From: Candidatus Hodarchaeota archaeon
GTDB taxonomy: Archaea > Asgardarchaeota > Lokiarchaeia > Sigyniarchaeales > SOKP01
Direction: 5' to 3'
Assembly: GCA_048887225.1 (NCBI GenBank)
Contig: JBHLJY010000014.1
Coordinates: forward strand, 1 to 64,000
Length of the DNA stretch: 64,000 nt
Of the stretch, positions 1 to 64,000 are shown in pieces. Numbering within the stretch: the first letter of the stretch is position 1; every line of letters begins with the position of its first letter. The notes under the pieces were generated by a model. That model had not been told where the DNA came from. It was given only the letters and a program-made list of their open reading frames with translations, and made no database searches. The translations under genes were made by a program, and so were the position numbers.

Positions 1-86
1 AAAGGAGATATTCATGAATGTATTTTAAAAGATAAAACAGATCTTTGTCGTTATACTCTTTATTTAGAAAAAAAAGAGAAATAAAA

Positions 87-1259
87 TTAAAATTTAAGAG
101 GATATACTCCATATTTTTTAGTTGCTTCAACCATCCATTTTAAATTTGAAACTTTAACTGCTGGATGCATATTTGCAGCGGAAACTATAAAACCTCCACC
201 AGGACCAGCAGTCTTAATTGCATATTTCACTGAATTAAATACTTCCTCTTGAGTACCATATACGAGATCATGAGCCACATCTATGTTGCCCATAAGACAC
301 AATTTATCACCTACTTTTTTCTTGACTAGCGCTAAATCAACGCCAGCGGTGGGTTCAAGGCTATGCAAACCATCAAAACCACAGTTAACAATAAAATCTA
401 ATAAAGGAGTGATTTGCCCATCTGTATGAAGCACTATTTTCCCGCCTCTCTCATGTACGGCCTCTGTGATAATTTTATAGGCAGGTAATAAAAGCTCATC
501 GTATTTTTTAGGATTCATCATAGGTCCTGTATGATACGCAAGATCGCCTGATTCTATGAAAACTTCAGCTCCAGCATCCATATAACTCATATAAAGATCT
601 TTTGTAAATGTGGCAAAAACTGCATGTACTTCTTTGAGAAATTTCGGATTTTTATGGAGCATCTTTGAATAATAGGTCATCCCCATTCCTTGGGATGTAC
701 TCTCAAATGTCCCTAAATAATCATTTGTAACTAAAACAAAAATGTTATCCTTATGTTTTTTATTTATGCGCCGAAAAAATTTTTTTGCCATTTTTTTATA
801 TTTCTCAGTCAAGGGTCCTTCAATATTTTCTTTGATCTCTTCCCATTTATCAATTGTTAGCGTACCATACAAATAATAAGGATTAAAATTTCCTTCGTTG
901 TCTCTAGCTTCCCAAACTCTTCCAAAGATATCTTTCATTAAAAGTCTTTCTTCATTAGGATCGTCAAAAAAGTAAAATGGGATAATTCCTACTTGCATAG
1001 CATCAAGACCTATCTTAGCAGCGGCCTCTACACATCGGGAAAAAACAGATGTTTCAACACTTTCAACCAAATTACTTAATTCCTCAACCCATCCGTTGGG
1101 ATTATCTCGCATTACTCTCTCAACAGTATCGAAATCGGTTATTTGTGGTTTTCCTAGAATCTCATCAACATTATTAGCATCAATTATTATTGTGTGACAA
1201 GGTACACGGTCAGGTTCTTCTAAATTTAACGTTGTGAGTACTCTTTCTCTACAATTCAT
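87..1259 (-). CDS. Uroporphyrinogen decarboxylase-family protein (MtaA/MtbA-like methylcobalamin:acceptor methyltransferase)
   Basis: N-terminal RERV..TL..EEPDRVP; LHTDG, GNID and GGGFIVS..N.H motifs; directly downstream of two corrinoid proteins. Confidence 0.85.
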   Translation of the reverse strand: MNCRERVLTTLNLEEPDRVPCHTIIIDANNVDEILGKPQITDFDTVERVMRDNPNGWVEELSNLVESVETSVFSRCVEAAAKIGLDAMQVGIIPFYFFDDPNEERLLMKDIFGRVWEARDNEGNFNPYYLYGTLTIDKWEEIKENIEGPLTEKYKKMAKKFFRRINKKHKDNIFVLVTNDYLGTFESTSQGMGMTYYSKMLHKNPKFLKEVHAVFATFTKDLYMSYMDAGAEVFIESGDLAYHTGPMMNPKKYDELLLPAYKIITEAVHERGGKIVLHTDGQITPLLDFIVNCGFDGLHSLEPTAGVDLALVKKKVGDKLCLMGNIDVAHDLVYGTQEEVFNSVKYAIKTAGPGGGFIVSAANMHPAVKVSNLKWMVEATKKYGVYPLKF

Positions 1260-1337
1260 ATATACCTTAACTCTTTTTTTAGAGATAATATAATCATATT
1301 ACTATTTTGATTTGTTTTGATCATATTTTCAAAAAGT

Positions 1338-1973
1338 TTATGATTCTGCTAATTCTTTAATATGCCTAACACCATCAACAGCATCGTCGGCAAAATCATC
1401 AGCACCTAATCTTTTTGCAAGTTTCATGTTTAAAGGTGCGCCACCAACAATTAATTTCACTTTATCCCTAAGTCCCGCAGCTTTTAGCGCTTCATGTACG
1501 GCTGTAATCTGATCAACTGTCATAGTTAAAAGAGAACTTAATCCCACTATTTTTGCTCCAGTTTTCTTTACTTCTTCTACGATAGTTTCTGCCTCAATAT
1601 CCATACCTAAATCTATCACTTCAAACCCAGAACTTAATAACAAAGTCCCAAGAAGATTTTTTCCAATATCGTGATTGTCACCTCTAACCGTTGCAATTAT
1701 CACTTTCACTTTTTTTATCGATTTATCAGAAGCAGCCATAGCGGGTTTTATTATTTTAAACGCTTCTTTCATGGTTTCTCCAGCTAATACCAATTCGGTT
1801 AAATAATATTCTTCTGCCTCGTATCGGCGCCCCACCTCATCCATTCCTTCAGTTAAGGCATTTAAAACATCATAAGGATCTTTTCCGTCTGTTTCAAGAG
1901 CTTCTTTTACTGCATCTGCAATATCATCAATCTCTAGCTCAATTACAAGTTCGGTTATTCTTTCAAAATCCAT
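1338..1973 (-). CDS. Corrinoid (B12-binding) methyltransferase protein, copy 2
   Basis: B12 cap (GMDEVGRRY..EYYLTELV) plus GDNHDIG, SSLLT and VGGAP motifs. Confidence 0.93.
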   Translation of the reverse strand: MDFERITELVIELEIDDIADAVKEALETDGKDPYDVLNALTEGMDEVGRRYEAEEYYLTELVLAGETMKEAFKIIKPAMAASDKSIKKVKVIIATVRGDNHDIGKNLLGTLLLSSGFEVIDLGMDIEAETIVEEVKKTGAKIVGLSSLLTMTVDQITAVHEALKAAGLRDKVKLIVGGAPLNMKLAKRLGADDFADDAVDGVRHIKELAES

Positions 1974-2025
1974 TATTTTTTTCCCTCGATTTTAATGTTG
2001 TTATAAATGTTTTTAAATAAAAAGA

Positions 2026-2661
2026 TTATATTCCTGCCAATTCTTTAATGTGTTTAACTCCATCAACAGCATCATCGGCAAAATCGTCAGCGCCTAGTTT
2101 CTTAGCAAGTTCCATGTTTAATGGTGCACCTCCAACAATCATTTTAACTTTATCTCGAAGCCCCGCTACCCGTAACGCTTCGTGGACAACTTTAATTTCT
2201 TCAACAGTCATAGTTAAAAGGGAACTTAATGCCACAATTTTAGCTCCAGTTTCTTTTACTTTATTTACGATAGTCTCTGAATCTACATCCATTCCTAGAT
2301 CGTGTAATTCAAAACCAGAGCTTAAAAGCAACGAACCAAGGATATTTTTTCCAATATCATGATTATCCCCTTTAACTGTTGCTAAAATAATCTTGGGTTT
2401 TTCACTAGATGTATCTGTTGCAGCTAACTTTGGTTGTAAGATATTAAACGCTTCCTTCATAGTTTCTCCAGCAAGAACGAGTTCAGTTAGATAATATTCT
2501 TTTTCATCATACCGTCTTCCAACTTCATCCATTCCTTTCGTTAAAGCGTTTAATACCTCAAACGGATCTTTTCCATCTATCTCAAGTGCTTCTTTTACAG
2601 CATCAGCAATGTCATCAACTTCTAATTCGATAATAAGTTCAGTTAGTTTTTCAAAATCCAT
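2026..2661 (-). CDS. Corrinoid (B12-binding) methyltransferase protein, copy 1
   Basis: Same motifs (GDNHDIG, SSLLT, VGGAP); same 211-aa length as its neighbour; tandem paralog. Confidence 0.93.
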   Translation of the reverse strand: MDFEKLTELIIELEVDDIADAVKEALEIDGKDPFEVLNALTKGMDEVGRRYDEKEYYLTELVLAGETMKEAFNILQPKLAATDTSSEKPKIILATVKGDNHDIGKNILGSLLLSSGFELHDLGMDVDSETIVNKVKETGAKIVALSSLLTMTVEEIKVVHEALRVAGLRDKVKMIVGGAPLNMELAKKLGADDFADDAVDGVKHIKELAGI

Positions 2662-2801
2662 AAAAATCGACTTTTCTTATTTAAACTTTTTTTACTCTCT
2701 TTTTTAATTTTTATATATATTTAACTTCAAATAAAGCATATGAATTAATTTACAATCATGTAATAATCAAAATTTTTTTTAAAAAATAAGAATATTAAAA
2801 A

Positions 2802-3102
2802 ACCCGATTCTCGATTTCAATTAAAATTGCTATAACCTTGTAATATGCCCCTCCACACCCGCACTGCAAAGCGTGAACACCTATACTTACGACTGCTCCC
2901 TCCCGGGCCTTATCGGGTTTATAATTACGAGCTTATATTTTTCCTACAAAAAATACTGCCCTGATACCCACCTATGCAGCCGATGCTTCGACGGAACATA
3001 AAACTGGATAAGAAAATTTTATGAAACCTTAAATCAGGCATTTCCGCTATGAGCATTTTGCGGTCCGTCCAGCATGGGACTTCAGACCTGCCCAAGTGGT
3101 CC
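2802..3102 (-). ncRNA. ffs: Signal recognition particle RNA (7S SRP RNA); ends approximate
   Basis: Minus strand carries helix 8 CGAUAAGGCCC-GGGA-GGGAGCAGUCG (2890-2915; GNRA loop, SRP54 motif) and helix 6 GUAUUUUUU-GUAG-GAAAAAUAU (GNAR loop, 2929-2961). Long helix 5: CCUGAUUU/GAAUCGGG, GGUUUCA/UGAAAUC, UAUGUUCC/GGGGCAUA, CUGCA/UGCAG, GUGGGUAUC/GGUGUUCAC. 5' Alu-like hairpins, U-tract after the 3' end, about 300 nt. Confidence 0.93.
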
Positions 3103-3251
3103 ATATCAAATTAAGAAGAAATGGAATAAAAACTTATTGAAATTAAGAGAAAAACGATATTTTCTAATATGTCTAATATTTAGAATTAATTAATACTTAT
3201 TGAATTAAATTCAACTTATAATAATGTAAAAATTCTTTCAATTGATTTATT

Positions 3252-4355
3252 ATGTCGAATGAAGTTGAATATATTGAAGCGAAAACTCTTGAGAATTTTA
3301 TGAGAGACGTTTTTAAGGGGCTTGGCGTACCAAAAGAAGATGCCAACATTATAGCTGATGTTCTAATCACCTCAGATTTAAGGGGTATTGATTCTCATGG
3401 AATTCAGCGCTGTAAAATGTATTATGACCGAATTAAAGAGGGAATCTATGAAACTAAAACTGAAATAGATATAATTAAGGAGAGTCCTACAACAGCTCTT
3501 CTTGATGGAGGGTGTGGGATGGGTCATGTTATAGCCTATAAAGCAATGAAGATGGCAATTGAAAAAGCAAAAATACACGGGGTAGGCGCAATAGCAGTAA
3601 GAAACTCCACCCATTTTGGCATTGCTGGCTATTATTCTTTAATGGCGATAAAAGAAGGAATGATTGGTATAGCAGTAACTAATGCCAGACCCTCAATCCC
3701 TCCTACCTTCGGTGTTGAACCAATGCTAGGTACCAATCCTTTAACCGCCGGCGCTCCTACAGACGAAAACTTTCCGTTTCTTATAGATTGTGCAACCTCA
3801 ATTGTTCAAAGAGGTAAAGTAGAAGTTTATAATAGGATGAATAAATCAATTCCCGATGGTGTGATTATTACTAATGATGGTAAAACTGAAACAGATCCAA
3901 AAAAAATATTGGATAATTTAGGAAAAGGTATGGCAGCTTTATTACCGTTAGGGGGAAAAGGAGAGGATACGGGCGGACATAAGGGATATGGATACGCGAC
4001 GTTAGTAGAAATCTTATCCGCAGCATTAACAAGTGGAATTTATCTTAAAGATACAATTGGAATTGTTGAAAAAGGGCAAAAACGTCTTAAAGTAGGTCAC
4101 TTTTTTTTAGCAATTAATATTGAAAATTTTATCCCTCTAGATACTTTCAAGAGGACGGCCGGTAATATTATGAGAGGTCTTAGAAGTTCTAAAAAAGCAC
4201 CTGGAGAAGATCGCATTTACACGGCAGGAGAAAAAGAATATGAAGCTGAAATTGAAAGAATTAAGAAAGGAATTCCTATTAATAAAAACTTGCAGCAAGA
4301 TATAAAAATAATGAAAGATGAGCTTGGTTTAGACAAATATAATTTTCCGTTTTAA
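3252..4355 (+). CDS. Ldh_2-family oxidoreductase (malate/L-lactate/L-sulfolactate dehydrogenase-like)
   Basis: DLRGIDSHG, RNSTHFG, GTNP, D.ATS and GHKGYG motifs. Confidence 0.92.
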   Translation: MSNEVEYIEAKTLENFMRDVFKGLGVPKEDANIIADVLITSDLRGIDSHGIQRCKMYYDRIKEGIYETKTEIDIIKESPTTALLDGGCGMGHVIAYKAMKMAIEKAKIHGVGAIAVRNSTHFGIAGYYSLMAIKEGMIGIAVTNARPSIPPTFGVEPMLGTNPLTAGAPTDENFPFLIDCATSIVQRGKVEVYNRMNKSIPDGVIITNDGKTETDPKKILDNLGKGMAALLPLGGKGEDTGGHKGYGYATLVEILSAALTSGIYLKDTIGIVEKGQKRLKVGHFFLAINIENFIPLDTFKRTAGNIMRGLRSSKKAPGEDRIYTAGEKEYEAEIERIKKGIPINKNLQQDIKIMKDELGLDKYNFPF

Positions 4356-4373
4356 TATGCTTTTTACTTTATT

Positions 4374-5825
4374 TTATTTTCCAGAATTGAAGATAATTCC
4401 ACCAGTTCGACCTTTCACTGGTTCGGAATGAAGAATTATTTCTTTTAAATTATCAATTTTTAATGTATTTTTGATTTGGATTTCTAAATCTGTTAAATAA
4501 TTGTGAACTTGAGAAATCTTTTGATCTCCATCAAAAAATATGTGAAGTTCTAAAATACAATAATTGGAAGTTGTCCAAAATTCAAGTCCATGATAACCTT
4601 TAACTGAAGGTTGTAATTTGAGGATTTCTTCAACATTTTGTTTAATTTTATTCAAGGAGTCCGAATCAATAATGCCACATTCAATATGTATTTGTGAGGA
4701 TAATTTTTCTTTATATTCACTTTCAATATGAGTTATTATTCGAGATAAAAATGGTGCTTGCGTTTTTAATTCATTTTCGAAGTTAGTACAAATTTCGTGT
4801 GCCTCTTTAAGGGATAATTCATCATTTACTATAGCAGTTAAGGATAAAAAATATTTATCCTTAATTCTAAAAACATTAAGATCTTTGACATTTAAAATAT
4901 CAGGAAATTCTGTTTTCATGGAATATATTAAATTTATAATATTCTCTCCTAATGACTCTTCTCCTCCTAAAGGATTCATTTCGACCAAACATTCAACATT
5001 ATAATTGGGAAAAAAACTCTGGCTCAAAGTTCGTATTGATTGAGTTATTTCGTGAGCGTGAATTACTGAAATATGATCTTCAACGGATAAATGAGTTTCT
5101 AAAAATAAATTGTTTCCACTAGCTCGTATTCTCAAATTTTCAACGCCGATAACATGTTCAAGATTAAATATAATTAGTCTAATATCTTCTAAAATCAATG
5201 AATCAATAGGATTCACATCTGTTAAGTCTTTTATACCCTTTTTTGCCAACATAACTGCTCCAATTATTATCCATGCTGATAGAGCAATACTAAAGAAAGG
5301 ATCTAATAAAAAAAACCCGATTAAAGCAAACATCAAACTAATGATAACAATTACAGCTCGCATCGAATCTTGGAAGAGATTTAAACCTTGAATTTCAAGT
5401 GTAGGACTATTACGGCGTTTTCCTTGCCAAATTAGTATTCTCGAAAAAATCAAATTCACAAAAAACGATATAATTAATATTATTAATCCAATATCAGGGT
5501 GAGCGACTTGATATGTCCCACTAATGATAACTTGTAGAGCATAAACAACTAGAATTACATATAAATTGATTAGGATAATTCCTTGAATTAATGCTCCAAT
5601 AGGATCTGTTTTAGAATGACCCCACATGTGATCGTAATCAGGCGGTTTTTGACTATGTTTTATCGAATAAAGAGTTATAGAAATAAAAACAATATCTACA
5701 AGCGTATCAACTGTTTCAGACAAGAAACTTAAACTACCTGTTATTAACACCCCATAAATTTTTAAGATAGATTGAAAAACTATAATTCCCAGTGTTATAA
5801 CACCAAACTTAAGTTTCTCATCCAT
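4374..5825 (-). CDS. Cation diffusion facilitator (FieF-like) with repeated C-terminal dimerisation domains
   Basis: TM region with ETVDTLVD and PPDYDHMWGH; three ZT_dimer-like repeats (AHEI..., IITHIES, IILHSEP). Confidence 0.88.
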   Translation of the reverse strand: MDEKLKFGVITLGIIVFQSILKIYGVLITGSLSFLSETVDTLVDIVFISITLYSIKHSQKPPDYDHMWGHSKTDPIGALIQGIILINLYVILVVYALQVIISGTYQVAHPDIGLIILIISFFVNLIFSRILIWQGKRRNSPTLEIQGLNLFQDSMRAVIVIISLMFALIGFFLLDPFFSIALSAWIIIGAVMLAKKGIKDLTDVNPIDSLILEDIRLIIFNLEHVIGVENLRIRASGNNLFLETHLSVEDHISVIHAHEITQSIRTLSQSFFPNYNVECLVEMNPLGGEESLGENIINLIYSMKTEFPDILNVKDLNVFRIKDKYFLSLTAIVNDELSLKEAHEICTNFENELKTQAPFLSRIITHIESEYKEKLSSQIHIECGIIDSDSLNKIKQNVEEILKLQPSVKGYHGLEFWTTSNYCILELHIFFDGDQKISQVHNYLTDLEIQIKNTLKIDNLKEIILHSEPVKGRTGGIIFNSGK

Positions 5826-5936
5826 TAATTCTCACATTTTATTTGGTTAGCATACTAAAAAAGTAAATTAATTTAATAAAAATTATTATTAGATTTATTA
5901 TTTTAAAGATAATTTTGGATAAAGGGGAAAAATTTT

Positions 5937-7367
5937 TTGACTAATCCTTTCACATTTCCTTTGATTAAACAAACGTTTCAAGCTCTCGGAAGAAATTTAA
6001 CACAGTATTGTAATAAGTGTAATGCAAATCGATTTGATTTGGTCATTGATAATTTAATTGGTGCGAAAAATAATTTATGTTTTAAATGTCGATTTCAAAG
6101 AAACCTTATAAAACTTCTATTAATCCGATGGTTTAAGTTTTACAATTTTGATTATAATACATTAGTTATGCTCTGCAAAAATCCAACAATGAGAAAGTTA
6201 ATCAAAAATATTTTCAAGGGGATGGGTTTATTTGGTCTCCAAAAACCTTTTATCACGGGGGCCCCATTGAGTGTAGTCTGGAACTACACAAAAAAGTGTA
6301 ATTTAAGATGTGCCCATTGTTTTTCCGATTCAAAATTTAATCAAAAATCTGATGATGAGCTCACAACCAATGAAGCAAAGCAAGTAATCAATATTTTAGC
6401 AGCTAATGATGTACTCACCGTGAATTTTTGCGGTGGTGAACCCCTTATGCGAGAAGATCTATTTGAAATTATTCAATATACAAATGATAAGGGAATATTT
6501 CCCTCTCTTTCTACTAATGCTACATTATTAACGAAAGATATTTGTCAGAAATTATATGATGCTGGTATCCGTGATATAACGATTAGTCTCGACGGAATTT
6601 CTTCAAAATCTCATGAACATTTACGAAATGTACTTGGAACCTTTGAGAAAGCAGTGAATGGAATCAAAAATGCCGTAGAATTTGGAAAGTTTGAGGAAAT
6701 TATCGTAAATACAACATTATTAAATTTTAATTATGATGAAATTCCTGATATTTATAAATTTATAAAAGAATTAGGAGCTACAGGTTATTACGTTTCAAGA
6801 ATTTTACCGACTGGTCGAGGTAAAGATTATCTCAAACATAGTGTTAGCAACGATGTAATGCTTAATACTATGAAATTTATGGCAAAAAAATTCATTCAAA
6901 ACGCTCTTGATGAAAGTGAATTGCTTGTATATGGACGTGGTATGCCTTACTTTAGCAGAGCTTGCTTTGAATTAAGCAATGGAGATGTCTTCCCTGTCTG
7001 TGAAATCCTAACAGGACATGAATCAAAATATCAAGAATTTTTCGATGGGAATGCTGCGAAAATTATAAATGAATTGTATCCTTTCTTTAGTGGTTGTGCG
7101 ACCGGATTGTTTTATTGTGGTTTGGATTGCGATGGAAATATACTGCCATGTGCTCCAGCCGGGCATATTAAGTTAGGTAAAATTCTTGAAAAAGGATTAT
7201 CTGAGATATGGATTAAAAGTCCCGTTTTGAATAAAATAAGACAACGTAATAAAATAAATGGGAAATGTTCAAAATGTAAGTCTAAAGTTTTTTGTGGAGG
7301 TTGCCGTTTAACTGCTTATGGTTTAACAGGAGATTGGCTCGGAAGTGATTTGAGTTGTCCTTATTAA
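5937..7367 (+). CDS. Radical SAM protein with SPASM domain
   Basis: CNLRCAHC, GGEP; C-terminal GC.....C..DG...PC and CxxCxxxxxCGGCR..AY...D..C. Confidence 0.93.
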   Translation: MTNPFTFPLIKQTFQALGRNLTQYCNKCNANRFDLVIDNLIGAKNNLCFKCRFQRNLIKLLLIRWFKFYNFDYNTLVMLCKNPTMRKLIKNIFKGMGLFGLQKPFITGAPLSVVWNYTKKCNLRCAHCFSDSKFNQKSDDELTTNEAKQVINILAANDVLTVNFCGGEPLMREDLFEIIQYTNDKGIFPSLSTNATLLTKDICQKLYDAGIRDITISLDGISSKSHEHLRNVLGTFEKAVNGIKNAVEFGKFEEIIVNTTLLNFNYDEIPDIYKFIKELGATGYYVSRILPTGRGKDYLKHSVSNDVMLNTMKFMAKKFIQNALDESELLVYGRGMPYFSRACFELSNGDVFPVCEILTGHESKYQEFFDGNAAKIINELYPFFSGCATGLFYCGLDCDGNILPCAPAGHIKLGKILEKGLSEIWIKSPVLNKIRQRNKINGKCSKCKSKVFCGGCRLTAYGLTGDWLGSDLSCPY

Positions 7368-7374
7368 AAAAATT

Positions 7375-8265
7375 CTATCTTTTAGCAGGAGAAGCATAAC
7401 AGTAATCGCAATTATGCTTACATCGAAAGATTCCAGTGTATCCTCCAATGTCTTTCGATTTATAACATCCACATGAATCTCTCTGCCCTGTATCCCTTAT
7501 TTTCGGAATTACTTCACCAACTATTTTTTCTATTTTGTAAGCGTCAATGCAATGTGCTTGTTCAATTCCGTCTATTTCGAGAAGATCTGGCTGGCAACAC
7601 GCTCTCAACTTTATATTATGTCGATTACATATCTCTATTAATCTATTAATTAATTCTAACTTCTTTTCTAAGGTAAGATCAATTGGGATTTTTCCTCTTT
7701 TCTCCATTCTTGTTTTAACTTTAGGATAAATAGTAGCAATTGAAAATATCATCTCATCTAAACCAAGAGGGCTAATGTGTTCAACAATATATTCGAACTT
7801 ATCTAAATTGTTTCTAATTTTGTCAGAATCTTTATTCTTATAAAGTATTATTGGATCAAAACGGTAACTGATTGAATTCGTTCCAAATTCATTAATTAAC
7901 CATTCTAATTGTTTGAATCTTTTCTCCAATGAGATTTTAATATTACTTTCTAATTCTGATGGAGAATTAATTGTAAATTGAAAGTAATGCCCATTGTACG
8001 ATTTGAAGAGTTCCTCGTATGAATTATAGGATTTTATCCATCCTTCAAAATTTTTGCTCCACCATACCCAACATTTCACATCTTTAGGATTTAACGAAAC
8101 GCGTGAAATTTGTTTTCGATTAAATGGATTAACCACATCTACATATCCTATTTTCATTTTTTCTATAACCCAATCCATTAAAAAAGCTGGAATGTCAGTT
8201 CTACGAGAACAGGATATTATAGGGGATTTAACTATTTTTATGGATTGGATTATATTACTTGACAT
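7375..8265 (-). CDS. DUF1848 family protein
   Basis: ISCSRRTDIPAF, WSKN, RFDP, GQR..CGC..SKDIG.Y..C.H.C.YCYA. Confidence 0.9.
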   Translation of the reverse strand: MSSNIIQSIKIVKSPIISCSRRTDIPAFLMDWVIEKMKIGYVDVVNPFNRKQISRVSLNPKDVKCWVWWSKNFEGWIKSYNSYEELFKSYNGHYFQFTINSPSELESNIKISLEKRFKQLEWLINEFGTNSISYRFDPIILYKNKDSDKIRNNLDKFEYIVEHISPLGLDEMIFSIATIYPKVKTRMEKRGKIPIDLTLEKKLELINRLIEICNRHNIKLRACCQPDLLEIDGIEQAHCIDAYKIEKIVGEVIPKIRDTGQRDSCGCYKSKDIGGYTGIFRCKHNCDYCYASPAKR

Positions 8266-8305
8266 TATCTTATCTATACAATAATTTAATATAATTTCTT
8301 TTTTG

Positions 8306-10819
8306 CTATTTAATTTTATAGATGAATCCTTTATTTAAATCCTCTTTTTCTCTCAATCCAAGGGAGCTATTATTAATAATTATTTCACATGCTTTTTCTG
8401 GAGAACCTCTGGCTTTTACAATGATATAATCCTTATTAGATAATATTTCAATTGATATTTTCACCGAATTATATTCAAAATCAAAAGATCTTGCAATTAT
8501 GCCATCAATCCCCCACACCAATTTTTCTTTGAAATCAAGAAATAAATCACCAAAATGCTTCTTTACATAAGCAGTAGCCATAGTAGAAGTTCCAAAACCC
8601 CAATCAAACATAATATAACCGGGGGCCCATAAATCAGTTCCTGAATGACCGTAATTTTCAACAACACACCCTCGATCTATTCCATCAACAGTTTTAATAC
8701 CTTTTAAATTTCCTGGACATTGCTCTTGATATTCCCTAAGCAATTGCATTGCCCAACACGCTCTTAATGCAGCAATTCCTCTTTCCATATATTCTTTTTT
8801 TCCAGTTTCTAAATAATATTCCATATAAACGCGAATAAATAGCGCTTGTCGAGCGTCGCTTAATTCAGAATCGATATTTTGAGAACAAAAACCACCAAAT
8901 GTATTAAAGCTAATATATGGCATATTCCAAATTTGTTGGAATAATGATAAGACCGCTACTATTCTCTCACCTAATTTTAAATATTCTTTTTTATCTGTAA
9001 TTCTATATAATTCCTTCATACCCTCAGCACACCAATATATGCATAAGCAATTCATTACATGCTTTTTTGTGTAATCATCGTAAAAATCGACAGGTAAATG
9101 GGTACAAGAATAAAACGGCTCAAAATCATGCCATTTATCCTCTGGGATTATTTCTGTCATGATAAAATTGGCAATCTTTTCAGCAATTAGTATTATTTTA
9201 TCATCCTTAAATAACTTATAGAATTCTGTTAAAAACATCAGAGAAGCACCCGAACTCGCAGAATTTATAAGAAGATTACTTACAATCGGAGTAGTACCAT
9301 TAGCATTAAAATCTAAATTAGTAGCAACTGATCCATTCTCTAATTGTACATTTTGTAGCAATTCAAAAAGTTCTTTAGATTTTTTTATTACCAATTCATT
9401 TTTTTCGAAATCTTTATAATATTTTAATGCCCAATACATTGATAGAGAACAATCTACAGTGCTGTATTGATCTCTTAAAATAAATCCGGTTACTGATTTA
9501 ATAGTGGAAAATTTTGATCCTCCTAGCAATGATGGTAAAATAATGCTAGGAAAAACTCCTCTTGTTCGAGGAATGTATAGAAGCGTATTTAATATTCTAT
9601 TACCTTTGTCAATTAAATTATTATCTCCCCAAATTTCTCCAAAATATCTAAAGCCATAGCCAGATCTCATATTCATAAACCACGCTTGATTCCAAATTTC
9701 CGCATTACGGTTTATAATCGCGTGATTCTGGGTAAATTTTGCATACCTTTTTATCCAGAATGGGCTATTAGAAAAATACATAATAATTCTACTTAATAAA
9801 GATTCTTCTCCAAATAATCTTGTCAAGCTTTTCTTCTGGTGTGTTTCAAAATCGAATGTTTCGGAATCAAAAAAATTAATTGGCTTCTTTTTTTTACCCA
9901 ACCAAGATGATTGCCAGAATCCTCCACAATCTTTCCCATTTATTTTTAAATTTCCCCAAACTTTATGTCTTTCAAATAACGCTTTAATACCTTCCTTTAC
10001 GTTGGAATCATATGGTAAAATTTGCGGATTCAAACTTTCATAGAGCAATTTTCTTCCATACTTTTCCCAAAAAAAGTTATTTACAAATTCTAAAATTTCT
10101 TGTACGGTCTTATCAATAAAAATTATTACATAATACCTGAAAGTTAAATCTGTGTTTGCCTTAATTTTCCATTTTTTATTTGGATTATGTTTAAAGCGAA
10201 TATGTCCAACTGGCTTATAATTTCCAAAGCCATAATATATCTGAGGTGCTCCTTGAAAATTCTTTGGTTTTAAATTGAAATCCATGAATGTTTGAAATGG
10301 GCGATTTAATCCTAATGTTTTTAAATCGGGAATAAATGTAAAAGCATAATTACCTTTCTTATAAATAATTACAGGAGATCGAAAGATATGGTCCCCCATT
10401 ACTAAATTTTCTTTAGGCCTAAGATATGGAACCCAGGTATAATCGGGTTCGTTTCCTAATAAAATACCGTAATTAACACCTAGTTTTGATAAAAATAATT
10501 TTCGATTATTAGATATTTTATATCTGATGTGAATTACATTATTTTCCTCTAAGCAATAATCTAAATTTATCGCAAAATCGTTATCGTTCAATTGATAATA
10601 TAATTTTTTTCTTGTTCTCTTTTGGAAACTCAATGCTTTTGAATTAATTTTATTTTTTAACCAAGAAGTTAGGGTGCTATAATCGTTATTATTTCCAATT
10701 ATAGCAATCCATTTATCTCCGTTTTTTATCTCTATCTTTTCAGATGTATAATTCTCATATTCCTCTAAAACAACTCTTATTAATTCCCCTTCTAAAATCT
10801 TTTTATTAATTATATCCAC
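8306..10819 (-). CDS. Large hypothetical protein, probable (alpha/alpha)-toroid six-hairpin glycosidase-like C-terminal region
   Basis: 837-aa ORF with repeated helical-hairpin motifs (Q.ENG, ELYRITDKKEYL, EYYLETGKKEYMERG). Confidence 0.55.
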   Translation of the reverse strand: MDIINKKILEGELIRVVLEEYENYTSEKIEIKNGDKWIAIIGNNNDYSTLTSWLKNKINSKALSFQKRTRKKLYYQLNDNDFAINLDYCLEENNVIHIRYKISNNRKLFLSKLGVNYGILLGNEPDYTWVPYLRPKENLVMGDHIFRSPVIIYKKGNYAFTFIPDLKTLGLNRPFQTFMDFNLKPKNFQGAPQIYYGFGNYKPVGHIRFKHNPNKKWKIKANTDLTFRYYVIIFIDKTVQEILEFVNNFFWEKYGRKLLYESLNPQILPYDSNVKEGIKALFERHKVWGNLKINGKDCGGFWQSSWLGKKKKPINFFDSETFDFETHQKKSLTRLFGEESLLSRIIMYFSNSPFWIKRYAKFTQNHAIINRNAEIWNQAWFMNMRSGYGFRYFGEIWGDNNLIDKGNRILNTLLYIPRTRGVFPSIILPSLLGGSKFSTIKSVTGFILRDQYSTVDCSLSMYWALKYYKDFEKNELVIKKSKELFELLQNVQLENGSVATNLDFNANGTTPIVSNLLINSASSGASLMFLTEFYKLFKDDKIILIAEKIANFIMTEIIPEDKWHDFEPFYSCTHLPVDFYDDYTKKHVMNCLCIYWCAEGMKELYRITDKKEYLKLGERIVAVLSLFQQIWNMPYISFNTFGGFCSQNIDSELSDARQALFIRVYMEYYLETGKKEYMERGIAALRACWAMQLLREYQEQCPGNLKGIKTVDGIDRGCVVENYGHSGTDLWAPGYIMFDWGFGTSTMATAYVKKHFGDLFLDFKEKLVWGIDGIIARSFDFEYNSVKISIEILSNKDYIIVKARGSPEKACEIIINNSSLGLREKEDLNKGFIYKIK

Positions 10820-10948
10820 CTACAAATTCTGAAAATGGTCCGATATTTCGTGCTAATTAATTTTACTTCTTTTACCAGATATAATAAAAATAAATACATA
10901 ATTATTTTCAAATCTAATTTTTTAAAGCTTAAAATATTCTAAATATTT

Positions 10949-11968
10949 ATGATTCCTTCGATTGAATGGGTGGATAACAAGGTTAAAATGATCGATCAAA
11001 CTCAACTTCCTCGAGAACTTAAATTCCTTGAGTTTGACGATTATCGGGGCGTTGCTACTGCTATTAAGGCTATGAATATCAGGGGAGCACCTGCAATTGG
11101 CGTTGCCGCAGCGATGGGAATGGCACTTGCCACTATTGAATATAAAGAATTACCAAAAGAACAATTTCTAAAAAAAATGGAAGAAGTTGCTAATGTTATA
11201 AGAGATACTAGACCAACCGCTTCAAATTTATTTTGGGCAGTAAATAGAATATGGGAGATAATAAGCACTTATCCAGATAATCCCTCGGGTATATCCGAAC
11301 TTGTAATAGAAGAAGCTAAATTAATGGCTCAAGAAGATATTAATGTGAATAAAAATATTGGAAAAAATGGAGCTGCTCTATTAGAAGATGGAGATGTGGT
11401 ATTAACGCATTGTAATGCGGGCTCACTTGCGACAGTTCAATATGGAACTGCTTTAGCTCCTGTAAGAGCTGCGATTGAAAAAGGAAAAAATATCAGTGTC
11501 ATTGCTGATGAGACGCGTCCAAGACTACAAGGAGCTCGTCTTACTGCTTACGAATTATTATATGATAAAATTCCAGTTAAGGTTATCTCAGATACTTCGT
11601 CAGGGTTATTAATGAGATTAGGAAAAGTAAATAAAGTTATTGTAGGAACTGACCGCGTTACTTCTGATGCCGTTTTCAATAAAATCGGAACCTATTTAGT
11701 AGCATTAGCGGCAAAAGATAATAATCTTCCTTTTTATGTAGCGGCGCCCTCTTCTACATTATCCCTCAATGAGACTGTCGACGATGTTACTATTGAACAA
11801 AGAGATGGTAAAGAAGTTAGTTGTGTTTTGGGTGAAGTTCAAATAATACCTGATGGCGTTGAATGTTTGAATTATGCTTTTGACATTACTCCATTTAGAC
11901 TAGTATCAAGGATCATAACTGAAGATGGTGTTTTTACACCAAAAGAGCTTTTAAAGAGATATAAATAG
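10949..11968 (+). CDS. mtnA: Methylthioribose-1-phosphate isomerase (eIF-2B-related family)
   Basis: IRGAPAIG, RPTA.NL, LTHCNAGSLAT, ETRP.LQGARLT, NKIGTY and FDITP motifs. Confidence 0.92.
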   Translation: MIPSIEWVDNKVKMIDQTQLPRELKFLEFDDYRGVATAIKAMNIRGAPAIGVAAAMGMALATIEYKELPKEQFLKKMEEVANVIRDTRPTASNLFWAVNRIWEIISTYPDNPSGISELVIEEAKLMAQEDINVNKNIGKNGAALLEDGDVVLTHCNAGSLATVQYGTALAPVRAAIEKGKNISVIADETRPRLQGARLTAYELLYDKIPVKVISDTSSGLLMRLGKVNKVIVGTDRVTSDAVFNKIGTYLVALAAKDNNLPFYVAAPSSTLSLNETVDDVTIEQRDGKEVSCVLGEVQIIPDGVECLNYAFDITPFRLVSRIITEDGVFTPKELLKRYK

Positions 11969-12021
11969 CTTATATTATTAAATCTTTCCAGAAAATTCTA
12001 AAAAAGTTGTGAATAAAAATC

Positions 12022-12531
12022 GTGTCTGATTACATTGAAGAATATGAGTTTAAAAACACTCCTAAAGAGATTAAGTATTATGATGATGATCCTTTAAAAT
12101 TGAGTAGTGAATTCTCTTTTTACCATAATAAAAGCGGATTTAGAAAAGAATTAAACCGTCTTCAATACCTTTTCCGTGACTATTTAAAAACCTCCCTTAT
12201 TGCTGCGGGAATAAGAGATTCTTATTTAAAAGAAGAATATACTGAGAAATATTTAATTGTATTATTTACTACTAGTAAAAATGTTAAAGATACTAATCAA
12301 ATTATTGAAGCACATTCCAAAATCGAAATACCTTTAGGTTGTTTTTATCTTAAATCAAGCTCAGAATACCTTCTTCTTTTAGCGAAAGATATGGATGGAT
12401 TAAATTTTGGAATAGACACTTTGGAAGAAATCTTTACTCAAACTTTTGAAGATTATTTTAATAGGAAAAAATTTAACGAACATATTAAAATTCGTCCATT
12501 TAAAATGACTAGTTGCACGAAATCTTCTTAA
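12022..12531 (+). CDS. Hypothetical protein resembling a stand-alone GH20 domain 2 (hexosaminidase N-terminal-like)
   Basis: GCFYLKSS..YLLLLAKDMDGLNFGIDTLEEI resembles the EgY.L......I.A.D..GlfyG.qTL.Ql signature. Confidence 0.5.
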   Translation: MSDYIEEYEFKNTPKEIKYYDDDPLKLSSEFSFYHNKSGFRKELNRLQYLFRDYLKTSLIAAGIRDSYLKEEYTEKYLIVLFTTSKNVKDTNQIIEAHSKIEIPLGCFYLKSSSEYLLLLAKDMDGLNFGIDTLEEIFTQTFEDYFNRKKFNEHIKIRPFKMTSCTKSS

Positions 12532-12603
12532 TTTTACTATATAAATTAATTAAATGGAATATAGATAAGAAGAAGATATTAAAAAATTAATCCAAGTTGT
12601 CAG

Positions 12604-14322
12604 TTAATCAATAAATTTCCAAGGTCTTTGTCTTTTTAATTTATATGCTCTCTCGGCATATTCTTCGACCATTCGGTGCGTGTTAAAATAAGCAGCTAAA
12701 GAAATAGCGTTTTTTTGCCTAAAAATCCACTCATCGTGATTCATATATGTAGGGATAATCTCATTCTCTAAAATCTCGTATATATAATTAGAATCAACGT
12801 CCCAATTATTTTTAATTGCCTCGGGATCAGAATCATCTGGTCCGATGGCCCATCCTGCTAATCGATTCCTTTTATAACCTTCAAGCCACCATCCATCTAG
12901 TACACTAAAATTTAATACTCCGTTTAACGCAGCTTTCATCCCTGAAGTCCCGCTTGCTTCTCTATACCTGTTTGGTGTATTTAACCATACATCAACGCCG
13001 GAAACTAACATATGGGATAAATCCATGTTATAATTTTCCATTAACACAACCTTCACACCATAATTGTCGAATAAATATTCTCCAGATTCAAAGACTTTTT
13101 TAATATAATCTTTTGCCATTTGATCTTTAGGGTGAGCTTTACCCGCAAATATAAATTGTACGCTATTTTTACATATTTTACCTAATCTATCAATATCGTG
13201 AAATAATAAGATTGCTCTTTTATATGTCGCAAAACGTCTAGCAAAACCAAATGTTATTAATTCTTCGTCTAACAGATTCCAACTATGACCCTTTTGATAG
13301 CTAATAAGATTGAATTTGTTTTCAATATGGGCGTCAAAAAGGTCTAAATCATCTAATTCAACGGCATTTTCTAGTAATGACGGATTTGCTTTCCAGTTTG
13401 GCCATTTCTTATCAAAAAGTTTTCGTATCGGTTTCGAAACCCAAAAAGGAAGGTGGACACCATTAGTTATATGGTCAATGTTGTAATTAGGAAACATTTT
13501 TCGTGATATTTCACCATGTTTTTTTGCAACTCCATTTCTATATCTGGAAAGATTCATAGCTAAAACCGTCATATTTAATTCGTTTTTACCACCTAACTCT
13601 TTAATATTTTTAGGAAGGTCATTTCTAAAAGCATCGTCAACTAGATCGTAATGAAATGTATCATGACCAGCTGGTACAGGTGTATGTGTTGTAAAAGCGA
13701 CCAGTTGCTTCACTTTATCAACATCTCCCTTAGCTTGTTTCAATAATTCTAAAGTTGCAAAAGCACCATGACCCTCGTTAATATGATAAACTTTAATATT
13801 GTTATAACCTAAGGACTCTAACAATCGGACGCCGCCTATTCCTAAAATTATTTCTTGAACAATTCTATGCCATCGACTTGTCGAATCGTAAAGGGCTGCC
13901 GTTAATTTTCTTTGCCATTCTTCATTTCCTTCTACATCTGTCGTCAAGAGATAAATAGGAATTACATGACCAGATTGCCCAATAACTTTATATAACCACG
14001 CTGAGACCTTGATCTCATTATCTTGAATTTTTATACTAATCGGTTTTTCAACCTTATCAAACTCATAGAAAAAACTCCATTCAATTTCTTTTTCCTTTTG
14101 GTCTCCTCTCTCGTTAAAAAGCTGATAGAAATAACCACTGCTGTAACACAGACATAGACCAACCATAGGTATTTCTAGATCAGCCGCAGAACGTACCGTA
14201 TCACCAGACAATACTCCTAAGCCTCCACTATAAGTAGGTATATTTGAATCTAATGCTATCTCCATTGAGATGTATGCTACATTAGTATTATCAATTAAAT
14301 TTTGGTCCACTTCCATTTTCAA
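12604..14322 (-). CDS. glgP: Alpha-glucan phosphorylase
   Basis: YSGGLGVLSGD, HINEGH, FTTHTPVPAGHD, ARRFATYKR and EASGTSGMK (PLP lysine). Confidence 0.96.
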   Translation of the reverse strand: MKMEVDQNLIDNTNVAYISMEIALDSNIPTYSGGLGVLSGDTVRSAADLEIPMVGLCLCYSSGYFYQLFNERGDQKEKEIEWSFFYEFDKVEKPISIKIQDNEIKVSAWLYKVIGQSGHVIPIYLLTTDVEGNEEWQRKLTAALYDSTSRWHRIVQEIILGIGGVRLLESLGYNNIKVYHINEGHGAFATLELLKQAKGDVDKVKQLVAFTTHTPVPAGHDTFHYDLVDDAFRNDLPKNIKELGGKNELNMTVLAMNLSRYRNGVAKKHGEISRKMFPNYNIDHITNGVHLPFWVSKPIRKLFDKKWPNWKANPSLLENAVELDDLDLFDAHIENKFNLISYQKGHSWNLLDEELITFGFARRFATYKRAILLFHDIDRLGKICKNSVQFIFAGKAHPKDQMAKDYIKKVFESGEYLFDNYGVKVVLMENYNMDLSHMLVSGVDVWLNTPNRYREASGTSGMKAALNGVLNFSVLDGWWLEGYKRNRLAGWAIGPDDSDPEAIKNNWDVDSNYIYEILENEIIPTYMNHDEWIFRQKNAISLAAYFNTHRMVEEYAERAYKLKRQRPWKFID

Positions 14323-14441
14323 AACACATTTTTAAATGTAAATTACTCTACTTTCTTGCTTTAAAATTTTTTATAATTAAAATTATAATTTATACTTATA
14401 ATAATTATATTGCAGTAAAAAAGAATAAAAAAACTTTTAGT

Positions 14442-15071
14442 TTATAATTTTAAGGACTTATTTTCTAATATTTCTACTTTAATATTAGGATCTTTTTTCG
14501 ACATTAGTTCTTTGTATTCATTTAAATCTGATCCCCAGTTATGCATTGGAATTACAACTTCAGGCTTTATATCCAAAGCTGATGAACAAGATTCTTCATA
14601 ATCCATTGTAAATCTGCCTCCACATGGTAATAGAGCTACGGTAATATTTTCCAAATCTTTCATTTCAGGGATTCTTTCTGTGTCTCCTGCGTGGTAAATT
14701 CGTTTACCTTCGACTTCTATAATTGCTCCTGCCCAATCATTGCTTTTTGGATGCGTACCTTTTTTTATCGTGTAAGATGGTACTAATTCTATCTTTATAT
14801 CATCAATTTCAAAGACTTCTCCGAATTTTAACCCTTTTCCATTAAATTTCTTTAAATTATTGGATATACTAACAGGTCCAAGCAAAATAGAAGAATCTTT
14901 GATTATGGTTTTAATTGATCTATTATCAAAGTGATCTCCATGAGAATGGCTTGAAATTATGATGTCGGCTTTTTCTGCGTCTTTAGGAATTTGATAAGGA
15001 TCTAAATAGATAACTTTTCCACTCTCTGTTTTAATCTTAAAAGCAGCATGTGAAATCCAAAATATTTCCAA
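14442..15071 (-). CDS. MBL-fold metallo-hydrolase
   Basis: SHSHGDHF, YHAGDT, IPMH. Confidence 0.92.
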   Translation of the reverse strand: MEIFWISHAAFKIKTESGKVIYLDPYQIPKDAEKADIIISSHSHGDHFDNRSIKTIIKDSSILLGPVSISNNLKKFNGKGLKFGEVFEIDDIKIELVPSYTIKKGTHPKSNDWAGAIIEVEGKRIYHAGDTERIPEMKDLENITVALLPCGGRFTMDYEESCSSALDIKPEVVIPMHNWGSDLNEYKELMSKKDPNIKVEILENKSLKL

Positions 15072-15167
15072 TTATTTCACCTCTTTTTAAAATTTTCCAA
15101 TTAAATTTAATAAATTAATTAAGAAAATTTGTACCATTATTTTTAATTTTAATGTTAAAAATAGCAT

Positions 15168-16970
15168 TTATTCATTTACTTTTTCAAGTATTTCTTGACG
15201 AAGGTTAATAGCATCTTCATTATTCGGTTCGATTTCTAGGCAACGATTACAAATTTCAAGAGCATTATCAATACGTTCTAACTTTACAAGAATTCTGGCT
15301 AAATTATACCATGCTCGGCTATCGTTTGAGTCAAGTGTTATTGATTTTTTTACCAATTCTTTTGCTTTATTGTATTCTCCTTTATTATAAAAGGCAAAAC
15401 CTAAAGTGTTCCATGATTTAGCATAATCTTCATTAATTTCTGTGGCGGTTCTACAAGCATCGACTGCTTTATCGAATTCACCTTTTTCAATATAAATTTC
15501 ACCGAGATTGTTCCATGCTTCAAAAAATTTTGAATCCATCTCTAATGCCTTATTAAATGCTTCTTCTGCTTTATCTAACTCTTTTTTTTCTTTATAAATT
15601 AATCCAAGTTTGTTCCAAATTTTGTAAGCATTCATATCTAATTCTAAAGCTTTCTTATATGCATCAATTGCGTTTTCAAATTCCTTTTTTTCTCTAAAAA
15701 CAGAACCAAGATTATTCCACAGTTCGAAAAGGCTTGGATCAATTTCTAGCGCTTTTTTATATGCTTCTATAGATTTAACAAAATTTCCAATTTTGGAGTA
15801 AGCATAACCTAGGTTTTTCCATCCTTTCAAGTATTTTGGATCAATCTTTATGGAATTATTATAGGCATCAATGGCCTTATCGAATTTCTCAAGTTTAAAA
15901 TAAGCTGAGGCAAGATAATTCCAAGCAGTTAAAAAATTAGGTTCAATCTCTACTACTTTATTATAAGCTTCAATTATTTTATCGGTATCCCCTTTTTCGT
16001 TATAAGCATAACCAAGATTATTCCAAGCTTCGATGGATTTCGGATTCATCTCAACAACCTTATTATAGGTTTTTATTGCAGCATCGATTTCACCTTTATT
16101 AAGCAGGATTGAACCGAGTTTTTCCCAACCTGCTAAAAATTGAGGTGCAATCTCAACTGCGCGTTTATATGCATGTGATGCGTTGTCATATTCACCCTTT
16201 TTAAAGTATGCGTTTCCAAGAGTGTTCCAACTTTCCACAGATTTTGAATCTATCTCGATTGCCTTTTTACACGCTTCGATTGCGCTTTCAATCTCGCCAA
16301 TTTCATTGTAGATAGTTCCTAATTTGTTCCACGCTTCTAAGAAGTTAGGATCAAGTTCAATCAGTTTTTTATATGCATGCATTGCATTATCTGTATTGCC
16401 GATTTCAAAATAAGAATTTCCAAGAATTTTCCAAGCATCGAGAGAATTCGGATCAATCCTTTCTAATGCTTGTTTTATCGTTTCTATTGCTTTATCATAT
16501 TCTTTATTTCTAAAATAAACATAACTTAAATTGTTCCATACTTTTATAAATTTAGATTCGATCTCTAAGGCTTTATTATAGGCTTCAATTGCATTGCTGA
16601 AATCATTTATTTCTCTATAAGCAGAACCGAGATTATTCCACGCTTCCAATGAATTTGAATCTAGCTCCACGGCTTCCTTCAATGCCCTAATTGCTTGATC
16701 GAATTCGCCCTTTTTAAAAAATTCATAACCCATGTCTTTTTTTAACTTTACTTTTGATAGTTTAGTCCGAATTGTATATTCCTCAATTTTTATTTCAATT
16801 TTTTCAAGAAAATCTGGAGGTTCGGCCTCATTTATTTTTTTAACTGTATTTAATATTTCTATTGCATTCAAATATTTTTTAATTGCGTTTTCATATTCTT
16901 TTTTCTTTTCATAGATGAAAGCTTCATTTCCCTCGTCTAAAGCTGTTTGAAATAATTTTTCGACATTCAT
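15168..16970 (-). CDS. TPR-repeat protein (about 15 TPRs) with N-terminal MIT-like domain
   Basis: 34-aa repeats WNNLG..Y...GE...AI.AY.KALE.DP; first ~75 aa have MIT pattern A...E....Y..AI..Y..AIE.L.....I..KIEEY..R. Confidence 0.85.
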   Translation of the reverse strand: MNVEKLFQTALDEGNEAFIYEKKKEYENAIKKYLNAIEILNTVKKINEAEPPDFLEKIEIKIEEYTIRTKLSKVKLKKDMGYEFFKKGEFDQAIRALKEAVELDSNSLEAWNNLGSAYREINDFSNAIEAYNKALEIESKFIKVWNNLSYVYFRNKEYDKAIETIKQALERIDPNSLDAWKILGNSYFEIGNTDNAMHAYKKLIELDPNFLEAWNKLGTIYNEIGEIESAIEACKKAIEIDSKSVESWNTLGNAYFKKGEYDNASHAYKRAVEIAPQFLAGWEKLGSILLNKGEIDAAIKTYNKVVEMNPKSIEAWNNLGYAYNEKGDTDKIIEAYNKVVEIEPNFLTAWNYLASAYFKLEKFDKAIDAYNNSIKIDPKYLKGWKNLGYAYSKIGNFVKSIEAYKKALEIDPSLFELWNNLGSVFREKKEFENAIDAYKKALELDMNAYKIWNKLGLIYKEKKELDKAEEAFNKALEMDSKFFEAWNNLGEIYIEKGEFDKAVDACRTATEINEDYAKSWNTLGFAFYNKGEYNKAKELVKKSITLDSNDSRAWYNLARILVKLERIDNALEICNRCLEIEPNNEDAINLRQEILEKVNE

Positions 16971-17058
16971 GGATTATAATTAGTTAAAAGATTTTCAATA
17001 ATAAATTCAAAATAGAATAAATCCTATTTAACTTTAATTTAGTCCAAATTTTAAAAAT

Positions 17059-17433
17059 TTATTCTTCTTTTTCTAACTTTAACTCTGGACTTTTTAAAGA
17101 TCTCCTTTTCGAAATCTCATAAATATCTGAATTTGTGATATCGAGTTCTTTAAGTCGATCTAAAAGCAAATTACTCTTAAAATTAGGGATTTCATTTAAT
17201 AAATTTAGCTTTGGAAAAGCATTAGATATGTTTAGATTTAGATATTCTTTTTGTGGTCTTAAATCTTTTAAGAAATCTTCATTTTCAATATTATATTGTT
17301 CGAAATGTGGATTATATGGCTTTAACTCATTATTATATAGCTTATTAATTTTGAGAAGATTTTCTGGAACAGAAGATTTTACTTTTTGGCATGTTGGGCA
17401 ATTAATTTCGTCTAAACCATGTATACAAGGCAT
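17059..17433 (-). CDS. Hypothetical protein with N-terminal CxH-x6-CxxC putative zinc site
   Basis: MPCIHGLDEINCPTC; fills the gap between genes; composition like neighbouring genes. Confidence 0.7.
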   Translation of the reverse strand: MPCIHGLDEINCPTCQKVKSSVPENLLKINKLYNNELKPYNPHFEQYNIENEDFLKDLRPQKEYLNLNISNAFPKLNLLNEIPNFKSNLLLDRLKELDITNSDIYEISKRRSLKSPELKLEKEE

Positions 17434-17514
17434 TATCCTTTAAATAAAGAGATGATTTTCAGTATTTCATTATTAAAATTAATTTTATCTTTTATTTTTT
17501 TTTATAATAATTAA

Positions 17515-18687
17515 ATGACTAAAGGAATTATTTTATCTGGTGGATGGGGCACTCGGTTAAGACCGCTTACATGTACCTTGCCTAAAACATTAATGCCAGT
17601 TGTTAATAAGCCAGTCATAGAACGACAAATGCTTCTTTTAAAGAATGCAGGTGTTAAAGAGATTGTGTTGGCAGTAAGCATAATGGCAAAAGAGTTGAAG
17701 GATTATTTTAAGAATGGCGAAAAGCTTGACATTCAAATTCATTATACAAACGAGAAAAATCCCATGGGAACGGCAGGAGCAATAAAATTAGCAGAAGATT
17801 ATCTAAAAGACGATAATTTCTTTATGTTAAATGGAGACGTAATTATAAATTTTGATTTCAATGAAATGCTTAAAAATCATTATAACTTCAAAGGTACAGG
17901 AACAATCGCAAGTAAAATTGTTAAAGATCCTTTAAGATACGGTGTTTTAATAGTCGACGAGAAATCCAATCAAATAAATAAATTTCTTGAAAAAGCTGAA
18001 TATCACCCTCCTGAAGAAAAACAAGTACCGATGCTTATAAATGCAGGTGTATATATTCTGGAACCTAGTATTTTTTCTTATATTGAACCTAATAAAAAAC
18101 TTTCTATTGAAACAGATATTTTTCCAAAGATAGCGAATGAGGGAAAATTGTATTACCACCCTATTTCTGGTGTTTGGAAAGATATTGGCAAACCTGAAGA
18201 ACTATTGGAAGGAAATATTCTTTTAATGAAAGATCTCTTGAAAAATCTAAAAGAAAAGAAAGAAAATTTAATTGATGAAAGTGTAAAAATAGAAGGAAAC
18301 ATCTTAATATATCCACCCGTTACGATTGGTGAAAACGTTAAAATTGGATATAATTGCGTTATAGGTCCTAATGTCGTAATTGGAAATAATGTTTACATTG
18401 ATGAAAACACTGAAATTAAAGAATCATTAATATACAGTGAAAATTCGATATCAAAAAACGTAAAAATCGAACGATCAATTGTTGCTGATAATTGTCATAT
18501 CCACGATGGAGCCGTTTTACGGGGTAATGAAAGTGGTTTAGTAATATTATCTTCTTATGTAGAGGTTTTAGAAAACATCAGGATTATTACCGAAACAATT
18601 AATTCCATTTCGGTGTGTCATCATGAAGAAGTAAAAGAAAACAGAATATCAACTAATTATTTTACTTCTGAATCTGTCAGCGATTAA
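17515..18687 (+). CDS. NDP-sugar pyrophosphorylase (mannose-1-phosphate guanylyltransferase-like) with LbH domain
   Basis: LSGGWGTRLRPLT...PK, GTAGAI, NGDV, INAGVY, WKDIG; hexapeptide repeats. Confidence 0.92.
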   Translation: MTKGIILSGGWGTRLRPLTCTLPKTLMPVVNKPVIERQMLLLKNAGVKEIVLAVSIMAKELKDYFKNGEKLDIQIHYTNEKNPMGTAGAIKLAEDYLKDDNFFMLNGDVIINFDFNEMLKNHYNFKGTGTIASKIVKDPLRYGVLIVDEKSNQINKFLEKAEYHPPEEKQVPMLINAGVYILEPSIFSYIEPNKKLSIETDIFPKIANEGKLYYHPISGVWKDIGKPEELLEGNILLMKDLLKNLKEKKENLIDESVKIEGNILIYPPVTIGENVKIGYNCVIGPNVVIGNNVYIDENTEIKESLIYSENSISKNVKIERSIVADNCHIHDGAVLRGNESGLVILSSYVEVLENIRIITETINSISVCHHEEVKENRISTNYFTSESVSD

Positions 18688-19284
18688 TTCCAAATATGAT
18701 TTTGTAATTGATTCTTCTTTTTTAATATCAAATAAACTTAAAAAATCAAAAAGAATATCTTTAGATTCTTCTAATTTGTTGGGCGATTTGGACATAATTT
18801 CAGCTTCAATAAAATATTCTTTTAAAATAGGAATATAATCGAATAAAACATCAATAATATACCCTTTAAAATTGAATTCGTAAAGGTCTCGTTCTTTTTT
18901 AACTGTAAAGATTTCACGAAATCCTAGTGCTTTTAAAATATCTTTAATTTTATCACTCTCTTCTATTTTTGTTTCAAATTCATAACGAGTTTTGGTTGTT
19001 TTATCAATTTTTTTTCCCTTATAGGTGATAAAATAGTTAATTTGTTGTTTTGGATTTTTAAAATTCTTATTATATTTAATGGACTTACGGATCCTTAAAG
19101 CCTCATCAGTTTCTTTAAAGTCTCTTAACCCTTCTGGCATATTAAAATAAGTATCTTCATGAATAAATGAAAATTTATATTTTCCCTTTTTGCTTTTAAA
19201 TTTTTTTACGAACTCATTAGGATTTAGAACTTTAGCTTTTATTTCTACTTCAATCATATTTATATCTTTTTTCAATACTAACAA
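18649..19284 (-). CDS. cyaB: CYTH-domain protein (class IV adenylate cyclase/triphosphate tunnel metalloenzyme)
   Basis: EVEIK (ExExK), DEALRIR, TYKG, V.K.R, FIEAE and SYLEL; likely start at MIEVEIK. Confidence 0.9.
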   Translation of the reverse strand: MLVLKKDINMIEVEIKAKVLNPNEFVKKFKSKKGKYKFSFIHEDTYFNMPEGLRDFKETDEALRIRKSIKYNKNFKNPKQQINYFITYKGKKIDKTTKTRYEFETKIEESDKIKDILKALGFREIFTVKKERDLYEFNFKGYIIDVLFDYIPILKEYFIEAEIMSKSPNKLEESKDILFDFLSLFDIKKEESITKSYLELIADRFRSKIIS

Positions 19285-19416
19285 TTGTAATTAACGATTT
19301 TTTAATAATTATTAACTAATATTAATATTAAAGTTAGCAATTAGAGTTGATAAAATATTAATTCAAATCAAACTAAAGCATCTAAGCTAGCAAGAAAATA
19401 TGGTTATTTACCATAT

Positions 19417-20322
19417 ATGATAGAAAGATATATTGCATTCTTAGGATTAGAAGAAACTGTCGAACTTTTGAAAGCTAATGAACGACCATTAATTCCTTCA
19501 ATTCGAGTTAATACACTTAAGATTAAAGTTAATGAGTTAAAGAATAAATTAGAAAACAAAGGTTTCAAGTTAGAACCGTTTGATTGGGTCTCATATGGAT
19601 TAAATGTAATAAAAGAAACACTAAACTTGGGTTCGCTGCATGAATATTTACAAGGTTATTTTTATTTACAAAATGTCGCTTCTATGCTTCCCGCACACAT
19701 CCTTAATCCTAAGCCAGGGGAGTTAATAATTGATATGTGTGCAGCTCCTGGCGGTAAATCAACCCAATTGGCCCAATTAATGAAAAATAAGGGAACATTA
19801 ATACTGATTGATAAGAATAAAGATAGAATTCCTGCCCTGGATGTCAATTTAAGAAGAATGGGGATATCAAACTCTGTTTTAATAAACTACGACGCTACAA
19901 GATTAGAAGAATTGAATATTAAAGCTGATAAAATTTTATTAGATGCGCCTTGTACAGGGGAAGGTTTGGTAAGAAGTGATATTAATCGAAAGACAAGCAA
20001 AAAAATAGAAGATATTAATAAAATGGCTACTATTCAGAAGAAATTATTAGAGGCCGGATTAAGAGGATTGAAATCAGGCGGGCAGCTAATATATAGTACA
20101 TGCTCTATAGCACCAGAAGAGAATGAACTGGTTGTTAACGATGTACTTAATTCATTTTCTGATTTTTCAATAATTAAAATTTCACATCAATATGGTACTG
20201 AAGGTTTAACAAGCGTTTTTGGAAGAAAATTGAGAAGTAATTTAAAATATTCTCAGCGATTATATCCCCATATTGAAGATACAATTGGATTTTTTTTGTG
20301 TTTAATTGAAAACTCAAACTAA
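19417..20322 (+). CDS. RsmB/NOP2/NSUN-family RNA m5C methyltransferase
   Basis: DMCAAPGGK, LLDAPCTGEG, YSTCS...EENE, GFF. Confidence 0.95.
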   Translation: MIERYIAFLGLEETVELLKANERPLIPSIRVNTLKIKVNELKNKLENKGFKLEPFDWVSYGLNVIKETLNLGSLHEYLQGYFYLQNVASMLPAHILNPKPGELIIDMCAAPGGKSTQLAQLMKNKGTLILIDKNKDRIPALDVNLRRMGISNSVLINYDATRLEELNIKADKILLDAPCTGEGLVRSDINRKTSKKIEDINKMATIQKKLLEAGLRGLKSGGQLIYSTCSIAPEENELVVNDVLNSFSDFSIIKISHQYGTEGLTSVFGRKLRSNLKYSQRLYPHIEDTIGFFLCLIENSN

Positions 20323-20405
20323 TTTTAAGCGTATATTTAAATTTTAAATTATCCATATTAGATCTAATATTATAATTTAAATTAAAAATTCAAAGGTATA
20401 AAAAA

Positions 20406-22361
20406 ATGAGACATAAGCAAGTGCTTATATTAATTGTAATAGTTATAATGAGTAGTATCGTTCTAAATATCCAAATTAATACAACTAAGGATTCAGCCAA
20501 AAAAATAGACGATAATCAAAGTATTGGAATGGAAACACTGGGCAAATCCGATCCTTTTAATCCTGATCCGCCAACACGTCCTGGAATGTCTTGGAACTTT
20601 ACAACTGGTGAAATAGTTGGTTGGCGCTTTACTTCCGATTGGGGTGTTCAAGATTTGATATTTAATATTTCGGATCTGAAGTATTTTAAAGATGTGGAAA
20701 ACGTTACGGGGAACAATCAGGCTTACTATGGTGTACAACTAACACCAGCATATTGGAACGTAAGTCAGGCTAAAGTTCTTGAATTCTCAAACCGAACTTT
20801 ATTTCCATTGTTAAATGCATCATTGATAAACTATACTCTCCCTTTAGTATTCGGCATGCAAATTTGGAATATGGCACCTTTTGGAGATCCGAATGAAGTA
20901 CTTGGTCCTGAATCTCAATTAAATCCGTTTATCCCTCATAATAGTTCTAAAGTTATGGATTTACATTGGGTTGCTAACGCATTACATTGGAGATATTCAT
21001 CTCATCTTAAGGGTGCCATGCCGATGAGTCCAGCTGAATTGGTAGAGAAAAACGTTAATCTCGGTACTAACTCAATACATTATTCTTATTCCTCGCTTGG
21101 TACATATTGTAATTTATATTATTATGACAATGGTACTCTTGAAACTGGAGAACTGAAAGGAATGTATGGAGCACAAACCTATACAATCAACTTGACAAGA
21201 ATATATGATTTTAATCCATTGGATGATCTGATATGGTCAACAGATTTTGATACAAAAGGAGATATTATATATGTTGGGATTGATAAAAACGAAACACAGT
21301 TAATATTTAACCACACAGTTGATAATCTGGATTTAGAAATTGAATGGGATGATGATGAAGAAGAATGGGATATTGACCTATATTATTATCAGGAGATATG
21401 GGCTAATGTATCGTTTTGGAATGAAGGTGCTGGAGATTGGGAGTATGAAAATACCACAGCAGTCTCGAGTGCTAATGAAATGGCACCAATAGTTTTTGGT
21501 GGGGATGATGATGACAATGGAGATGATGATGGCCCTATGCCACCTTTTCTAATAATACCGGACGAAGGATCATCAAGCTTAGAAGTTGTATTTTCATGGT
21601 GGGAAAAAAATCCATATTGGACCGATCTCACATTTGATTATGCTGAGAATTATGTGAAAATCACCAATACTACTACATCTAAGTCTGTAGCATTTTCATA
21701 TCAGGCAAATGGCATTTTAGAATACATTTATTTTTCCACTATTGGACCATTTAAATTTGAGAATGAAGACCCTTATGATGATGACTTAATTTGGTATTAT
21801 AAAAATTCTACTGGACCTCTAGCTGCAAAACCAGTTATTAACAGCCATCAAATATATGCTTTTGACTTAGCTATATCTGCCGTTATCAATATATCCGTTA
21901 ATCAGATGTCAAACATTTGGCTCGCTGGTTTTCCATATAATCCGACAAATCGTTCAATCAATAATGCTTTAGGATTCTTTGATATTTTTATAATGGATCA
22001 AACTGATTTAAATCAGGACCATTTTGCGCCAATTAATATAACATTTAGCTACGACCACACAAAATATACATCAGTAAAAGTATATTGGTTCAATATCTCT
22101 GCAAATGAGGGTACGGGAGCATGGGAACAAATAATAGAAGTCAAAGATCTTGGTAGCGGTCTTTTCGTAGTGACATTAAATCATACAAGTATTATAGTTT
22201 TCACTGCAAGTGTTATAGGAATAGCTCCTCCTCGAGGAGACGATGACGATGATGATGCAGAAGCACCTATTATTCCAATTGGCAATTATTATCTAATATT
22301 TATAGCCATAGCAGTTATTGGATTAGTTCTATACAAAAAGCGAGAATTATTCAAAAAATAA
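20406..22361 (+). CDS. Secreted surface (glyco)protein with acidic linker and C-terminal TM anchor (Loki-CTERM-like)
   Basis: N-terminal signal/anchor; many N-x-S/T sequons; DDDDDD linker; IPIGNYY-hydrophobic helix-KKR tail. Confidence 0.8.
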   Translation: MRHKQVLILIVIVIMSSIVLNIQINTTKDSAKKIDDNQSIGMETLGKSDPFNPDPPTRPGMSWNFTTGEIVGWRFTSDWGVQDLIFNISDLKYFKDVENVTGNNQAYYGVQLTPAYWNVSQAKVLEFSNRTLFPLLNASLINYTLPLVFGMQIWNMAPFGDPNEVLGPESQLNPFIPHNSSKVMDLHWVANALHWRYSSHLKGAMPMSPAELVEKNVNLGTNSIHYSYSSLGTYCNLYYYDNGTLETGELKGMYGAQTYTINLTRIYDFNPLDDLIWSTDFDTKGDIIYVGIDKNETQLIFNHTVDNLDLEIEWDDDEEEWDIDLYYYQEIWANVSFWNEGAGDWEYENTTAVSSANEMAPIVFGGDDDDNGDDDGPMPPFLIIPDEGSSSLEVVFSWWEKNPYWTDLTFDYAENYVKITNTTTSKSVAFSYQANGILEYIYFSTIGPFKFENEDPYDDDLIWYYKNSTGPLAAKPVINSHQIYAFDLAISAVINISVNQMSNIWLAGFPYNPTNRSINNALGFFDIFIMDQTDLNQDHFAPINITFSYDHTKYTSVKVYWFNISANEGTGAWEQIIEVKDLGSGLFVVTLNHTSIIVFTASVIGIAPPRGDDDDDDAEAPIIPIGNYYLIFIAIAVIGLVLYKKRELFKK

Positions 22362-22390
22362 ATTTAAAATTCTTTTTTTTTCCTAATTTC

Positions 22391-22972
22391 TTATTGTTTT
22401 TTTCTCAGATAATAACCTTTGTCAATTAAATTAAATGCAATAATATCATTACGTTTTAGATTTTGAATATCTTCAAAATTCACTTGAGATCGAGCAATGC
22501 AAATCAATTCATTAGACTGGTTAAAAACCAATAAAAAATCATTTTTCTTTACTTTATTTGATATTTTTATTATCATCTTTGCCGGTATTTGATTTCCATA
22601 TAAAATTGCTTTTTCTCCATCATTGTTCACTATAGCTAGATTCCTTTCAGAGAAAAAATTTAGGTTAAGTAAGAATTCTGCACCTTCTATACTTAATAGA
22701 AACTGATTTTTTTTTATAAATCCAAAATAAATTCCAGCTGAAATTATACTTTTTTTGGACTCTAATTTATCAAATATCTTCGTTAAATAATTAGGAACTA
22801 GAAATATTAATGGAAAATTATTTTTTAAACCTAATTCATTAAGTGAAATGAAAATTATATACTCAATTCTTTCCAAAATTGTTATTATTTCAGTAGAAAT
22901 TTTTGAAAGTGAATTAATAATGATATTTTTTTCAGTTTTATTAACGACCCTAAAGTTTTTTAGATTTTTCAT
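22391..22972 (-). CDS. NIP7-like ribosome biogenesis protein (PUA domain)
   Basis: SAGIYFG, EKAILYGN and NLIDKGYYLR typical of NIP7; near the NOP2 homolog. Confidence 0.8.
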   Translation of the reverse strand: MKNLKNFRVVNKTEKNIIINSLSKISTEIITILERIEYIIFISLNELGLKNNFPLIFLVPNYLTKIFDKLESKKSIISAGIYFGFIKKNQFLLSIEGAEFLLNLNFFSERNLAIVNNDGEKAILYGNQIPAKMIIKISNKVKKNDFLLVFNQSNELICIARSQVNFEDIQNLKRNDIIAFNLIDKGYYLRKKQ

Positions 22973-23053
22973 AATTTCTTATGATTGAATAAATAGATAA
23001 GAGATAATTGTTTTATATTAATCACTAAAATTATTAAAAACATGGGATAAAAT

Positions 23054-23770
23054 ATGGGCATTCGTAAAATTGAAGACGAGATTGATCTCAAAGAGGCAAT
23101 GAAAAAGAAAGCGGCCGAACTAAAAATTAAAGAAATTAAAGCAAAGGCTTCTGTTGAAAATCTAACTAAGGAAAGACTAAGAGAACTGGCTAAAAGACAC
23201 GGTGTGATTCTAGCTTTAAACCCGAAATTAAAAGGAGAAGTAAAATTACTTCAAGAGCGGTATAATATACCTTCTTCCAAAATAATAAAAGAACAGATAT
23301 ATGAATCAGATGTTTTAATAAAATCTAAAAAATTAGACATCGAAAACTTAGGTATGCTTGCCTATCAACGAGTATTAATGCGTAAAGAGGAGACTGGAGG
23401 GATAATGCCAATCTCTGAAGTTTTTGAATTAATAAACACTGGAATTTTAAAAGGAAACGTTGAAATCAAGGATTTAATAAAGGCAATGAAAATTTTGAAA
23501 AAAACTAAAGTTATCGATGATGTAAGAGAATTAGAATCAGGTGTTGTTATAATTCATTTTTTCCCGGTTCAATATACAGGAGATGAAGCTAAAGTGGTTG
23601 AATTGGCAAAGGAAAAAGACTATCTTTCAATTGAAAGCGTATGCTCGGAATTTAATTGGTCTCAAGATCGAGCTTTAAAGGTTTTAAAATCGCTTGAACA
23701 AAGCGGGGTTGCAAAATTTAGAGAGTCTCTTTTGACAGGAAAACAATGGTATTTTCCTTCAATTAAATAA
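23054..23770 (+). CDS. ESCRT-II Vps22/Vps36-like (EAP30 family) winged-helix protein
   Basis: MGIR N-terminus, ETGGIM.ISEV, C-terminal WH (WSQDRA..VL..LE..G, WYFP); in ESCRT cluster. Confidence 0.85.
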   Translation: MGIRKIEDEIDLKEAMKKKAAELKIKEIKAKASVENLTKERLRELAKRHGVILALNPKLKGEVKLLQERYNIPSSKIIKEQIYESDVLIKSKKLDIENLGMLAYQRVLMRKEETGGIMPISEVFELINTGILKGNVEIKDLIKAMKILKKTKVIDDVRELESGVVIIHFFPVQYTGDEAKVVELAKEKDYLSIESVCSEFNWSQDRALKVLKSLEQSGVAKFRESLLTGKQWYFPSIK

Positions 23771-23773
23771 AAT

Positions 23774-24664
23774 TTATTCAAGCTTAATTTTAAAAGCGAT
23801 TTCCCCATCCTCCGTTCTGATAATAGTACCTCTATCATCCTTGGATAAAATTCTAAAAACTTCTTCTAAATCATCTTTTGGAAGAGAATTGAGCCCTTTT
23901 TGGTCTGACTCTCTTATCTCGTATATTAGAATTGGGCCAACCTTACCAGAATCAATCGCCCAATCATATAAGTTATCTGCCCAAATATCAAGAGTTTTCC
24001 AATAAACTCTTATTTTATCTTTCTTTTTTGATATAAATTTGGCAAGTTCTTGAGATACTAATTCTTCTGCAATTTCTTTAATTGCTTCTTGACGATTTTG
24101 AAAATTTGAAAAAGGTTTTTCGGAAATTATCTCCCTTAAATATATAATATGAAGTATTGCATATTTGGCGTAGTCAAACGTAACTTTTGACCACTCGACT
24201 TTCCAAGATTCATAATCATTTGGATTTTTCTTTTTGTTTGGGATAGAATACATAAATTCATACTTTGGTTCTTCAAGCCATGGATATACATTTAATAATT
24301 CCTCATAAGGGCTTAATTCTTTCTCTATAACACCTTTTTCTCCTATTATCTCCTCTTCTAGAGTATGAAGTTGCGTCTCTATATAATCAGCATGCTGTTC
24401 ATAAGTTCGTTGATCAATATCTTCAAATTGTTTAAGTAAAAATTTATCAATTTCATTTAGCTTACTTTCTATATCATCTACTTTAGTTTCGTATTGAGCC
24501 TCAGATTTAATTTCCTCGTTTTCGGTCGAAGCCGCAATTTCTTGTGAGGCTTCTTCTTCTTTTAAATCTTTTTGTCTCTTTAATTCTCTTAATCTCGCAA
24601 GCTCTCTTCTAAGTGCCTCAAGCTCAATTTCTTTAAGTTTTTCCTTAGGTTTCTCTCTTTCCAT
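23774..24664 (-). CDS. vps25: ESCRT-II Vps25-like protein with N-terminal acidic coiled coil
   Basis: W..EWS....DYA and VYWKTLDIWADNLYDWA...G....IYEI match Vps25 WH domains; follows vps4. Confidence 0.82.
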   Translation of the reverse strand: MEREKPKEKLKEIELEALRRELARLRELKRQKDLKEEEASQEIAASTENEEIKSEAQYETKVDDIESKLNEIDKFLLKQFEDIDQRTYEQHADYIETQLHTLEEEIIGEKGVIEKELSPYEELLNVYPWLEEPKYEFMYSIPNKKKNPNDYESWKVEWSKVTFDYAKYAILHIIYLREIISEKPFSNFQNRQEAIKEIAEELVSQELAKFISKKKDKIRVYWKTLDIWADNLYDWAIDSGKVGPILIYEIRESDQKGLNSLPKDDLEEVFRILSKDDRGTIIRTEDGEIAFKIKLE

Positions 24665-24692
24665 TTTTTAATTATAGATTATTGTTTTTTAA

Positions 24693-25889
24693 TTATTCTC
24701 CAAATTCGTCTTTCCATTTATCATATTGTTGCAAAATGGCAGCTGTCGTCATCGGTTTAACCTTTTTAAGAGATTGTTTGAAATCATTTAACGTTATATC
24801 TCGTACGTTTATTTCCTGATCTGACTTTTCTAATAAACCACTCATATCTAATTCTCGAATGGGGAGCATTATAACCTCACGACATACGTTAGCGATATCT
24901 CTTCCTGAATAATTTTCAGACCTAGCTCCAAGTTCTATATAATCTTCATCGTCTAACGTAGAATTAACACCTGCTGTATGAATCTTAAATATATCTGCCC
25001 TCGCTGGCACATCAGGAAGAGGTACATATACTTTTTTCTCAAAACGAGATAACATTGCATTATCAAGGTCCCAAGGTCGGTTTGTTGCTCCTAAAACAAG
25101 TAAAGGTTTATCATGACTTGTTTTTAGTCCTTGAATCTCGCTTAAAAGTTGTGTCTTTACGCGTCTTTCACCTCCACTCTCGGTTCCTTCTCCTCTTTTA
25201 GTTGCAATTGAATCAATTTCATCCATGAATATTAAACTTGGGGCTTTCAATCTTGCAATTTTAAACAACGCTCCAATTAATTTTTCACTTTCTCCTAACC
25301 ATTTACTTAATAAATCGGCTGAAGAAGCGCTAAAAAATGTAGCATTACATTCAGTTGCAGCGGCTTTGGCAAGTAGCGTTTTTCCACATCCAGGTGGTCC
25401 GAATAATAAAATTCCTGACCATGGTTTTCTAGCTCCAGTAAATAATTCTGGTTTTACCATAGGTAAAACAATTGCTTCTCTTAAAGCTTGTTTACAGTTC
25501 TCTAATCCCGCAATTTCAACCCATCTTACTTTTGGAGATTCAGTAACTATAGTTCCAGAAATCATATTTAGTAATTCTTGTTCTTCATCACTAACACCTT
25601 CTCCCATTGTTTTATCCTCAGAAGGCATTGAAGGAGTTCCTTGAGTTATAGAGCGGCCACCAACTTTCATTCTTAAAATTTTAACTTGATTAATATAATC
25701 CTCTACACTTTTTTGAACTGTTTGACGCATCATAGGATTTTTATTAAATTTTAAGAATTGTATTAGGATTTCGGCAGCCCTTTCATATTTATTAATCGCT
25801 TGATGATATTTACCAGCTTTTTCCAGAGTGATTGCTTGATTCGCTTCTTGTTTTGCATACAATAACAGCTTAGAATCACTTGAACTCAT
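24693..25889 (-). CDS. vps4: Vps4 AAA ATPase (MIT + AAA)
   Basis: N-terminal MIT; GILLFGPPGCGKT, SKWLGESEK, FMDEID, ATNRPW; Vps4 C-terminal helix (YDKWKDEFG). Confidence 0.95.
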   Translation of the reverse strand: MSSSDSKLLLYAKQEANQAITLEKAGKYHQAINKYERAAEILIQFLKFNKNPMMRQTVQKSVEDYINQVKILRMKVGGRSITQGTPSMPSEDKTMGEGVSDEEQELLNMISGTIVTESPKVRWVEIAGLENCKQALREAIVLPMVKPELFTGARKPWSGILLFGPPGCGKTLLAKAAATECNATFFSASSADLLSKWLGESEKLIGALFKIARLKAPSLIFMDEIDSIATKRGEGTESGGERRVKTQLLSEIQGLKTSHDKPLLVLGATNRPWDLDNAMLSRFEKKVYVPLPDVPARADIFKIHTAGVNSTLDDEDYIELGARSENYSGRDIANVCREVIMLPIRELDMSGLLEKSDQEINVRDITLNDFKQSLKKVKPMTTAAILQQYDKWKDEFGE

Positions 25890-26067
25890 AAAATTAAACC
25901 TTTTTTTATTGAAAATATAGCTGATTTTTATTGTTAATATAGCATTTTTGATATTTATAACTAATCAAATTGAATATTTCAAACTAAATCTATAAATATC
26001 GGACTACAAATTATTTTATACAAGGAGTTCTATTATTATACTATATAAAAAAATTAAAAATGAATAA

Positions 26068-26709
26068 GTGGTTATTATTGGGTTCCTGACCGATTTAAGT
26101 AAATGGCTTAGTGGAGGACGAGGAAGAAAGGATAATATTCGTTCTGCCACAGTCAGACTAAAAGTTTTCAACAAAAGGTTGATGAGGCAATCAAAGAAAC
26201 TCGAAATGAGTGCTAAATTAGCTAAGGAGAAAGCAATAAGATTAAGGCGTGAAGGAGATTTACAAGGTTCTAAATTTCATGCGAGGAATTATCTCCAAGT
26301 TAATAATCAAGCACGTGCTGTAGAATCTTTTAGAACTAATTTGGAAAGCTTACAATTCAAACTAGAAAATGCTAGTGCGATCAAGGATGTTGCCGGAATT
26401 TTTAGAGGTATTGCTCAATCCGTTTCAGGATTAAAAAGAAATTTATCAATACCTCAAATTACTGATTTAATGAGCTCCATTAATATGGACATTGAAGATT
26501 TTGAGGTTACACAAGATATAACCACAGATGCAATGACAGATATGAGTATGGATACAGCAGTGACTGATGAGACGGTAGATCAATTCTTAGCTGAGGTTGA
26601 TGCTGAAATAGGAATAGAAACGGGTGTGGCATTACCTTCTACTTCAGGCGGAGATCAAAAAATCAAAGATCTAGAAGCAGAGTTGGACCGTCTTAAATCC
26701 AACGAATAG
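26068..26709 (+). CDS. ESCRT-III (Snf7 superfamily, Vps2/24/46-like)
   Basis: Basic helical N-terminal half, acidic C-terminal half; MIM1-like tail DLEAELDRLK; divergent from vps4. Confidence 0.88.
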   Translation: MVIIGFLTDLSKWLSGGRGRKDNIRSATVRLKVFNKRLMRQSKKLEMSAKLAKEKAIRLRREGDLQGSKFHARNYLQVNNQARAVESFRTNLESLQFKLENASAIKDVAGIFRGIAQSVSGLKRNLSIPQITDLMSSINMDIEDFEVTQDITTDAMTDMSMDTAVTDETVDQFLAEVDAEIGIETGVALPSTSGGDQKIKDLEAELDRLKSNE

Positions 26710-26829
26710 TGAATACCGATTAATTAACACATTTTTTGTTGCGTCTCTCTTTTTAGAAAGTCTCAGAAAACTTTTTAAGATTAAAGAGCATTTTTAAATT
26801 ATTTATTAAATTCATAAATTATTTCATAA

Positions 26830-27846
26830 GTGAGCATTTTGAATCCAGAATTGATTACTATAGGAAGTTGCACTTTAGATGTGATAATTGAAATTGATGA
26901 TATTTTACGCTTTGAATTACTTGATAGAAATATTGTAAAGAAATACGCCGCAATTGAATACTCTCGAAAGTTAAATGTTAAAAACGTAAGATTCGTTCCT
27001 GGAGGGTCAGGTGCGAATATCGCAGCAAATTGCTCGATGTTAGGCTTAAATGCGACTTATATTGGAATCTTAGGAAATGATTTTTCTGCACAGATATGTT
27101 TAGACGATTTAAGAAAACGAGGCGTTGATTTATCTCAAATAATTCAGACTGACGAAGATACGACTGCGTTATCAATAATATTAAGGACAGAATGGGGTAA
27201 AGATCGAAGTATACTCGCATACAAAGGAGCAAATAACTTATTAAAACCCTCAGATGTTAAACCAGAATTATTTGAAAACATAAAAGCGTTTTCTTGGACA
27301 TCATTAACCACCGATGATGGATGCCGAGCAATAGAAAAAGCTATTTCTCTCACAAGGGATAGTGGAGGAAAAGTTTTTGCTGCTCCAAGTATGTCGATTA
27401 TAAAAAATGCCTCAAAATGGGCAAAAATTTTAATTTCCAACTCAGATGTAGTTTCTTTAAATACGGAAGAAGCTCAAGAATTTACGGGTGAAAATAAAAA
27501 AACCCTAATGATAAACACATTTTTAGATATGGGGGTTCAATTAATTTCTATTACAGATGGTCCTAACGGAAGTATAATATCAGATGGAAATACGATTATA
27601 AATAGCAGCATCTTTGAAGGGACAATAGAGGATACCACAGGAGCTGGCGATGCGTTTTTAAGCGGGATTTTAGTTTCAACTTTAAATAATTTCTCGTTAG
27701 AAAAAACGTCAAAAATGGCTACGGCTATGGCCGCACTTGAATGTATGGAAGTAGGAGTTCGTGAAGGACTCCCTAATAGTGTACAAGAATTAGAAGATTT
27801 TATAATTACTAATCCACTTAAGCAAGTAATAAGTAAAGTTGTTTAA
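26830..27846 (+). CDS. PfkB-family carbohydrate/nucleoside kinase
   Basis: GGSGANIA, N..EA, DTTGAGDAF. Confidence 0.93.
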   Translation: MSILNPELITIGSCTLDVIIEIDDILRFELLDRNIVKKYAAIEYSRKLNVKNVRFVPGGSGANIAANCSMLGLNATYIGILGNDFSAQICLDDLRKRGVDLSQIIQTDEDTTALSIILRTEWGKDRSILAYKGANNLLKPSDVKPELFENIKAFSWTSLTTDDGCRAIEKAISLTRDSGGKVFAAPSMSIIKNASKWAKILISNSDVVSLNTEEAQEFTGENKKTLMINTFLDMGVQLISITDGPNGSIISDGNTIINSSIFEGTIEDTTGAGDAFLSGILVSTLNNFSLEKTSKMATAMAALECMEVGVREGLPNSVQELEDFIITNPLKQVISKVV

Positions 27847-27911
27847 TGATTAGAACTTTTACTCTTAAATTCATTAAATTTTAATTTTTTAATATATTTA
27901 AACAGTTAAAA

Positions 27912-28046
27912 GCGCTCTTAGTATAGTGGTAAGTATACGCTAAATTTGCCATCAAGCAAATTTGGGTATAACAGGTTGCCAACCTAAGGCGAGAATTATC
28001 GTCTCGGCTGTAGAGGGTGACCCGGGTTCAATTCCCGGAGGGCGCA
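27912..28046 (+). tRNA. tRNA-Gly(GCC) with two non-canonical introns (27939-27971 at 27/28; 27986-28015 at 41/42)
   Basis: Removing both introns gives a 72-nt cloverleaf: acceptor GCGCTCT/AGGGCGC, anticodon arm CCAGG-TTGCCAA-CCTGG, T arm CCGGG-TTCAATT-CCCGG; both introns fold as BHB-like motifs. Confidence 0.92.
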
Positions 28047-28104
28047 TTTTCTTCTTCTATATTTTTTTAGACTGCTAAAGTTAATTAATATCTTTTTTTC
28101 AGAT

Positions 28105-28953
28105 CTATATAAACCCAAGGAAATCAGAAACATCCGATGTTTCACTAACTTTAACCTCAAAATAAGATTTAATGATATCAATTACAAAATTTAAGTATGC
28201 TTTCTGTAATTTGATGTTATATTTTTCTGTTACATAATCAACAATTATCTTTAAATTGAGGTCTATTTTTTGCTCACTAGCATAATCTATTATGGATTTT
28301 GATAATTGATATGCTTTACGAATCTCGTTTTTTAAGATAATATAGCTATACGATAAGTCAAACTCGGATAAAAAAGTTTGAATAAGATGTTCTTCTACTT
28401 TTAGCTTTTTTACATCGATGAAATTATTAGGGTTATTAACTATTTCATTATTCTCGAATACCATGTGATTTTTATACTTTTTTTTATTACTTTTGTAATC
28501 CTTCTTAGTCATAATTTCAATATCAACGTTAAAAGTATCTCGAGTAATGAAACCGAAAAAATTTCTAATATGCTCGTATAAAAATTCTTGTTCAGAGATT
28601 AATACAATTTTCTGTTTAGTGAAAATTGATTTAATTATATAAGTAAGCAATAGTGCAGACAAATTAAGTTTGATTAAATCTAAATTAATTACATCTTTAG
28701 ACGGAATTTTCTTTTCTTCAATCTCTTCAGGTAAAGCGATCTCTGGCACCTCAATTTTGAAATCGGCTATAAAATAATCTCTCACATTAAGGTTTTTGTC
28801 TATATATGCGATGAAACTATGTTCACATACAGCCCCAGTTGCAATATTAATTGCGAGGAGACCCCTTTCGACATTTTTCATAGTATCTTCTGAGATTTGT
28901 ATGAATCCATTTCCTTGACACGATGGACAAATAATTCGTACCTTTTGAGACAT
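28105..28953 (-). CDS. Hypothetical protein with N-terminal CxxC...CxH zinc module
   Basis: CPSC...VCEHSF; 282-aa ORF; central segment resembles the DENN core. Confidence 0.7.
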   Translation of the reverse strand: MSQKVRIICPSCQGNGFIQISEDTMKNVERGLLAINIATGAVCEHSFIAYIDKNLNVRDYFIADFKIEVPEIALPEEIEEKKIPSKDVINLDLIKLNLSALLLTYIIKSIFTKQKIVLISEQEFLYEHIRNFFGFITRDTFNVDIEIMTKKDYKSNKKKYKNHMVFENNEIVNNPNNFIDVKKLKVEEHLIQTFLSEFDLSYSYIILKNEIRKAYQLSKSIIDYASEQKIDLNLKIIVDYVTEKYNIKLQKAYLNFVIDIIKSYFEVKVSETSDVSDFLGFI

Positions 28954-29110
28954 ATTTTATTGTTAATATCCTCTATAATTTATGATTTTAGCATTAACAA
29001 ACAAAGTGAATTAAAACACATTATTTTACTGAAAATATAATAATATAACTATTATCGAGATATAATTTTTATATATAAAATTATGTGTGAGCTATTTTTT
29101 ATATATTTGT

Positions 29111-29590
29111 CTAATATCTCTGAACTTTAGCATAATATTTTTCAAATAAGTTAGAAACTAAAATACAGATAATAGTCCCAATATTTTCAGCAATTATAAA
29201 GGATATAATATTATTAAACCAGATGTTGCTTATAAAATAAGCTATAAAGAAGGGAGGTGCAAATATTAAAAAAATAATTAATAATGGTCTTACAACTGGA
29301 TATTCAAGAAAATTTTTAAATCTTGCTTTATCAAATATCTTTTTGGCGAAACGGCGTTTTATTTTTCTCTCACGCTGCACTTGAGCATAGCTATCAAATA
29401 TAACTATTGAGGCATAAAACAAAGCAAAAGTAGCTCCTGTTGGAATCAAAATAATTACTAAATAATTTCCTATACTTAAAAAATATTGAGCTACGAAAAT
29501 AAAAAATACTTGGATTATACCACATCCCCCAAATAACATTAAAGCAATGCCGAAGTATTCTTTTTGAGCCCAGCGAATTCTTAGCGGCAA
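29111..29590 (-). CDS. Hypothetical membrane protein (about 4 TM)
   Basis: Four hydrophobic segments separated by a basic loop. Confidence 0.75.
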   Translation of the reverse strand: MPLRIRWAQKEYFGIALMLFGGCGIIQVFFIFVAQYFLSIGNYLVIILIPTGATFALFYASIVIFDSYAQVQRERKIKRRFAKKIFDKARFKNFLEYPVVRPLLIIFLIFAPPFFIAYFISNIWFNNIISFIIAENIGTIICILVSNLFEKYYAKVQRY

Positions 29591-29630
29591 TCTTTTTATT
29601 ACTCCTGTTTATATGATTAAAATATTATAG

Positions 29631-29733
29631 TGGGCGCGGCGAGATTTGAACTCGCGACCTTCCGCACGTCAAGCGGATGTCATACCGGGCTAGACTTCGC
29701 GCATGCACCTTTTTGGCAACATTACACGCGCCC
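29631..29733 (-). tRNA. tRNA-Val(GAC) with a 29-nt intron at position 9/10 (29696-29724)
   Basis: Spliced 74 nt: GGGCGCG TG|GTCTAGCCCGGTATGACA TCCGC TTGACGT GCGGA AGGTC GCGAG TTCAAAT CTCGC CGCGCCC A; BHB central helix CGCG/CGCG with bulges TG|T and AA|G. Confidence 0.9.
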
Positions 29734-29930
29734 TAAAAAACACGCCCATGTTATTTTGACATGAAACTTTTACTATTAAAGAATCATTCTCTAATTATTA
29801 AATTTATTCTAAGTTTAGACCACTTATTCATAAATTTAGTTAGGTTATTCAGTGAATAATTAAATTTTAATCGTAAAAAATCACTATTAATATTGAGATA
29901 TAACGAAAAATAAAGTGGTGTCTAAAAGTC

Positions 29931-30206
29931 ATGGAATCTGTAAGTACCAAACAAAAACATCGTAAAAAAAAAATTTTAATTGTAGCAAGCATAGCACTTT
30001 TAACTACTTTAGCTATAGCAATAGCGTTTATATTTTTAAACAATTATTATAACGTAGAAAACAAAGAATCAGATGAAGATGATGAAACAAACACAGGAAA
30101 TCCAGGAGATGAAGGATCTGGAGGTGGATGAGGATGCAGCGTTTTAATTCAAGATATACCGAAAATTGATTATTCATCAGCGCTCCGAAAAATTTTAATA
30201 ATCTGA
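29931..30206 (+). CDS. Small single-pass membrane protein; candidate selenoprotein (UGA 30129-30131 read as Sec gives 91 aa; 66 aa if it is a stop)
   Basis: KQKHRKKK + TM + acidic/Gly linker ...GSGGG-UGA-GCSVLIQDIPKIDYSSALRKILII-UGA; SECIS-like hairpin 15 nt after the second UGA. Confidence 0.6.
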
Positions 30207-30221
30207 ATAAAACCGAATTGA

Positions 30222-30257
30222 ATGATTCATGCGAGTAAAAGCGAGTTGCATGATGAC
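30222..30257 (+). promoter_or_regulatory. Putative SECIS element (eukaryote/Loki-type)
   Basis: AUGAU / helix UCAUGCGA:UUGCAUGA / AAAA 11 nt after AUGA / UGAC, giving the U.C, G.A, A.G, U.U quartet. Confidence 0.6.
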
Positions 30258-30346
30258 AGACCTATGTGAAGGTTTCGGGAAAGTAAATTGAAATATAAAT
30301 AAATATTAAAATAAGCTACAAAAAAATAAAAAATATTAATTTATAT

Positions 30347-31567
30347 TTATAATTTTTTCTCTCTTAGCGCTTTTATCATTGGAAGGTCATTTCCAGAAAG
30401 GATTTCAAGCATAGCCCCTCCAGCAGTTGAAATAAAGGAAACATCCTCAGCTTTTCCTGCCATTGCTGCGGCAGCCCCCATTTCTCCACCTCCAATTATA
30501 GTAAGTGCTCCCTTTTTCGTAGCATTTACCATTGCATCAATCATTTCATTTGTCGCTTTACGGAAAATTTCTTGCTCAAAAATTCCTGGTGGACCATTTG
30601 CTATTATTGTTTTACATTTTAGAATTACTTCATTGAACTTTTCAACCGTTTTTGGGCCTATATCTCCAGTTGTGGTATTATATAACCCGGCTTCTTCAAT
30701 AGTAATGATTTTTCTATTACCATTGTCATCAATGATTAAATCTTCTGGGAGAATAATTTTATCTTTATAGTTTTCATAAGCTGCTACAATCATATCTCTA
30801 TTAACTCCTAAATCCTTGGCAATTATTTTGCGATTTACCTCACCCATATTTTTCCCTAATGCTTCAAAAATCAAAATCGCGGTCAATCCAGAACATAAAG
30901 CATAATCTAATTTTCTGTTGTCAAAGTTATATTTCATCGCTTTAAATTTATCTATTGCTTTCGCCCCACCAATAAGCATTGCCATTGGTTTTTCAGGTTC
31001 TTCCATTATTTTTTTCAAATTTTCTAATTCCTTATCAGTAATAGGACCCGCTAACATTTTTGGCCATCCAACGATTGAAGCATGCGCTCGATGGGCAGCA
31101 CCAAATGCATCAACAATAGCGTAATCCACTAATGGGAATAAAGTTTGGATCATAGCAGTATTTTCTGCTTCGGAGAAATCTTTATACCCTTTCATTTCGT
31201 CTTCAAATTTTCGAACATTATTTAACACTAAGACTTCTCCAGGTTTGAGTTCTTTAATAGCATTAATCGCCTCCTCGCCATAAATATCTTTAACAAATTT
31301 TACTGGACGGCCAAGCTGTGTCTCAATTTCTTTCGCATGAATATCTAGATCAGTAAAATCTGGACTGCCTGGTCTAGATTGGTGTGCTAATATAATTACA
31401 GCACTTTCTCTGTAGATCTCGTTTAAAGCAGGAACTAATGCTCGAATTCTTGGTGAATCTCTTATTTTATTATTCTCTACATCAATGTTGGAATTGATGT
31501 CGACACGTATAAGTACTTTTTTTCCTTTTAAATCCACATCCTTGTAAGATGTATAATCTATCTTCAT
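30347..31567 (-). CDS. pgk: Phosphoglycerate kinase
   Basis: RVDIN, AHQSRPG, DAFGAAHRAHAS, IGGAK, NGPPG.FE and STAGGA. Confidence 0.96.
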   Translation of the reverse strand: MKIDYTSYKDVDLKGKKVLIRVDINSNIDVENNKIRDSPRIRALVPALNEIYRESAVIILAHQSRPGSPDFTDLDIHAKEIETQLGRPVKFVKDIYGEEAINAIKELKPGEVLVLNNVRKFEDEMKGYKDFSEAENTAMIQTLFPLVDYAIVDAFGAAHRAHASIVGWPKMLAGPITDKELENLKKIMEEPEKPMAMLIGGAKAIDKFKAMKYNFDNRKLDYALCSGLTAILIFEALGKNMGEVNRKIIAKDLGVNRDMIVAAYENYKDKIILPEDLIIDDNGNRKIITIEEAGLYNTTTGDIGPKTVEKFNEVILKCKTIIANGPPGIFEQEIFRKATNEMIDAMVNATKKGALTIIGGGEMGAAAAMAGKAEDVSFISTAGGAMLEILSGNDLPMIKALREKKL

Positions 31568-31715
31568 TAATTCATCACTTTAGATTAGGATTATATTATT
31601 AAGAAAGTTTTATTGTATAATTATTTTAAATTCTTATTATGCTTTTTAAATTTAAAAAGAATAAAAGATTTAACTATTAAGTTAAATTGAATGAAATTAC
31701 TATATTTGTAAACGA

Positions 31716-32501
31716 TTGGTAATGAATAATATTAAGGAAATTTTAAAAAAATTACTTGAAAAGGAATGCTCAATCGATGAAGCTGAGAAACTTTTAAAAG
31801 CTAATCTAGTAGAAGAAGTAGGAAATTTTGCAAAATTAGATGTTTTTCGAAAGACTAGGACTGGTGTCCCTGAAGTTATATTGGCTCAAAATAAAGCACC
31901 TCAAACTATTATTGATATCATTGAGCATTTTTTGAAAACTAATAAATTTGCAATAATCTCTCGATATAGTGAAAAACAAAGAGAAGTTCTTATCGAGAAA
32001 TTTGGAAAAGAGGCTAAGTATGACATAGAGATAAACGAGTTAGGTAAAATTATAATTATAAAAGAAAAACAATTCGATTTCACTAAGAAAAGCGGGATTG
32101 TTGGAATAATCACAGCAGGAAGTTCAGATATTTTGGTTGCTGAGGAGGCAAAAGCTACAGCTATAGCAATGGGATGCAAAGTATTAACAAGCTATGATGT
32201 AGGAATAGCCGGTGTGCATAGAATTTTTAAACCACTTAGCGATATGATTAAAAGAGGTGTACATGTTATCATCGTGTGTGCTGGAATGGAAGGAACTTTA
32301 CCTGGCGTTGTTGCTGCTTTAGTGGATATACCAGTAATAGGCGTGCCTATTTCGAGTGGTTATGGTATGGGAGAAAAAGGCAAGGGAGCGTTAATAACAA
32401 TGCTCCAATCATGTTCACCTGGTTTATTAGTTGTTAATATTGATAATGGATTCGGAGCTGGTGCTTCAGCAGCATTGATAGCAAATAAAATTAGTGAATA
32501 A
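31716..32501 (+). CDS. larB: Nickel-pincer cofactor biosynthesis protein LarB
   Basis: R..RTG.PEV, AGSSD..VAEEA, DVGIAGVHR, AGMEG.LP, SCSPG..VVNIDNGFGA. Confidence 0.95.
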   Translation: MVMNNIKEILKKLLEKECSIDEAEKLLKANLVEEVGNFAKLDVFRKTRTGVPEVILAQNKAPQTIIDIIEHFLKTNKFAIISRYSEKQREVLIEKFGKEAKYDIEINELGKIIIIKEKQFDFTKKSGIVGIITAGSSDILVAEEAKATAIAMGCKVLTSYDVGIAGVHRIFKPLSDMIKRGVHVIIVCAGMEGTLPGVVAALVDIPVIGVPISSGYGMGEKGKGALITMLQSCSPGLLVVNIDNGFGAGASAALIANKISE

Positions 32502-32585
32502 TTTTATTAATCCATTTAAAATGATTAACTTTTAATTATTAAATAAAGTCAATAATAATTATTTAAACAAATTTATAGTTTTTCC

Positions 32586-33227
32586 ATGAATTTAATAGAA
32601 AAGTTGACTAAATCAGTTGTAGATGGGGATTCTGAGCAAGCAGTCTTATTAGCTAAAGAAGTATTAAAGCATGAATTGGATATTAATGAAGTTATCCTTA
32701 ATGGTTTGAACGAAGGTATGAGAATTGTTGGAAAACTATACGAAAAAAAAGAATATTTTTTACCTGAGATAATTATTTCAGCTGATGCCTTATACGATGC
32801 GTTAGCAATTCTTAAACCACATTTGGAGGTGCAATATTTAGAAAAAAAAGCAACTGTAGTAATTGGTGTAGTTCGTGGAGATATTCACGATATTGGCAAA
32901 AATTTAACCAAAATCTTTTTGGAAACATCTGGTTATAAGGTGATTGATTGTGGTCGAAATGTAAAGGCTGATACATTCATAAAAGCGATTAAAGAAAATC
33001 AAGCGGATGTTTTAGCATTATCAACTTTAATGAATCCAACTTTAGAGAGTATTGTTGAGTTGGTAAATTTATTGAAAGAACTAGGACTTCATAAAAAACT
33101 TAAAATTATCATTGGAGGGGCAGCTACAAACGAGATATTTGCCGAAACAATAGATGTAATCTATTGTAAAGATGCACCATCTGCTATTAAATTATTGGAT
33201 AAATATTTTTCAGGAGGAGATATATAA
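32586..33227 (+). CDS. Corrinoid (B12-binding) methyltransferase protein
   Basis: EYFLPE cap, GDIHDIGKN, STLM, IGGA. Confidence 0.93.
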   Translation: MNLIEKLTKSVVDGDSEQAVLLAKEVLKHELDINEVILNGLNEGMRIVGKLYEKKEYFLPEIIISADALYDALAILKPHLEVQYLEKKATVVIGVVRGDIHDIGKNLTKIFLETSGYKVIDCGRNVKADTFIKAIKENQADVLALSTLMNPTLESIVELVNLLKELGLHKKLKIIIGGAATNEIFAETIDVIYCKDAPSAIKLLDKYFSGGDI

Positions 33228-34282
33228 TGGAATTGGAAGACCTGCTGCAATCTGATATTTTTCGAGGATTGTTTGGAGAATCGGGTTCGTCAATACCTAC
33301 TTACCCAATTATGTTAGGTTATCCTATTTGGGCATATTCCAATAATACAGGTCTTCCAGCTCATGAAATAATGAAGGATGGCAAAAATCACGCAGCAGCA
33401 CAATTATATGTAGCCAAAGAATACAATTTACCTTTTGTTGTTACCTTCTCTGATTTAAATATTATAGGAGAGGCTTTAGGAGCAACTTTAACTTATATGT
33501 CCGATGTAATTCCCGTACATGAAAACCCAGCAGTTATAAAAGCTGATGAAATTGAAGCCCTAGAAACAATTGATCCTCAAAAAGATGGTAGAATGCCTCA
33601 AATAATTGAAACTTGTAAAATTTTTACGGATAAACTTGAGCGAACTAATCATATTTTAGTAGGAGGAGGGGAAGGTCCAATAACTTCTGCAGGTTCAATC
33701 TGGGGTATGGAAAATCTAATGAGAAATATGATAAAAAATCCCGATCTTGTTCATAAAGTTCTTGAAATAAGCACCGATTCAATTATTGAATTTTTAAACG
33801 CACAGATAGAGCAAGGTGTCGATTTAATCGCATTAGCCGATCCAAGTGCGTCTTGTACTTGTATTTCCCCTCAGTTTTTTCAGGAGTTTACCGTCCCATA
33901 CTTAAAAAGAATCGTTAGAAAAGTGAATTCTCCAGCATTCATGATTCATATCTGTGGAGAAACTTTCCAAATATTAAAATTTCTTGCTCGAATCCGAAAA
34001 ATTCTCGCAATCAGTGTTGATATAGTTGATATGAAAGAAGCAAAAAAAGAATTTGGCAACAAGTTTATTGTTTTGATGGGAAATGCCTCAACAGAAATCA
34101 TGAGATATGGTACACCTCAACAGATTGAACAAGAAGTAAAAAGATGTATTCAAGATGCGGGGGAAGGAGGTAAATTTTTACTTAGTACTGCATGTGATTT
34201 AGCTCCTAAAACGCCTCCAGACAACATTAGAGCATTTTTAAATGCCGGCAAGAAATATGGTACTTTTCCTTTAGAGTTTTGA
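33227..34282 (+). CDS. MtaA/CmuA-family (URO-D fold) methylcobalamin methyltransferase
   Basis: EALGA, DGRMP, GPIT, HICG and STACD Zn ligands; start overlaps the stop of the corrinoid gene. Confidence 0.9.
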   Translation: MELEDLLQSDIFRGLFGESGSSIPTYPIMLGYPIWAYSNNTGLPAHEIMKDGKNHAAAQLYVAKEYNLPFVVTFSDLNIIGEALGATLTYMSDVIPVHENPAVIKADEIEALETIDPQKDGRMPQIIETCKIFTDKLERTNHILVGGGEGPITSAGSIWGMENLMRNMIKNPDLVHKVLEISTDSIIEFLNAQIEQGVDLIALADPSASCTCISPQFFQEFTVPYLKRIVRKVNSPAFMIHICGETFQILKFLARIRKILAISVDIVDMKEAKKEFGNKFIVLMGNASTEIMRYGTPQQIEQEVKRCIQDAGEGGKFLLSTACDLAPKTPPDNIRAFLNAGKKYGTFPLEF

Positions 34283-34293
34283 AAAAGATATTA

Positions 34294-35106
34294 TTAATCG
34301 TCAATCATTCTTTTATGACCTTTTGGACAAGTTCCATAGGTACAGTCGTAAAAGCCATCGTCAAACACTTCTTCTGCATTATAATGCTCCCAACAATAGA
34401 TTTTATCACAATTGGGGCAATAAGCATCTAAACCTTCATAATCATGGTACTTCTTCATAAAATCATGAACCATAGAAATATCTTTTTTTTTTAAGATTTC
34501 AAATAATTTCTCAGCAAGACCAATATTTAGAGATCTCTCGTGTGTAATTCCTCGAAAAACCAATGATTCTTCTTTATCAAATCTTCCATATCCAATTTTA
34601 TAAATCACAGAAATCCTTCCGCAGACAGAACATGGTAGGTGATATTCTAAATCAGACACCTTAACAATTTTTTCAAATGGTGTTCTTCTTTCTTTTTTTG
34701 GTGTCAAAATTTCAAATTCGGAAGAAAAGGCATCCCAACATTTTTCAAAAACATTTGACGCTTTTTCCCCAAGCTTCTCAGCATTATCATCCTTAAAGGT
34801 TTTAAGCTCACTAATAGATTGAGCTAACCGACTTTTTGCTGCATATAAAAAACCTTTAGAATTATCTAAATATTTTTCCTTTCCTTCTGAAGCAGCTCTC
34901 AACATTTCCCAGGCAGAAACAGTGTTGTAATAAAATTCTTTAGCGTCGGCGATCCAAACATTATAGGCACCATCATCAGGATTATTATTAGAAGTTAAAT
35001 AATCGATTATGTCATCCTTAGTTTTTTCAAGTTCTTGAATATAATCCCTAATTTTCCAAATTCTATCTCTCATATCAGATTTGGATTTTTTTTCATTCAT
35101 ACCCAT
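34294..35106 (-). CDS. Hypothetical protein: helical N-terminal domain plus Cys/His-rich C-terminal domain
   Basis: CSVC, YCPNCDKIYCWEH, DCTYGTCPKGH. Confidence 0.7.
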   Translation of the reverse strand: MGMNEKKSKSDMRDRIWKIRDYIQELEKTKDDIIDYLTSNNNPDDGAYNVWIADAKEFYYNTVSAWEMLRAASEGKEKYLDNSKGFLYAAKSRLAQSISELKTFKDDNAEKLGEKASNVFEKCWDAFSSEFEILTPKKERRTPFEKIVKVSDLEYHLPCSVCGRISVIYKIGYGRFDKEESLVFRGITHERSLNIGLAEKLFEILKKKDISMVHDFMKKYHDYEGLDAYCPNCDKIYCWEHYNAEEVFDDGFYDCTYGTCPKGHKRMIDD

Positions 35107-35337
35107 GATATTTATGAAAAAATACAGATATAAATCTTCCCTATTGATGCTTAACTTGAATTAGAGTGGGATTAATATGGGTTTTTTTTTAATAAAATGG
35201 GAGATAAATGGGTATATTCAAACGAATATTTAATCAAATAGAAGATCATTAAGTATAAATATTAGTTTCAATATATGTTTTATTGGACTAATTTTTAACT
35301 CAAAAATTTAATAAAAAAAAATTATTAAGTATTCAAG

Positions 35338-35877
35338 TTGAGACCAGTGGTCGCAATTATGAACAATGAATTTTTTGAAAAATCTAAGACATTTTTTGAA
35401 AATGGTGATATCAGTAACTCGTTAGAATCGTATGAAAAAGCTATTTCCTATATTGATCCAAAAGATAAATCCAGTTATATCCAATTTTTAAATCAAATTT
35501 TGAAATATTGTAGGGAAAACGATCTTCAAGAAGAAGAAGCAGTAATACTAAGAGCTTTAGGCAGAACTCATTCAATTTTTAAGCAATATGTTGAAAGTTT
35601 AAGGTATCATGAAGAATCTTTAAAAATCCAAAGACAATTAGGAAAAAAATTAGATGTTGCTGAAGGATTATTATTTCTTGCCGAAGATCTTGAAGTTTCG
35701 GGGAATTACGATAGTTGCCTTAGTACATTTCAAGATGCAGCAGAAATTTTTCGTGAACTCGGTAAATTAAGAAAAGCTAAAGAAATTCAAAAAGAAATTG
35801 ATCGAATAAGAGAATTTTCAAAACAAATGGTTGAAGATGAATACTATCTTAGTAAGTTCAATATAGATAAATATTAA
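35338..35877 (+). CDS. TPR-like helical-repeat protein
   Basis: EAVILRALG....YVESLRYHEESLKIQRQLG TPR_12-like repeats. Confidence 0.8.
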   Translation: MRPVVAIMNNEFFEKSKTFFENGDISNSLESYEKAISYIDPKDKSSYIQFLNQILKYCRENDLQEEEAVILRALGRTHSIFKQYVESLRYHEESLKIQRQLGKKLDVAEGLLFLAEDLEVSGNYDSCLSTFQDAAEIFRELGKLRKAKEIQKEIDRIREFSKQMVEDEYYLSKFNIDKY

Positions 35878-35919
35878 GCTAGTGTTATCAACCACTTAAT
35901 ATTTTTTTTATTTTTTTCC

Positions 35920-37212
35920 TTAATTTTTATATTTCTTATATTTGTTAAAGATTTGCTGAATTTTTGCTCGACCAAAATATAGAATTTTTTTTAATGGTAG
36001 CCTTGAATCATTAGCAATTTTCCTGAGATTTTCGTATTCCGGCTTAATATTTATGATCTTTCTTTCGTTTTCTGTATCAATATAAGAAATTTTATATTTC
36101 AAATCGTAATTTTTACCGTTTATTTCTAGATCTATATTTTCAATTGTTCTCGCTACGCAAACACGGTTAATGGTATTAAATCTTACTCCTAATGTACCTA
36201 ATTCGTCAATAATTTTTTCTATTAATTCAAATTTGTATTTTGGACAACATAAGATTTTTATTATATGGCTTGGTCGATTCTTTTTAGATATACTCGGAAT
36301 AATTTGTAAATCTAATATATCTTCTTTTTCCATTTCTTTAACAAAGTTCCCAAGAATCTCTCCAGAAACATCGTCAACATTAGTTTCTAAAACTGTGACT
36401 GGTTCTATATATTCTTTTAGGTAGTGAGTTTCAGTAAAAATATCACTCTCTTCCATTTCCCCATAATATAAACGCAAGATATTTAAAAAATCACTAAATT
36501 CTTTTTGCCCCGTACTATAGACTACTTTTTCAATATTCATTTCATATGGTAAATTTTGCGGTTTTAAATTCACTAACAAAGCGGCTCCCGTAGGTGTTAC
36601 TAATTCTTTCTCAATAGGACCATTAACTAAAGCTAAATTCGAATCTTCTAAGATTTTTAGAGTTGCGGGAGCTGGTATAGGTAAGATTCCATGGGCAGTT
36701 TTAATTGTCCCTCCTCCTAAAGGTAATTTACTACAAAATATTTTAAAATCACTGTCAAAAGCTCCCAAAATATCTAATGCTTTAGAGACACCAATTATAT
36801 CTATTAATGTATCAATAGAACTTAATTCGTGGAGGTGTAGATTTTCAATTAGTTCACCGTGTATATCTGCTTCTGCTTGAATTAATGTATTTAACACTTT
36901 ATTAGCGTAATCTTTCGCATGATTCGAAAAATTTTTTCTCTCTAAAAATTTATTTAACGAGGATTTCAAAACTTTAACGGTTCGCTGATGCTTGTTTTCT
37001 TTAATTTCCATTTTAAGTTTATTTATATTGATACCTGATCGCTTGATCCTCATTAAATCTATATTTAGTTTAGAAACATCTGGTAAATAATCTTTCAAGT
37101 TTTTTAATTCGTTTAGCACAATATCAGGTTCTGGAACAAGCTCTAAAAGTGAAGCTAAAAACATATCACCCGATATCCCAGAATTGGTAGCATCAATATA
37201 TAATAATTTCAT
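35920..37212 (-). CDS. larC: Nickel-pincer cofactor Ni insertase LarC
   Basis: SGISGDMFL, AEA.IHG....LHLHE, AHG.LPIPAPAT, ELVTPTGAA, ETNVDD, TLGVR, KPEYE. Confidence 0.95.
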   Translation of the reverse strand: MKLLYIDATNSGISGDMFLASLLELVPEPDIVLNELKNLKDYLPDVSKLNIDLMRIKRSGININKLKMEIKENKHQRTVKVLKSSLNKFLERKNFSNHAKDYANKVLNTLIQAEADIHGELIENLHLHELSSIDTLIDIIGVSKALDILGAFDSDFKIFCSKLPLGGGTIKTAHGILPIPAPATLKILEDSNLALVNGPIEKELVTPTGAALLVNLKPQNLPYEMNIEKVVYSTGQKEFSDFLNILRLYYGEMEESDIFTETHYLKEYIEPVTVLETNVDDVSGEILGNFVKEMEKEDILDLQIIPSISKKNRPSHIIKILCCPKYKFELIEKIIDELGTLGVRFNTINRVCVARTIENIDLEINGKNYDLKYKISYIDTENERKIINIKPEYENLRKIANDSRLPLKKILYFGRAKIQQIFNKYKKYKN

Positions 37213-37353
37213 TTTAAAAAGGCTTCATTTTTATCGAACTAATAAAATATTTTAAGGGTATTTTAACTTATAAAGTTTTTAATACTAAATTTATATTTTT
37301 TTAATTCATTACTATAATAATAATAATAAAAAAGTTTAAAAGTAAGACTTAAA

Positions 37354-38088
37354 ATGAGCGTATTGGAAACAATAAAATGTTATATCACTCAATTACCCGC
37401 AACTCTCATAAGTCTATTGGGGATTCAGCCCCCCTCTGATATACCACCTCCAGTTCAGATGATCTTAGATAAATATAAGGGAATAGAGCGTATAACCCTC
37501 ATTATGATTGATAATTACGGACTTTTCGAGATTACAATGTTCAAACCTTCGTTCATGATAACTAATTCTGAAGTTATGTTGCTTTTAAGCACAAAGAATC
37601 CTTATACATTAGGTGTTTTTCATCAATTATTATTTGGAGGATTTGAAATTGAACCTAATGGTTTTCATTTACTAAGATATCTTAATGATAACGGTAGGAA
37701 ATCGTGTTTTATTGCGAGAAAAAAAGATCTACAACGTTATGATGGTGGAACTCTCTCAGTGTCCAAAGAAACTGACATGTCTACATGGGTGGAATCTGCT
37801 AAAGCAATCAATAAATATGACTTTTCATGGATGCACTATTTGGATTTTGAAAACCTTCATAAACAACAGCAAAAGTTAAAACAGAGAACACCAGAAGATT
37901 TAATTCAAAAGTTAATCCTTCGTACTGATAAGTGGATTTTAAGTAATTATAAACAACTTAGAAAAAATTCTTTAATGATTATCTTAGGCGATCATGGGAG
38001 ATCTAAATTGAATTTTGAATATTCTGGTAAGATTGCTCAATGGCGCGAAGCAAGTGTACCCATTGCTATCTTTATAAGAAAGTCTTAA
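37354..38088 (+). CDS. Alkaline-phosphatase-superfamily protein (degenerate)
   Basis: LIMIDNYG, IILGDHG and C-terminal VP.AIF. Confidence 0.65.
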   Translation: MSVLETIKCYITQLPATLISLLGIQPPSDIPPPVQMILDKYKGIERITLIMIDNYGLFEITMFKPSFMITNSEVMLLLSTKNPYTLGVFHQLLFGGFEIEPNGFHLLRYLNDNGRKSCFIARKKDLQRYDGGTLSVSKETDMSTWVESAKAINKYDFSWMHYLDFENLHKQQQKLKQRTPEDLIQKLILRTDKWILSNYKQLRKNSLMIILGDHGRSKLNFEYSGKIAQWREASVPIAIFIRKS

Positions 38089-38126
38089 CGCTTTCTAATT
38101 TAATTAAAAGTAAAGAATGAATCTAA

Positions 38127-38675
38127 ATGGGAGAAGATAAGGAAGAATATAAGCGATTTACTGTTTCTCTTCCAAAGAAGCTGTACGAAAATTTTGAATC
38201 TTTTAGAGAAAAAAGAAAATGGGCAAGATCAGATAGTATTAGAAAGGCCATGAACTCCTTCATGATTAGTGAAGAAAATATTCCTGTATCGCCAGGAAAC
38301 GTTGTTGGATGCATTACAATGATAATATCATACGAGCATTTTAAAAAAGTTGATGAAATTCCCAACATTCTGAATTCTGAGATAAATACTAAACATAAAC
38401 TTGATCATGATTATCAACACGCACATGACTATACCTCTCAACCTATATATGCAAATATTCAACAAACTGATTCAATATTATCAAAAGATATACAACATCA
38501 TTATGGAGACGTTATTCTTTCAAATCTACATATCCATTTAAAGTTTGAAAAATGTATGGAAATTATAGCTGTATCAGGGTCCTATAATAGAATAAAAGAA
38601 CTACGCGACAATCTTCAAAGATTAAAGAGCGTGTTATCAATCGGATTTTTTGTTGTTGATAGAGAAGATAAATAA
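38127..38675 (+). CDS. nikR: Nickel-responsive regulator NikR with His-rich insertion
   Basis: RHH (RFTVSLP, RSDSIRKA); ACT domain with IQH, HIHL and CMEIIAV.G nickel ligands. Confidence 0.88.
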   Translation: MGEDKEEYKRFTVSLPKKLYENFESFREKRKWARSDSIRKAMNSFMISEENIPVSPGNVVGCITMIISYEHFKKVDEIPNILNSEINTKHKLDHDYQHAHDYTSQPIYANIQQTDSILSKDIQHHYGDVILSNLHIHLKFEKCMEIIAVSGSYNRIKELRDNLQRLKSVLSIGFFVVDREDK

Positions 38676-38913
38676 TAAATAAAAGAAGAAATAAGAATAA
38701 AGCTTTCCTTTATTAAAAAAGAGTTTGTTTGATAAGGCGATTTTAAGGAAAGTTTATTCTTTATTTTTAGGGGTTATGTGTGTGTTGTCTTTTATTTGTT
38801 TGAACAACAATTTATTCTCTGATACTGTGTTGATTTATTAATTTATGTTCAAAAAATTAAGTAAAGAAAAATAGATCTAAAAAAAAATAAATTTAATGAT
38901 ATTAATCAATTAT

Positions 38914-39120
38914 TTACAAGTCTTTTTCTTGTACGGTTTTTCTGCCGTTTGCTTTAGCCCTACCAATCGCTTTGTCAAGAACTTCTATTACCGCATTGTT
39001 AAGAGAATCTCCATCAATTAAATCGCCGCTTGTATTACATCCTTTTGATTTAATATAATCTCGAACTTTACTCTTAACAAATAGGGCTTCGGCTTTGGCT
39101 CCTCCTTTTTTCTTAGCCAT
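38914..39120 (-). CDS. Short prokaryotic histone-fold protein with Lys-rich N-terminal tail
   Basis: LFVKSKVRDYIK, NTS, KAIGRAKANGRKTV..KDL (RKTV L2 loop, truncated alpha3); SD GGAGG upstream. Confidence 0.9.
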   Translation of the reverse strand: MAKKKGGAKAEALFVKSKVRDYIKSKGCNTSGDLIDGDSLNNAVIEVLDKAIGRAKANGRKTVQEKDL

Positions 39121-39515
39121 TTTTTATTCCTCCATTTATGTTTTAAATAATATAAAAGTAATTTAAAAATATTTTAAATTTAAATATTGATTAGTTAAGC
39201 TTGTTTTTAAACTTTGAGGTTAAATCATTATAGAATATTAATAATGTCGGTCTAATCCCATTCTATGGAAACGAATGATCCTTCAAAATCTCGGTCGGAT
39301 TTTTATTTAAGTCAATAGATAAGATTTATTTGTAAAATATTTGATATAAGGTGTACCATTTCATTGATTATATCTCAAACATAGGCGCCTTCTTATTTAA
39401 TTTCGTTCTTAAAAAAAAATATTGCAAATTAAAAATGGCTTATAAGAGTTTTATTATTATATCATTGAAAAGTTTAAAAAAAAGAAAAAAAAATATTTAA
39501 ATTTTCTACTTTGGT

Positions 39516-41066
39516 TCACATCCGTCTTTTTTTCATGACTACGTAAATAAGTGAAATCGCAGAAATCGCAGCAGCACCTAACAAAATTGAAATTTCATAT
39601 CCAGGAATAACTGGAGCAAGACTTTCAGTCTTGTAAAATATATCTCCATTTTGGTAAGTCATCGAACTCTGACTTCCAGTATCACTGTAGAGAAAGACCA
39701 TCTCATAATCGTCTCGCTCTTCTGGTACTGCGGCACCTGGATTCCACATAACGCCATCTGCCCATTCAATTTCAATCGTAACTTGCATTTCATCAACGGA
39801 AACATCACAAAGGAAATTATCATCGGTTCCACCATAATAGACATCATCAGGAATATCGAAGCCATCAACTAATCTTTCAAGCCATTTATCAACAGATTGA
39901 TGGGCAGGAATGCCAGCTCTTAGGATTGTGATTAAGTATTCTGCTTTATCAGGTACTTTTGATCTAAAGAAGTCAATAAGATCCACTTCAAGCCCTAGTT
40001 TTATTGCTGCATAAATACCATATACAGCGTCTCCATTAGCACCTATCGGTGGTGGCAAAGTAATTGCAAACCATAACGGACCGTAATTTACAGGATCTGC
40101 TAAGTATAAATTATAGACGGTTGTATAAAGTGTTGTATTGAGAGCATCCCAATCAGAACCATCATTATAAGTATGAGTCCCCCCAGGGAGACCTGCGGAC
40201 CACCCGACACTCCCTATAAAGGTGGTATAAGCATCCACTATAGCTTGAATTTGAGCGAACAGAACTTCAGTCATTCCGTAGAAATACCAATATGAATCTA
40301 CTACATCATCTGGATCTTCGATGAATGGAGTTTCTACCTCATCCTCATCAGGATCTGATTCATAATCGCCGTTGTCTGCCCAATACCAGAGGTCTCTCTC
40401 GAGGATATATCCCTTATACTCTTTACCATAGAGGGCTGAAACGGTTGTTCTGTTATAAGAACTTACCCATGCTAAATTTTGCACAGTTTGCATTAGTGAG
40501 AAATTAGCAAATGTTACATTGCCATTCAAATATTCTTGATAAGCAATTCCAAACACCATATAAATTAAAGGTTTATTATATAATGTACCAATTGTGTCAG
40601 TATGATTTGCTAATCCTTTTACGGTCATATGAGCAAAAGTAATAGCGTCCCAGTAAGTGATAAGGTCGCTGATACCGTCACCGGTCCTGTCATAACTAGC
40701 ATCTTGTCTGATGGATTCGTCTAATTTTGTATATAATAGATGATCACCTAATAACCAGATATCATCCTTTTCCCAATCTAATATTTTACTCTTTGTTCTT
40801 GCACCGACATCATCTGCATTTGAAGAATAGCCCTCTCGATAATTTCCGTGCTTTTGATTACATCTATCATCTGGGTTGTTACCTAATGCATGTCCCCAAT
40901 CGCTCTTGTCATAGACCTTGACTTCGCTTTCAGTTTCAATGCCTTTAGCCTCATTTGGAACACCAAAACTCCATTTTGCGCCTAATGCTGGTTTAGCGAG
41001 TAAAGCAACAGAGCTCAGAATAAAGATGGATGTAAAAAGCATACCATATAGTAATTTTTTATTCAT
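39516..41066 (-). CDS. Secreted surface protein with Loki-CTERM-like anchor
   Basis: Signal peptide MNKKLLY...PALG; C-terminal IPGYEISILLG-TM-KKRRM. Confidence 0.82.
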   Translation of the reverse strand: MNKKLLYGMLFTSIFILSSVALLAKPALGAKWSFGVPNEAKGIETESEVKVYDKSDWGHALGNNPDDRCNQKHGNYREGYSSNADDVGARTKSKILDWEKDDIWLLGDHLLYTKLDESIRQDASYDRTGDGISDLITYWDAITFAHMTVKGLANHTDTIGTLYNKPLIYMVFGIAYQEYLNGNVTFANFSLMQTVQNLAWVSSYNRTTVSALYGKEYKGYILERDLWYWADNGDYESDPDEDEVETPFIEDPDDVVDSYWYFYGMTEVLFAQIQAIVDAYTTFIGSVGWSAGLPGGTHTYNDGSDWDALNTTLYTTVYNLYLADPVNYGPLWFAITLPPPIGANGDAVYGIYAAIKLGLEVDLIDFFRSKVPDKAEYLITILRAGIPAHQSVDKWLERLVDGFDIPDDVYYGGTDDNFLCDVSVDEMQVTIEIEWADGVMWNPGAAVPEERDDYEMVFLYSDTGSQSSMTYQNGDIFYKTESLAPVIPGYEISILLGAAAISAISLIYVVMKKRRM

Positions 41067-41292
41067 TTTACTTTCATCCTTTTCTTTTATTTAAAATGTA
41101 TTATAATATTTTTTGCTACTAATCTTTTTAAATATATCGCATGTCATTTTAGCATATAAATATCTGTTTTACATGTTAGAACCAATGTTAAAAAATAAAT
41201 TTTTTATTGAACTAATAAAGTTTATGAATTATAAGAACCAAATTGAAATATTTTTATTCTAAACCAAACTTAATAACTTAAAAATAAAGAGA

Positions 41293-41808
41293 GTGAGATT
41301 TAAGATGACAAAATCAGAAGAAGATCTTAAAGCAGCTTTCGCAGGCGAGAGCCAAGCTAATAGAAAATATTTGGCTTTTGCAAAAAAAGCGGACGAAGAA
41401 GGATTTCCAAATGTCGCCTTACTCTTTAGAGCAGCAGCTGCCGCAGAAACTGTGCATGCCCATGCACACTTAAGACAATTAGGAGGTATTAAATCGACAG
41501 TTGAGAATTTAAAAGAAGCCGTTGGGGGAGAACATTATGAATTATCGAACATGTATCCTGAATTCATAGGAGATGCAGAAGCTGATGGTGATAAGGGTGC
41601 CAAATTTTCGTTCAACGCGGCTCTGGCTGCTGAAAAAGTTCATCATAAATTATATGAAAAAGCTTTAAAAGCCGTCGAAAGTGGGAAAGACAGAGAAGCT
41701 AAAGATATATATGTATGTTCTGTCTGCGGTATGACATTTGAAGGTGAGGCTCCCGATAAATGTCCCGTTTGTGGTGCCCCAAAAGAAAAAATTAATAAGA
41801 TTGAATAA
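41293..41808 (+). CDS. rbr: Rubrerythrin
   Basis: AFAGESQANRKY, ETVHA, E..H; rubredoxin-type CSVCG...CPVCG. Confidence 0.95.
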   Translation: MRFKMTKSEEDLKAAFAGESQANRKYLAFAKKADEEGFPNVALLFRAAAAAETVHAHAHLRQLGGIKSTVENLKEAVGGEHYELSNMYPEFIGDAEADGDKGAKFSFNAALAAEKVHHKLYEKALKAVESGKDREAKDIYVCSVCGMTFEGEAPDKCPVCGAPKEKINKIE

Positions 41809-41833
41809 TTAAATTGTTTTTTAAAATTTTTTT

Positions 41834-43417
41834 TTATATTTTCCAGGGAGAATATCCATTTCTATACGTTAAAAAATAATCATTTATCGTAAAATCCACT
41901 AATTTCTCTGCTTTTCTTAATGCTCCAAAATTTGCTCCTTCTAAATAATAATTAATAAGTAAAAAAGAAATGTCCCTATCTCCTACTGAAATTAAAGTTT
42001 GTAATTTTGCGTTATTAACAATTTCTCTAATATTTTGGAATTTTAATTTTATTGAGGGCATATTTTTAAGTTCTTTTATTATTTTTTGATAAGCTAATCT
42101 TAATTTATTGATCTTTTCACTTAGAAAAAAATCAATTTTAAATTCATAAGGCGTGTTCAACTTAGGAATTAAAGGATTGATGTTAATCTTGAGGGAATCC
42201 TTATCGAACCCCATATCGTTGATTGTTTTAATCATCTTTATAGTTTCCTCGATATCTTCTTCAGTTTCATTAGGTAAGCCTATTAAAAAATAAAATTTTA
42301 TATTTCTTATTTTTGAATAACTGATTTCACTTACAATTGAGTAAATTTTTTCATTTGAGATTTGTTTTCCGAGAGCAAATCTTAAAGGTTCTGATCCTGT
42401 TTCTGGAGCAAGTGTTACTGTTTTAATTCCACTTATTTCTAAAATTTTAATAATTTTTGGAGATAAATGCTCGATTCTTATAGAGGGGATAGAAATTCTT
42501 TTACCCTTATCTATTATATATTCACAGATTTCATAAAATTTGGGATGAGCAGACACACACGATCCAATTAAACTAATAGTATCAAAGGAAGCAACTTTAA
42601 TTCCTTTATCTATAGCGTTTATTATTTTCTTATAACTTCGATTTCTAAAAGGTGCGCTATGAAATGAAGATATACAGAATTTACATTGATATGGACACCC
42701 CCGATTAACTTCAATAAAATAATTTTGCTCAAAGATATGTCTCTTATTTAATAAATTAGCAAGTATTTGATAATCGGGGATAGGTCCTATATTTAGATCT
42801 TGTTGGATTGCCCTATTAACTTTGTTATTGAGAGAAGGAACGTAAATACCCTCAATTAATTGAGCCCTTTTTAATAAATCTCTATAATCTATTTTCTTAT
42901 GAACATATTTCTTAAATAATTTGAAAAATAAATTTAAATTTGGTTCCGAATCCCCAATAAACATCAGATCAAAAAAAGGACTAAATGGCATTGGATTTGA
43001 AGTAATAACTGGCCCTCCAGCTATTATTAAAGGAAATTGTCTTCCATCTTCTTTAATATGGTTTTCACGAGCTTGCGATGTAATTGGAATTAAAGAATCT
43101 TCTAAAATCCATAATATATTTTTAAAATCATTCTCAAACTGTATAGAAAATCCTAATATGTCAAATTCATCTAAAAATACCTTATTTTCAATACTTCTTA
43201 TTTGTGTTTTAAAGTTGTAATATGCATGAGCGGGGTATTTTACCTTCTCGGGTAAGAAAATTCGCTCACACACAATATTTTTGTTAGAATTTATTAAATA
43301 GTAAAGAAGTCGAATAGAATAGGAGGACATGCCAATTTTATAAATATTTGGATAAATTAAACCAAATGAGAATTCTACAGTTCTCCAATCTTTGATGATT
43401 AGATTTTCATTTAACAT
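41834..43417 (-). CDS. Radical SAM protein with N-terminal B12-binding-like domain
   Basis: YPN.Y.IGMS, AGGP...NP.P, EVNRGCPYQCKFC, APETGS, YFLIGLP. Confidence 0.9.
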   Translation of the reverse strand: MLNENLIIKDWRTVEFSFGLIYPNIYKIGMSSYSIRLLYYLINSNKNIVCERIFLPEKVKYPAHAYYNFKTQIRSIENKVFLDEFDILGFSIQFENDFKNILWILEDSLIPITSQARENHIKEDGRQFPLIIAGGPVITSNPMPFSPFFDLMFIGDSEPNLNLFFKLFKKYVHKKIDYRDLLKRAQLIEGIYVPSLNNKVNRAIQQDLNIGPIPDYQILANLLNKRHIFEQNYFIEVNRGCPYQCKFCISSFHSAPFRNRSYKKIINAIDKGIKVASFDTISLIGSCVSAHPKFYEICEYIIDKGKRISIPSIRIEHLSPKIIKILEISGIKTVTLAPETGSEPLRFALGKQISNEKIYSIVSEISYSKIRNIKFYFLIGLPNETEEDIEETIKMIKTINDMGFDKDSLKININPLIPKLNTPYEFKIDFFLSEKINKLRLAYQKIIKELKNMPSIKLKFQNIREIVNNAKLQTLISVGDRDISFLLINYYLEGANFGALRKAEKLVDFTINDYFLTYRNGYSPWKI

Positions 43418-43445
43418 TTCATTATAAAACTATACTCTAATATTA

Positions 43446-44258
43446 TTAAGTCTGTTTAAAATCCTCCTTTTTAACTTTCATGTTTTTAATTTCTTCAAGG
43501 ATTGAAGGTAATATAGTTCCTGTTTTATGATGAATCACTACTTCTGCTTTTTCGTCTAAATGTGTAGGTCTATCGTTTACAATTATTAATTTGCCCCCTT
43601 CTCCTAAAGTATATAAAGGCAAATCACACACGGGAGCTACTGAAAGTGAAGATCCGGCTATTAGCATAACATCAGCTTTTTGCGATAATGCCTGAGATTG
43701 ATAAATCTCAAAAGTAGGTAAACTTTCTCCAAATAAAACAACTGAAGGTTTTAATGGAGCAGCACAAATATCGCATCTAGGTGGATAATTCTTTTCTTTT
43801 TTTAATTTTCTTAAAACTTGCTTTTTAGTGTAAGATGCTCTACACCCGAAGCAACTAAACCGATTGATATTCCCATGAACTTCGTAAACTATAACTGAAC
43901 CTGCTTTCTGATGTAACTCGTCGATATTTTGAGTTATAATTGCCTTAATAATGTCCATATTTTCAAGTTCAGCTAATGCAATATGACCTGGATTTGGTTT
44001 AGCAGTAAATAATTTAGGAGCAATTTTTTCTGCCATTTGCCAAAATTTTGAGGGATCCTTCAAAAAAGATTTTATGTTTCCGTAGATTTCTGGTTTATAC
44101 TTTTCCCATATTCCATTATCCCCTCTAAAATCTGGTATGCCCGATTCTGTTGAAACTCCGGCTCCAGTCAAAGCTATAGCATTTTTAGAATTAAAAAGAA
44201 GTTTCGCAGCTTCGTTAATCTTCTTTCTTTCTACAAATTTTATAATTTTTGTACTCAT
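43446..44258 (-). CDS. cobB: NAD-dependent protein deacylase (sirtuin)
   Basis: TGAGVSTESGIPDFRG, TQNIDELH, HG, two CxxC, VVLFGE. Confidence 0.95.
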   Translation of the reverse strand: MSTKIIKFVERKKINEAAKLLFNSKNAIALTGAGVSTESGIPDFRGDNGIWEKYKPEIYGNIKSFLKDPSKFWQMAEKIAPKLFTAKPNPGHIALAELENMDIIKAIITQNIDELHQKAGSVIVYEVHGNINRFSCFGCRASYTKKQVLRKLKKEKNYPPRCDICAAPLKPSVVLFGESLPTFEIYQSQALSQKADVMLIAGSSLSVAPVCDLPLYTLGEGGKLIIVNDRPTHLDEKAEVVIHHKTGTILPSILEEIKNMKVKKEDFKQT

Positions 44259-44541
44259 TATTTCAAATCTTTTTTTTAAATCATTTGTTTTAGCAGAATT
44301 TACTTTTTAATTAAGTGTGTCTCTGAAATGATATTTTTATATTAATTTTTGAAATAATTGAAAATTAATAATTTTGATTATAATTAATTAAAATAATTTA
44401 GATTAAATCGTAAAAGATTAAAATATGTTTGAGGATATTAATTTTAAAGAAAAAAATTGAACTTTTTTGTCCTAAAAGCTCTAAAGGTAATAACATTTAT
44501 TAAAAAATAGAAAAATAATTTAGGTTCCATAATTTTAATTC

Positions 44542-45441
44542 ATGACAATAAAACAAATAAGTTACGGTATCATTTTAGAAGATGAAATACTTTATTGCTC
44601 GAACGATAAAAAATATAACGTCTTTGAAATCATCCTATTCGTAGAGAAACTCCTAAGAAGTTTTAATCCTAAGCAAACATGGCGTTTAAACCACGTCTAT
44701 TTAAAAAGTTCGAATAAGGAGAAAGAAAGAATAATTATTAGACACATTCTTACTGAAACAAATGAAAACTTATTCATTTTTTTGAGTGGTGTCTTTAAAG
44801 AAGGTTCACAAGAAATTCGAAATATGTTAGTGGATTTTTTCGAAAAGGTTATAGCTTACTACAATACGGGGGATTCATTAAAGAAATATTCCAAAAAACC
44901 TATTTTTAAAGAAAATATTGAAAATATCACAGATTTTTTATGGAACAAATATAAAATTCTTTTAGAACATGAAGAAATAATTCAAGAAGTTGATCAGGCT
45001 ACTCCTAATAAAATATTATATGGGGGTATCTCGATTCAAGGATTACCAATAATTTCTCAATTGTTCGATCCGACTCTTTTAAAGAATTTAGATAAAGAAA
45101 TAACTGCTGAAAACATTGATTTATTTAATTCTAGTCTTTCAGCACAATTAGCTACAATTGAAATGAATACGTTAATAAGGACAAACAATTATAATATTAA
45201 AGAGATTCATATAGCAGATTTAGAAATTAAAAAAAACAAGAAAATAATTTTATACGATGATATTGGTGAATATTCTTTAACTCTCTTTGCTTCTGGAAAT
45301 TTTTTTGAAATTAAAGATGTTATGAAGTTGTTAAAAATCCAAATTTCTAAGGAAGAGATCCTTCAAGAAGAATTCCTAGGAGATTTAAAACCCTATCGAT
45401 ACTTAGAGAAGTATTTCTCTAATCTTGATAAAGAGTTTTAA
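44542..45441 (+). CDS. Hypothetical protein, probable tandem longin/roadblock-like domains
   Basis: Two beta-beta-alpha-beta-beta-beta-alpha-like modules; GISIQGLPIIS and SSLSAQLATI; C-terminal F.GDL. Confidence 0.55.
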   Translation: MTIKQISYGIILEDEILYCSNDKKYNVFEIILFVEKLLRSFNPKQTWRLNHVYLKSSNKEKERIIIRHILTETNENLFIFLSGVFKEGSQEIRNMLVDFFEKVIAYYNTGDSLKKYSKKPIFKENIENITDFLWNKYKILLEHEEIIQEVDQATPNKILYGGISIQGLPIISQLFDPTLLKNLDKEITAENIDLFNSSLSAQLATIEMNTLIRTNNYNIKEIHIADLEIKKNKKIILYDDIGEYSLTLFASGNFFEIKDVMKLLKIQISKEEILQEEFLGDLKPYRYLEKYFSNLDKEF

Positions 45442-45495
45442 ATTCAGAAATAAATTATAAAAAAAATCTGAATTCAATCAGATAATAATTAAAAC

Positions 45496-47262
45496 TTACA
45501 AAACTTCTTGTGCTACTAATTGCTCTTTATTCTCTTTTTTGAATTTACGCAATAAACGAGAAAATTTTAATGGCTTTCCCTTATAATTAAGTTCGGAAAG
45601 AGCTTGTTCTTGATATGCATGGAAAAGTTTATTTGAAAGTTTTTCCCAATCCCTACATATATTAAGAGTTTCAGTGTCATTTCTTAATAGGCTTTCATGA
45701 GACATTATTCGCAGAAATTCGGCAGCATATTGTTCAATAACATCAGAATCTGCCCCTGCTAAAAGATCCCGAATAAATTCGTCAGCAGGATACCAATCCT
45801 TAACTCTTTGGAAATCACGATGGATTTGAGTGAGGAGAACATTGCGAGGCCCCTCCCAGAGTTCCATAATCATAGAATCACGATGAAGACGCGAGAGTGA
45901 TATAAAATCTTCCATTACACCATGCCCCCCAAAAAATGAAATAGCATTTCTTATCATTGCTGGAGTATCATCAGCCACAACTATTTTTTGTAGCATTACT
46001 AATTCTCGCAATCTAAACCGGCGTTTACGATCGGTAAGGTTTCCAATTTTTTGTAAATCTTTTATACCCGCAATGAGTTCTTCATTAAAATTAATATACT
46101 CAGAATATATTTTAAAAGCTCCTGCTGCAGCTCTTTCGGCAAAACGGTTTAAATCATTGATTTGATTGATCATAAGTGGAAAAGAAGATATTGGAACTCC
46201 AAATGCAGTTCTAAATTGGGCATACAGAGTAGCTTCACGTGCAGCGCGAAGTGCTCCTGAAGCCATCCCAAAACCAATATGGAACCTTGATAATGATAAA
46301 ACAATACCGACAATATTAGCGAGCCCTTTTTCAAGCGGACCAATCGGATAAGCTACAGCTCCATTATAAGTTATTTCAGCTGTTGGCAATTCTGCTGTTC
46401 CTAATTTTTGTTTGAGCCTATCTATTGTGAAAGAGTTTCTTATTTCCCGATCTTTATTACCTGGAAGCCATGATGGAACAACAAAAGCAGCTATCCTGGT
46501 TGATGATGGCATTCCTTTCGGTTTTGCTGTCACAATTGCATAATCAGCTTGCATTGCCGAACAAAAGAATTTTTGACCATAAATTCTCCAGCAATTTGAA
46601 ATTCCATCAGTTCCTTTTGCCTCTTCATATACTGCTTCAACTAAATTAGCTGGAACATCACTTCCAGCTTGTATCTCACTTACGAATTGAGCCCCAATTC
46701 CATATTCACCGTCACTAAATCCCCCCTTTCCATCCCTAACAGAAGTGAGGATTTTACGAGCTTCCTGACCCAATTCATCTTCGTATTGCTCTATAAGTTT
46801 AACCATCCCATGGGTACATGCAATTGGACACATTACACCACTCTCCCCATTTTGGTATAATAAAAAAAGTTTAGCAAATCTGCTCCAAGGTGTATTTCTA
46901 CTGGGATCAAATAGACCGAGAGCAAAAATTTCCCGTTCTAATATCTCTGTTTCAGCACAACGCTTTATTCTATCAACACGATGATTATGCGCATCATAAT
47001 GTATTACTTGCGTACATTTAATGCGATTTTCAAGTTTATTAGCCTCATCCGAAAGATCCCTAAACTTATAGGATACATAATCTGATATCGCTCGTAGCTC
47101 CTTATCAATCTTTTCAAATTCATTCGGAGGTACATATTTCTTAATTAATGCTTGAAAAAATTCATCATCGCGGTAATAATTAAATTGATTTTTAACAAGT
47201 AAATAATCATCAAAAGAATATTGATTATTTCGGTTTCCTTCCTTATAAATTTGAGCACACAT
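45496..47262 (-). CDS. Acyl-CoA dehydrogenase (AidB-like)
   Basis: CPIACT, QFVSEIQAGSDV, G.KFFCS, RLKQKLGT...PTAE, GGHGVME, ELWEGP.NV. Confidence 0.92.
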   Translation of the reverse strand: MCAQIYKEGNRNNQYSFDDYLLVKNQFNYYRDDEFFQALIKKYVPPNEFEKIDKELRAISDYVSYKFRDLSDEANKLENRIKCTQVIHYDAHNHRVDRIKRCAETEILEREIFALGLFDPSRNTPWSRFAKLFLLYQNGESGVMCPIACTHGMVKLIEQYEDELGQEARKILTSVRDGKGGFSDGEYGIGAQFVSEIQAGSDVPANLVEAVYEEAKGTDGISNCWRIYGQKFFCSAMQADYAIVTAKPKGMPSSTRIAAFVVPSWLPGNKDREIRNSFTIDRLKQKLGTAELPTAEITYNGAVAYPIGPLEKGLANIVGIVLSLSRFHIGFGMASGALRAAREATLYAQFRTAFGVPISSFPLMINQINDLNRFAERAAAGAFKIYSEYINFNEELIAGIKDLQKIGNLTDRKRRFRLRELVMLQKIVVADDTPAMIRNAISFFGGHGVMEDFISLSRLHRDSMIMELWEGPRNVLLTQIHRDFQRVKDWYPADEFIRDLLAGADSDVIEQYAAEFLRIMSHESLLRNDTETLNICRDWEKLSNKLFHAYQEQALSELNYKGKPLKFSRLLRKFKKENKEQLVAQEVL

Positions 47263-47367
47263 TTTTTAACATTTATTTTCAATTTTATTATTTAATTAAC
47301 AGAATTAAAGTTAATATATATAGATTTATTAGGGAAAAATTAAAAACTGATTTAAACAATTAAAAAA

Positions 47368-47388
47368 GAGACTTTAAAAGAAAGTCTC
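47368..47388. repeat. Perfect 8-bp inverted repeat GAGACTTT-N5-AAAGTCTC (operator or terminator)
   Basis: Directly visible between the rps3ae 3' end and the acyl-CoA dehydrogenase start. Confidence 0.55.
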
Positions 47389-47431
47389 AAAAGGACTTAT
47401 AAGAAGTTATGTTAAATTAATTAAAAGTTTT

Positions 47432-48202
47432 TTATTCTGAAGGAGATTCTTCTTTAGAGGTGGTATGTGTTTTATTTTGAGCAAATTTTTTTACATTTAT
47501 ACGTTCAGTTCTTTTTATCTCAGATTTACGAGTTCTTTTAACATCAACTTCTACAATCTCAAACTTTTCATCTGGACTTACAGCTTTATCTTTTATGCCT
47601 TCAGGAGAGGAAATTAATTTGCTCTTGATTATAGAAGAATTTGCTAAAGGATAAATACTTTTGGCAACTCTGGCAATTTGATTTTGAAATTCCCCGTAAA
47701 TTATTCCAATAATAAATTTTTCATGATTTAACGATTTAGCAAATTCTTTTAAAATATCTCGCATAATTTTCCTAATTACAATTTGTTGAGAACTTCTGGC
47801 TCGCTTAATTGTATTACATATAGTAGTCACCCGAAATATAAAACCATCTTTTGTAGTAAGATTCTGAATAGTTTGAATTTTTGTAGAACCCCTTCCAATG
47901 AGACTGCGAATGAAATCATTAGTATATTGATGACCAATAAACATAGTATCACATTTTTTTGCTTCAGCATTAATGTTATTGATTTTAAATCTTAATTTCA
48001 AATTAATATCATTGAAATCGTTGGTAAAATCAAATAAAATTGCTTCTACTGTTCGCCCTAAAATATTATTGTCTACACCAAAAATTTCGCCAATGGGCTT
48101 AAATTTAAAAATTTTAGGTGATACTACTTCATACCAATCCTTATCTTTAAATGATACTTTCTTAATTTTAGGTTTTTTCTTCTTCTTAGCTTTCTGACTC
48201 AT
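47432..48202 (-). CDS. rps3ae: 30S ribosomal protein S3Ae (eS1)
   Basis: KDWYEV.SP, GRTVE, D.IRSL..R, ARSSQ...IRK, IYPL. Confidence 0.93.
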   Translation of the reverse strand: MSQKAKKKKKPKIKKVSFKDKDWYEVVSPKIFKFKPIGEIFGVDNNILGRTVEAILFDFTNDFNDINLKLRFKINNINAEAKKCDTMFIGHQYTNDFIRSLIGRGSTKIQTIQNLTTKDGFIFRVTTICNTIKRARSSQQIVIRKIMRDILKEFAKSLNHEKFIIGIIYGEFQNQIARVAKSIYPLANSSIIKSKLISSPEGIKDKAVSPDEKFEIVEVDVKRTRKSEIKRTERINVKKFAQNKTHTTSKEESPSE

Positions 48203-48234
48203 TTTTTCAAAAATTTTTTATATGTTAACCTAGA

Positions 48235-48693
48235 TTATCTTGCTACAAGTGTTCTTATCTTTTCAGGATCGTATTTAAACGACTCGGGCAATACTTTAGT
48301 TTTTTTATAATATCTTATTAAGCGATATATTTTCGACTCTGTTCGCTGTAAGCCTTTTTTTCCTTCAAGATCTTTATGATTTGAATCGAGATGTTTCCTT
48401 ATGTTTAAAGCCTTTTTCACTAAATTTGTGAGATCATCGGGAAGAGCAAATTCAATTTTATTTTCTTCAAGTATCTGGCTTATTTTTTTTCCTGTAACTA
48501 CTTTGATAAGTGGAATTCCATAACTATCTCTCAATATAGTGCCAATCATAGATTTAGAAAATCCTTTTCTCGCCAATTTGACAACTAAATTTTCTACTTC
48601 CTCAGCGGATCTTTCTACCCACACGGGTTTTTCCAATCTTGGAGGTCTAGTACTGCCACTTTTCCCTTTCTTTCTGCTGTGAAGCCTTGCCAT
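48235..48693 (-). CDS. rps15: 30S ribosomal protein S15 (uS15)
   Basis: MARLHSRKKGKSGS, IG.ILRD.YGI, ESKI.RLIRYYK. Confidence 0.97.
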   Translation of the reverse strand: MARLHSRKKGKSGSTRPPRLEKPVWVERSAEEVENLVVKLARKGFSKSMIGTILRDSYGIPLIKVVTGKKISQILEENKIEFALPDDLTNLVKKALNIRKHLDSNHKDLEGKKGLQRTESKIYRLIRYYKKTKVLPESFKYDPEKIRTLVAR

Positions 48694-48850
48694 TATATTA
48701 GACTTACGCTTTTAATTATTAAAACTAAAAACTAATTAAAACTAATTATAAAATACTTTAAAGGTATAATAGGACAAAATAAATAAAATTTTGGAATTTA
48801 ATCAATTCTTAAGTTACTATTTTATTTTCTATATTGTGTTATATAGAATT

Positions 48851-49435
48851 ATGCAAAAAGAAATTGCAACATTATATTTTGTGACTCGTAATAAACATAA
48901 GTTTGATGAGATTTCAAGAAAATTTCAAAATGAAAATGTAAAATTTGCCTTACAACAATTAGAGTTAGAGACAATTGAAATTCAAGCTAACACGATTAAA
49001 GACATAGCTTTATTTAAACTGAATTCTGTTAAAGAAAAAATTAATAGCTCCTTCTTTATTGAAGATGCTGGATTTTTTGTAGATAAACCGCTAAATGGAT
49101 TCCCAGGAGTATTCTCTTCTTACGTCTTTAAAACCTTAGGTAATGAAGGTATATTAAGGTTAATTGATGATTTCAAAAAATCGAAAGCTCATTTTTCTGC
49201 CGTTATTGCATTATTTTTTAAACCCGCAAATGAAATTTATGTTTTTGAAGGCCATGTGGAAGGTAGAGTATCAGATAAAATAAGAGGAAAAGGTGGTTTT
49301 GGTTTTGATCCAATATTTATACCAGATATAATACCAAATAAAACTTTTTCAGAGTTGAAAACAGAAGAAAAAAATGAAATATCTCATAGAGGACAAGCAT
49401 TAAAAAAATTAATATCTTTTCTTAAGAATTTCTAA
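48851..49435 (+). CDS. rdgB: Non-canonical purine NTP pyrophosphatase (RdgB/HAM1)
   Basis: T.NKHK, EDAG, LNGFPG, GFGFDPIF, KNEISHR; ATG at 48851 preferred over the ORF-track TTG at 48791. Confidence 0.93.
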   Translation: MQKEIATLYFVTRNKHKFDEISRKFQNENVKFALQQLELETIEIQANTIKDIALFKLNSVKEKINSSFFIEDAGFFVDKPLNGFPGVFSSYVFKTLGNEGILRLIDDFKKSKAHFSAVIALFFKPANEIYVFEGHVEGRVSDKIRGKGGFGFDPIFIPDIIPNKTFSELKTEEKNEISHRGQALKKLISFLKNF

Positions 49436-49464
49436 TACCTTTTATTTATTTAAAAAACTGGCGT

Positions 49465-50196
49465 TTACAAATCATTTTTTTTTAAATAATTTAAAAGCCT
49501 TAAATATAAATCCTGTTCAGCTTCTTTCTTGCTTTTAAATTCTTCTGATCTTAAGTCCGCTTCTAAAGGGATTAATATTTTACTTTTACGATCTAAAATT
49601 TTAGGATTTTTTGCAATCCATTTCGGATCGTGATCGGAACCCTTGTTAACGAATTCTGTTATAATTACTGGAGTGATTCTATGTATTTTCTGAATGTGCT
49701 CCAATAACTTGCTCTTGTTAAAAATCGAAGTTTCTTTTATGATACTATCCCAATCATCATAAAATCGATTAATTATTTTCTCTTCGATTATATCTAGGTT
49801 TGAAGCTGAATCAAGAAAAATTGCTCCACAAATTGCTTCAAAAACGTCTGCAAGAATTCTTGTTCCTGTAATTACTTGTTTTTCTGATTTTAGAACGAAT
49901 TTTTTTAGATCAAAATAATCATTAGATATTCTGGTTAAAGTCTCATCATTTTCTAAACACTGCTTTGTGATAGTAATTTCACCAGGATCATTTATTCCTT
50001 CTTTCATTTTTTTGGAGATAAAAATTAATTTTATTACTGCATCTCCTAAAAGTTCTAAAGCATTATAATCGGGAATATTTAATAGTTTTCCTAATTGGGG
50101 CGTAGTCAATGCATTCTTTAACAAATCCTCGTTTTTAAATTTATATTCAAGAAATTCTTGGAACTCTTTTAACTTCTCATTTTCTCTATTTATCAT
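49465..50196 (-). CDS. rnc: Ribonuclease III-family protein with dsRBD-like C-terminus
   Basis: L.Y.F....L...ALT, LELLGDAV, ADVFEAICGAIFLD; C-terminal KSKLLE..Q...G.DH....KSKKEAEQ. Confidence 0.82.
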   Translation of the reverse strand: MINRENEKLKEFQEFLEYKFKNEDLLKNALTTPQLGKLLNIPDYNALELLGDAVIKLIFISKKMKEGINDPGEITITKQCLENDETLTRISNDYFDLKKFVLKSEKQVITGTRILADVFEAICGAIFLDSASNLDIIEEKIINRFYDDWDSIIKETSIFNKSKLLEHIQKIHRITPVIITEFVNKGSDHDPKWIAKNPKILDRKSKILIPLEADLRSEEFKSKKEAEQDLYLRLLNYLKKNDL

Positions 50197-50260
50197 CTTA
50201 TTAATTTACTATTATAATCAGATAAATTTAAAAATTTAGACATGTCTCTATTATTATATC

Positions 50261-50701
50261 ATGGAGAAAGAAAATAGAAAATTAGACAAAGTTCTTTCGA
50301 TGATTAAAGGAATTGAAAGAAAAAATTTAGAATTTGAAAATTATATTTCAGATTTAAATATTCTTTCAAGAACTAATCTGCTTAAAGAAATTTCCGTGGA
50401 TATAATTAAAAATAGTGAGCTCTTTCAGGATTTACATATTGAGTGTAAAGATATAGAAGTAGCCAAAGATGAACAAAAAAATATCCTAGTAGCTAATTTT
50501 GTTGAAGATATAATTTTAAAAATTAAAAACGATCCTGCTAAAAAGATTATATTTTTACGAGAATTTCTTGATAATTTTGAAGATATTTCTCAAAATGATA
50601 AAAATGTAATTTTACAATCGTTAAAAGAGAAGGATGATGAGGAATTAAACCAAGAAATGTCTAATTTGGTAAATGTGTTTAAAATACGGGATATTAAATA
50701 A
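50261..50701 (+). CDS. Hypothetical helical protein
   Basis: 146-aa ORF filling the gap; no recognisable motif. Confidence 0.65.
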   Translation: MEKENRKLDKVLSMIKGIERKNLEFENYISDLNILSRTNLLKEISVDIIKNSELFQDLHIECKDIEVAKDEQKNILVANFVEDIILKIKNDPAKKIIFLREFLDNFEDISQNDKNVILQSLKEKDDEELNQEMSNLVNVFKIRDIK

Positions 50702-50801
50702 AAATTTCTCATTCTAAAAGAATAAAGAAAATATATCAAAAAAATGTTAGTTATGGAGAAAAAGTGATCTAACAATAATTCTTGAAAAAAAGCAATTAAA
50801 A

Positions 50802-51056
50802 TTAATACCCTGACTGCTCTCCGCCACTAAAGAACTCTTCGAAAGCTTTTCTATCTTGATCTGAAATTCTGTCCCCTTTAAGCCCCTCTTTAATTATAAT
50901 AGGAGCAATTTCCTTGTCATCATGCTTTATTGTTTTAATAATCTTATAATCTTCTTGTTGGTCAGAATTAAGATCAAATTCCTCTTCGCATGCTTTACAA
51001 TAAAGTTTGCCTTTCTTAGGAATCAACATATTTCCACACGAATCACAGAACTTCAT
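50802..51056 (-). CDS. RpoM/TFS/RPB9-like protein with only the N-terminal zinc ribbon
   Basis: MKFCDSCGNMLIP.....LYCKAC; no second ribbon or QTRSADE; start set at ATG 51056. Confidence 0.8.
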   Translation of the reverse strand: MKFCDSCGNMLIPKKGKLYCKACEEEFDLNSDQQEDYKIIKTIKHDDKEIAPIIIKEGLKGDRISDQDRKAFEEFFSGGEQSGY

Positions 51057-51374
51057 ATTTTCAAAGACCACCTTTTTATAAAAAATCACTAATTTAAATT
51101 TTTCGTTTTTGTAATCGATTTTTTTTAACCGTCTTTAGTATAAAACTAAATAACCTTTATAAATTTAATCAAAATCATATTATTACGAATCATTCGGATA
51201 TATAAATTTATCGGAAACAATGTGTTAATAATTGGTATTGAAAAATCTTATTAAATAAATGTCAAAGTATATAAAAATTTATAAGATATTGTTACCAACT
51301 TAACAATTAACTCTACACTTTAATCAAATACCCTTTTAATTAAATAATAAATTAATTTCTTTACCTTTATTATC

Positions 51375-52106
51375 TTGAAAGAAAAGGAGAAGAAAGTAAT
51401 TATAATTGGTCATAGAGGAGCTAATAGCGTTGCTCCAGAAAATACTTTAAAATCTTTTCAGAAAGCAATTGATTTAGGCGCAGATTACATAGAATTTGAC
51501 ATTCATATGTCGAAGGACGGTGAAATTGTAGTAATGCATGATTCAAACACTTTTGCTATAACTGGTCATAAAGGATTAATAAATAGAATGACTATTGAAG
51601 AATTAAAAAGATTAGATTGCGGAGACGGAGAACAAATCCCAACTTTGCGAGAAACAATTAAATTGGCAAAAGGCAAAATAGGATTACAAATTGAAATTAA
51701 GGCTAAAGATTTGGTTGATCGTATGGTAGAAATTTTAAGAGAGGAAGATCTGATTGCAACCTCTCTTATATCCTCATTTCAACACGCAGAACTCCTAAAA
51801 GTAAAAAAAATTGAACCGAAACTTAAAGTTGCCACCTTGGAACCAACAATAACAGGATGGTCCAATGATTGGAGTTATCTTGGAGGTATAATTAACAAAG
51901 CAATCAGATATAATTCTTATGCTATTCATCCGAGATATCAATTAGTAACGAAACAATTCATTGATTTTGCTCATAATAATGATCTTAAAATTAATATATG
52001 GACTTTAAACAGCAAGGCTACTATGAAAAAATTTATTAAAATGGGTGTTGATGGGATAATAACAGACGATATTTCAAAAGCTAAAGAAATATTAAAGCAG
52101 ATATAG
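51375..52106 (+). CDS. Glycerophosphodiester phosphodiesterase
   Basis: GHRGA...PENT, EFDI..SKDG..VVMHD, IPTL.E, EIK, GVDGIITD. Confidence 0.95.
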   Translation: MKEKEKKVIIIGHRGANSVAPENTLKSFQKAIDLGADYIEFDIHMSKDGEIVVMHDSNTFAITGHKGLINRMTIEELKRLDCGDGEQIPTLRETIKLAKGKIGLQIEIKAKDLVDRMVEILREEDLIATSLISSFQHAELLKVKKIEPKLKVATLEPTITGWSNDWSYLGGIINKAIRYNSYAIHPRYQLVTKQFIDFAHNNDLKINIWTLNSKATMKKFIKMGVDGIITDDISKAKEILKQI

Positions 52107-52246
52107 CATTTTGATCTCTATATTTTAAATTATAAAAATTTGAGAAAATTATTATTGTATTAGTGTTCTAAACTCTATAATAAAATATTTGAGTAATTTT
52201 TCAATATGTATTTTATACAAGAAATTAATGCTACAGAGTAATTTCT

Positions 52247-53731
52247 ATGTCAAATACAATTGATTCGAATGCAATAAATTTTGAAAGGCTTTTCTCTCCG
52301 CGTGCTATAGGAATTATTGGTGCCAGTTATGATCCAGCAGGAGGAGGTTTTTTTGTACGATGTTTAAAAAACAAATTTCGAGGTCCTTTATATCTATTTA
52401 ATCCCCGATTAAGTGGAAAAGAACTATATGGATACAAGATTTATAACTCTATTTTAGAAATTTCAGATATAATAGATTATGTTATATTAGCAGTTCCAGC
52501 AAAATTATGCCCTAAGTTACTGGAAGAAATTGGTCATAAAAAAGTACCATTTGTAACAATTTTTGCTTCGGGTTTTCGTGAGGTTGGAAATGAAACCCTC
52601 GAAAAGGAAACTTTAATGGTTGCTCAAAAATACAATATTAGAATTATTGGTCCAAATTGTATTGGCGTATATAATCCAAGCTCAAATCTTTATTTTGCTT
52701 ATGAACAATCTCGAAAAGCTGGAAATTTTGGCGGAATTTTTCAGTCTGGCGGACACGCTCAAAATATAGCTCAGCTTGCTGTGTCTTACGGTGTTTTTAT
52801 CTCAAAATTTCTCTCAATCGGAAATGCTCTAGATTTAGCAGCTCCAGAATTTATAAATTATTTTTTAAAAGATGAACATACTAAAATTATAGGATTATAT
52901 CTGGAAAACTTGCGTTCTATTGAACAAGGTCGCAAATTTTTAGAATTAGTAAAAAAATGTAATTTAAATAGGAAGCCGGTGATATTATGGAGAGCAGGCT
53001 ATGGTGAAGCAACTAAAAAAGCAATTCTCTCTCATACAGGAGGATTAGCTGGAAATAACGAAATTTGGAAGGCTGTTGCTAAGCAAACTGGTTGTTCTTT
53101 AGTCACTAATTCAACAGTCTTTGCTGCTTTAGCGAGTGCTTTTAAACTAACTCATTTGCCAGATAGTCGTAATGTTGGCGTAATAGGAATAGGTGGTGGT
53201 TCAACTATTGAAGCAGTAGATATTCTAGAAAATTATAATCTTAACATAGCCTCATTAACAGAAAAAACAATAAAAAAAATGGGTAGGTTTATCCCTGATG
53301 TTAATACAAATATAACTAATCCAATAGATCTTGGAGGTATGGGTATCAGGCCCGATATTTATTATCGTACCATTCTAGCTTTGGATAGAGACCCAAACGT
53401 TTCAGCTATCGTATTTATAAAAGATCCTGAAAGATTTGGAGGATTTTCAGCACTATTAGAAGAGATGGGCTTTAAAGGATTGGATTTAAATAGAGAGTTT
53501 ATAAGATACATTTCTAAAGCTAAAAATGTATGCATCAAACCATTGTTTTGTGTAATGTTAAAAATTAATGAAGGCTTTGAAGAATACAAAAGCCGTTACA
53601 AATTTAAACTTAAACTTCTAAATAGAAACGTTCCAATATTCGAAACTTTAGAGTTAGCTGGTGAAGTTTTAGATAAAATGAATTCATATAGAGAATTTCT
53701 TCAAAAACATGGAAAATTTCCTAAGCCTTAA
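52247..53731 (+). CDS. Acyl-CoA synthetase (ADP-forming) alpha subunit
   Basis: IGAS CoA-binding fold, GPNCIG, QSGG, SHTG phospho-His, NPIDL. Confidence 0.9.
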   Translation: MSNTIDSNAINFERLFSPRAIGIIGASYDPAGGGFFVRCLKNKFRGPLYLFNPRLSGKELYGYKIYNSILEISDIIDYVILAVPAKLCPKLLEEIGHKKVPFVTIFASGFREVGNETLEKETLMVAQKYNIRIIGPNCIGVYNPSSNLYFAYEQSRKAGNFGGIFQSGGHAQNIAQLAVSYGVFISKFLSIGNALDLAAPEFINYFLKDEHTKIIGLYLENLRSIEQGRKFLELVKKCNLNRKPVILWRAGYGEATKKAILSHTGGLAGNNEIWKAVAKQTGCSLVTNSTVFAALASAFKLTHLPDSRNVGVIGIGGGSTIEAVDILENYNLNIASLTEKTIKKMGRFIPDVNTNITNPIDLGGMGIRPDIYYRTILALDRDPNVSAIVFIKDPERFGGFSALLEEMGFKGLDLNREFIRYISKAKNVCIKPLFCVMLKINEGFEEYKSRYKFKLKLLNRNVPIFETLELAGEVLDKMNSYREFLQKHGKFPKP

Positions 53732-54546
53732 TTCTCATTTTTTATATGTGTTATTTCTATAGGTCGACCGGGACTTCCTTGATAATAATATTTATCTGGT
53801 TTACCTCGCCAATTTTTATGGAGTACTGTATTTGGATAAATCACACAATTGGCTTTAGTTAATACACCAGGACCAGCAATAATACCAGGATATAATGTAG
53901 TATTTTCACCTAATTTAAGTTCAATAATACTTATTTTGCCAAAGATAGTATTTACTGCATGCGTAGCTAATGCGCTTGTAGGATAAATAAAAACATTATC
54001 GCCTAAATCAGTGAATTCCAATCCTACATAACCATCACAGTAAATTACATTTTTTCCTATTTTATTATGGCTTATTCTTCGGAGTGTTCTATTAATTAAC
54101 CACGGAAATGGGGATTTGGAGGTTAACCACATTGGATATTTAATTATAAAACCTCGTTTATGATAATATTTAATCATTTTACCTTCTTCACTATTAACGT
54201 CGTCGAGAACGCGCTGAAACACTCCTTGTATAGGGGGTGATTTTTTGCTCCATTTTTTTGCCCAAAAAGCAGAGAATTCGATTAATACTATTAAATACAC
54301 ATAATATAAAAACAATAAAAAAACAGGTAAGATCACCAAATGTATAAATAGTGGAATTGAAAAAAGAATTATAAAACAATACTCAAACAATAATAACAAT
54401 CCTAAACACACATATAAAGGGACTAAAAAGCTTAAAAAATTTATTTTAAAAAAATCTAACGCAGGAAGTTCTACGGTTTGTTTTTCCTCCCCCTCCGATT
54501 TCAAGTTATTACTAATCTTTTCCTTCTTTGCTTTCTCTTCGCGCAT
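53728..54546 (-). CDS. Membrane-anchored hexapeptide-repeat (LbH) acyltransferase-like protein
   Basis: Two TM helices, then KIGKNV, LGDNV, LGENT repeats and YQGSPG. Confidence 0.72.
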   Translation of the reverse strand: MREEKAKKEKISNNLKSEGEEKQTVELPALDFFKINFLSFLVPLYVCLGLLLLFEYCFIILFSIPLFIHLVILPVFLLFLYYVYLIVLIEFSAFWAKKWSKKSPPIQGVFQRVLDDVNSEEGKMIKYYHKRGFIIKYPMWLTSKSPFPWLINRTLRRISHNKIGKNVIYCDGYVGLEFTDLGDNVFIYPTSALATHAVNTIFGKISIIELKLGENTTLYPGIIAGPGVLTKANCVIYPNTVLHKNWRGKPDKYYYQGSPGRPIEITHIKNEN

Positions 54547-54642
54547 AATATTATTATTGATAATCCAATATAAAAAAATTAATATTTTTTCATATTAGGA
54601 TTAATAAAAATAATTTAACATTAAACGTAAAGAAAAAATTCT

Positions 54643-57405
54643 ATGTCTGAAATTTCTTGGGATAAATATGCGTTAAAAATCAATGGAAAAAAGATTTTTT
54701 TTTTAAGTGGTGAGTTTCATTACTGGCGTATTCCAGACAGAGAACGATGGTTTGATATCCTTAGGACGTATAAGATTGCTGGTTTAAATTCAATTAGAAT
54801 ATATTTTCATTGGGGATATCATAATCCATCTGAAGATAAATTTTATTTTAACGATAATCGAGATATAGATTATTTATTAAGATTATGCGAAGAACTTGGA
54901 TTTTATGTATTTATTGCTGCTGGACCGTATATATGCGCAGAGACTAATGCAGGGGGATATCCCGGATGGCTCTTAACTAAACGAACCGTGAGGATAAAAC
55001 ATGTAAGAAGTTTGGACGATATTAAATATGATTCTAAATATATGGAATTTTGTAGAGAATGGTATAAAAGTTTCATTCCTAATATAAAAAATCATCAAAT
55101 CTCTGAAAATCCATTTGGATGTGTAATAGCCTTTCAAATTGAGAATGAGTATATTGAAGAGCAACACGCCATAAGAAGATATATGGAGGAACTTATTCAA
55201 TATGCCCGTGAATTTGGAATTACAGTCCCTACTTTCCATAATGATGCACTCGAATTTGGTTCATGGAATGGCCTTGTTGATCTATATGGTTTTGATAAAT
55301 ATCCTATATGGGCTACTAAATCTTTAAAAGAAGGGCAAATTCCTAAATGGAGTATTGGTAAATTCAAGAATAAAATTGATCAGCTCGAAAAAAAGGTTAG
55401 GGTATTCGGAAAAGCAGCTGCAGAATCTCCAATTTTCATTCCTGAACTTCAAGGGGGTTGGTTCAATCATTGGGGTATACCTTATGGCTATGATGAACTT
55501 TACAATTTCTATGGTTCGACTTATCAAAAAATGATTCTTCAAAGCCTTGCAGCTCAAGGCTCAACGATGATGGTCTTATATATGTTTTATGGCGGTACAA
55601 CATGGGGGGCACTTCCTAATCCAGAGGTTTATACGAGTTATGATTATTCTGGATGTATAAGAGAATATGGATATCAATCTGATCGTTTAAGGCATGTAAG
55701 ATTGTTTTCATTATTTGCTCAAAGCTTTAATCTAAGTTTTATTAATACAGATTGGGTTGAAAAACCTGCACTTAATTGTAATGAAAAAGGAATTTTTTAT
55801 CGACAGAGACGCAGTTTTGATGGAACTGATTATTATTTCTTTAGAAATTTTAACAAAAAGGAATCCCAAAATTTCACGATTCAACTTTCTCAAGACATTA
55901 AAGTGCCGAAAAATGGTACCCAAATGTTAGATCTTCGGGATTCATATATTGCTATCGGAAATCACGAGCTTGATGGATTCTTTATTCAGTTTTGTTCCTT
56001 AAAAATATTTCTTAAATCAAATTATGCTGGAGCTCCTTTACTAGTAGTAATCCAGAATGGAGGAGAATTACTTTTGAAAGGAACTGAGTTTGAGGTAAAA
56101 GGTAGTATAGAAGCGTTTAAAGATAATAATTTTACTAGATTTGCTTTTCCAAATGAAGGATATGGCTGTATCACGAATGCACGAGGAAAAAATTTGTATA
56201 TAATATGTTTATCAAAAAAAGATGCTCTTACATTAAACGCAGATTTTTCTGAATCAGACGTAAAATTAGCATGGGGTGCATATTCATTATTTTTTCCTAA
56301 AAAAGATATACTAGAAATCGAAACACTTGGAACGCAAAAAGTGTGGCTTTTAATAAATCGTTCAAATATTCCAAATTTCGATGAGCTTGGTAATACGCCC
56401 ATTCCAGGATTGAAAAAAAGAATTTTTGGGAATAAAATTAAAATTCCAGACATATCGCTTAAAAATTGGTATGAAATTCAAACTGATTGGAGTAATAATA
56501 TGAGTCAAGAGATATGGAAAGAAATAGATTTCAATAATGAACGAGATCCAATTGATCATTTCTTTACTAGCGGGCATGTACTTTATAAATGTGAATACTT
56601 CACTTCTAATGAAGATTCAATAAATTTGAAGATTAATACAAGGCATAAAACAGCAATTTGGTTAAATGGACACTTTATTGGAGGTCATCAAACTTATAAT
56701 ATTAAAACAGATCAGCCAGGAGCTATGAACGGCAATGATCCTCCATTATTAGGTGCCAAAAGTTACGATTTATCTCGATCACTTAATTCAGATAAAAATA
56801 TTCTCTACATAATAACTGAAAATCTTGGTCATAATAAGAATTTTTTTGTACTTAACGACGTTAGAAATCCTCGGGGTATACTTTCGGCAGAATTCTCTAA
56901 AAAGTTAAAATCGATAAAATGGTTTATTGCAGGAATAGACGTTACACAATTAGAACAACCATATAATACTTCAGGGTTACCTGGAGAAAAATTCTCCTAT
57001 CAAGTTGGAGAAACTGATCAATGGAGAAAAGTAAAAGGAGCACCCACAATTTCACCTAAAAATCAAATAATCTGGTATAAGACACAATTTAAATGGAAAA
57101 CTGAGGATAACATAAGAATTCCTCTACGGATTCATCTAGAAGGAAAACACAATGTCAATATATTTCTAAATGGTCTCTATATAGGGCGATACTGGGGAGA
57201 ATACGGTCCGCAACATGACTTCTATATAATGGACAAACTACTTAAAGAAGATAATTTATTAGTGTTAGCATGCTGGACAACTAAAGAGGATAATTTCTCA
57301 ATTTCAATTAAACCATACAAAATAAATTTGGAAAGTGGTAATATTGACGAAAACGGTATTGACTTTGCCATAGAAAAACATTATGTTAATTTTAAACGAT
57401 CTTAA
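54643..57405 (+). CDS. GH35 beta-galactosidase
   Basis: SGEFHYWR, YFHWGYH, GPYICAE..GG.P, QIENEY, PELQGGWF, YTSYDY; jelly-roll C-terminal domains. Confidence 0.94.
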   Translation: MSEISWDKYALKINGKKIFFLSGEFHYWRIPDRERWFDILRTYKIAGLNSIRIYFHWGYHNPSEDKFYFNDNRDIDYLLRLCEELGFYVFIAAGPYICAETNAGGYPGWLLTKRTVRIKHVRSLDDIKYDSKYMEFCREWYKSFIPNIKNHQISENPFGCVIAFQIENEYIEEQHAIRRYMEELIQYAREFGITVPTFHNDALEFGSWNGLVDLYGFDKYPIWATKSLKEGQIPKWSIGKFKNKIDQLEKKVRVFGKAAAESPIFIPELQGGWFNHWGIPYGYDELYNFYGSTYQKMILQSLAAQGSTMMVLYMFYGGTTWGALPNPEVYTSYDYSGCIREYGYQSDRLRHVRLFSLFAQSFNLSFINTDWVEKPALNCNEKGIFYRQRRSFDGTDYYFFRNFNKKESQNFTIQLSQDIKVPKNGTQMLDLRDSYIAIGNHELDGFFIQFCSLKIFLKSNYAGAPLLVVIQNGGELLLKGTEFEVKGSIEAFKDNNFTRFAFPNEGYGCITNARGKNLYIICLSKKDALTLNADFSESDVKLAWGAYSLFFPKKDILEIETLGTQKVWLLINRSNIPNFDELGNTPIPGLKKRIFGNKIKIPDISLKNWYEIQTDWSNNMSQEIWKEIDFNNERDPIDHFFTSGHVLYKCEYFTSNEDSINLKINTRHKTAIWLNGHFIGGHQTYNIKTDQPGAMNGNDPPLLGAKSYDLSRSLNSDKNILYIITENLGHNKNFFVLNDVRNPRGILSAEFSKKLKSIKWFIAGIDVTQLEQPYNTSGLPGEKFSYQVGETDQWRKVKGAPTISPKNQIIWYKTQFKWKTEDNIRIPLRIHLEGKHNVNIFLNGLYIGRYWGEYGPQHDFYIMDKLLKEDNLLVLACWTTKEDNFSISIKPYKINLESGNIDENGIDFAIEKHYVNFKRS

Positions 57406-57451
57406 TGACAAAAATATTTCATAAATAACTTCAATATAAAGAGAAAAATAT

Positions 57452-58687
57452 TTACCTTCTTATTTGTAATTGTTGTTCTTTGAGATGTAAAGGAATAATC
57501 TTTTTGAATACCATAAGAAATGCCATAAGGGCAATTAAACCCATAACTATACCCCACCAATGAGGTGAATATATTGTTAATAACAAGGCTCCAATTATAG
57601 GTCCCCCTATCATTGCGAAGCTGTCCAAAGTTGTAGTAATTCCATTGATCTTTCCTTGTTCCTTAGGAGTTACTGATTGAGTTATTTTACTGATTAATAA
57701 TCCCCTTGAACATGAAACACCATAACTCACAATTAGCATCAATATGAGAAGCATAAAAACATCCTGCACAAATCCCGCTACAAAAAATGTTAGAACTAAA
57801 ATAAATAGGCCAAGCCTTGTCATATTTTTCTCTCCTAACAATCTTAAAGTTGGTTTAAATAGTGAAAAACGAACAATTGCGCGAAATAAACCCGAAATTG
57901 TCAATAAAAGACCTATCTCAAGAGTACCGAGTCCAAGAATATATCCAATATAAATGACCATTGTGGATATATACATAATGAAAGAAAATGTATGGAATGT
58001 GTATAAAGTTAATAAATATGTAGCGTCTTTATTTTTACGGATTTTCACTTTTGTTTTAATTACCTTCTCCATTTTCATCCGTCGATCTTTAGGCCAAGAT
58101 TCCCTTACAAAAAATATTGTGATTAAAAGAGATGTAAATGAAAGCCCAGCAGCAGCTAATCCTACGGTTGCCACAGGATATTCTGAGCCCAATATTCGAA
58201 TTAATGATAAGATCCCACCTAATCCAGGACCGACAAGGCCAGCAAGCACATGTGCAACGCCTATATTAGTCATCTGAAGGCTTCTATCTTTTGGTGGTAC
58301 TTGATCACTTATGATCGCTTTCACCATTGGAAAATTTCCTCCGAATATTCCATCAACCATTCGAGCAAGAAAAAGCATTTCGATTGAATCCGTGAAAGCT
58401 AACATCAAAAATGCTGAGAATGTACCGAGCTGTGAAATTATTAATATAGGCTTTCTTCCGAATCTATCACTCAATCTACCCCATATTGGAGCGGAAACTA
58501 GAGTAAACATCGCATTTGTAGCAAGTACTAACCCAATTACTAAAGGTGTCGTTTCAAAAACTACTATAAATGTGGCCAAAAATGGAATGATAACATAAAA
58601 TCCTAAAATATCAACAAATAATCCTATCCATAATGGCATTAATTCTGGATATTTTACTTTCTTTACATTTGTAAACTCTTCACTCAT
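57452..58687 (-). CDS. MFS transporter (TetA/DHA1-like)
   Basis: WGRLSDRFGRKP motif A; about 12 TM. Confidence 0.93.
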   Translation of the reverse strand: MSEEFTNVKKVKYPELMPLWIGLFVDILGFYVIIPFLATFIVVFETTPLVIGLVLATNAMFTLVSAPIWGRLSDRFGRKPILIISQLGTFSAFLMLAFTDSIEMLFLARMVDGIFGGNFPMVKAIISDQVPPKDRSLQMTNIGVAHVLAGLVGPGLGGILSLIRILGSEYPVATVGLAAAGLSFTSLLITIFFVRESWPKDRRMKMEKVIKTKVKIRKNKDATYLLTLYTFHTFSFIMYISTMVIYIGYILGLGTLEIGLLLTISGLFRAIVRFSLFKPTLRLLGEKNMTRLGLFILVLTFFVAGFVQDVFMLLILMLIVSYGVSCSRGLLISKITQSVTPKEQGKINGITTTLDSFAMIGGPIIGALLLTIYSPHWWGIVMGLIALMAFLMVFKKIIPLHLKEQQLQIRR

Positions 58688-58735
58688 AATATAACTTTAA
58701 TCCTTTTAGGTGTTTTAAATTTATGATTTTAATTT

Positions 58736-59572
58736 TTAACTTTTAAGAAAATCTAAAATTAGTTGATTAACTTCGGGAGCTCTTGATAAAGTACAAAAGT
58801 GTCCCGCTTGTTGAATCACTTTCAATGTACTATTTGGAATTCTTTTGTGCATTTCTTCCATAGATAATAATGGCGTCATTCTATCGTGAGATGCGGCTAT
58901 TATTAAAGTTTTATTATTAATTTCACTCAACTTATCTAGTACATTATGCTTCTTAATAGCGTTTCCTTGATTTATAATATCTTGAGGATTTGATGGGTTT
59001 ATTATACTTTCATTTATTAAATCTTCTGCGGACCAAATACCATAGAATTTCTTTTTAGGATTAGATTCCATTTCCTTTCTAAATTTTTGATGGAATACAA
59101 TACGAGCGAATTGCCAAAAATATTTTTCAGGATCTTTTTTAAGAGTCTTAATTTGTTCAATCCGTCCTTTTATCAGTAACTCCACTCCTTTTTCATCAGG
59201 GAATCCAGGAGTAGTAGTTATTAATATTATTTTATCAACGCTTTTTGGATATTTTAATACTAAATGTTGGGCTATCATACCACCCATAGACCTCCCAGCT
59301 ATATGTGCCTTTTTGATGTTAAGAAAATCCATTAATCCTTTAACATCATCAGCAAATAAATCCATCGTATATAGCATATTTGGGCGATCAGACTTGCCAG
59401 TACCACGAAGATCTAAAATTATAACTTTAAACTTTTCCGATAAAGCCCCAATTTGAGCTATCCACGTTTCCTTTTTCGCGCCATAACCATGAATAAAAAT
59501 GATAGGATATCCTTTACCGTGAATTTCATAGCAAATTTTTATATTATTAATATCAGCATATTGTTCTGTCAT
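58736..59572 (-). CDS. Alpha/beta hydrolase
   Basis: HG, DLRGTGKS, GRSMGG nucleophile, D and GH triad positions. Confidence 0.93.
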   Translation of the reverse strand: MTEQYADINNIKICYEIHGKGYPIIFIHGYGAKKETWIAQIGALSEKFKVIILDLRGTGKSDRPNMLYTMDLFADDVKGLMDFLNIKKAHIAGRSMGGMIAQHLVLKYPKSVDKIILITTTPGFPDEKGVELLIKGRIEQIKTLKKDPEKYFWQFARIVFHQKFRKEMESNPKKKFYGIWSAEDLINESIINPSNPQDIINQGNAIKKHNVLDKLSEINNKTLIIAASHDRMTPLLSMEEMHKRIPNSTLKVIQQAGHFCTLSRAPEVNQLILDFLKS

Positions 59573-59598
59573 TATATTTCAAAAACATTTAATAATCA

Positions 59599-60648
59599 TC
59601 AAGTTATACTTATTTGAAAACCACAATATTTACAATTACCATTAGAATCTAAGTTTAGCTCATTTATCCCAAAAGCCAATCTATTAATCACTGTTTTTGA
59701 GCATTTGGGGCATATTGTATTTTCATATTCAGTATTAGGTAAGTTTCCAAGGTATACATATTTTAAACCAACATTTTTTGCAATTTTATATGCTGTTTTT
59801 AAGCTTTTTATTGAAGTAGAATTATGAATTCCATGCTCATAAGATTTATAATGCGGAAAAAAACGGCTAATATGAAAAGGCGTAAATTCTCCTAAATCGC
59901 TTAATATTCTTTCGGCAATTTCTTTTACAGTCCCTTCATCAGAATTTAAATTTTCAATTAATAAAGTTGTAATCTCCACATGAATTCCCAAATTCTTAGC
60001 TAATTTTGCGTTGTGCCATACTTTTTCAACATTCGCACCGCAATATTTTAGTACCATTTCAGCCTCACCTTTTATATCGATATTTATTGCATCAAGACCA
60101 GCTTCTGCCAAATCCCTAAGAACATCTTCCGTCATATACCCGTTCGACACATATGTATTATATAAACCTTCTTTTTTGGCTAATTTAAAGACCTCAAGAG
60201 AATATTCAAATAATAGAGTTGGCTCGTTAAAAGAAATCGATGTTCCTCTGCAATTTTTTTTTTTAGCAATCTCTATCAACTTCTCTGGTGATAGATATTC
60301 CCTTTCCATCTTAACCTTTTCTAAGACGGGATTTTTTGGATGAGAAATGTGGTGATTTTGGCACCAGAAACAACTGAAATTGCATCCATAAGTTCCTATT
60401 GTTAAGGCAAATGTTCCAGGATAAAAATGAAATAACGGCTTTTTCTCAATGGGATTAAAAGACAAAGCAGGAATACAACCAAAAACTATCGTGAAAATTT
60501 CGCCATCTTGATTTATTCGAGTCTGGCAAAAACCGGAATTTCCTAACGAAATTTTACACTTCCTCTCACAGTTTAAGCATTGAGAGACGTTATTATTAAT
60601 TTTTTTTTGATATTTTGATCTATTAATAAAATTCGGATTAATATCCAT
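59599..60648 (-). CDS. amrS: AmmeMemoRadiSam system radical SAM enzyme
   Basis: C..C.R.C.I..G..GFC..R, PIEKKPLFHFYPG, GCNFSCFWCQN, HISRFFP, YVYLGN. Confidence 0.93.
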   Translation of the reverse strand: MDINPNFINRSKYQKKINNNVSQCLNCERKCKISLGNSGFCQTRINQDGEIFTIVFGCIPALSFNPIEKKPLFHFYPGTFALTIGTYGCNFSCFWCQNHHISHPKNPVLEKVKMEREYLSPEKLIEIAKKKNCRGTSISFNEPTLLFEYSLEVFKLAKKEGLYNTYVSNGYMTEDVLRDLAEAGLDAINIDIKGEAEMVLKYCGANVEKVWHNAKLAKNLGIHVEITTLLIENLNSDEGTVKEIAERILSDLGEFTPFHISRFFPHYKSYEHGIHNSTSIKSLKTAYKIAKNVGLKYVYLGNLPNTEYENTICPKCSKTVINRLAFGINELNLDSNGNCKYCGFQISIT

Positions 60649-60879
60649 CTAAACTTCCTTAAGAACAATCATTTCATTTGGTAGATGTTTTTTTAATAAA
60701 TCACTTACACTAATCTCATCTGATATTGGTAGGCCTCTTATCATAAATTGCGATTTTTTTAAAGTATCTACCTTCCAATCAAACTCACTCATAAGATAAG
60801 GTCTTAATTCACCAAATGTTATATCTTGGCTTAACATAAAATCTTCTAAAAGTTTTTCGATATCTGCTATGTTCACCAT
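60649..60879 (-). CDS. Small protein, probable ubiquitin-like (beta-grasp) fold without C-terminal GG
   Basis: 76 aa; hydrophobic pattern aligns with ubiquitin (DITFGELR, QFMIRG.PI.D..SVSD). Confidence 0.55.
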   Translation of the reverse strand: MVNIADIEKLLEDFMLSQDITFGELRPYLMSEFDWKVDTLKKSQFMIRGLPISDEISVSDLLKKHLPNEMIVLKEV

Positions 60880-60989
60880 GTCCTAAATCCACTCAAAGAA
60901 TTCCTATTTTTTCAGATTTATTAATATATAATTTAGATTTAAATTTTAAAATTTATGAATTTTTAATTGTTCTCTCTTTAATTCTTTGA

Positions 60990-62360
60990 TTAACGAGTTT
61001 TCATAATTGGCATTAAAATACGGAATTGTTTTGCGTAGAATTTCCTAATTAAGGGGATGTCAAATAATAATCGAATTACTTTCAATAATCTAAATTTCCT
61101 TGGTTCGAAAGTACTTCTATTTTTATTGTATGTTAACCTCTTTATAAAAAAATTCTTTTGAAATGTAGAAATCATTAATTGATATGTTATTATAGCAATT
61201 ATATCCCATGCACGTTTAACATGATCATTAGGATAATTAATTTTTTCACCCATTGCCATTCTTACAACTTCAATAATATGATAGATGTCAATTTTACTTT
61301 CTAAAAGTTCCCGAGTTGCCCATAATAGATAAACACATCCGCTGCAGTAAGAAATCAACGCATTTGCTTTCGTATCCTCCGCTTCTTTAAATTTTTTTAC
61401 TCCTTCTGAAATTATATCAAAAGGTATCGAAATATTCTTAGTCCAAGATGCCCCAGCTCCAAAACCACAGCACAATGAATCTTTTTTAATATGCCTCATT
61501 TCTTTAATATCGCAGCCGCATTTCTTAAGAATTTCTCTTGGGTTCTCCCAAAATTTGCTACCTAAAATCTTTGAATAACAATTATCATGAATTGTAACAG
61601 TGATATTTAGAGGAGCATTAGGTAATTTTATTTCTCCTGCATTAATTTTTTTTAAAAGCCATTCATGAAAATTAGTAAAATTCTGTTTATGCTTAACTCC
61701 CATTTCATTATGGTGTATTTCAGAAAAATGAATTTGAACTGCATCTGTAGAAACAACAACATCTCTAACACCCCATGCGTTAAAATCCCTTTTCGCTCTC
61801 TGAGCAATTCTCTGAACGAGATCCAGATATCCTCCTTGATATAAATAGGCTCCTCCTTCCCATTGATCAATTCGGTCTATAGGCTTAAAAGAATCTAATA
61901 ACTTACTTCCTCCGATTATAAATGGAAATAGATGCATATAGTTGCCAATTAAAAATACAATATCCTCTTTTTTAGGAAGATAATTCATCCATTTATGGAT
62001 CCAAATTCGTTCTTGATTGGAAAGAAAAACATTAAGAAGTTGCCAAATATTAGGTTCTTCTGTTGGACAAACAAATCGATATAATGGTGGAGCGCCTCTT
62101 TTTTTATATAATTCATTCCATCTTTCTAGAATTAGCTGATAAGGATGTGCTTGTTGAGGACAATATAAATTACAAGAAAAACAGGTATTGCAACGAGAAA
62201 GAACATATTCTGATTTTTTTCCTTCAATTAAATTCTGAAATTCATCTTTTGCCTCATCAATAGGTAAATGCAACACTGGACATAATTTAAGGCACAAACC
62301 ACATAGATCGCATAAATCCTTTTTAAATGCTGGAACCCTTTTAATTTTATTTACATTCAA
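60990..62360 (-). CDS. HdrD/GlpC-like Fe-S oxidoreductase (2x[4Fe-4S] + CCG domain)
   Basis: CDLCGLCLKLCP, CNTCFSCNLYCP, HDNC, CCGFG, CSGC. Confidence 0.9.
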   Translation of the reverse strand: MNVNKIKRVPAFKKDLCDLCGLCLKLCPVLHLPIDEAKDEFQNLIEGKKSEYVLSRCNTCFSCNLYCPQQAHPYQLILERWNELYKKRGAPPLYRFVCPTEEPNIWQLLNVFLSNQERIWIHKWMNYLPKKEDIVFLIGNYMHLFPFIIGGSKLLDSFKPIDRIDQWEGGAYLYQGGYLDLVQRIAQRAKRDFNAWGVRDVVVSTDAVQIHFSEIHHNEMGVKHKQNFTNFHEWLLKKINAGEIKLPNAPLNITVTIHDNCYSKILGSKFWENPREILKKCGCDIKEMRHIKKDSLCCGFGAGASWTKNISIPFDIISEGVKKFKEAEDTKANALISYCSGCVYLLWATRELLESKIDIYHIIEVVRMAMGEKINYPNDHVKRAWDIIAIITYQLMISTFQKNFFIKRLTYNKNRSTFEPRKFRLLKVIRLLFDIPLIRKFYAKQFRILMPIMKTR

Positions 62361-62396
62361 TTACTAAACACTTGAGTTTGAGTATTTTTGATATGT

Positions 62397-63227
62397 CTAA
62401 ATTACTGCGACCATTTGGAGCGTTATTAGGCATATAAAATATATTAACAAAAAATTTCCTACTAGAATTCCTATATCTTTTACGCCTTGAGTGGATTTGG
62501 TCGGGCGTCTGAAAGTATACATGGTACCTATTGGCAGAAATATAAATGGGAAAAAATAAAATTGTTCTAAAATTATAAAAGCCCATATTCCTAATATCAG
62601 TGAAATTATTGAAGAAATCCAAATGATTATCTGGCATTGTCGTAAACTGAAATGTTTTGTTAATGAATCAGAATCTATTACTTCATGTACAAACTGTCCA
62701 GTCAGAGCAAAGGCATAAAATGCTATTAATAAGGGTAATTCTGATTTAACATCTATTAATGGTAAACCAGCGTCAATTTTTATCATAAGATATGGGAGAA
62801 GCATGTGAGATGCCCCTAACAATATATGATTTAAGAAAGGTATAGGTTTTAACCACACACAATATAAAAGAACCATGAAAATTATTACTACTAACAAAAT
62901 TGCGTTCAATAAATGCTGAATACATGTCCGAAGTAGCAAAGTTATACCTAAGGTAAAGCTTACAAATCCTATTGTAAATATTTCTTTCCAATGATATCCT
63001 TCAACTCTTTTTAAAGTTTCGGTCTCACTTGGGTCTCTCATATCAATAACATCATTCCACGTGTTTCCCGTTATTGCCAAAAACAGAAATCCAATGAGGA
63101 TATCAATATGATTGAATGGATTTAAACGGTTAAGATAAATAGCCATTAACATAGGGATTATCACACTAAAAGTATAGTCAAGTCTTAATAATCCAAATCT
63201 GCTTCCCATGATTTCATTTCCTAGCAA
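62397..63227 (-). CDS. UbiA-family prenyltransferase
   Basis: NTWNDVID Asp-rich motif, HEVID.D; multiple TM. Confidence 0.8.
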   Translation of the reverse strand: MLGNEIMGSRFGLLRLDYTFSVIIPMLMAIYLNRLNPFNHIDILIGFLFLAITGNTWNDVIDMRDPSETETLKRVEGYHWKEIFTIGFVSFTLGITLLLRTCIQHLLNAILLVVIIFMVLLYCVWLKPIPFLNHILLGASHMLLPYLMIKIDAGLPLIDVKSELPLLIAFYAFALTGQFVHEVIDSDSLTKHFSLRQCQIIIWISSIISLILGIWAFIILEQFYFFPFIFLPIGTMYTFRRPTKSTQGVKDIGILVGNFLLIYFICLITLQMVAVI

Positions 63228-63308
63228 AAATTTTATTGTAATTAAAATAAAGGGAGTTTTTATTTTAATTTATTTGAGGTGAAGCTGATAATTAAAAATA
63301 AAAATAAA

Positions 63309-64000
63309 TTATTGAATTTTGCTTAAATCAATTCCTTTTGTTTCTTTTATATATAAATAGATTAGCGGAACATCGATTAATAGAAATAAACTATATAATA
63401 TAAAAGCAAATCCTAATCCGTAGTAAAAAATGATAATACTGCTTAAGAGTAGCCCCCCTGTAATACCAATGGCAGCAATTAAAGATTTTAAACCGTTTCC
63501 CGTCCCTCTTGCCTCTGTAGGAATTATTTCCAAAGTAACTATACTTATAACTATCCTTAATCCCCAATAAGCTAAACTTCCTAAGCCAGCTCCTATACAA
63601 ACGTAAAGTAGAGCTCCTTCAGTCACATAACTTCCTAAAACTGCAATTAAAATCGATATGGGTAAAAGAATTGAATAAATATATAAGAATGGTTTTCTTC
63701 CTAATTTATCAGCAAATATACCCGTAATAAGATAGCCAGCTATGGCAGCTAAGCTCATAACTAAAACAATTATATTAATATCATTTTGAGTTAAATTCGG
63801 GCTACTTGAAACAAAAGATTCTCCCAAAGCGATAAATATATAATTCAAACCTCCAATAAAACTCATAATTAATATAATAATGAATTCTTTGCGACGAGAG
63901 CTTTTAAAAAGAGACCTCATATTATCTTTAAATAAATTTGGCGTCTTTTTTTCTTTTAATTTGCCCTCTTTAATTTGTTCATACTTTGAAGTTTCTTTAA
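63309..64000 (-). CDS. MFS transporter (5'-partial, runs off the window)
   Basis: ADKLGRKP, E..PTEARGTG, ETKG; frame stays open from 63920 to the window edge (KETSKYEQIK...). Confidence 0.88.
   Translation of the reverse strand, partial: KETSKYEQIKEGKLKEKKTPNLFKDNMRSLFKSSRRKEFIIILIMSFIGGLNYIFIALGESFVSSSPNLTQNDINIIVLVMSLAAIAGYLITGIFADKLGRKPFLYIYSILLPISILIAVLGSYVTEGALLYVCIGAGLGSLAYWGLRIVISIVTLEIIPTEARGTGNGLKSLIAAIGITGGLLLSSIIIFYYGLGFAFILYSLFLLIDVPLIYLYIKETKGIDLSKIQ

What the first reader, a model, noticed from the sequence alone, without database searches (positions are those of the whole stretch)
29631..29748. tRNA-Val intron at position 9/10 with an upstream acceptor-stem decoy
Seen: a BHB-type intron sits between nt 9 and 10. 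Its 4-bp central helix uses acceptor-stem nt 4-7 (CGCG), so splicing competes with acceptor-stem formation. Seven nt upstream of the tRNA 5' end, in AT-rich DNA, is a near copy of the 5' acceptor strand, UGGGCGUG (29741-29748). It can form 8 bp with the 3' strand plus discriminator (CGCGCCCA). Known: archaeal endonucleases cut BHB motifs independently of the tRNA body; 37/38 is canonical and 9/10 is not a position I recognise as common. Inference: the leader holds the 3' acceptor strand so the BHB can form, enforcing splicing before RNase P cleavage, i.e. a cis-encoded folding switch.
Basis: partly seen in the sequence, partly recalled or inferred. Interest (0 to 1): 0.7.

Follow-up and report, generated by a model that had tools for sequence, protein, structure and literature searches.

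The report
Spare acceptor strand helps tRNA splicing
This Asgard archaeal valine tRNA gene has an intron nine bases from its start, and its transcript very probably begins with a spare copy of the tRNA's first strand that holds the tRNA's far end while the real first strand forms the cutting signal; I found the same layout in two other tRNAs of an unrelated archaeal group and in no paper I could search.

Summary
tRNA-Val(GAC) lies on the minus strand at 29733-29631. It carries a 29-nt bulge-helix-bulge (BHB) intron between positions 9 and 10, and the central helix of that BHB uses acceptor bases 4-7. ARAGORN and Rfam both mis-call the gene as uninterrupted.

Seven bases upstream lies UGGGCGUG (29748-29741). 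It can form 8 pairs with the 3' acceptor strand plus the discriminator.

All 5 loci found with this intron carry the copy. None of 27 tRNA-Val(GAC) genes without the intron has even a 6-of-7 match. This set traces to a single gain of the intron.

I therefore looked for independent cases and found them in Bathyarchaeia:
- tRNA-Trp with a 10/11 intron, in 12 genomes.
- A tRNA-Gly with a 10/11 intron, in 2 genomes.

Each has a leader copy matched to its own acceptor stem (GGGGCCG-type against GCGGTTG). The differences are mostly C-to-U changes that keep G-U pairs. The spacers vary from 3 to 19 nt. Only 1 of 25 control genes has six contiguous pairs.

Folding models cut the cost of forming the BHB from 10.6 to 5.8 kcal/mol. 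They also show the copy tethering the short 5' exon.

The transcription start, the splicing and the order of processing remain untested.

This scan noted the same idea before on other DNA. I found no published description.

The parts
29767..29780 (-). Probable TATA-type promoter element (TTTAATAGTAAAAG). It is part of a motif shared upstream of tRNA-Val by genus relatives.
   Evidence: The core AATAGTAAAAGTT is identical in both intron-bearing sublineages. A related motif stands upstream of the intron-less orthologues at 52-75 nt from the tRNA. It ends about 22-25 nt before the first G of the decoy, which predicts a start at 29745-29750. This is an inference; the start site was not mapped.
29741..29748 (-). 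Spare acceptor strand ('decoy') UGGGCGUG in the 5' leader. It is complementary to the 3' acceptor strand plus the discriminator.
   Evidence: It forms 8 contiguous pairs with CGCGCCCA. It is present in 5 of 5 intron-bearing loci and absent from 27 of 27 genes without the intron. The decoy and T-run are identical in both sublineages, while the neighbouring leader and the intron are about 63% identical.
29734..29740 (-). U-rich spacer (UUUUUUA) between the decoy and exon 1
   Evidence: A run of 5-6 T is conserved in both sublineages. A role as a flexible linker is inferred. T-runs just upstream of tRNA genes are common in this genome.
29725..29733 (-). Exon 1: tRNA positions 1-9 (acceptor 5' strand G1-G7, then U8 and G9)
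   Evidence: It pairs perfectly with 29638-29632. It is identical to the 5' end of the intron-less orthologue L005.
29696..29724 (-). 29-nt BHB intron between tRNA positions 9 and 10
   Evidence: Intron bases 24-27 (29701-29698) pair with C4-G7 to form the central helix. The two 3-nt bulges lie at 29726-29724 and 29697-29695. The intron hairpin pairs 29723-29719 with 29706-29702. It is the only accepted splice from the true 5' end. Intron bases 2 and 23 covary. No other copy of the intron occurs in the genome.
29631..29695 (-). Exon 2: tRNA positions 10-73 (D arm, anticodon arm with GAC, T arm, 3' acceptor strand, discriminator A; no encoded CCA)
   Evidence: ARAGORN and Rfam recognise this part. 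The spliced product folds as a 74-nt cloverleaf.
29631..29638 (-). 3' acceptor strand CGCGCCC plus discriminator A. This is the strand contested by exon 1 and the decoy.
   Evidence: Constrained folds.

Best explanation
The gene encodes a tRNA-Val(GAC) precursor whose transcript starts, within a few bases, with a stand-in copy of the tRNA's 5' acceptor strand.

**Proposed sequence of events:**
1. In the precursor, the stand-in pairs with the 3' acceptor strand and the discriminator.
2. This keeps the real acceptor stem from forming. Bases 4-7 of the real 5' strand are then free to pair with the end of the 29-nt intron and build the bulge-helix-bulge that the splicing endonuclease (EndA) cuts.
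3. The same helix tethers the very short 5' exon (leader plus 9 bases) to the tRNA body through cutting and ligation.
4. It also keeps the precursor from being an RNase P substrate until the intron is out.
5. After ligation, the fully complementary real strand replaces the stand-in, and RNase P removes the leader.

**Shown:** the sequence anatomy, the strict co-occurrence of intron and stand-in, independent recurrence with covariation, and the model energetics.

**Inferred:** that the stand-in is transcribed, the order of events, the tethering, and the strand exchange.
For: **Anatomy.** The central helix of the BHB needs C4-G7 of the acceptor strand.

**Energetics of the BHB state.**
- Without the leader copy, the BHB state costs 10.6 kcal/mol against the ensemble, and the true acceptor stem has probability 0.55.
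- With the copy, the cost is 5.8 kcal/mol, and the acceptor stem has probability 4e-6.

**Tethering.** With exon 1 blocked, the 5' fragment binds exon 2 by -6.5 kcal/mol with the copy and by 0.0 without it.

**Co-occurrence in tRNA-Val(GAC).** 5 of 5 intron-bearing loci carry the copy. None of 27 genes without the intron does, and five of those 27 have D-loop introns.

**Conservation.** The copy and T-run are identical at 12 of 12 positions in two sublineages whose intron and remaining leader are about 63% identical.

**Independent recurrence in Bathyarchaeia.**
- tRNA-Trp with a 10/11 intron occurs in 12 genomes, and tRNA-Gly(CCC) with a 10/11 intron occurs in 2.
- These came from scans anchored on the tRNA 3' end or on the intron-exon 2 junction, not on the copy.
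- All 14 have at least 6 contiguous pairs from position 1 of the copy.
- The copy matches each tRNA's own acceptor: GGGGCCG, GGGGTCG and GGGGTTT in Trp, GCGGTTG in Gly.
- The changes are C-to-U, which keeps G-U pairs, or fall at position 7.
- Spacers range from 3 to 19 nt and are unrelated in sequence.
- The conserved TATA-like motif keeps about 21-27 nt to the first G of the copy.

**Controls.** Of 25 genes with the same 3' strand and no 5'-proximal intron, none has a 7-of-7 match and one has six contiguous pairs. None of 9 Asgard tRNA-Cys genes has a copy.

**Enzymes.** The genome encodes two EndA-domain proteins and RtcB.

**Normal processing order.** In the archaeon Methanopyrus kandleri the ends are trimmed before introns are removed (PMC3695527). 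That order would trap this precursor.
Against: - There is no RNA evidence. No RNA run holds the locus.
- The start site is only predicted. It could fall a few bases inside the copy (29745) and shorten it.
- In the 2D model the BHB is still not the lowest-energy fold even with the copy.
- After splicing, the copy's helix is still favoured over the true cloverleaf by about 5 kcal/mol, and the true stem has probability 3.6e-4. Release must therefore rely on tertiary folding or on proteins, which were not modelled.
- The Asgard case is one gain event in a narrow clade: 3 of 135 family genomes.
- In the Bathyarchaeial Trp set, four copies have lost the seventh pair.
- G-rich transcript starts are common in archaea (PMC3695527) and could explain part of the GGG(G).
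Confidence: 0.66

Rival explanations
1. The upstream copy is a by-product of how the intron arrived, with no function of its own. It could be a stranded old 5' end or a short duplication made when the intron-bearing segment was inserted.
For: - The intron and the copy appear together in one clade, and the leader was remodelled at the same time. In the Val clade the conserved promoter motif lies 37 nt from the tRNA, against 52-75 nt in intron-less relatives.
- The route by which archaeal tRNA introns arrive is unknown (bioRxiv 10.64898/2026.10.13.758758).
Against: - The copy covers only the 7-nt acceptor strand. It never covers bases 8-9 or any of the intron.
- In 12 Bathyarchaeial genomes, positions 1-4 never change, and positions 5-6 change only from C to U. 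Meanwhile the spacers (3-19 nt) and the introns have diverged beyond alignment.
- The copy arose at least three times, each matched to a different acceptor stem.
Confidence: 0.12
2. The copy is functional but does not act on splicing. It could be a G-rich initiation region, or a leader element that tunes RNase P cleavage, stability or quality control of this tRNA regardless of the intron.
For: - It sits at the predicted transcript start.
- Archaeal tRNA leaders often begin with several G (PMC3695527).
- Pairing between a leader and the 3' end is known to affect RNase P in other systems (my own knowledge, not tested here).
Against: - It is absent from 27 tRNA-Val, 25 Bathyarchaeial and 9 tRNA-Cys genes without a 5'-proximal intron, and from the 35 other tRNA leaders of this genome.
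- G-richness alone does not explain the match to each acceptor stem at positions 2, 4, 5 and 6.
Confidence: 0.1
3. The upstream copy is the real first exon, or an alternative one. A longer intron of about 43 nt, running from just behind the copy to position 10, would be removed, giving a tRNA with a G-U pair in the acceptor stem.
For: ARAGORN accepts products that start at the copy with a 43-nt deletion. CGUG of the copy can also pair with the intron's CGCG.
Against: - The intron-side helix would have only 2 non-adjacent pairs out of 4.
- The product would carry U9 and differ from every orthologue, whereas the proximal exon restores the orthologous 5' end exactly.
- In Bathyarchaeia the copies are followed by G or A, not by the near-universal U8.
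Confidence: 0.03
4. The match is a chance resemblance in the leader.
For: It is a short element of 7-8 nt.
Against: About 1.3e-3 matches are expected per 40-nt leader. The element is conserved in two sublineages, and it recurs in two further tRNAs of another phylum.
Confidence: 0.02

Closest known systems
Non-canonical BHB introns of archaeal tRNA genes (Marck and Grosjean 2003 motif rules; Thermoproteales, including position 3/4; Asgard D-arm introns: PMC4090602, bioRxiv 10.64898/2026.10.13.758758)
   Same: The motif has a 4-bp central helix between the four exon bases before the 5' bulge and the intron bases before the 3' bulge. It has two 3-nt bulges, an intron hairpin and a short intron of about 20-35 nt. 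The host is rich in introns and encodes EndA and RtcB.
   Different: Position 9/10 is not among the positions listed in the review I read. None of the papers I read mentions a leader element that pairs with the 3' acceptor strand. They treat the motif as formed by the exon and intron alone.
Trans-spliced split tRNAs (Nanoarchaeum equitans, Caldivirga maquilingensis; PMC4090602, PMC4033280)
   Same: Sequence outside the mature tRNA supplies base pairing that holds a 5' piece and a 3' piece together, so that EndA and the ligase can act.
   Different: In split tRNAs, two transcripts pair through complementary leader and trailer, and that duplex is itself part of the BHB. Here there is one transcript. 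The leader pairs with the tRNA's own 3' acceptor strand, and that helix lies outside the BHB.
Permuted tRNA genes and rRNA processing stems (PMC3978253, PMC3218864)
   Same: Flanking, non-mature sequence is used to build or enable an EndA substrate.
   Different: In those systems the flanks form the BHB and are themselves cut off by EndA. Here the leader is presumably removed by RNase P.
Order of archaeal tRNA maturation in Methanopyrus kandleri (PMC3695527)
   Same: The same set of steps is involved: 3' trimming, 5' trimming, and intron removal.
   Different: That study deduced that the ends are trimmed before introns are removed. The layout here only works if splicing comes first, so the leader element would reverse the usual order for this one tRNA. 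This is an inference.

Membership tests
Archaeal BHB (EndA-spliced) tRNA intron | [quoted passage not shown] | tested here: met
   C4-G7 pair with intron bases 27-24, all as G:C pairs. In G044 one pair is G-U.
Archaeal BHB (EndA-spliced) tRNA intron | Two 3-nt bulges on opposite strands, each cut after its second base | tested here: met
   The bulges are U8-G9-i1 and i28-i29-G10. Cutting after the second base of each gives the 74-nt product.
Archaeal BHB (EndA-spliced) tRNA intron | Flanking helices of at least 2 pairs: h on the exon side, h' on the intron side | tested here: met
   h' has 3 of its first 4 pairs in G000 (the first is an A.G mismatch) and all of them in G025 and G044. h is weak: G-U, G-C, G-U.
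Archaeal BHB (EndA-spliced) tRNA intron | Removing the intron restores a canonical tRNA that matches intron-less orthologues | tested here: met
   It is the only accepted splice from the true 5' end. The 5' end equals that of L005.
Archaeal BHB (EndA-spliced) tRNA intron | The host encodes the splicing endonuclease and the RtcB ligase | tested here: met
   Two open reading frames with the PF01974 domain, of about 200 aa each, and one PF01139 gene.
Archaeal BHB (EndA-spliced) tRNA intron | Splicing shown at the RNA level | not testable with these tools
   No RNA run holds the locus.
Split (trans-spliced) tRNA | The 5' and 3' parts are encoded by separate genes with their own promoters | tested here: not met
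   All parts are contiguous on one strand within 118 nt.
Permuted tRNA | The 3' half is encoded upstream of the 5' half | tested here: not met
   The order is collinear.
Leader stand-in acceptor strand (the class proposed here and in earlier notes of this scan) | A leader segment with at least 6 contiguous pairs to the tRNA's own 3' acceptor strand, found only where the BHB of a 5'-proximal intron uses acceptor bases | tested here: met
   Val has 8 pairs. The pairing is present in 5 of 5 Val loci with the intron and 0 of 27 without. In Bathyarchaeia, 14 of 14 intron-bearing Trp and Gly genes have it, against 1 of 25 controls.
Leader stand-in acceptor strand (the class proposed here and in earlier notes of this scan) | The segment is transcribed and acts on splicing | not testable with these tools
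   This rests only on promoter spacing and on folding models.

The most novel reading that the evidence does not exclude
Leader-encoded stand-in acceptor strands are a general device that has evolved convergently in archaea, here seen in Asgard and Bathyarchaeia. The device would be a precondition for keeping any intron within about 12 bases of the tRNA 5' end. It would reverse the normal maturation order for those tRNAs, so that splicing comes first and RNase P acts last. It would also tether a 9-10-nt exon in the way split-tRNA leaders do, which would make these genes a mechanistic bridge between cis-spliced and split tRNA genes.
Probability: 0.45. Interest if true: 0.8.

Novelty: new variant of a known kind. 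Interest (0 to 1): 0.7.

Why it matters
It would explain how an intron can survive where its cutting signal has to borrow the tRNA's own acceptor strand.

It would add a new kind of cis-acting helper to archaeal tRNA processing: a strand in the leader that is thrown away afterwards.

It implies gene-specific control of the order of processing steps.

It also gives annotators a simple signature. Standard tools mis-call this gene, while a second acceptor-like 7-mer upstream flags a hidden 5'-proximal intron.

The idea is directly testable with the recombinant endonuclease and with compensatory mutants.

Tried and rejected
**RNA evidence.** No RNA holder is listed for the locus. Laying DNA contigs from four runs showed only G025-like variants and no new variation in the copy.

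**Other 5'-proximal introns in this genome.** I found none. The other interrupted tRNAs carry introns in the D-loop, anticodon loop, variable region or T-loop. My T-arm-anchored finder does not see tRNAs with unusual T arms, so the set of 36 is incomplete.

**Deleting BHB candidates and testing with ARAGORN.** This proved too permissive for tRNAs with several introns, so I did not use it to assign intron positions elsewhere.

**Searches that led nowhere.**
- A family search with a 1.2-kb stretch holding four tRNAs was swamped by a conserved protein gene.
- A genus-wide RF00005 listing was cut off before the partial hits.
- A survey of tRNA-Cys in the family found only 10 genes, none with a 5'-proximal intron. 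These serve only as controls.

**Intron copies.** The intron has no other copy in the genome, so I saw no sign of copying from another locus.

**Rejected readings.**
- The alternative register (cut after base 10, 27-nt intron) leaves two extra bases and is lost in G025.
- The copy as the true exon; see the rival explanations.

**Literature.** Searches found no paper describing a leader complement of the 3' acceptor strand for cis-spliced tRNAs. The library lacks many subscription papers, including Marck and Grosjean 2003 and Sugahara 2008, which I know only through citations.

Full report
**What is at the coordinates**

The minus strand between 29748 and 29631 reads, in order:
- UGGGCGUG
- UUUUUUA
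- GGGCGCGUG
- a 29-nt insert
- 65 nt that hold the D arm, an anticodon arm with GAC, the T arm, CGCGCCC and a discriminator A

ARAGORN and Rfam both report an uninterrupted tRNA-Val at 29704-29630. That call uses the last bases of the insert (ATGCGCG) as the acceptor strand, with two terminal mismatches and A at position 8. The strand that pairs perfectly with CGCGCCC is GGGCGCG at 29733-29727.

**The intron**

I wrote a scan for the published BHB geometry. Its rules are:
- four pairs between the exon bases before the 5' bulge and the intron bases before the 3' bulge;
- bulges of 3 nt;
- a cut after the second base of each bulge.

This is the same definition used in bioRxiv 10.64898/2026.10.13.758758, section 4.8.

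- From the true 5' end, the only deletion that ARAGORN accepts as a full-length tRNA is 29 nt after base 9. It gives a 74-nt tRNA-Val(GAC).
- The product has exactly the 5' end of the intron-less orthologue in the same genus (GGGCGCGTGGTCTAG in L005).
- The central helix is C4-G7 with intron bases 27-24.
- The first pair of the intron-side helix is A.G in this genome, G.U in G025, and U:A in G044 and two metagenome contigs. That change on both sides fits this register.
- A second register (10,27) also folds well in this genome, but it leaves two extra bases and is lost in G025.
- The genome has two EndA-domain genes and an RtcB gene.

The intron part of the observation therefore stands.

**The upstream copy is not chance**

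- It forms 8 contiguous pairs with the 3' strand plus the discriminator.
- The best of the other 35 tRNA leaders I could define in this genome has 6 pairs, and those are AU/GU-rich.
- The four 7-mers that can pair fully with CGCGCCC occur at 3.3e-5 per position in this genome, whose G+C content is 30%. That gives about 1.3e-3 per 40-nt leader.

**Co-occurrence in tRNA-Val(GAC)**

- A pattern that did not include the copy found the 9/10 intron in 3 of 135 family genomes, all in one genus, and in two metagenome contigs.
- All five loci have GGGCGTG at -13 or -14.
- None of 27 tRNA-Val(GAC) genes without this intron has even a 6-of-7 match within 45 nt. These include three from the same genus and five with D-loop introns.
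- Between the two intron-bearing sublineages, the copy plus five T are identical at 12 of 12 positions. The intron is identical at 18 of 29 positions, and the leader between the promoter and the copy at about 13 of 20 (my count on the alignment).

This is suggestive, but it is one gain event.

**Independent cases**

A scan of one genome per species, for an insertion between bases 8 and 11 of a Val-like 5' region, turned up two Bathyarchaeial genes. One of the two matched through its upstream copy. Both have two copies of GGGGCCG a few bases apart and a 3' strand CGGCCCC.

I then sampled the class Bathyarchaeia twice, with patterns that do not contain the copy:
- the tRNA 3' end;
- the junction of intron end and exon 2.

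This gave 12 genomes with a tRNA-Trp(CCA) gene of the form GGGGCCGU(A/G)G, then an intron ending GCGG-A-N, then UCUAG. The intron sits at 10/11, and its central helix is C5-C6-G7-U8. It also gave 2 genomes with a different tRNA, which ARAGORN calls Gly(CCC) and whose acceptor is GCGGCCG/CGGCCGC. That gene has an intron at the same place.

Every one of the 14 has a leader segment that pairs with its own 3' strand:

| tRNA | Leader segment | Genomes |
|---|---|---|
| Trp | GGGGCCG | 7 |
| Trp | GGGGTCG | 1 |
| Trp | GGGGTTT | 1 |
| Trp | GGGGCCA | 2 |
| Trp | GGGGCCC | 1 |
| Gly | GCGGTTG | 2 |

- The copy follows the acceptor sequence: C at position 2 occurs only in the Gly gene.
- Positions 1-4 never vary within the Trp set.
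- Positions 5-6 change only from C to U, which keeps a G-U pair.
- The remaining changes hit only the seventh pair.
- The spacer between the copy and exon 1 varies from 3 to 19 nt and is unrelated in sequence.
- A conserved TTAATATT-type promoter motif keeps 21-27 nt to the first G of the copy, so the transcript should start at the copy.

Controls: among 25 distinct Bathyarchaeial tRNA genes with the same 3' strand and no 5'-proximal intron, none has a 7-of-7 leader match. One has six contiguous pairs, and that one is the antisense of a neighbouring tRNA.

In total there are three independent origins, in two phyla and three tRNA species, and all three carry the element.

**Mechanism: shown and inferred**

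Model results for tRNA-Val, using ViennaRNA and secondary structure only:

| Quantity | Without the copy | With the copy |
|---|---|---|
| Cost of the BHB-forming ensemble against all folds | 10.6 kcal/mol | 5.8 kcal/mol |
| Probability of the true acceptor stem | 0.55 | 4e-6 |
| Binding of the 5' fragment to exon 2 while exon 1 is engaged in the BHB | 0.0 kcal/mol | -6.5 kcal/mol |

From this I infer three linked roles for the copy:
- It frees the 5' strand for the BHB.
- It tethers a 9-nt exon through cutting and ligation. Otherwise that exon is held only by a G-U/G-C/G-U helix.
- It delays RNase P.

The last point matters because the deduced order in Methanopyrus kandleri is ends first and introns later (PMC3695527). 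In that order, this precursor would lose its leader and lock its acceptor stem before it could be spliced.

Weak points:
- The BHB is still not the best fold, even with the copy.
- After splicing, the copy's helix remains about 5 kcal/mol better than the cloverleaf in the 2D model. Displacement by the real strand must rely on tertiary structure or on proteins.
- For tRNA-Val, the start site is predicted at 29745-29750 from the spacing to the conserved AATAGTAAAAG element. A start at the lower end would trim the copy.

**What is known**

- The reviews I could read list non-canonical intron positions (20/21, 22/23 and so on, with 3/4 as the extreme). They describe leader-trailer pairing only for split and permuted tRNAs (PMC4090602, PMC4033280 and PMC3978253).
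- The recent Asgard intron census never mentions leaders and lumps the few acceptor and junction introns as 'other'.
- I found no description of a leader complement of the 3' acceptor strand in a cis-spliced tRNA. The library lacks several key subscription papers.

**Earlier notes of this scan**

This scan has raised the same idea before on other DNA, for tRNA-Phe, Ser, Cys, His and Tyr in Asgard and DPANN genomes. I did not re-test those loci. The Bathyarchaeial cases here are separate and were checked from sequence.

**Verdict**

The mechanism still needs RNA and enzyme data.

I class it as a new variant of a known kind of system: a BHB-intron tRNA gene with an added leader helper.

Noticed in passing
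window 27912-28046 (+): A second interrupted tRNA, 135 nt long, scoring 38 bits against Rfam. ARAGORN calls it Gly(GCC) with one 41-nt intron, but the sequence looks like at least two non-canonical inserts, one after about base 27. My two-intron search did not resolve it.
   Followed up: partly
G000:C13:33459-33487 (+), outside the window: The RtcB ligase gene matches Pfam in two pieces. Removing a 29-nt BHB-shaped insert joins them in frame and restores a GVGYDINCG stretch. The mRNA of the splicing ligase itself therefore seems to need splicing.
   Followed up: partly
G000:C1:186989-187213 (+) and G000:C3:61052-61300 (-): Two separate open reading frames of about 200 aa carry the tRNA-intron endonuclease domain. 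This would fit a two-subunit enzyme with broad substrate range. I did not examine it further.
   Followed up: no
G000:C5:216321-216430 (+) and G000:C5:145180-145320 (-): tRNA-Lys(CTT) and tRNA-Val(CAC) each carry an insert of about 29 nt inside the T-loop. Rfam sees only partial or weak matches to them.
   Followed up: partly
G044:C22:30300-33334; G049:C160:620-2118; G055:C308:5286-8170; G052:C14:5171-8085: Four relatives in the same genus hold dense arrays of 15-25 uninterrupted tRNA genes. This contrasts with the intron-rich scattered genes. The arrays may belong to a virus or mobile element, or be contamination.
   Followed up: no
L088:1170-1523 and L092:1170-1523 (Bathyarchaeia): Isolated tRNA 3' ends (T arm plus CGGCCCCACC) with no matching 5' part upstream. 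They look like duplicated attachment sites of integrated elements.
   Followed up: no
L123, about 40 nt upstream of the match (G223, Bathyarchaeia): An intron-less tRNA with acceptor GGGGGCG has GGGGTTA 19 nt upstream, which gives 6 of 7 pairs with one internal mismatch. It could be chance or a decaying copy left after intron loss.
   Followed up: no
upstream of many tRNA genes of G000 (e.g. C13:46650-46666, C11 near 24745): Runs of 6-8 T lie 3-12 nt before the 5' end of several tRNA genes, although oligo-T is the archaeal terminator signal. Either starts lie downstream of the runs, or early transcription complexes read through them.
   Followed up: no

Follow-up and report, generated by a model that had tools for sequence, protein, structure and literature searches.

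The UGA-containing gene and its predicted product

Within the window, i.e., the whole 64,000-nt stretch of DNA analyzed here, an open reading frame (ORF) of 66 codons begins at ATG 29931 and ends at TGA 30129-30131, after a segment closing with GSGGG. The original prediction held that the same frame continues beyond this TGA with GGA TGC and 22 more codons, up to a second TGA at 30204-30206, for a total of 91 amino acids; re-reading of the sequence confirmed both the ORF and its continuation. A hairpin element with the characteristics of a SECIS follows the second TGA. The features of the locus are listed in Table 1. Gene callers either stop at the UGA or translate the TGA as Trp.

Table 1. 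Features of the predicted selenoprotein gene and of its SECIS element, with positions in the window
Feature	Position	Strand	Details and basis
Complete selenoprotein gene	29931..30206	+	91 codons (Sec is codon 67) plus terminal TGA; same reading in 28 homologous loci
Basic N-terminal segment, residues 1-14	29931..29972	+	Net charge +5 (charge count); predicted cytoplasmic
Single transmembrane helix/signal anchor, residues 15-36	29973..30038	+	Hydropathy
Acidic, Gly-rich disordered linker, residues 37-66, ending GGG	30039..30128	+	Net charge -8
UGA, read as selenocysteine, residue 67	30129..30131	+	TGA kept across g1/g2/g5 homologs, TGT in G074
Gly-Cys codons, completing the U-G-C motif	30132..30137	+	Cys codon invariant in 11/11 U-x-C members
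C-terminal tail, 22 residues, moderately hydrophobic/amphipathic	30138..30203	+	Frame open in all members
True stop, TGA	30204..30206	+	15 nt upstream of SECIS core; TAA, TAG or TGA in relatives
Loki-type SECIS (eukaryote-like, type I), three-way junction	30213..30278	+	R2 covariance model, 61.4 bits; covariation
Lower helix, 5' arm, CCGA	30213..30216	+	Pairs with 30275-30278; 4/4 pairs with double changes in 25 sequences
AUGA of kink-turn core	30222..30225	+	[A/G]UGA invariant in 25/25 aligned elements
Helix II, 5' arm, 9 nt	30226..30234	+	Pairs with 30246-30254
Apical loop, 11 nt, with AAAA run and final AG	30235..30245	+	Length and terminal A-G fit published lokiSECIS
Helix II, 3' arm	30246..30254	+	Fold, covariation
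GA of kink-turn core	30255..30256	+	AA in G008 ortholog; GA/AA across 25 aligned elements
Hairpin III, 5 bp and 6-nt loop, between core and lower helix	30259..30274	+	In all SECIS elements of the source genome
Lower helix, 3' arm, UCGG	30275..30278	+	Fold, covariation

In the AF2 model of the product, a helix spans residues 6-43, with pLDDT values of 81-93, and covers the transmembrane (TM) segment. There is no other fold; the mean pLDDT is 61, values fall below 50 for residues 54-80, and residues 81-89 of the tail may form a short helix, at low confidence. The first residue of the linker is an Asn, conserved in 12 of 13 aligned members of the family described below. The N-terminus carries a net charge of +1 to +7 in all 25 family members analyzed, and in each of these 25 the charge distribution predicts that the N-terminus is inside and the C-terminus outside. 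The N-in/C-out topology is thus an inference from the positive-inside rule; it is predicted, not measured.

No family in Pfam or NCBIfam matches the protein, and sub-threshold matches to these libraries are confined to signal-anchor regions. A Pfam search at E ≤ 1 with 13 members did not yield any SelK or SelS family, nor was there a thioredoxin-like match in Pfam or NCBIfam. The features of a thioredoxin fold are also lacking: the ectodomain comprises 27-100 residues, the AF2 model is without a fold, and the pLDDT is below 50 around the Sec. Eleven archaeal selenoprotein families have been recorded, all of them soluble enzymes of redox or energy metabolism (PMC13188914), and in reviews up to May 2026 none of the 11 resembles the protein encoded at 29931-30206. 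Asgard selenoproteomes have been charted mainly via homology to known families or to Cys homologues (PMC4989117, PMC11227280, PMC9723677).

Structure of the SECIS element

The lokiSECIS is defined by an AUGA directly before a 9-bp stem, an apical loop of 11 nt that starts A-rich and ends in AG, and a GA directly after the stem (PMC4989117). At the locus, the AUGA lies directly 5' of the main stem, at 30222-25, i.e., 15 nt past the stop, exactly where it had been placed by the original prediction; the GA lies directly 3' of the main stem, at 30255-56; and the stem and loop have the required lengths, with the loop ending in AG. The 30213-30278 segment therefore contains every published lokiSECIS feature. 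The AUGA_AA combination, as in the G008 ortholog, is a known Asgard SECIS variant (PMC11227280). In the kink-turn core, we infer that G30224 and A30256, and A30225 and G30255, form sheared pairs.

The minimum-free-energy fold of the element (-17.1 kcal/mol, z -2.1) contains a helix between 30227-34 and 30246-53 as well as the closing helix between CCGA (30213-16) and UCGG (30275-78), which had been suggested as a possibility. The main helix had originally been described as having about 10 bp, with one G.G mismatch. The helix itself is borne out, but comparative data reduce it to 9 pairs, namely 8 standard pairs and U30226.U30254; because the apical loop comprises 11 nt (30235-45), the presumed G.G mismatch and a U-A pair belong to the loop instead. 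Compensatory changes are found in 6 of the 8 modelled pairs of helix II, and 97% of the cells are paired. Hairpin III, overlooked originally, is conserved and is part of the SECIS.

Statistical support for the SECIS element

Two covariance models were used. Model R2 was trained only on six SECIS elements of known genes from the same genome (HdrA, three VhuD, SelD and Prx-like). Its sole match in the 64-kb window is 30208-30287, with a score of 61.4 bits and an E-value of 2.3e-12, while the next-best score, on both strands and with filters off, is at most 12.9 bits. The SECIS match at the locus is far beyond chance. Applied to 20 loci of the family, R2 finds exactly one element in each, with scores of 36.7-67.3 bits. 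Model R1, conversely, was built only from five SECIS elements of orthologs of the 29931-30206 gene. On the 3.27-Mb genome, it retrieved the elements 3' of the three VhuD genes and of the HdrA, SelD and Prx-like genes, all of which have an in-frame TGA. A score of 61 bits with a Loki-SECIS covariance model is the kind of result that the original prediction had called for.

The base pairs are also supported by covariation, with double changes in 14 of 18 pairs across 25 sequences. Paired cells amount to 90%, compared with 32-52% when the partners are slid, and none of 500 shuffles reached the observed covariation value; a caveat is that the alignment had been fitted to the model. An Rfam scan, at both gathering and E-value thresholds, gave no match to a SECIS family. 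This miss is to be expected, since published models of eukaryotic, archaeal and bacterial SECIS elements also miss lokiSECIS (PMC4989117).

It had also been considered that the hairpin region might be a separate box C/D sRNA, with AUGAUGA at 30250-56 as its box C. An RUGAUGA heptamer does occur in the window, and weak alignments to C/D-box families of Rfam were obtained. However, the heptamer is not conserved, being replaced in orthologs by AAGAGGAC, AAGAUAAC or AAGAUGAC; no CUGA box D lies within 80 nt downstream; the Rfam snoRNA scores are at most 17 bits, against gathering scores of 45-90; and the bases in question belong, within the SECIS, to the 3' arm of helix II and to the GA core. We thus give this explanation practically no weight.

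Relatives of the gene

Twenty-eight relatives were identified, in 4-5 genera of a single Promethearchaeota family; a search of the rest of the phylum found none. Every relative has a basic N-terminus followed by one TM helix and an acidic linker, and then Sec, a tail of 16-79 residues and one SECIS on the correct strand, so that the co-occurrence of a SECIS, another of the checks originally proposed, holds for every member. An in-frame TGA is found in 27 of the 28 SECIS-verified members. The remaining case, and the only one of its kind found, is G074, in which a TGT (Cys) occupies the Sec position; this homolog reads C-N-C and retains its SECIS, and it provides the TGA/TGY exchange that had been sought. 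G008:C603 and G249 were also considered as members, and were ruled out, being without Sec and without SECIS.

The arrangement of Sec and Cys differs among genera. The motif is GGG-U-x-C in genera g1 and g2, and C-x(1-4)-U in genus g11, while the g5 ortholog has no partner Cys adjacent to Sec. The g10 copy ends with its contig three residues after Sec. Given the missing Cys in g5 and a spacing that varies between 1 and 4 residues in g11, the family has no conserved, fixed redox geometry. Between subfamilies the tail cannot be aligned, and the profile-profile match (96.6%) lies over the TM-anchor part. The kinship of the U-x-C and C-x-U subfamilies rests on the anchor region, where biased composition is a risk.

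The distance from the UGA to the SECIS is 48-125 nt in the family, and in g11 the ORF extends into the SECIS. Homologs occur in three different gene neighbourhoods, namely tRNA-Val/pgk, TrmB, and Trm112/CcdA-like. Since the TGA is conserved across 4-5 genera and three such neighbourhoods, the SECIS travels with the ORF. A syntenic search detected a SECIS element at the same position in only 4 of 62 pgk loci; the gene is therefore not generally linked to pgk. In the closest relative, whose pgk is 95% identical, a clean deletion of ~400 nt removes both the ORF and the SECIS, and no match to the gene was obtained in 5 of 10 g1 genomes. The gene is therefore dispensable.

Coding signal after the UGA

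In 22 distinct tails, totalling 723 codons, there is not one in-frame stop, compared with 74 and 94 stops in the other two frames. In every member, the tail frame runs for 16-79 codons without a stop, while the other frames are interrupted every ~8-10 codons. All 11 g1/g2 genes encode a Cys two residues past the Sec, using either TGC or TGT. The codon between Sec and Cys is GGA, GGT, GGG, CTT, CCA or CCT, and the changes among GGA, GGT and GGG in the Gly codons after the UGA are synonymous. The conservation beyond the UGA that the original prediction required is thus present.

Substitution rates are less decisive. The dN/dS of the tail is 0.42-0.59 relative to distant g1 genomes and 0.4-1.0 in close pairs, with a value of 2.5 in one pair that has 6 substitutions; in the C-F-U group, dN after the UGA does not exceed that before it. 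These counts are too small to decide the matter alone, and the tail is only weakly constrained.

This weak constraint leaves room for a different reading, in which translation simply stops at the UGA and yields a 66-aa membrane peptide, and the hairpin is an unrelated 3' structure, for instance a terminator or stabiliser, or the relic of a SECIS. This short ORF is precisely what the public annotation gives: as had been foreseen for standard annotation, the records end the gene at the UGA and label it hypothetical. There are, in addition, no expression data to contradict it, no RNA run being listed among the public runs; in the DNA runs, the contigs break within the ORF, and subsamples of the raw reads did not cover the locus. 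Nevertheless, an ordinary stop does not explain why the hairpin scores as a bona fide SECIS under a model trained on other genes, or why this SECIS stays with the ORF across three distinct neighbourhoods. It is equally at odds with a tail frame that is open in every member while other frames are rich in stops, with a conserved Cys codon after the UGA that shows synonymous changes, and with the replacement of TGA by TGT in one homolog. No intrinsic-terminator pattern was found, although the scan, for bacterial-type promoters and terminators, is not informative here. We therefore consider this reading very unlikely.

Selenocysteine machinery and proposed decoding of the UGA

The source genome, a Promethearchaeota/Lokiarchaeia MAG, encodes the machinery that the original prediction asked to be confirmed. 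SepSecS (397 bits) and EFSec (248.6 bits, above its cut-off) were identified, together with a PSTK-like gene that, at 155.7 bits, is under the strict equivalog cut-off, and a Sec-SelD with one TGA. The tRNA-Sec, at C4:44554-44702, is intron-split, has the anticodon UCA, adopts a 9/4 fold and was located by similarity to the copy of a congener; ARAGORN and Rfam RF01852 did not detect a tRNA-Sec in the genome. Four tRNA-Sec candidates from a relaxed ARAGORN search were rejected as AT-rich false positives.

We propose the following mechanism. The mRNA would carry a UGA at codon 67 and, in its 3'UTR, a Loki-type SECIS whose AUGA lies 93 nt past the UGA and 15 nt past the stop. The SECIS would recruit an archaeal/eukaryote-like EFSec carrying Sec-tRNASec, so that the ribosome would insert selenocysteine and read 24 more residues, giving a product of 91 aa instead of 66 aa. 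SECIS-dependent decoding of codon 67 is well supported, while Sec insertion is itself inferred, without reporter or proteome data. Taking together the SECIS models, the conservation and the Sec machinery, which bear out the original proposal of a novel selenoprotein with an in-frame UGA and a SECIS, we conclude with considerable confidence that the selenoprotein gene at 29931-30278 is real, is decoded by means of its SECIS and belongs to a family not described before. So far, nothing shows directly that the gene is expressed or that its product contains selenium.

Possible functions of the protein

The basic N-terminus and single TM helix would act as a signal anchor, with the N-terminus inside and the C-terminus outside. 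A 30-residue acidic, disordered tether would then extend outwards to GGG-U-G-C, followed by a short amphipathic tail. The functional reading that we prefer is that, on a flexible arm outside the membrane, the Sec and Cys form a selenenylsulfide reversibly, serving as a selenol-based relay for thiol-disulfide or peroxide reduction, or else trapping soft metals and electrophiles; this function is inferred only, and we put it forward tentatively. In its action, the Sec/Cys arm would resemble the disordered Sec-bearing arms of SelS and SelK, or thioredoxin reductase with its GCUG tail, and not a thioredoxin-fold enzyme.

Some context for a redox role comes from genus g11. A CcdA/DsbD_TM-like protein that has two P-C motifs is encoded by the convergent neighbour in five genomes of this genus. 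This is weak evidence: against Pfam, the CcdA-like neighbour scores 28 bits relative to a cut-off of 27.1, in one of four tested. The source genome was searched for DsbD_TM/CcdA with the Pfam HMM, and by tblastn with the g11 proteins, and no match was found. Thus, the CcdA link cannot be extended to the source genome.

A second possibility, somewhat less likely in our estimate, is that Sec is inserted without serving redox catalysis. The U/C site on its acidic tether might instead be a surface ligand or carrier for soft metals or metalloids, such as Hg, Cu, As or Se itself, or the length of the UGA/SECIS product might report the selenium supply, as in a sensor or regulatory micro-protein. The variable spacing of the Cys, and the absence of a Cys next to Sec in g5, would be compatible with such roles, as would the disordered acidic linker and a protein that is small, dispensable and fast-evolving. 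Furthermore, a second SECIS-bearing orphan ORF lies beside arsM in the same genome, which shows selenium-metalloid links in the source organism. However, there is no conserved metal-handling or regulatory neighbour, the neighbourhoods differing between genera; a sensor would not need the conserved Cys; and no sequence feature separates a metal-ligand or sensor role from a redox role.

More broadly, the family could be the first archaeal family of extracytoplasmic, membrane-tethered selenoproteins: an Asgard-specific, disordered surface Sec/Cys arm, accompanied in some genomes by a CcdA-like electron conduit, with a recent de novo origin in one Lokiarchaeia family through capture of a lokiSECIS. 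We regard this broader scenario as a working hypothesis that may well prove wrong.

Implications

The existence of this family would mean that archaeal selenoproteomes include lineage-specific members overlooked by homology-based surveys, and that a SECIS-first search can recover orphan, lineage-specific selenoproteins missed by surveys and by all gene callers. The proteins would represent a new architectural class among archaeal selenoproteins, being small, membrane-anchored, disordered and probably outward-facing. The locus would also provide a compact natural UGA-SECIS cassette of ~350 nt, with 93 nt from the UGA to the SECIS core, useful for studying the function of the eukaryote-like Asgard SECIS without SBP2. 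Lastly, the birth and loss of selenoprotein genes could be studied well in this family, given its swap of the Sec and Cys positions (U-x-C versus C-x-U) and the clear-cut presence or absence of the gene among genomes.

Comparison with known systems

The Lokiarchaeota selenoprotein genes known to bear a lokiSECIS are PrxL, VhuU, HdrA-VhuD and SPS (Mariotti et al. 2016, PMC4989117; Huang et al. 2024, PMC11227280). The new family shares with these genes its recoding device, i.e., an in-frame UGA and a 3'UTR element close to the stop, and covariance models recognise the elements of one set from those of the other, in both directions. It differs from them in the short distance between UGA and SECIS, and in the overlap of the SECIS with the ORF end in g11. 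Unlike the 11 recorded archaeal families, with which it has no homology, it consists of small, membrane-anchored, disordered proteins rather than soluble redox enzymes.

Bacterial selenoproteins with U-x-C, C-x-U or UGC motifs include the thioredoxin-like Sec.1/Sec.2, a UGC-containing TlpA-family reductase, a DUF1573 UGC protein and the SO_0444 U-x-C transporter (PMC13188914). As in the new family, one residue separates Sec and Cys, and several of these proteins are likewise extracytoplasmic or membrane-bound redox or metal proteins. However, their motifs reside in folded domains (thioredoxin fold, transporters) rather than on a disordered tether, and none of the models of these selenoproteins matches the new family, in which the order and spacing of Sec and Cys vary between genera.

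In SelS, Cys and Sec form a selenenylsulfide within a disordered arm. Like SELENOK and SELENOS, which are single-pass ER membrane selenoproteins of eukaryotes, the new proteins bear a single TM helix close to the N-terminus and carry Sec in a disordered region rich in Gly (PMC10650576). In SELENOK and SELENOS, however, Sec is second or third from the C-terminus, and the type III topology places the Sec arm in the cytosol (PMC10650576); here Sec is 16-79 residues from the end, on an arm predicted from the charge distribution to be outside. The original description of the protein as SelK-like is thus apt for the architecture only: the sequences are unrelated, Sec does not sit at the very C-terminus, and the topology predicted here is the reverse. 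Because the family is confined to one Lokiarchaeia family, a direct ancestor-descendant link with SelK/SelS is improbable, and we consider an evolutionary connection to the SelK/SelS-type membrane selenoproteins of eukaryotes very unlikely.

In animal thioredoxin reductase, the C-terminal GCUG arm is flexible, and its Cys and Sec, flanked by Gly, shuttle electrons by way of a selenenylsulfide. That enzyme is a large flavoenzyme without a membrane anchor, with an adjacent Cys-Sec pair at its extreme C-terminus, and in these respects the new family differs from it.

The reading frame and its homologs

The ORF, its in-frame UGA and the downstream hairpin were all found on re-reading as originally described (see table). 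The host genome is 3.27 Mb in size with 30% GC, and the gene lies on its contig C14. The side genes are a tRNA-Val gene (29630-29704, minus strand) on one flank and, on the other, the 3′ end of the phosphoglycerate kinase gene (pgk), which is 79-95% identical to its counterparts in many 'Promethearchaeota/Promethearchaeia' (Lokiarchaeia) MAGs. Elsewhere in the window, Rfam places a 135-nt tRNA match (38 bits) at 27912-28046 on the plus strand; ARAGORN does not report it, and it is probably an intron-containing tRNA gene.

Features of the selenoprotein gene, its surroundings and its relatives
Feature	Location or identifier	Strand	Remark
Start codon ATG	29931	+	66 codons up to in-frame TGA 30129-31
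Post-UGA extension	30132-30206	+	GGA TGC and 22 more codons, then TGA 30204-06
AUGA of SECIS	30222-25	+	15 bases past TGA 30204-06
Phosphoglycerate kinase gene	30347-31567		convergent with selenoprotein gene, which its 3′ end faces
CcdA-like neighbours	L042:1939-2625; L047:1892-2617; L142:1875-2537; L139:1872-2540	minus strand of each locus
CcdA-like neighbour, fifth genome	G100 locus L143		ORF list only
Logan contigs with W at Sec position	L170:238-615; L171:334-594
Proteins with W at Sec position	P0007, P0012, P0014, P0015, P0018, P0021, P0023, P0024

Homologs were sought in 400 genomes of the phylum by six-frame searches that read through stops, using the protein query first and then profiles. 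They are confined to one family, in which they occur in five of ten genomes of genus g1 (source genome included), at least six of 42 of g2, the only genome of g5, and 13 of 54 of g11; one more, in g10, is interrupted by a contig end, and one genome, G067, carries two paralogs. No convincing homolog was seen in the remaining genomes searched. Among 1.84 billion representative proteins only 20 clusters were matched, most of which end exactly at the Sec position. One member is deposited publicly as a 'hypothetical protein' of 61 aa (TKJ20844.1); a second, also truncated, is mis-named FliL. Several clusters show 'W' at the Sec position, and in both cases examined this is a TGA translated as Trp by the gene caller. 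Full-length members of this kind, from short metagenomic contigs, thus sit in protein databases, as verified for two.

If the UGA is read as Sec, the codons beyond it should be conserved, and this expectation was met. The 22 distinct tails are all open, with no in-frame stop in 723 codons, as against 74 and 94 in the other two frames, and the two codons directly 3′ of the UGA change synonymously while the residues are kept (Gly as GGA, GGT or GGG; Cys as TGC or TGT). A Sec/Cys exchange was likewise found, in the g11 genome G074, where TGT replaces TGA to give C-N-C and the SECIS is still present. The whole protein is fast-evolving, and the dN/dS of the tail does not settle the matter: close pairs give 0.4-1.0, apart from a single 2.5 that rests on six substitutions. 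Omega is 0.42-0.59 when distant g1 genomes are compared, and in the C-F-U group dN is lower in the tail than before the UGA.

A Loki-type SECIS element downstream of the gene

The minimum free-energy fold of 30205-30290 (-17.1 kcal/mol, z -2.1) pairs 30227-34 with 30246-53 and adds another small hairpin (30259-74), both being closed by CCGA 30213-16/UCGG 30275-78. Two covariance models were built. The first, R1, was trained on the window element and its four orthologs, and nothing else. Applied to the whole genome, it gave eight further matches at E below 1e-4, six of them directly 3′ of known selenoprotein genes, each with an in-frame TGA: three VhuD/MvhD (preceded in each case by HdrA), one HdrA, SelD and a Prx-like gene. 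The second, R2, was trained only on the elements of these six genes; with filters off, it returned one significant match in the 64-kb window, at 30208-30287 (61.4 bits, E 2.3e-12), the runner-up scoring 12.9 bits. The SECIS originally proposed from inspection is recovered by a model that had no knowledge of it.

The element satisfies the published definition of lokiSECIS, the eukaryote-like 3′UTR SECIS of Lokiarchaeota, i.e., AUGA, a 9-bp stem, an 11-nt A-rich apical loop whose last two bases are AG, and then GA (PMC4989117); a general model is given in PMC11227280. An extra hairpin just 3′ of the GA core (window 30259-30274) is conserved in every SECIS of this genome (L022-L027), for known and new genes alike. 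The lower helix encloses this hairpin, and thus the SECIS of the genome is a three-way junction, whereas the published descriptions consulted give only a lower and an upper stem, a core and a loop.

At 25 of 25 loci tested R1 found exactly one element, downstream of the gene and on its strand, and R2 did so at 20 loci, the two metagenomic contigs and the second G067 paralog among them. The alignment of 25 sequences shows compensatory double changes in 14 of 18 pairs, and 90% of its cells are paired, versus 32-52% with partners slid; this alignment was, however, fitted to the model. The UGA-to-AUGA spacing ranges from 48 to 125 nt; the SECIS of g2 begins 3 nt past the stop, and that of g11 overlaps the ORF end. 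The gene surroundings differ between genera (tRNA-Val/pgk in g1 and g5, FGGY kinase/TrmB in g2, Trm112-like/CcdA-like/GT4 in g11), so the SECIS is tied to the ORF and not to a neighbor.

Two other R1 matches in the source genome lie beside unassigned ORFs. One (E 8.5e-5; G000:C21:2347-2426, plus strand) comes after an ORF of 149 aa in which two in-frame TGA codons stand side by side (..HAD-U-U-ADN..), adjoining an ArsM-like methyltransferase; this ORF may be another undescribed selenoprotein. The other is weak (28 bits, E 0.0085; G000:C3:218410-218496, minus strand) and lies directly past a 325-aa ORF that ends ..QAQDCD and has a TGA near its start. Given such orphan SECIS-bearing ORFs, more archaeal selenoproteins are likely to emerge if Asgard genomes are surveyed SECIS-first.

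Selenocysteine machinery

All the components that Sec decoding would call for were located in the genome, namely SepSecS (397 bits), SelD (itself with a single in-frame TGA), a PSTK-like kinase (155.7 bits), EFSec/SelB (over the curated cut-off) and tRNA-Sec. The last was not detected by Rfam (RF01852) or ARAGORN, and was located by similarity to a congener's copy (G009:C30:102616-102699). It lies outside the window, at G000:C4:44554-44702 (plus strand), 219 nt upstream of SepSecS. Its anticodon is UCA, the acceptor stem is 9 bp and the T stem 4 bp long, and GCCA is encoded. Two putative introns split this tRNA gene, the first following the 5′ acceptor strand and the second, of 30 nt, lying in the T loop; the congener's copy has only the first.

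Protein architecture and possible function

All members share a net-positive N-terminus (+1 to +7) and one TM helix of 19-24 residues, followed by an acidic linker (net charge 0 to -13), Sec, and a tail of 16-79 residues. Asn occupies the membrane boundary in 12 of 13 aligned members. No Pfam or NCBIfam family matches at cut-off, and the weak matches all fall on the signal-anchor region. AlphaFold2, with 12 homologs, models the TM helix (residues 6-43) confidently; residues 54-80, the stretch around Sec, come out disordered (pLDDT below 50), and a short helix at 81-89 is doubtful. The positive-inside topology first put forward agrees with the charge distribution, by which all 25 members analysed would be N-in/C-out; that Sec lies on the outer membrane face nevertheless remains an inference from this predicted topology. 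The motif is GGG-U-x-C in 11 of 11 g1 and g2 members; g5 has GG-U-S-T, and g11 has C-x(1-4)-U. Profile-profile comparison links the U-x-C and C-x-U subfamilies through the anchor region alone (96.6%, E 5e-10), a figure that composition bias may inflate.

The gene is dispensable. In the closest relative (MAG QM1B.325, L065:2705-3150), about 400 nt between tRNA-Val and pgk are cleanly deleted, covering exactly the ORF and SECIS, by comparison with window 29905-30305 (pgk 95% identical, flanks about 97%). The whole cassette of ORF and SECIS is a presence/absence polymorphism.

The most likely function, inferred and held only tentatively, is a redox role at the cell surface, in which a flexible selenol/thiol center tethered outside the membrane would cycle through a selenenylsulfide. 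This is favored by the Cys that 26 of the 28 SECIS-verified members carry close to Sec (a count that includes G074, the homolog with Cys for Sec and a C-x-C pair), by the swapped positions of Sec and Cys, and by the replacement of Sec with Cys. It is also favored by a multi-pass CcdA/DsbD_TM-like protein of 221-242 aa with two P-C motifs, encoded convergently to the selenoprotein gene in five g11 genomes. This neighbor, however, is weakly assigned (28 bits versus a 27.1 cut-off, in one genome) and has no homolog in the source genome; the Cys spacing is not fixed, and a dispensable gene also counts against a redox role. That the protein binds metals or metalloids, or reports on selenium, instead of doing redox chemistry cannot be excluded.

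Comparison with known selenoproteins

As regards the gene and its decoding, we consider it highly probable that these proteins are a previously undescribed family of small membrane-anchored selenoproteins, found in one Lokiarchaeia family and decoded by a standard Loki-type SECIS. Surveys of the Asgard selenoproteome list seven families, recognised mainly through their homology with families already known or with Cys homologues (PMC4989117; PMC11227280; PMC9723677), and a May 2026 review counts 11 archaeal families (PMC13188914). In the prokaryotic family table of that review, U-x-C, C-x-U and UGC motifs occur only in folded bacterial proteins. The nearest architectural analogy is with eukaryotic SelK/SelS, which combine a single TM helix with a disordered Gly-rich Sec arm (PMC10650576). 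The original description as SelK-like holds for this architecture, but not for the features that define SelK/SelS, i.e., similarity in sequence, a Sec placed at the C-terminal tip, and an arm that faces the cytosol. The recoding device, then, is the known lokiSECIS system, while the protein it serves stands outside every known selenoprotein family.
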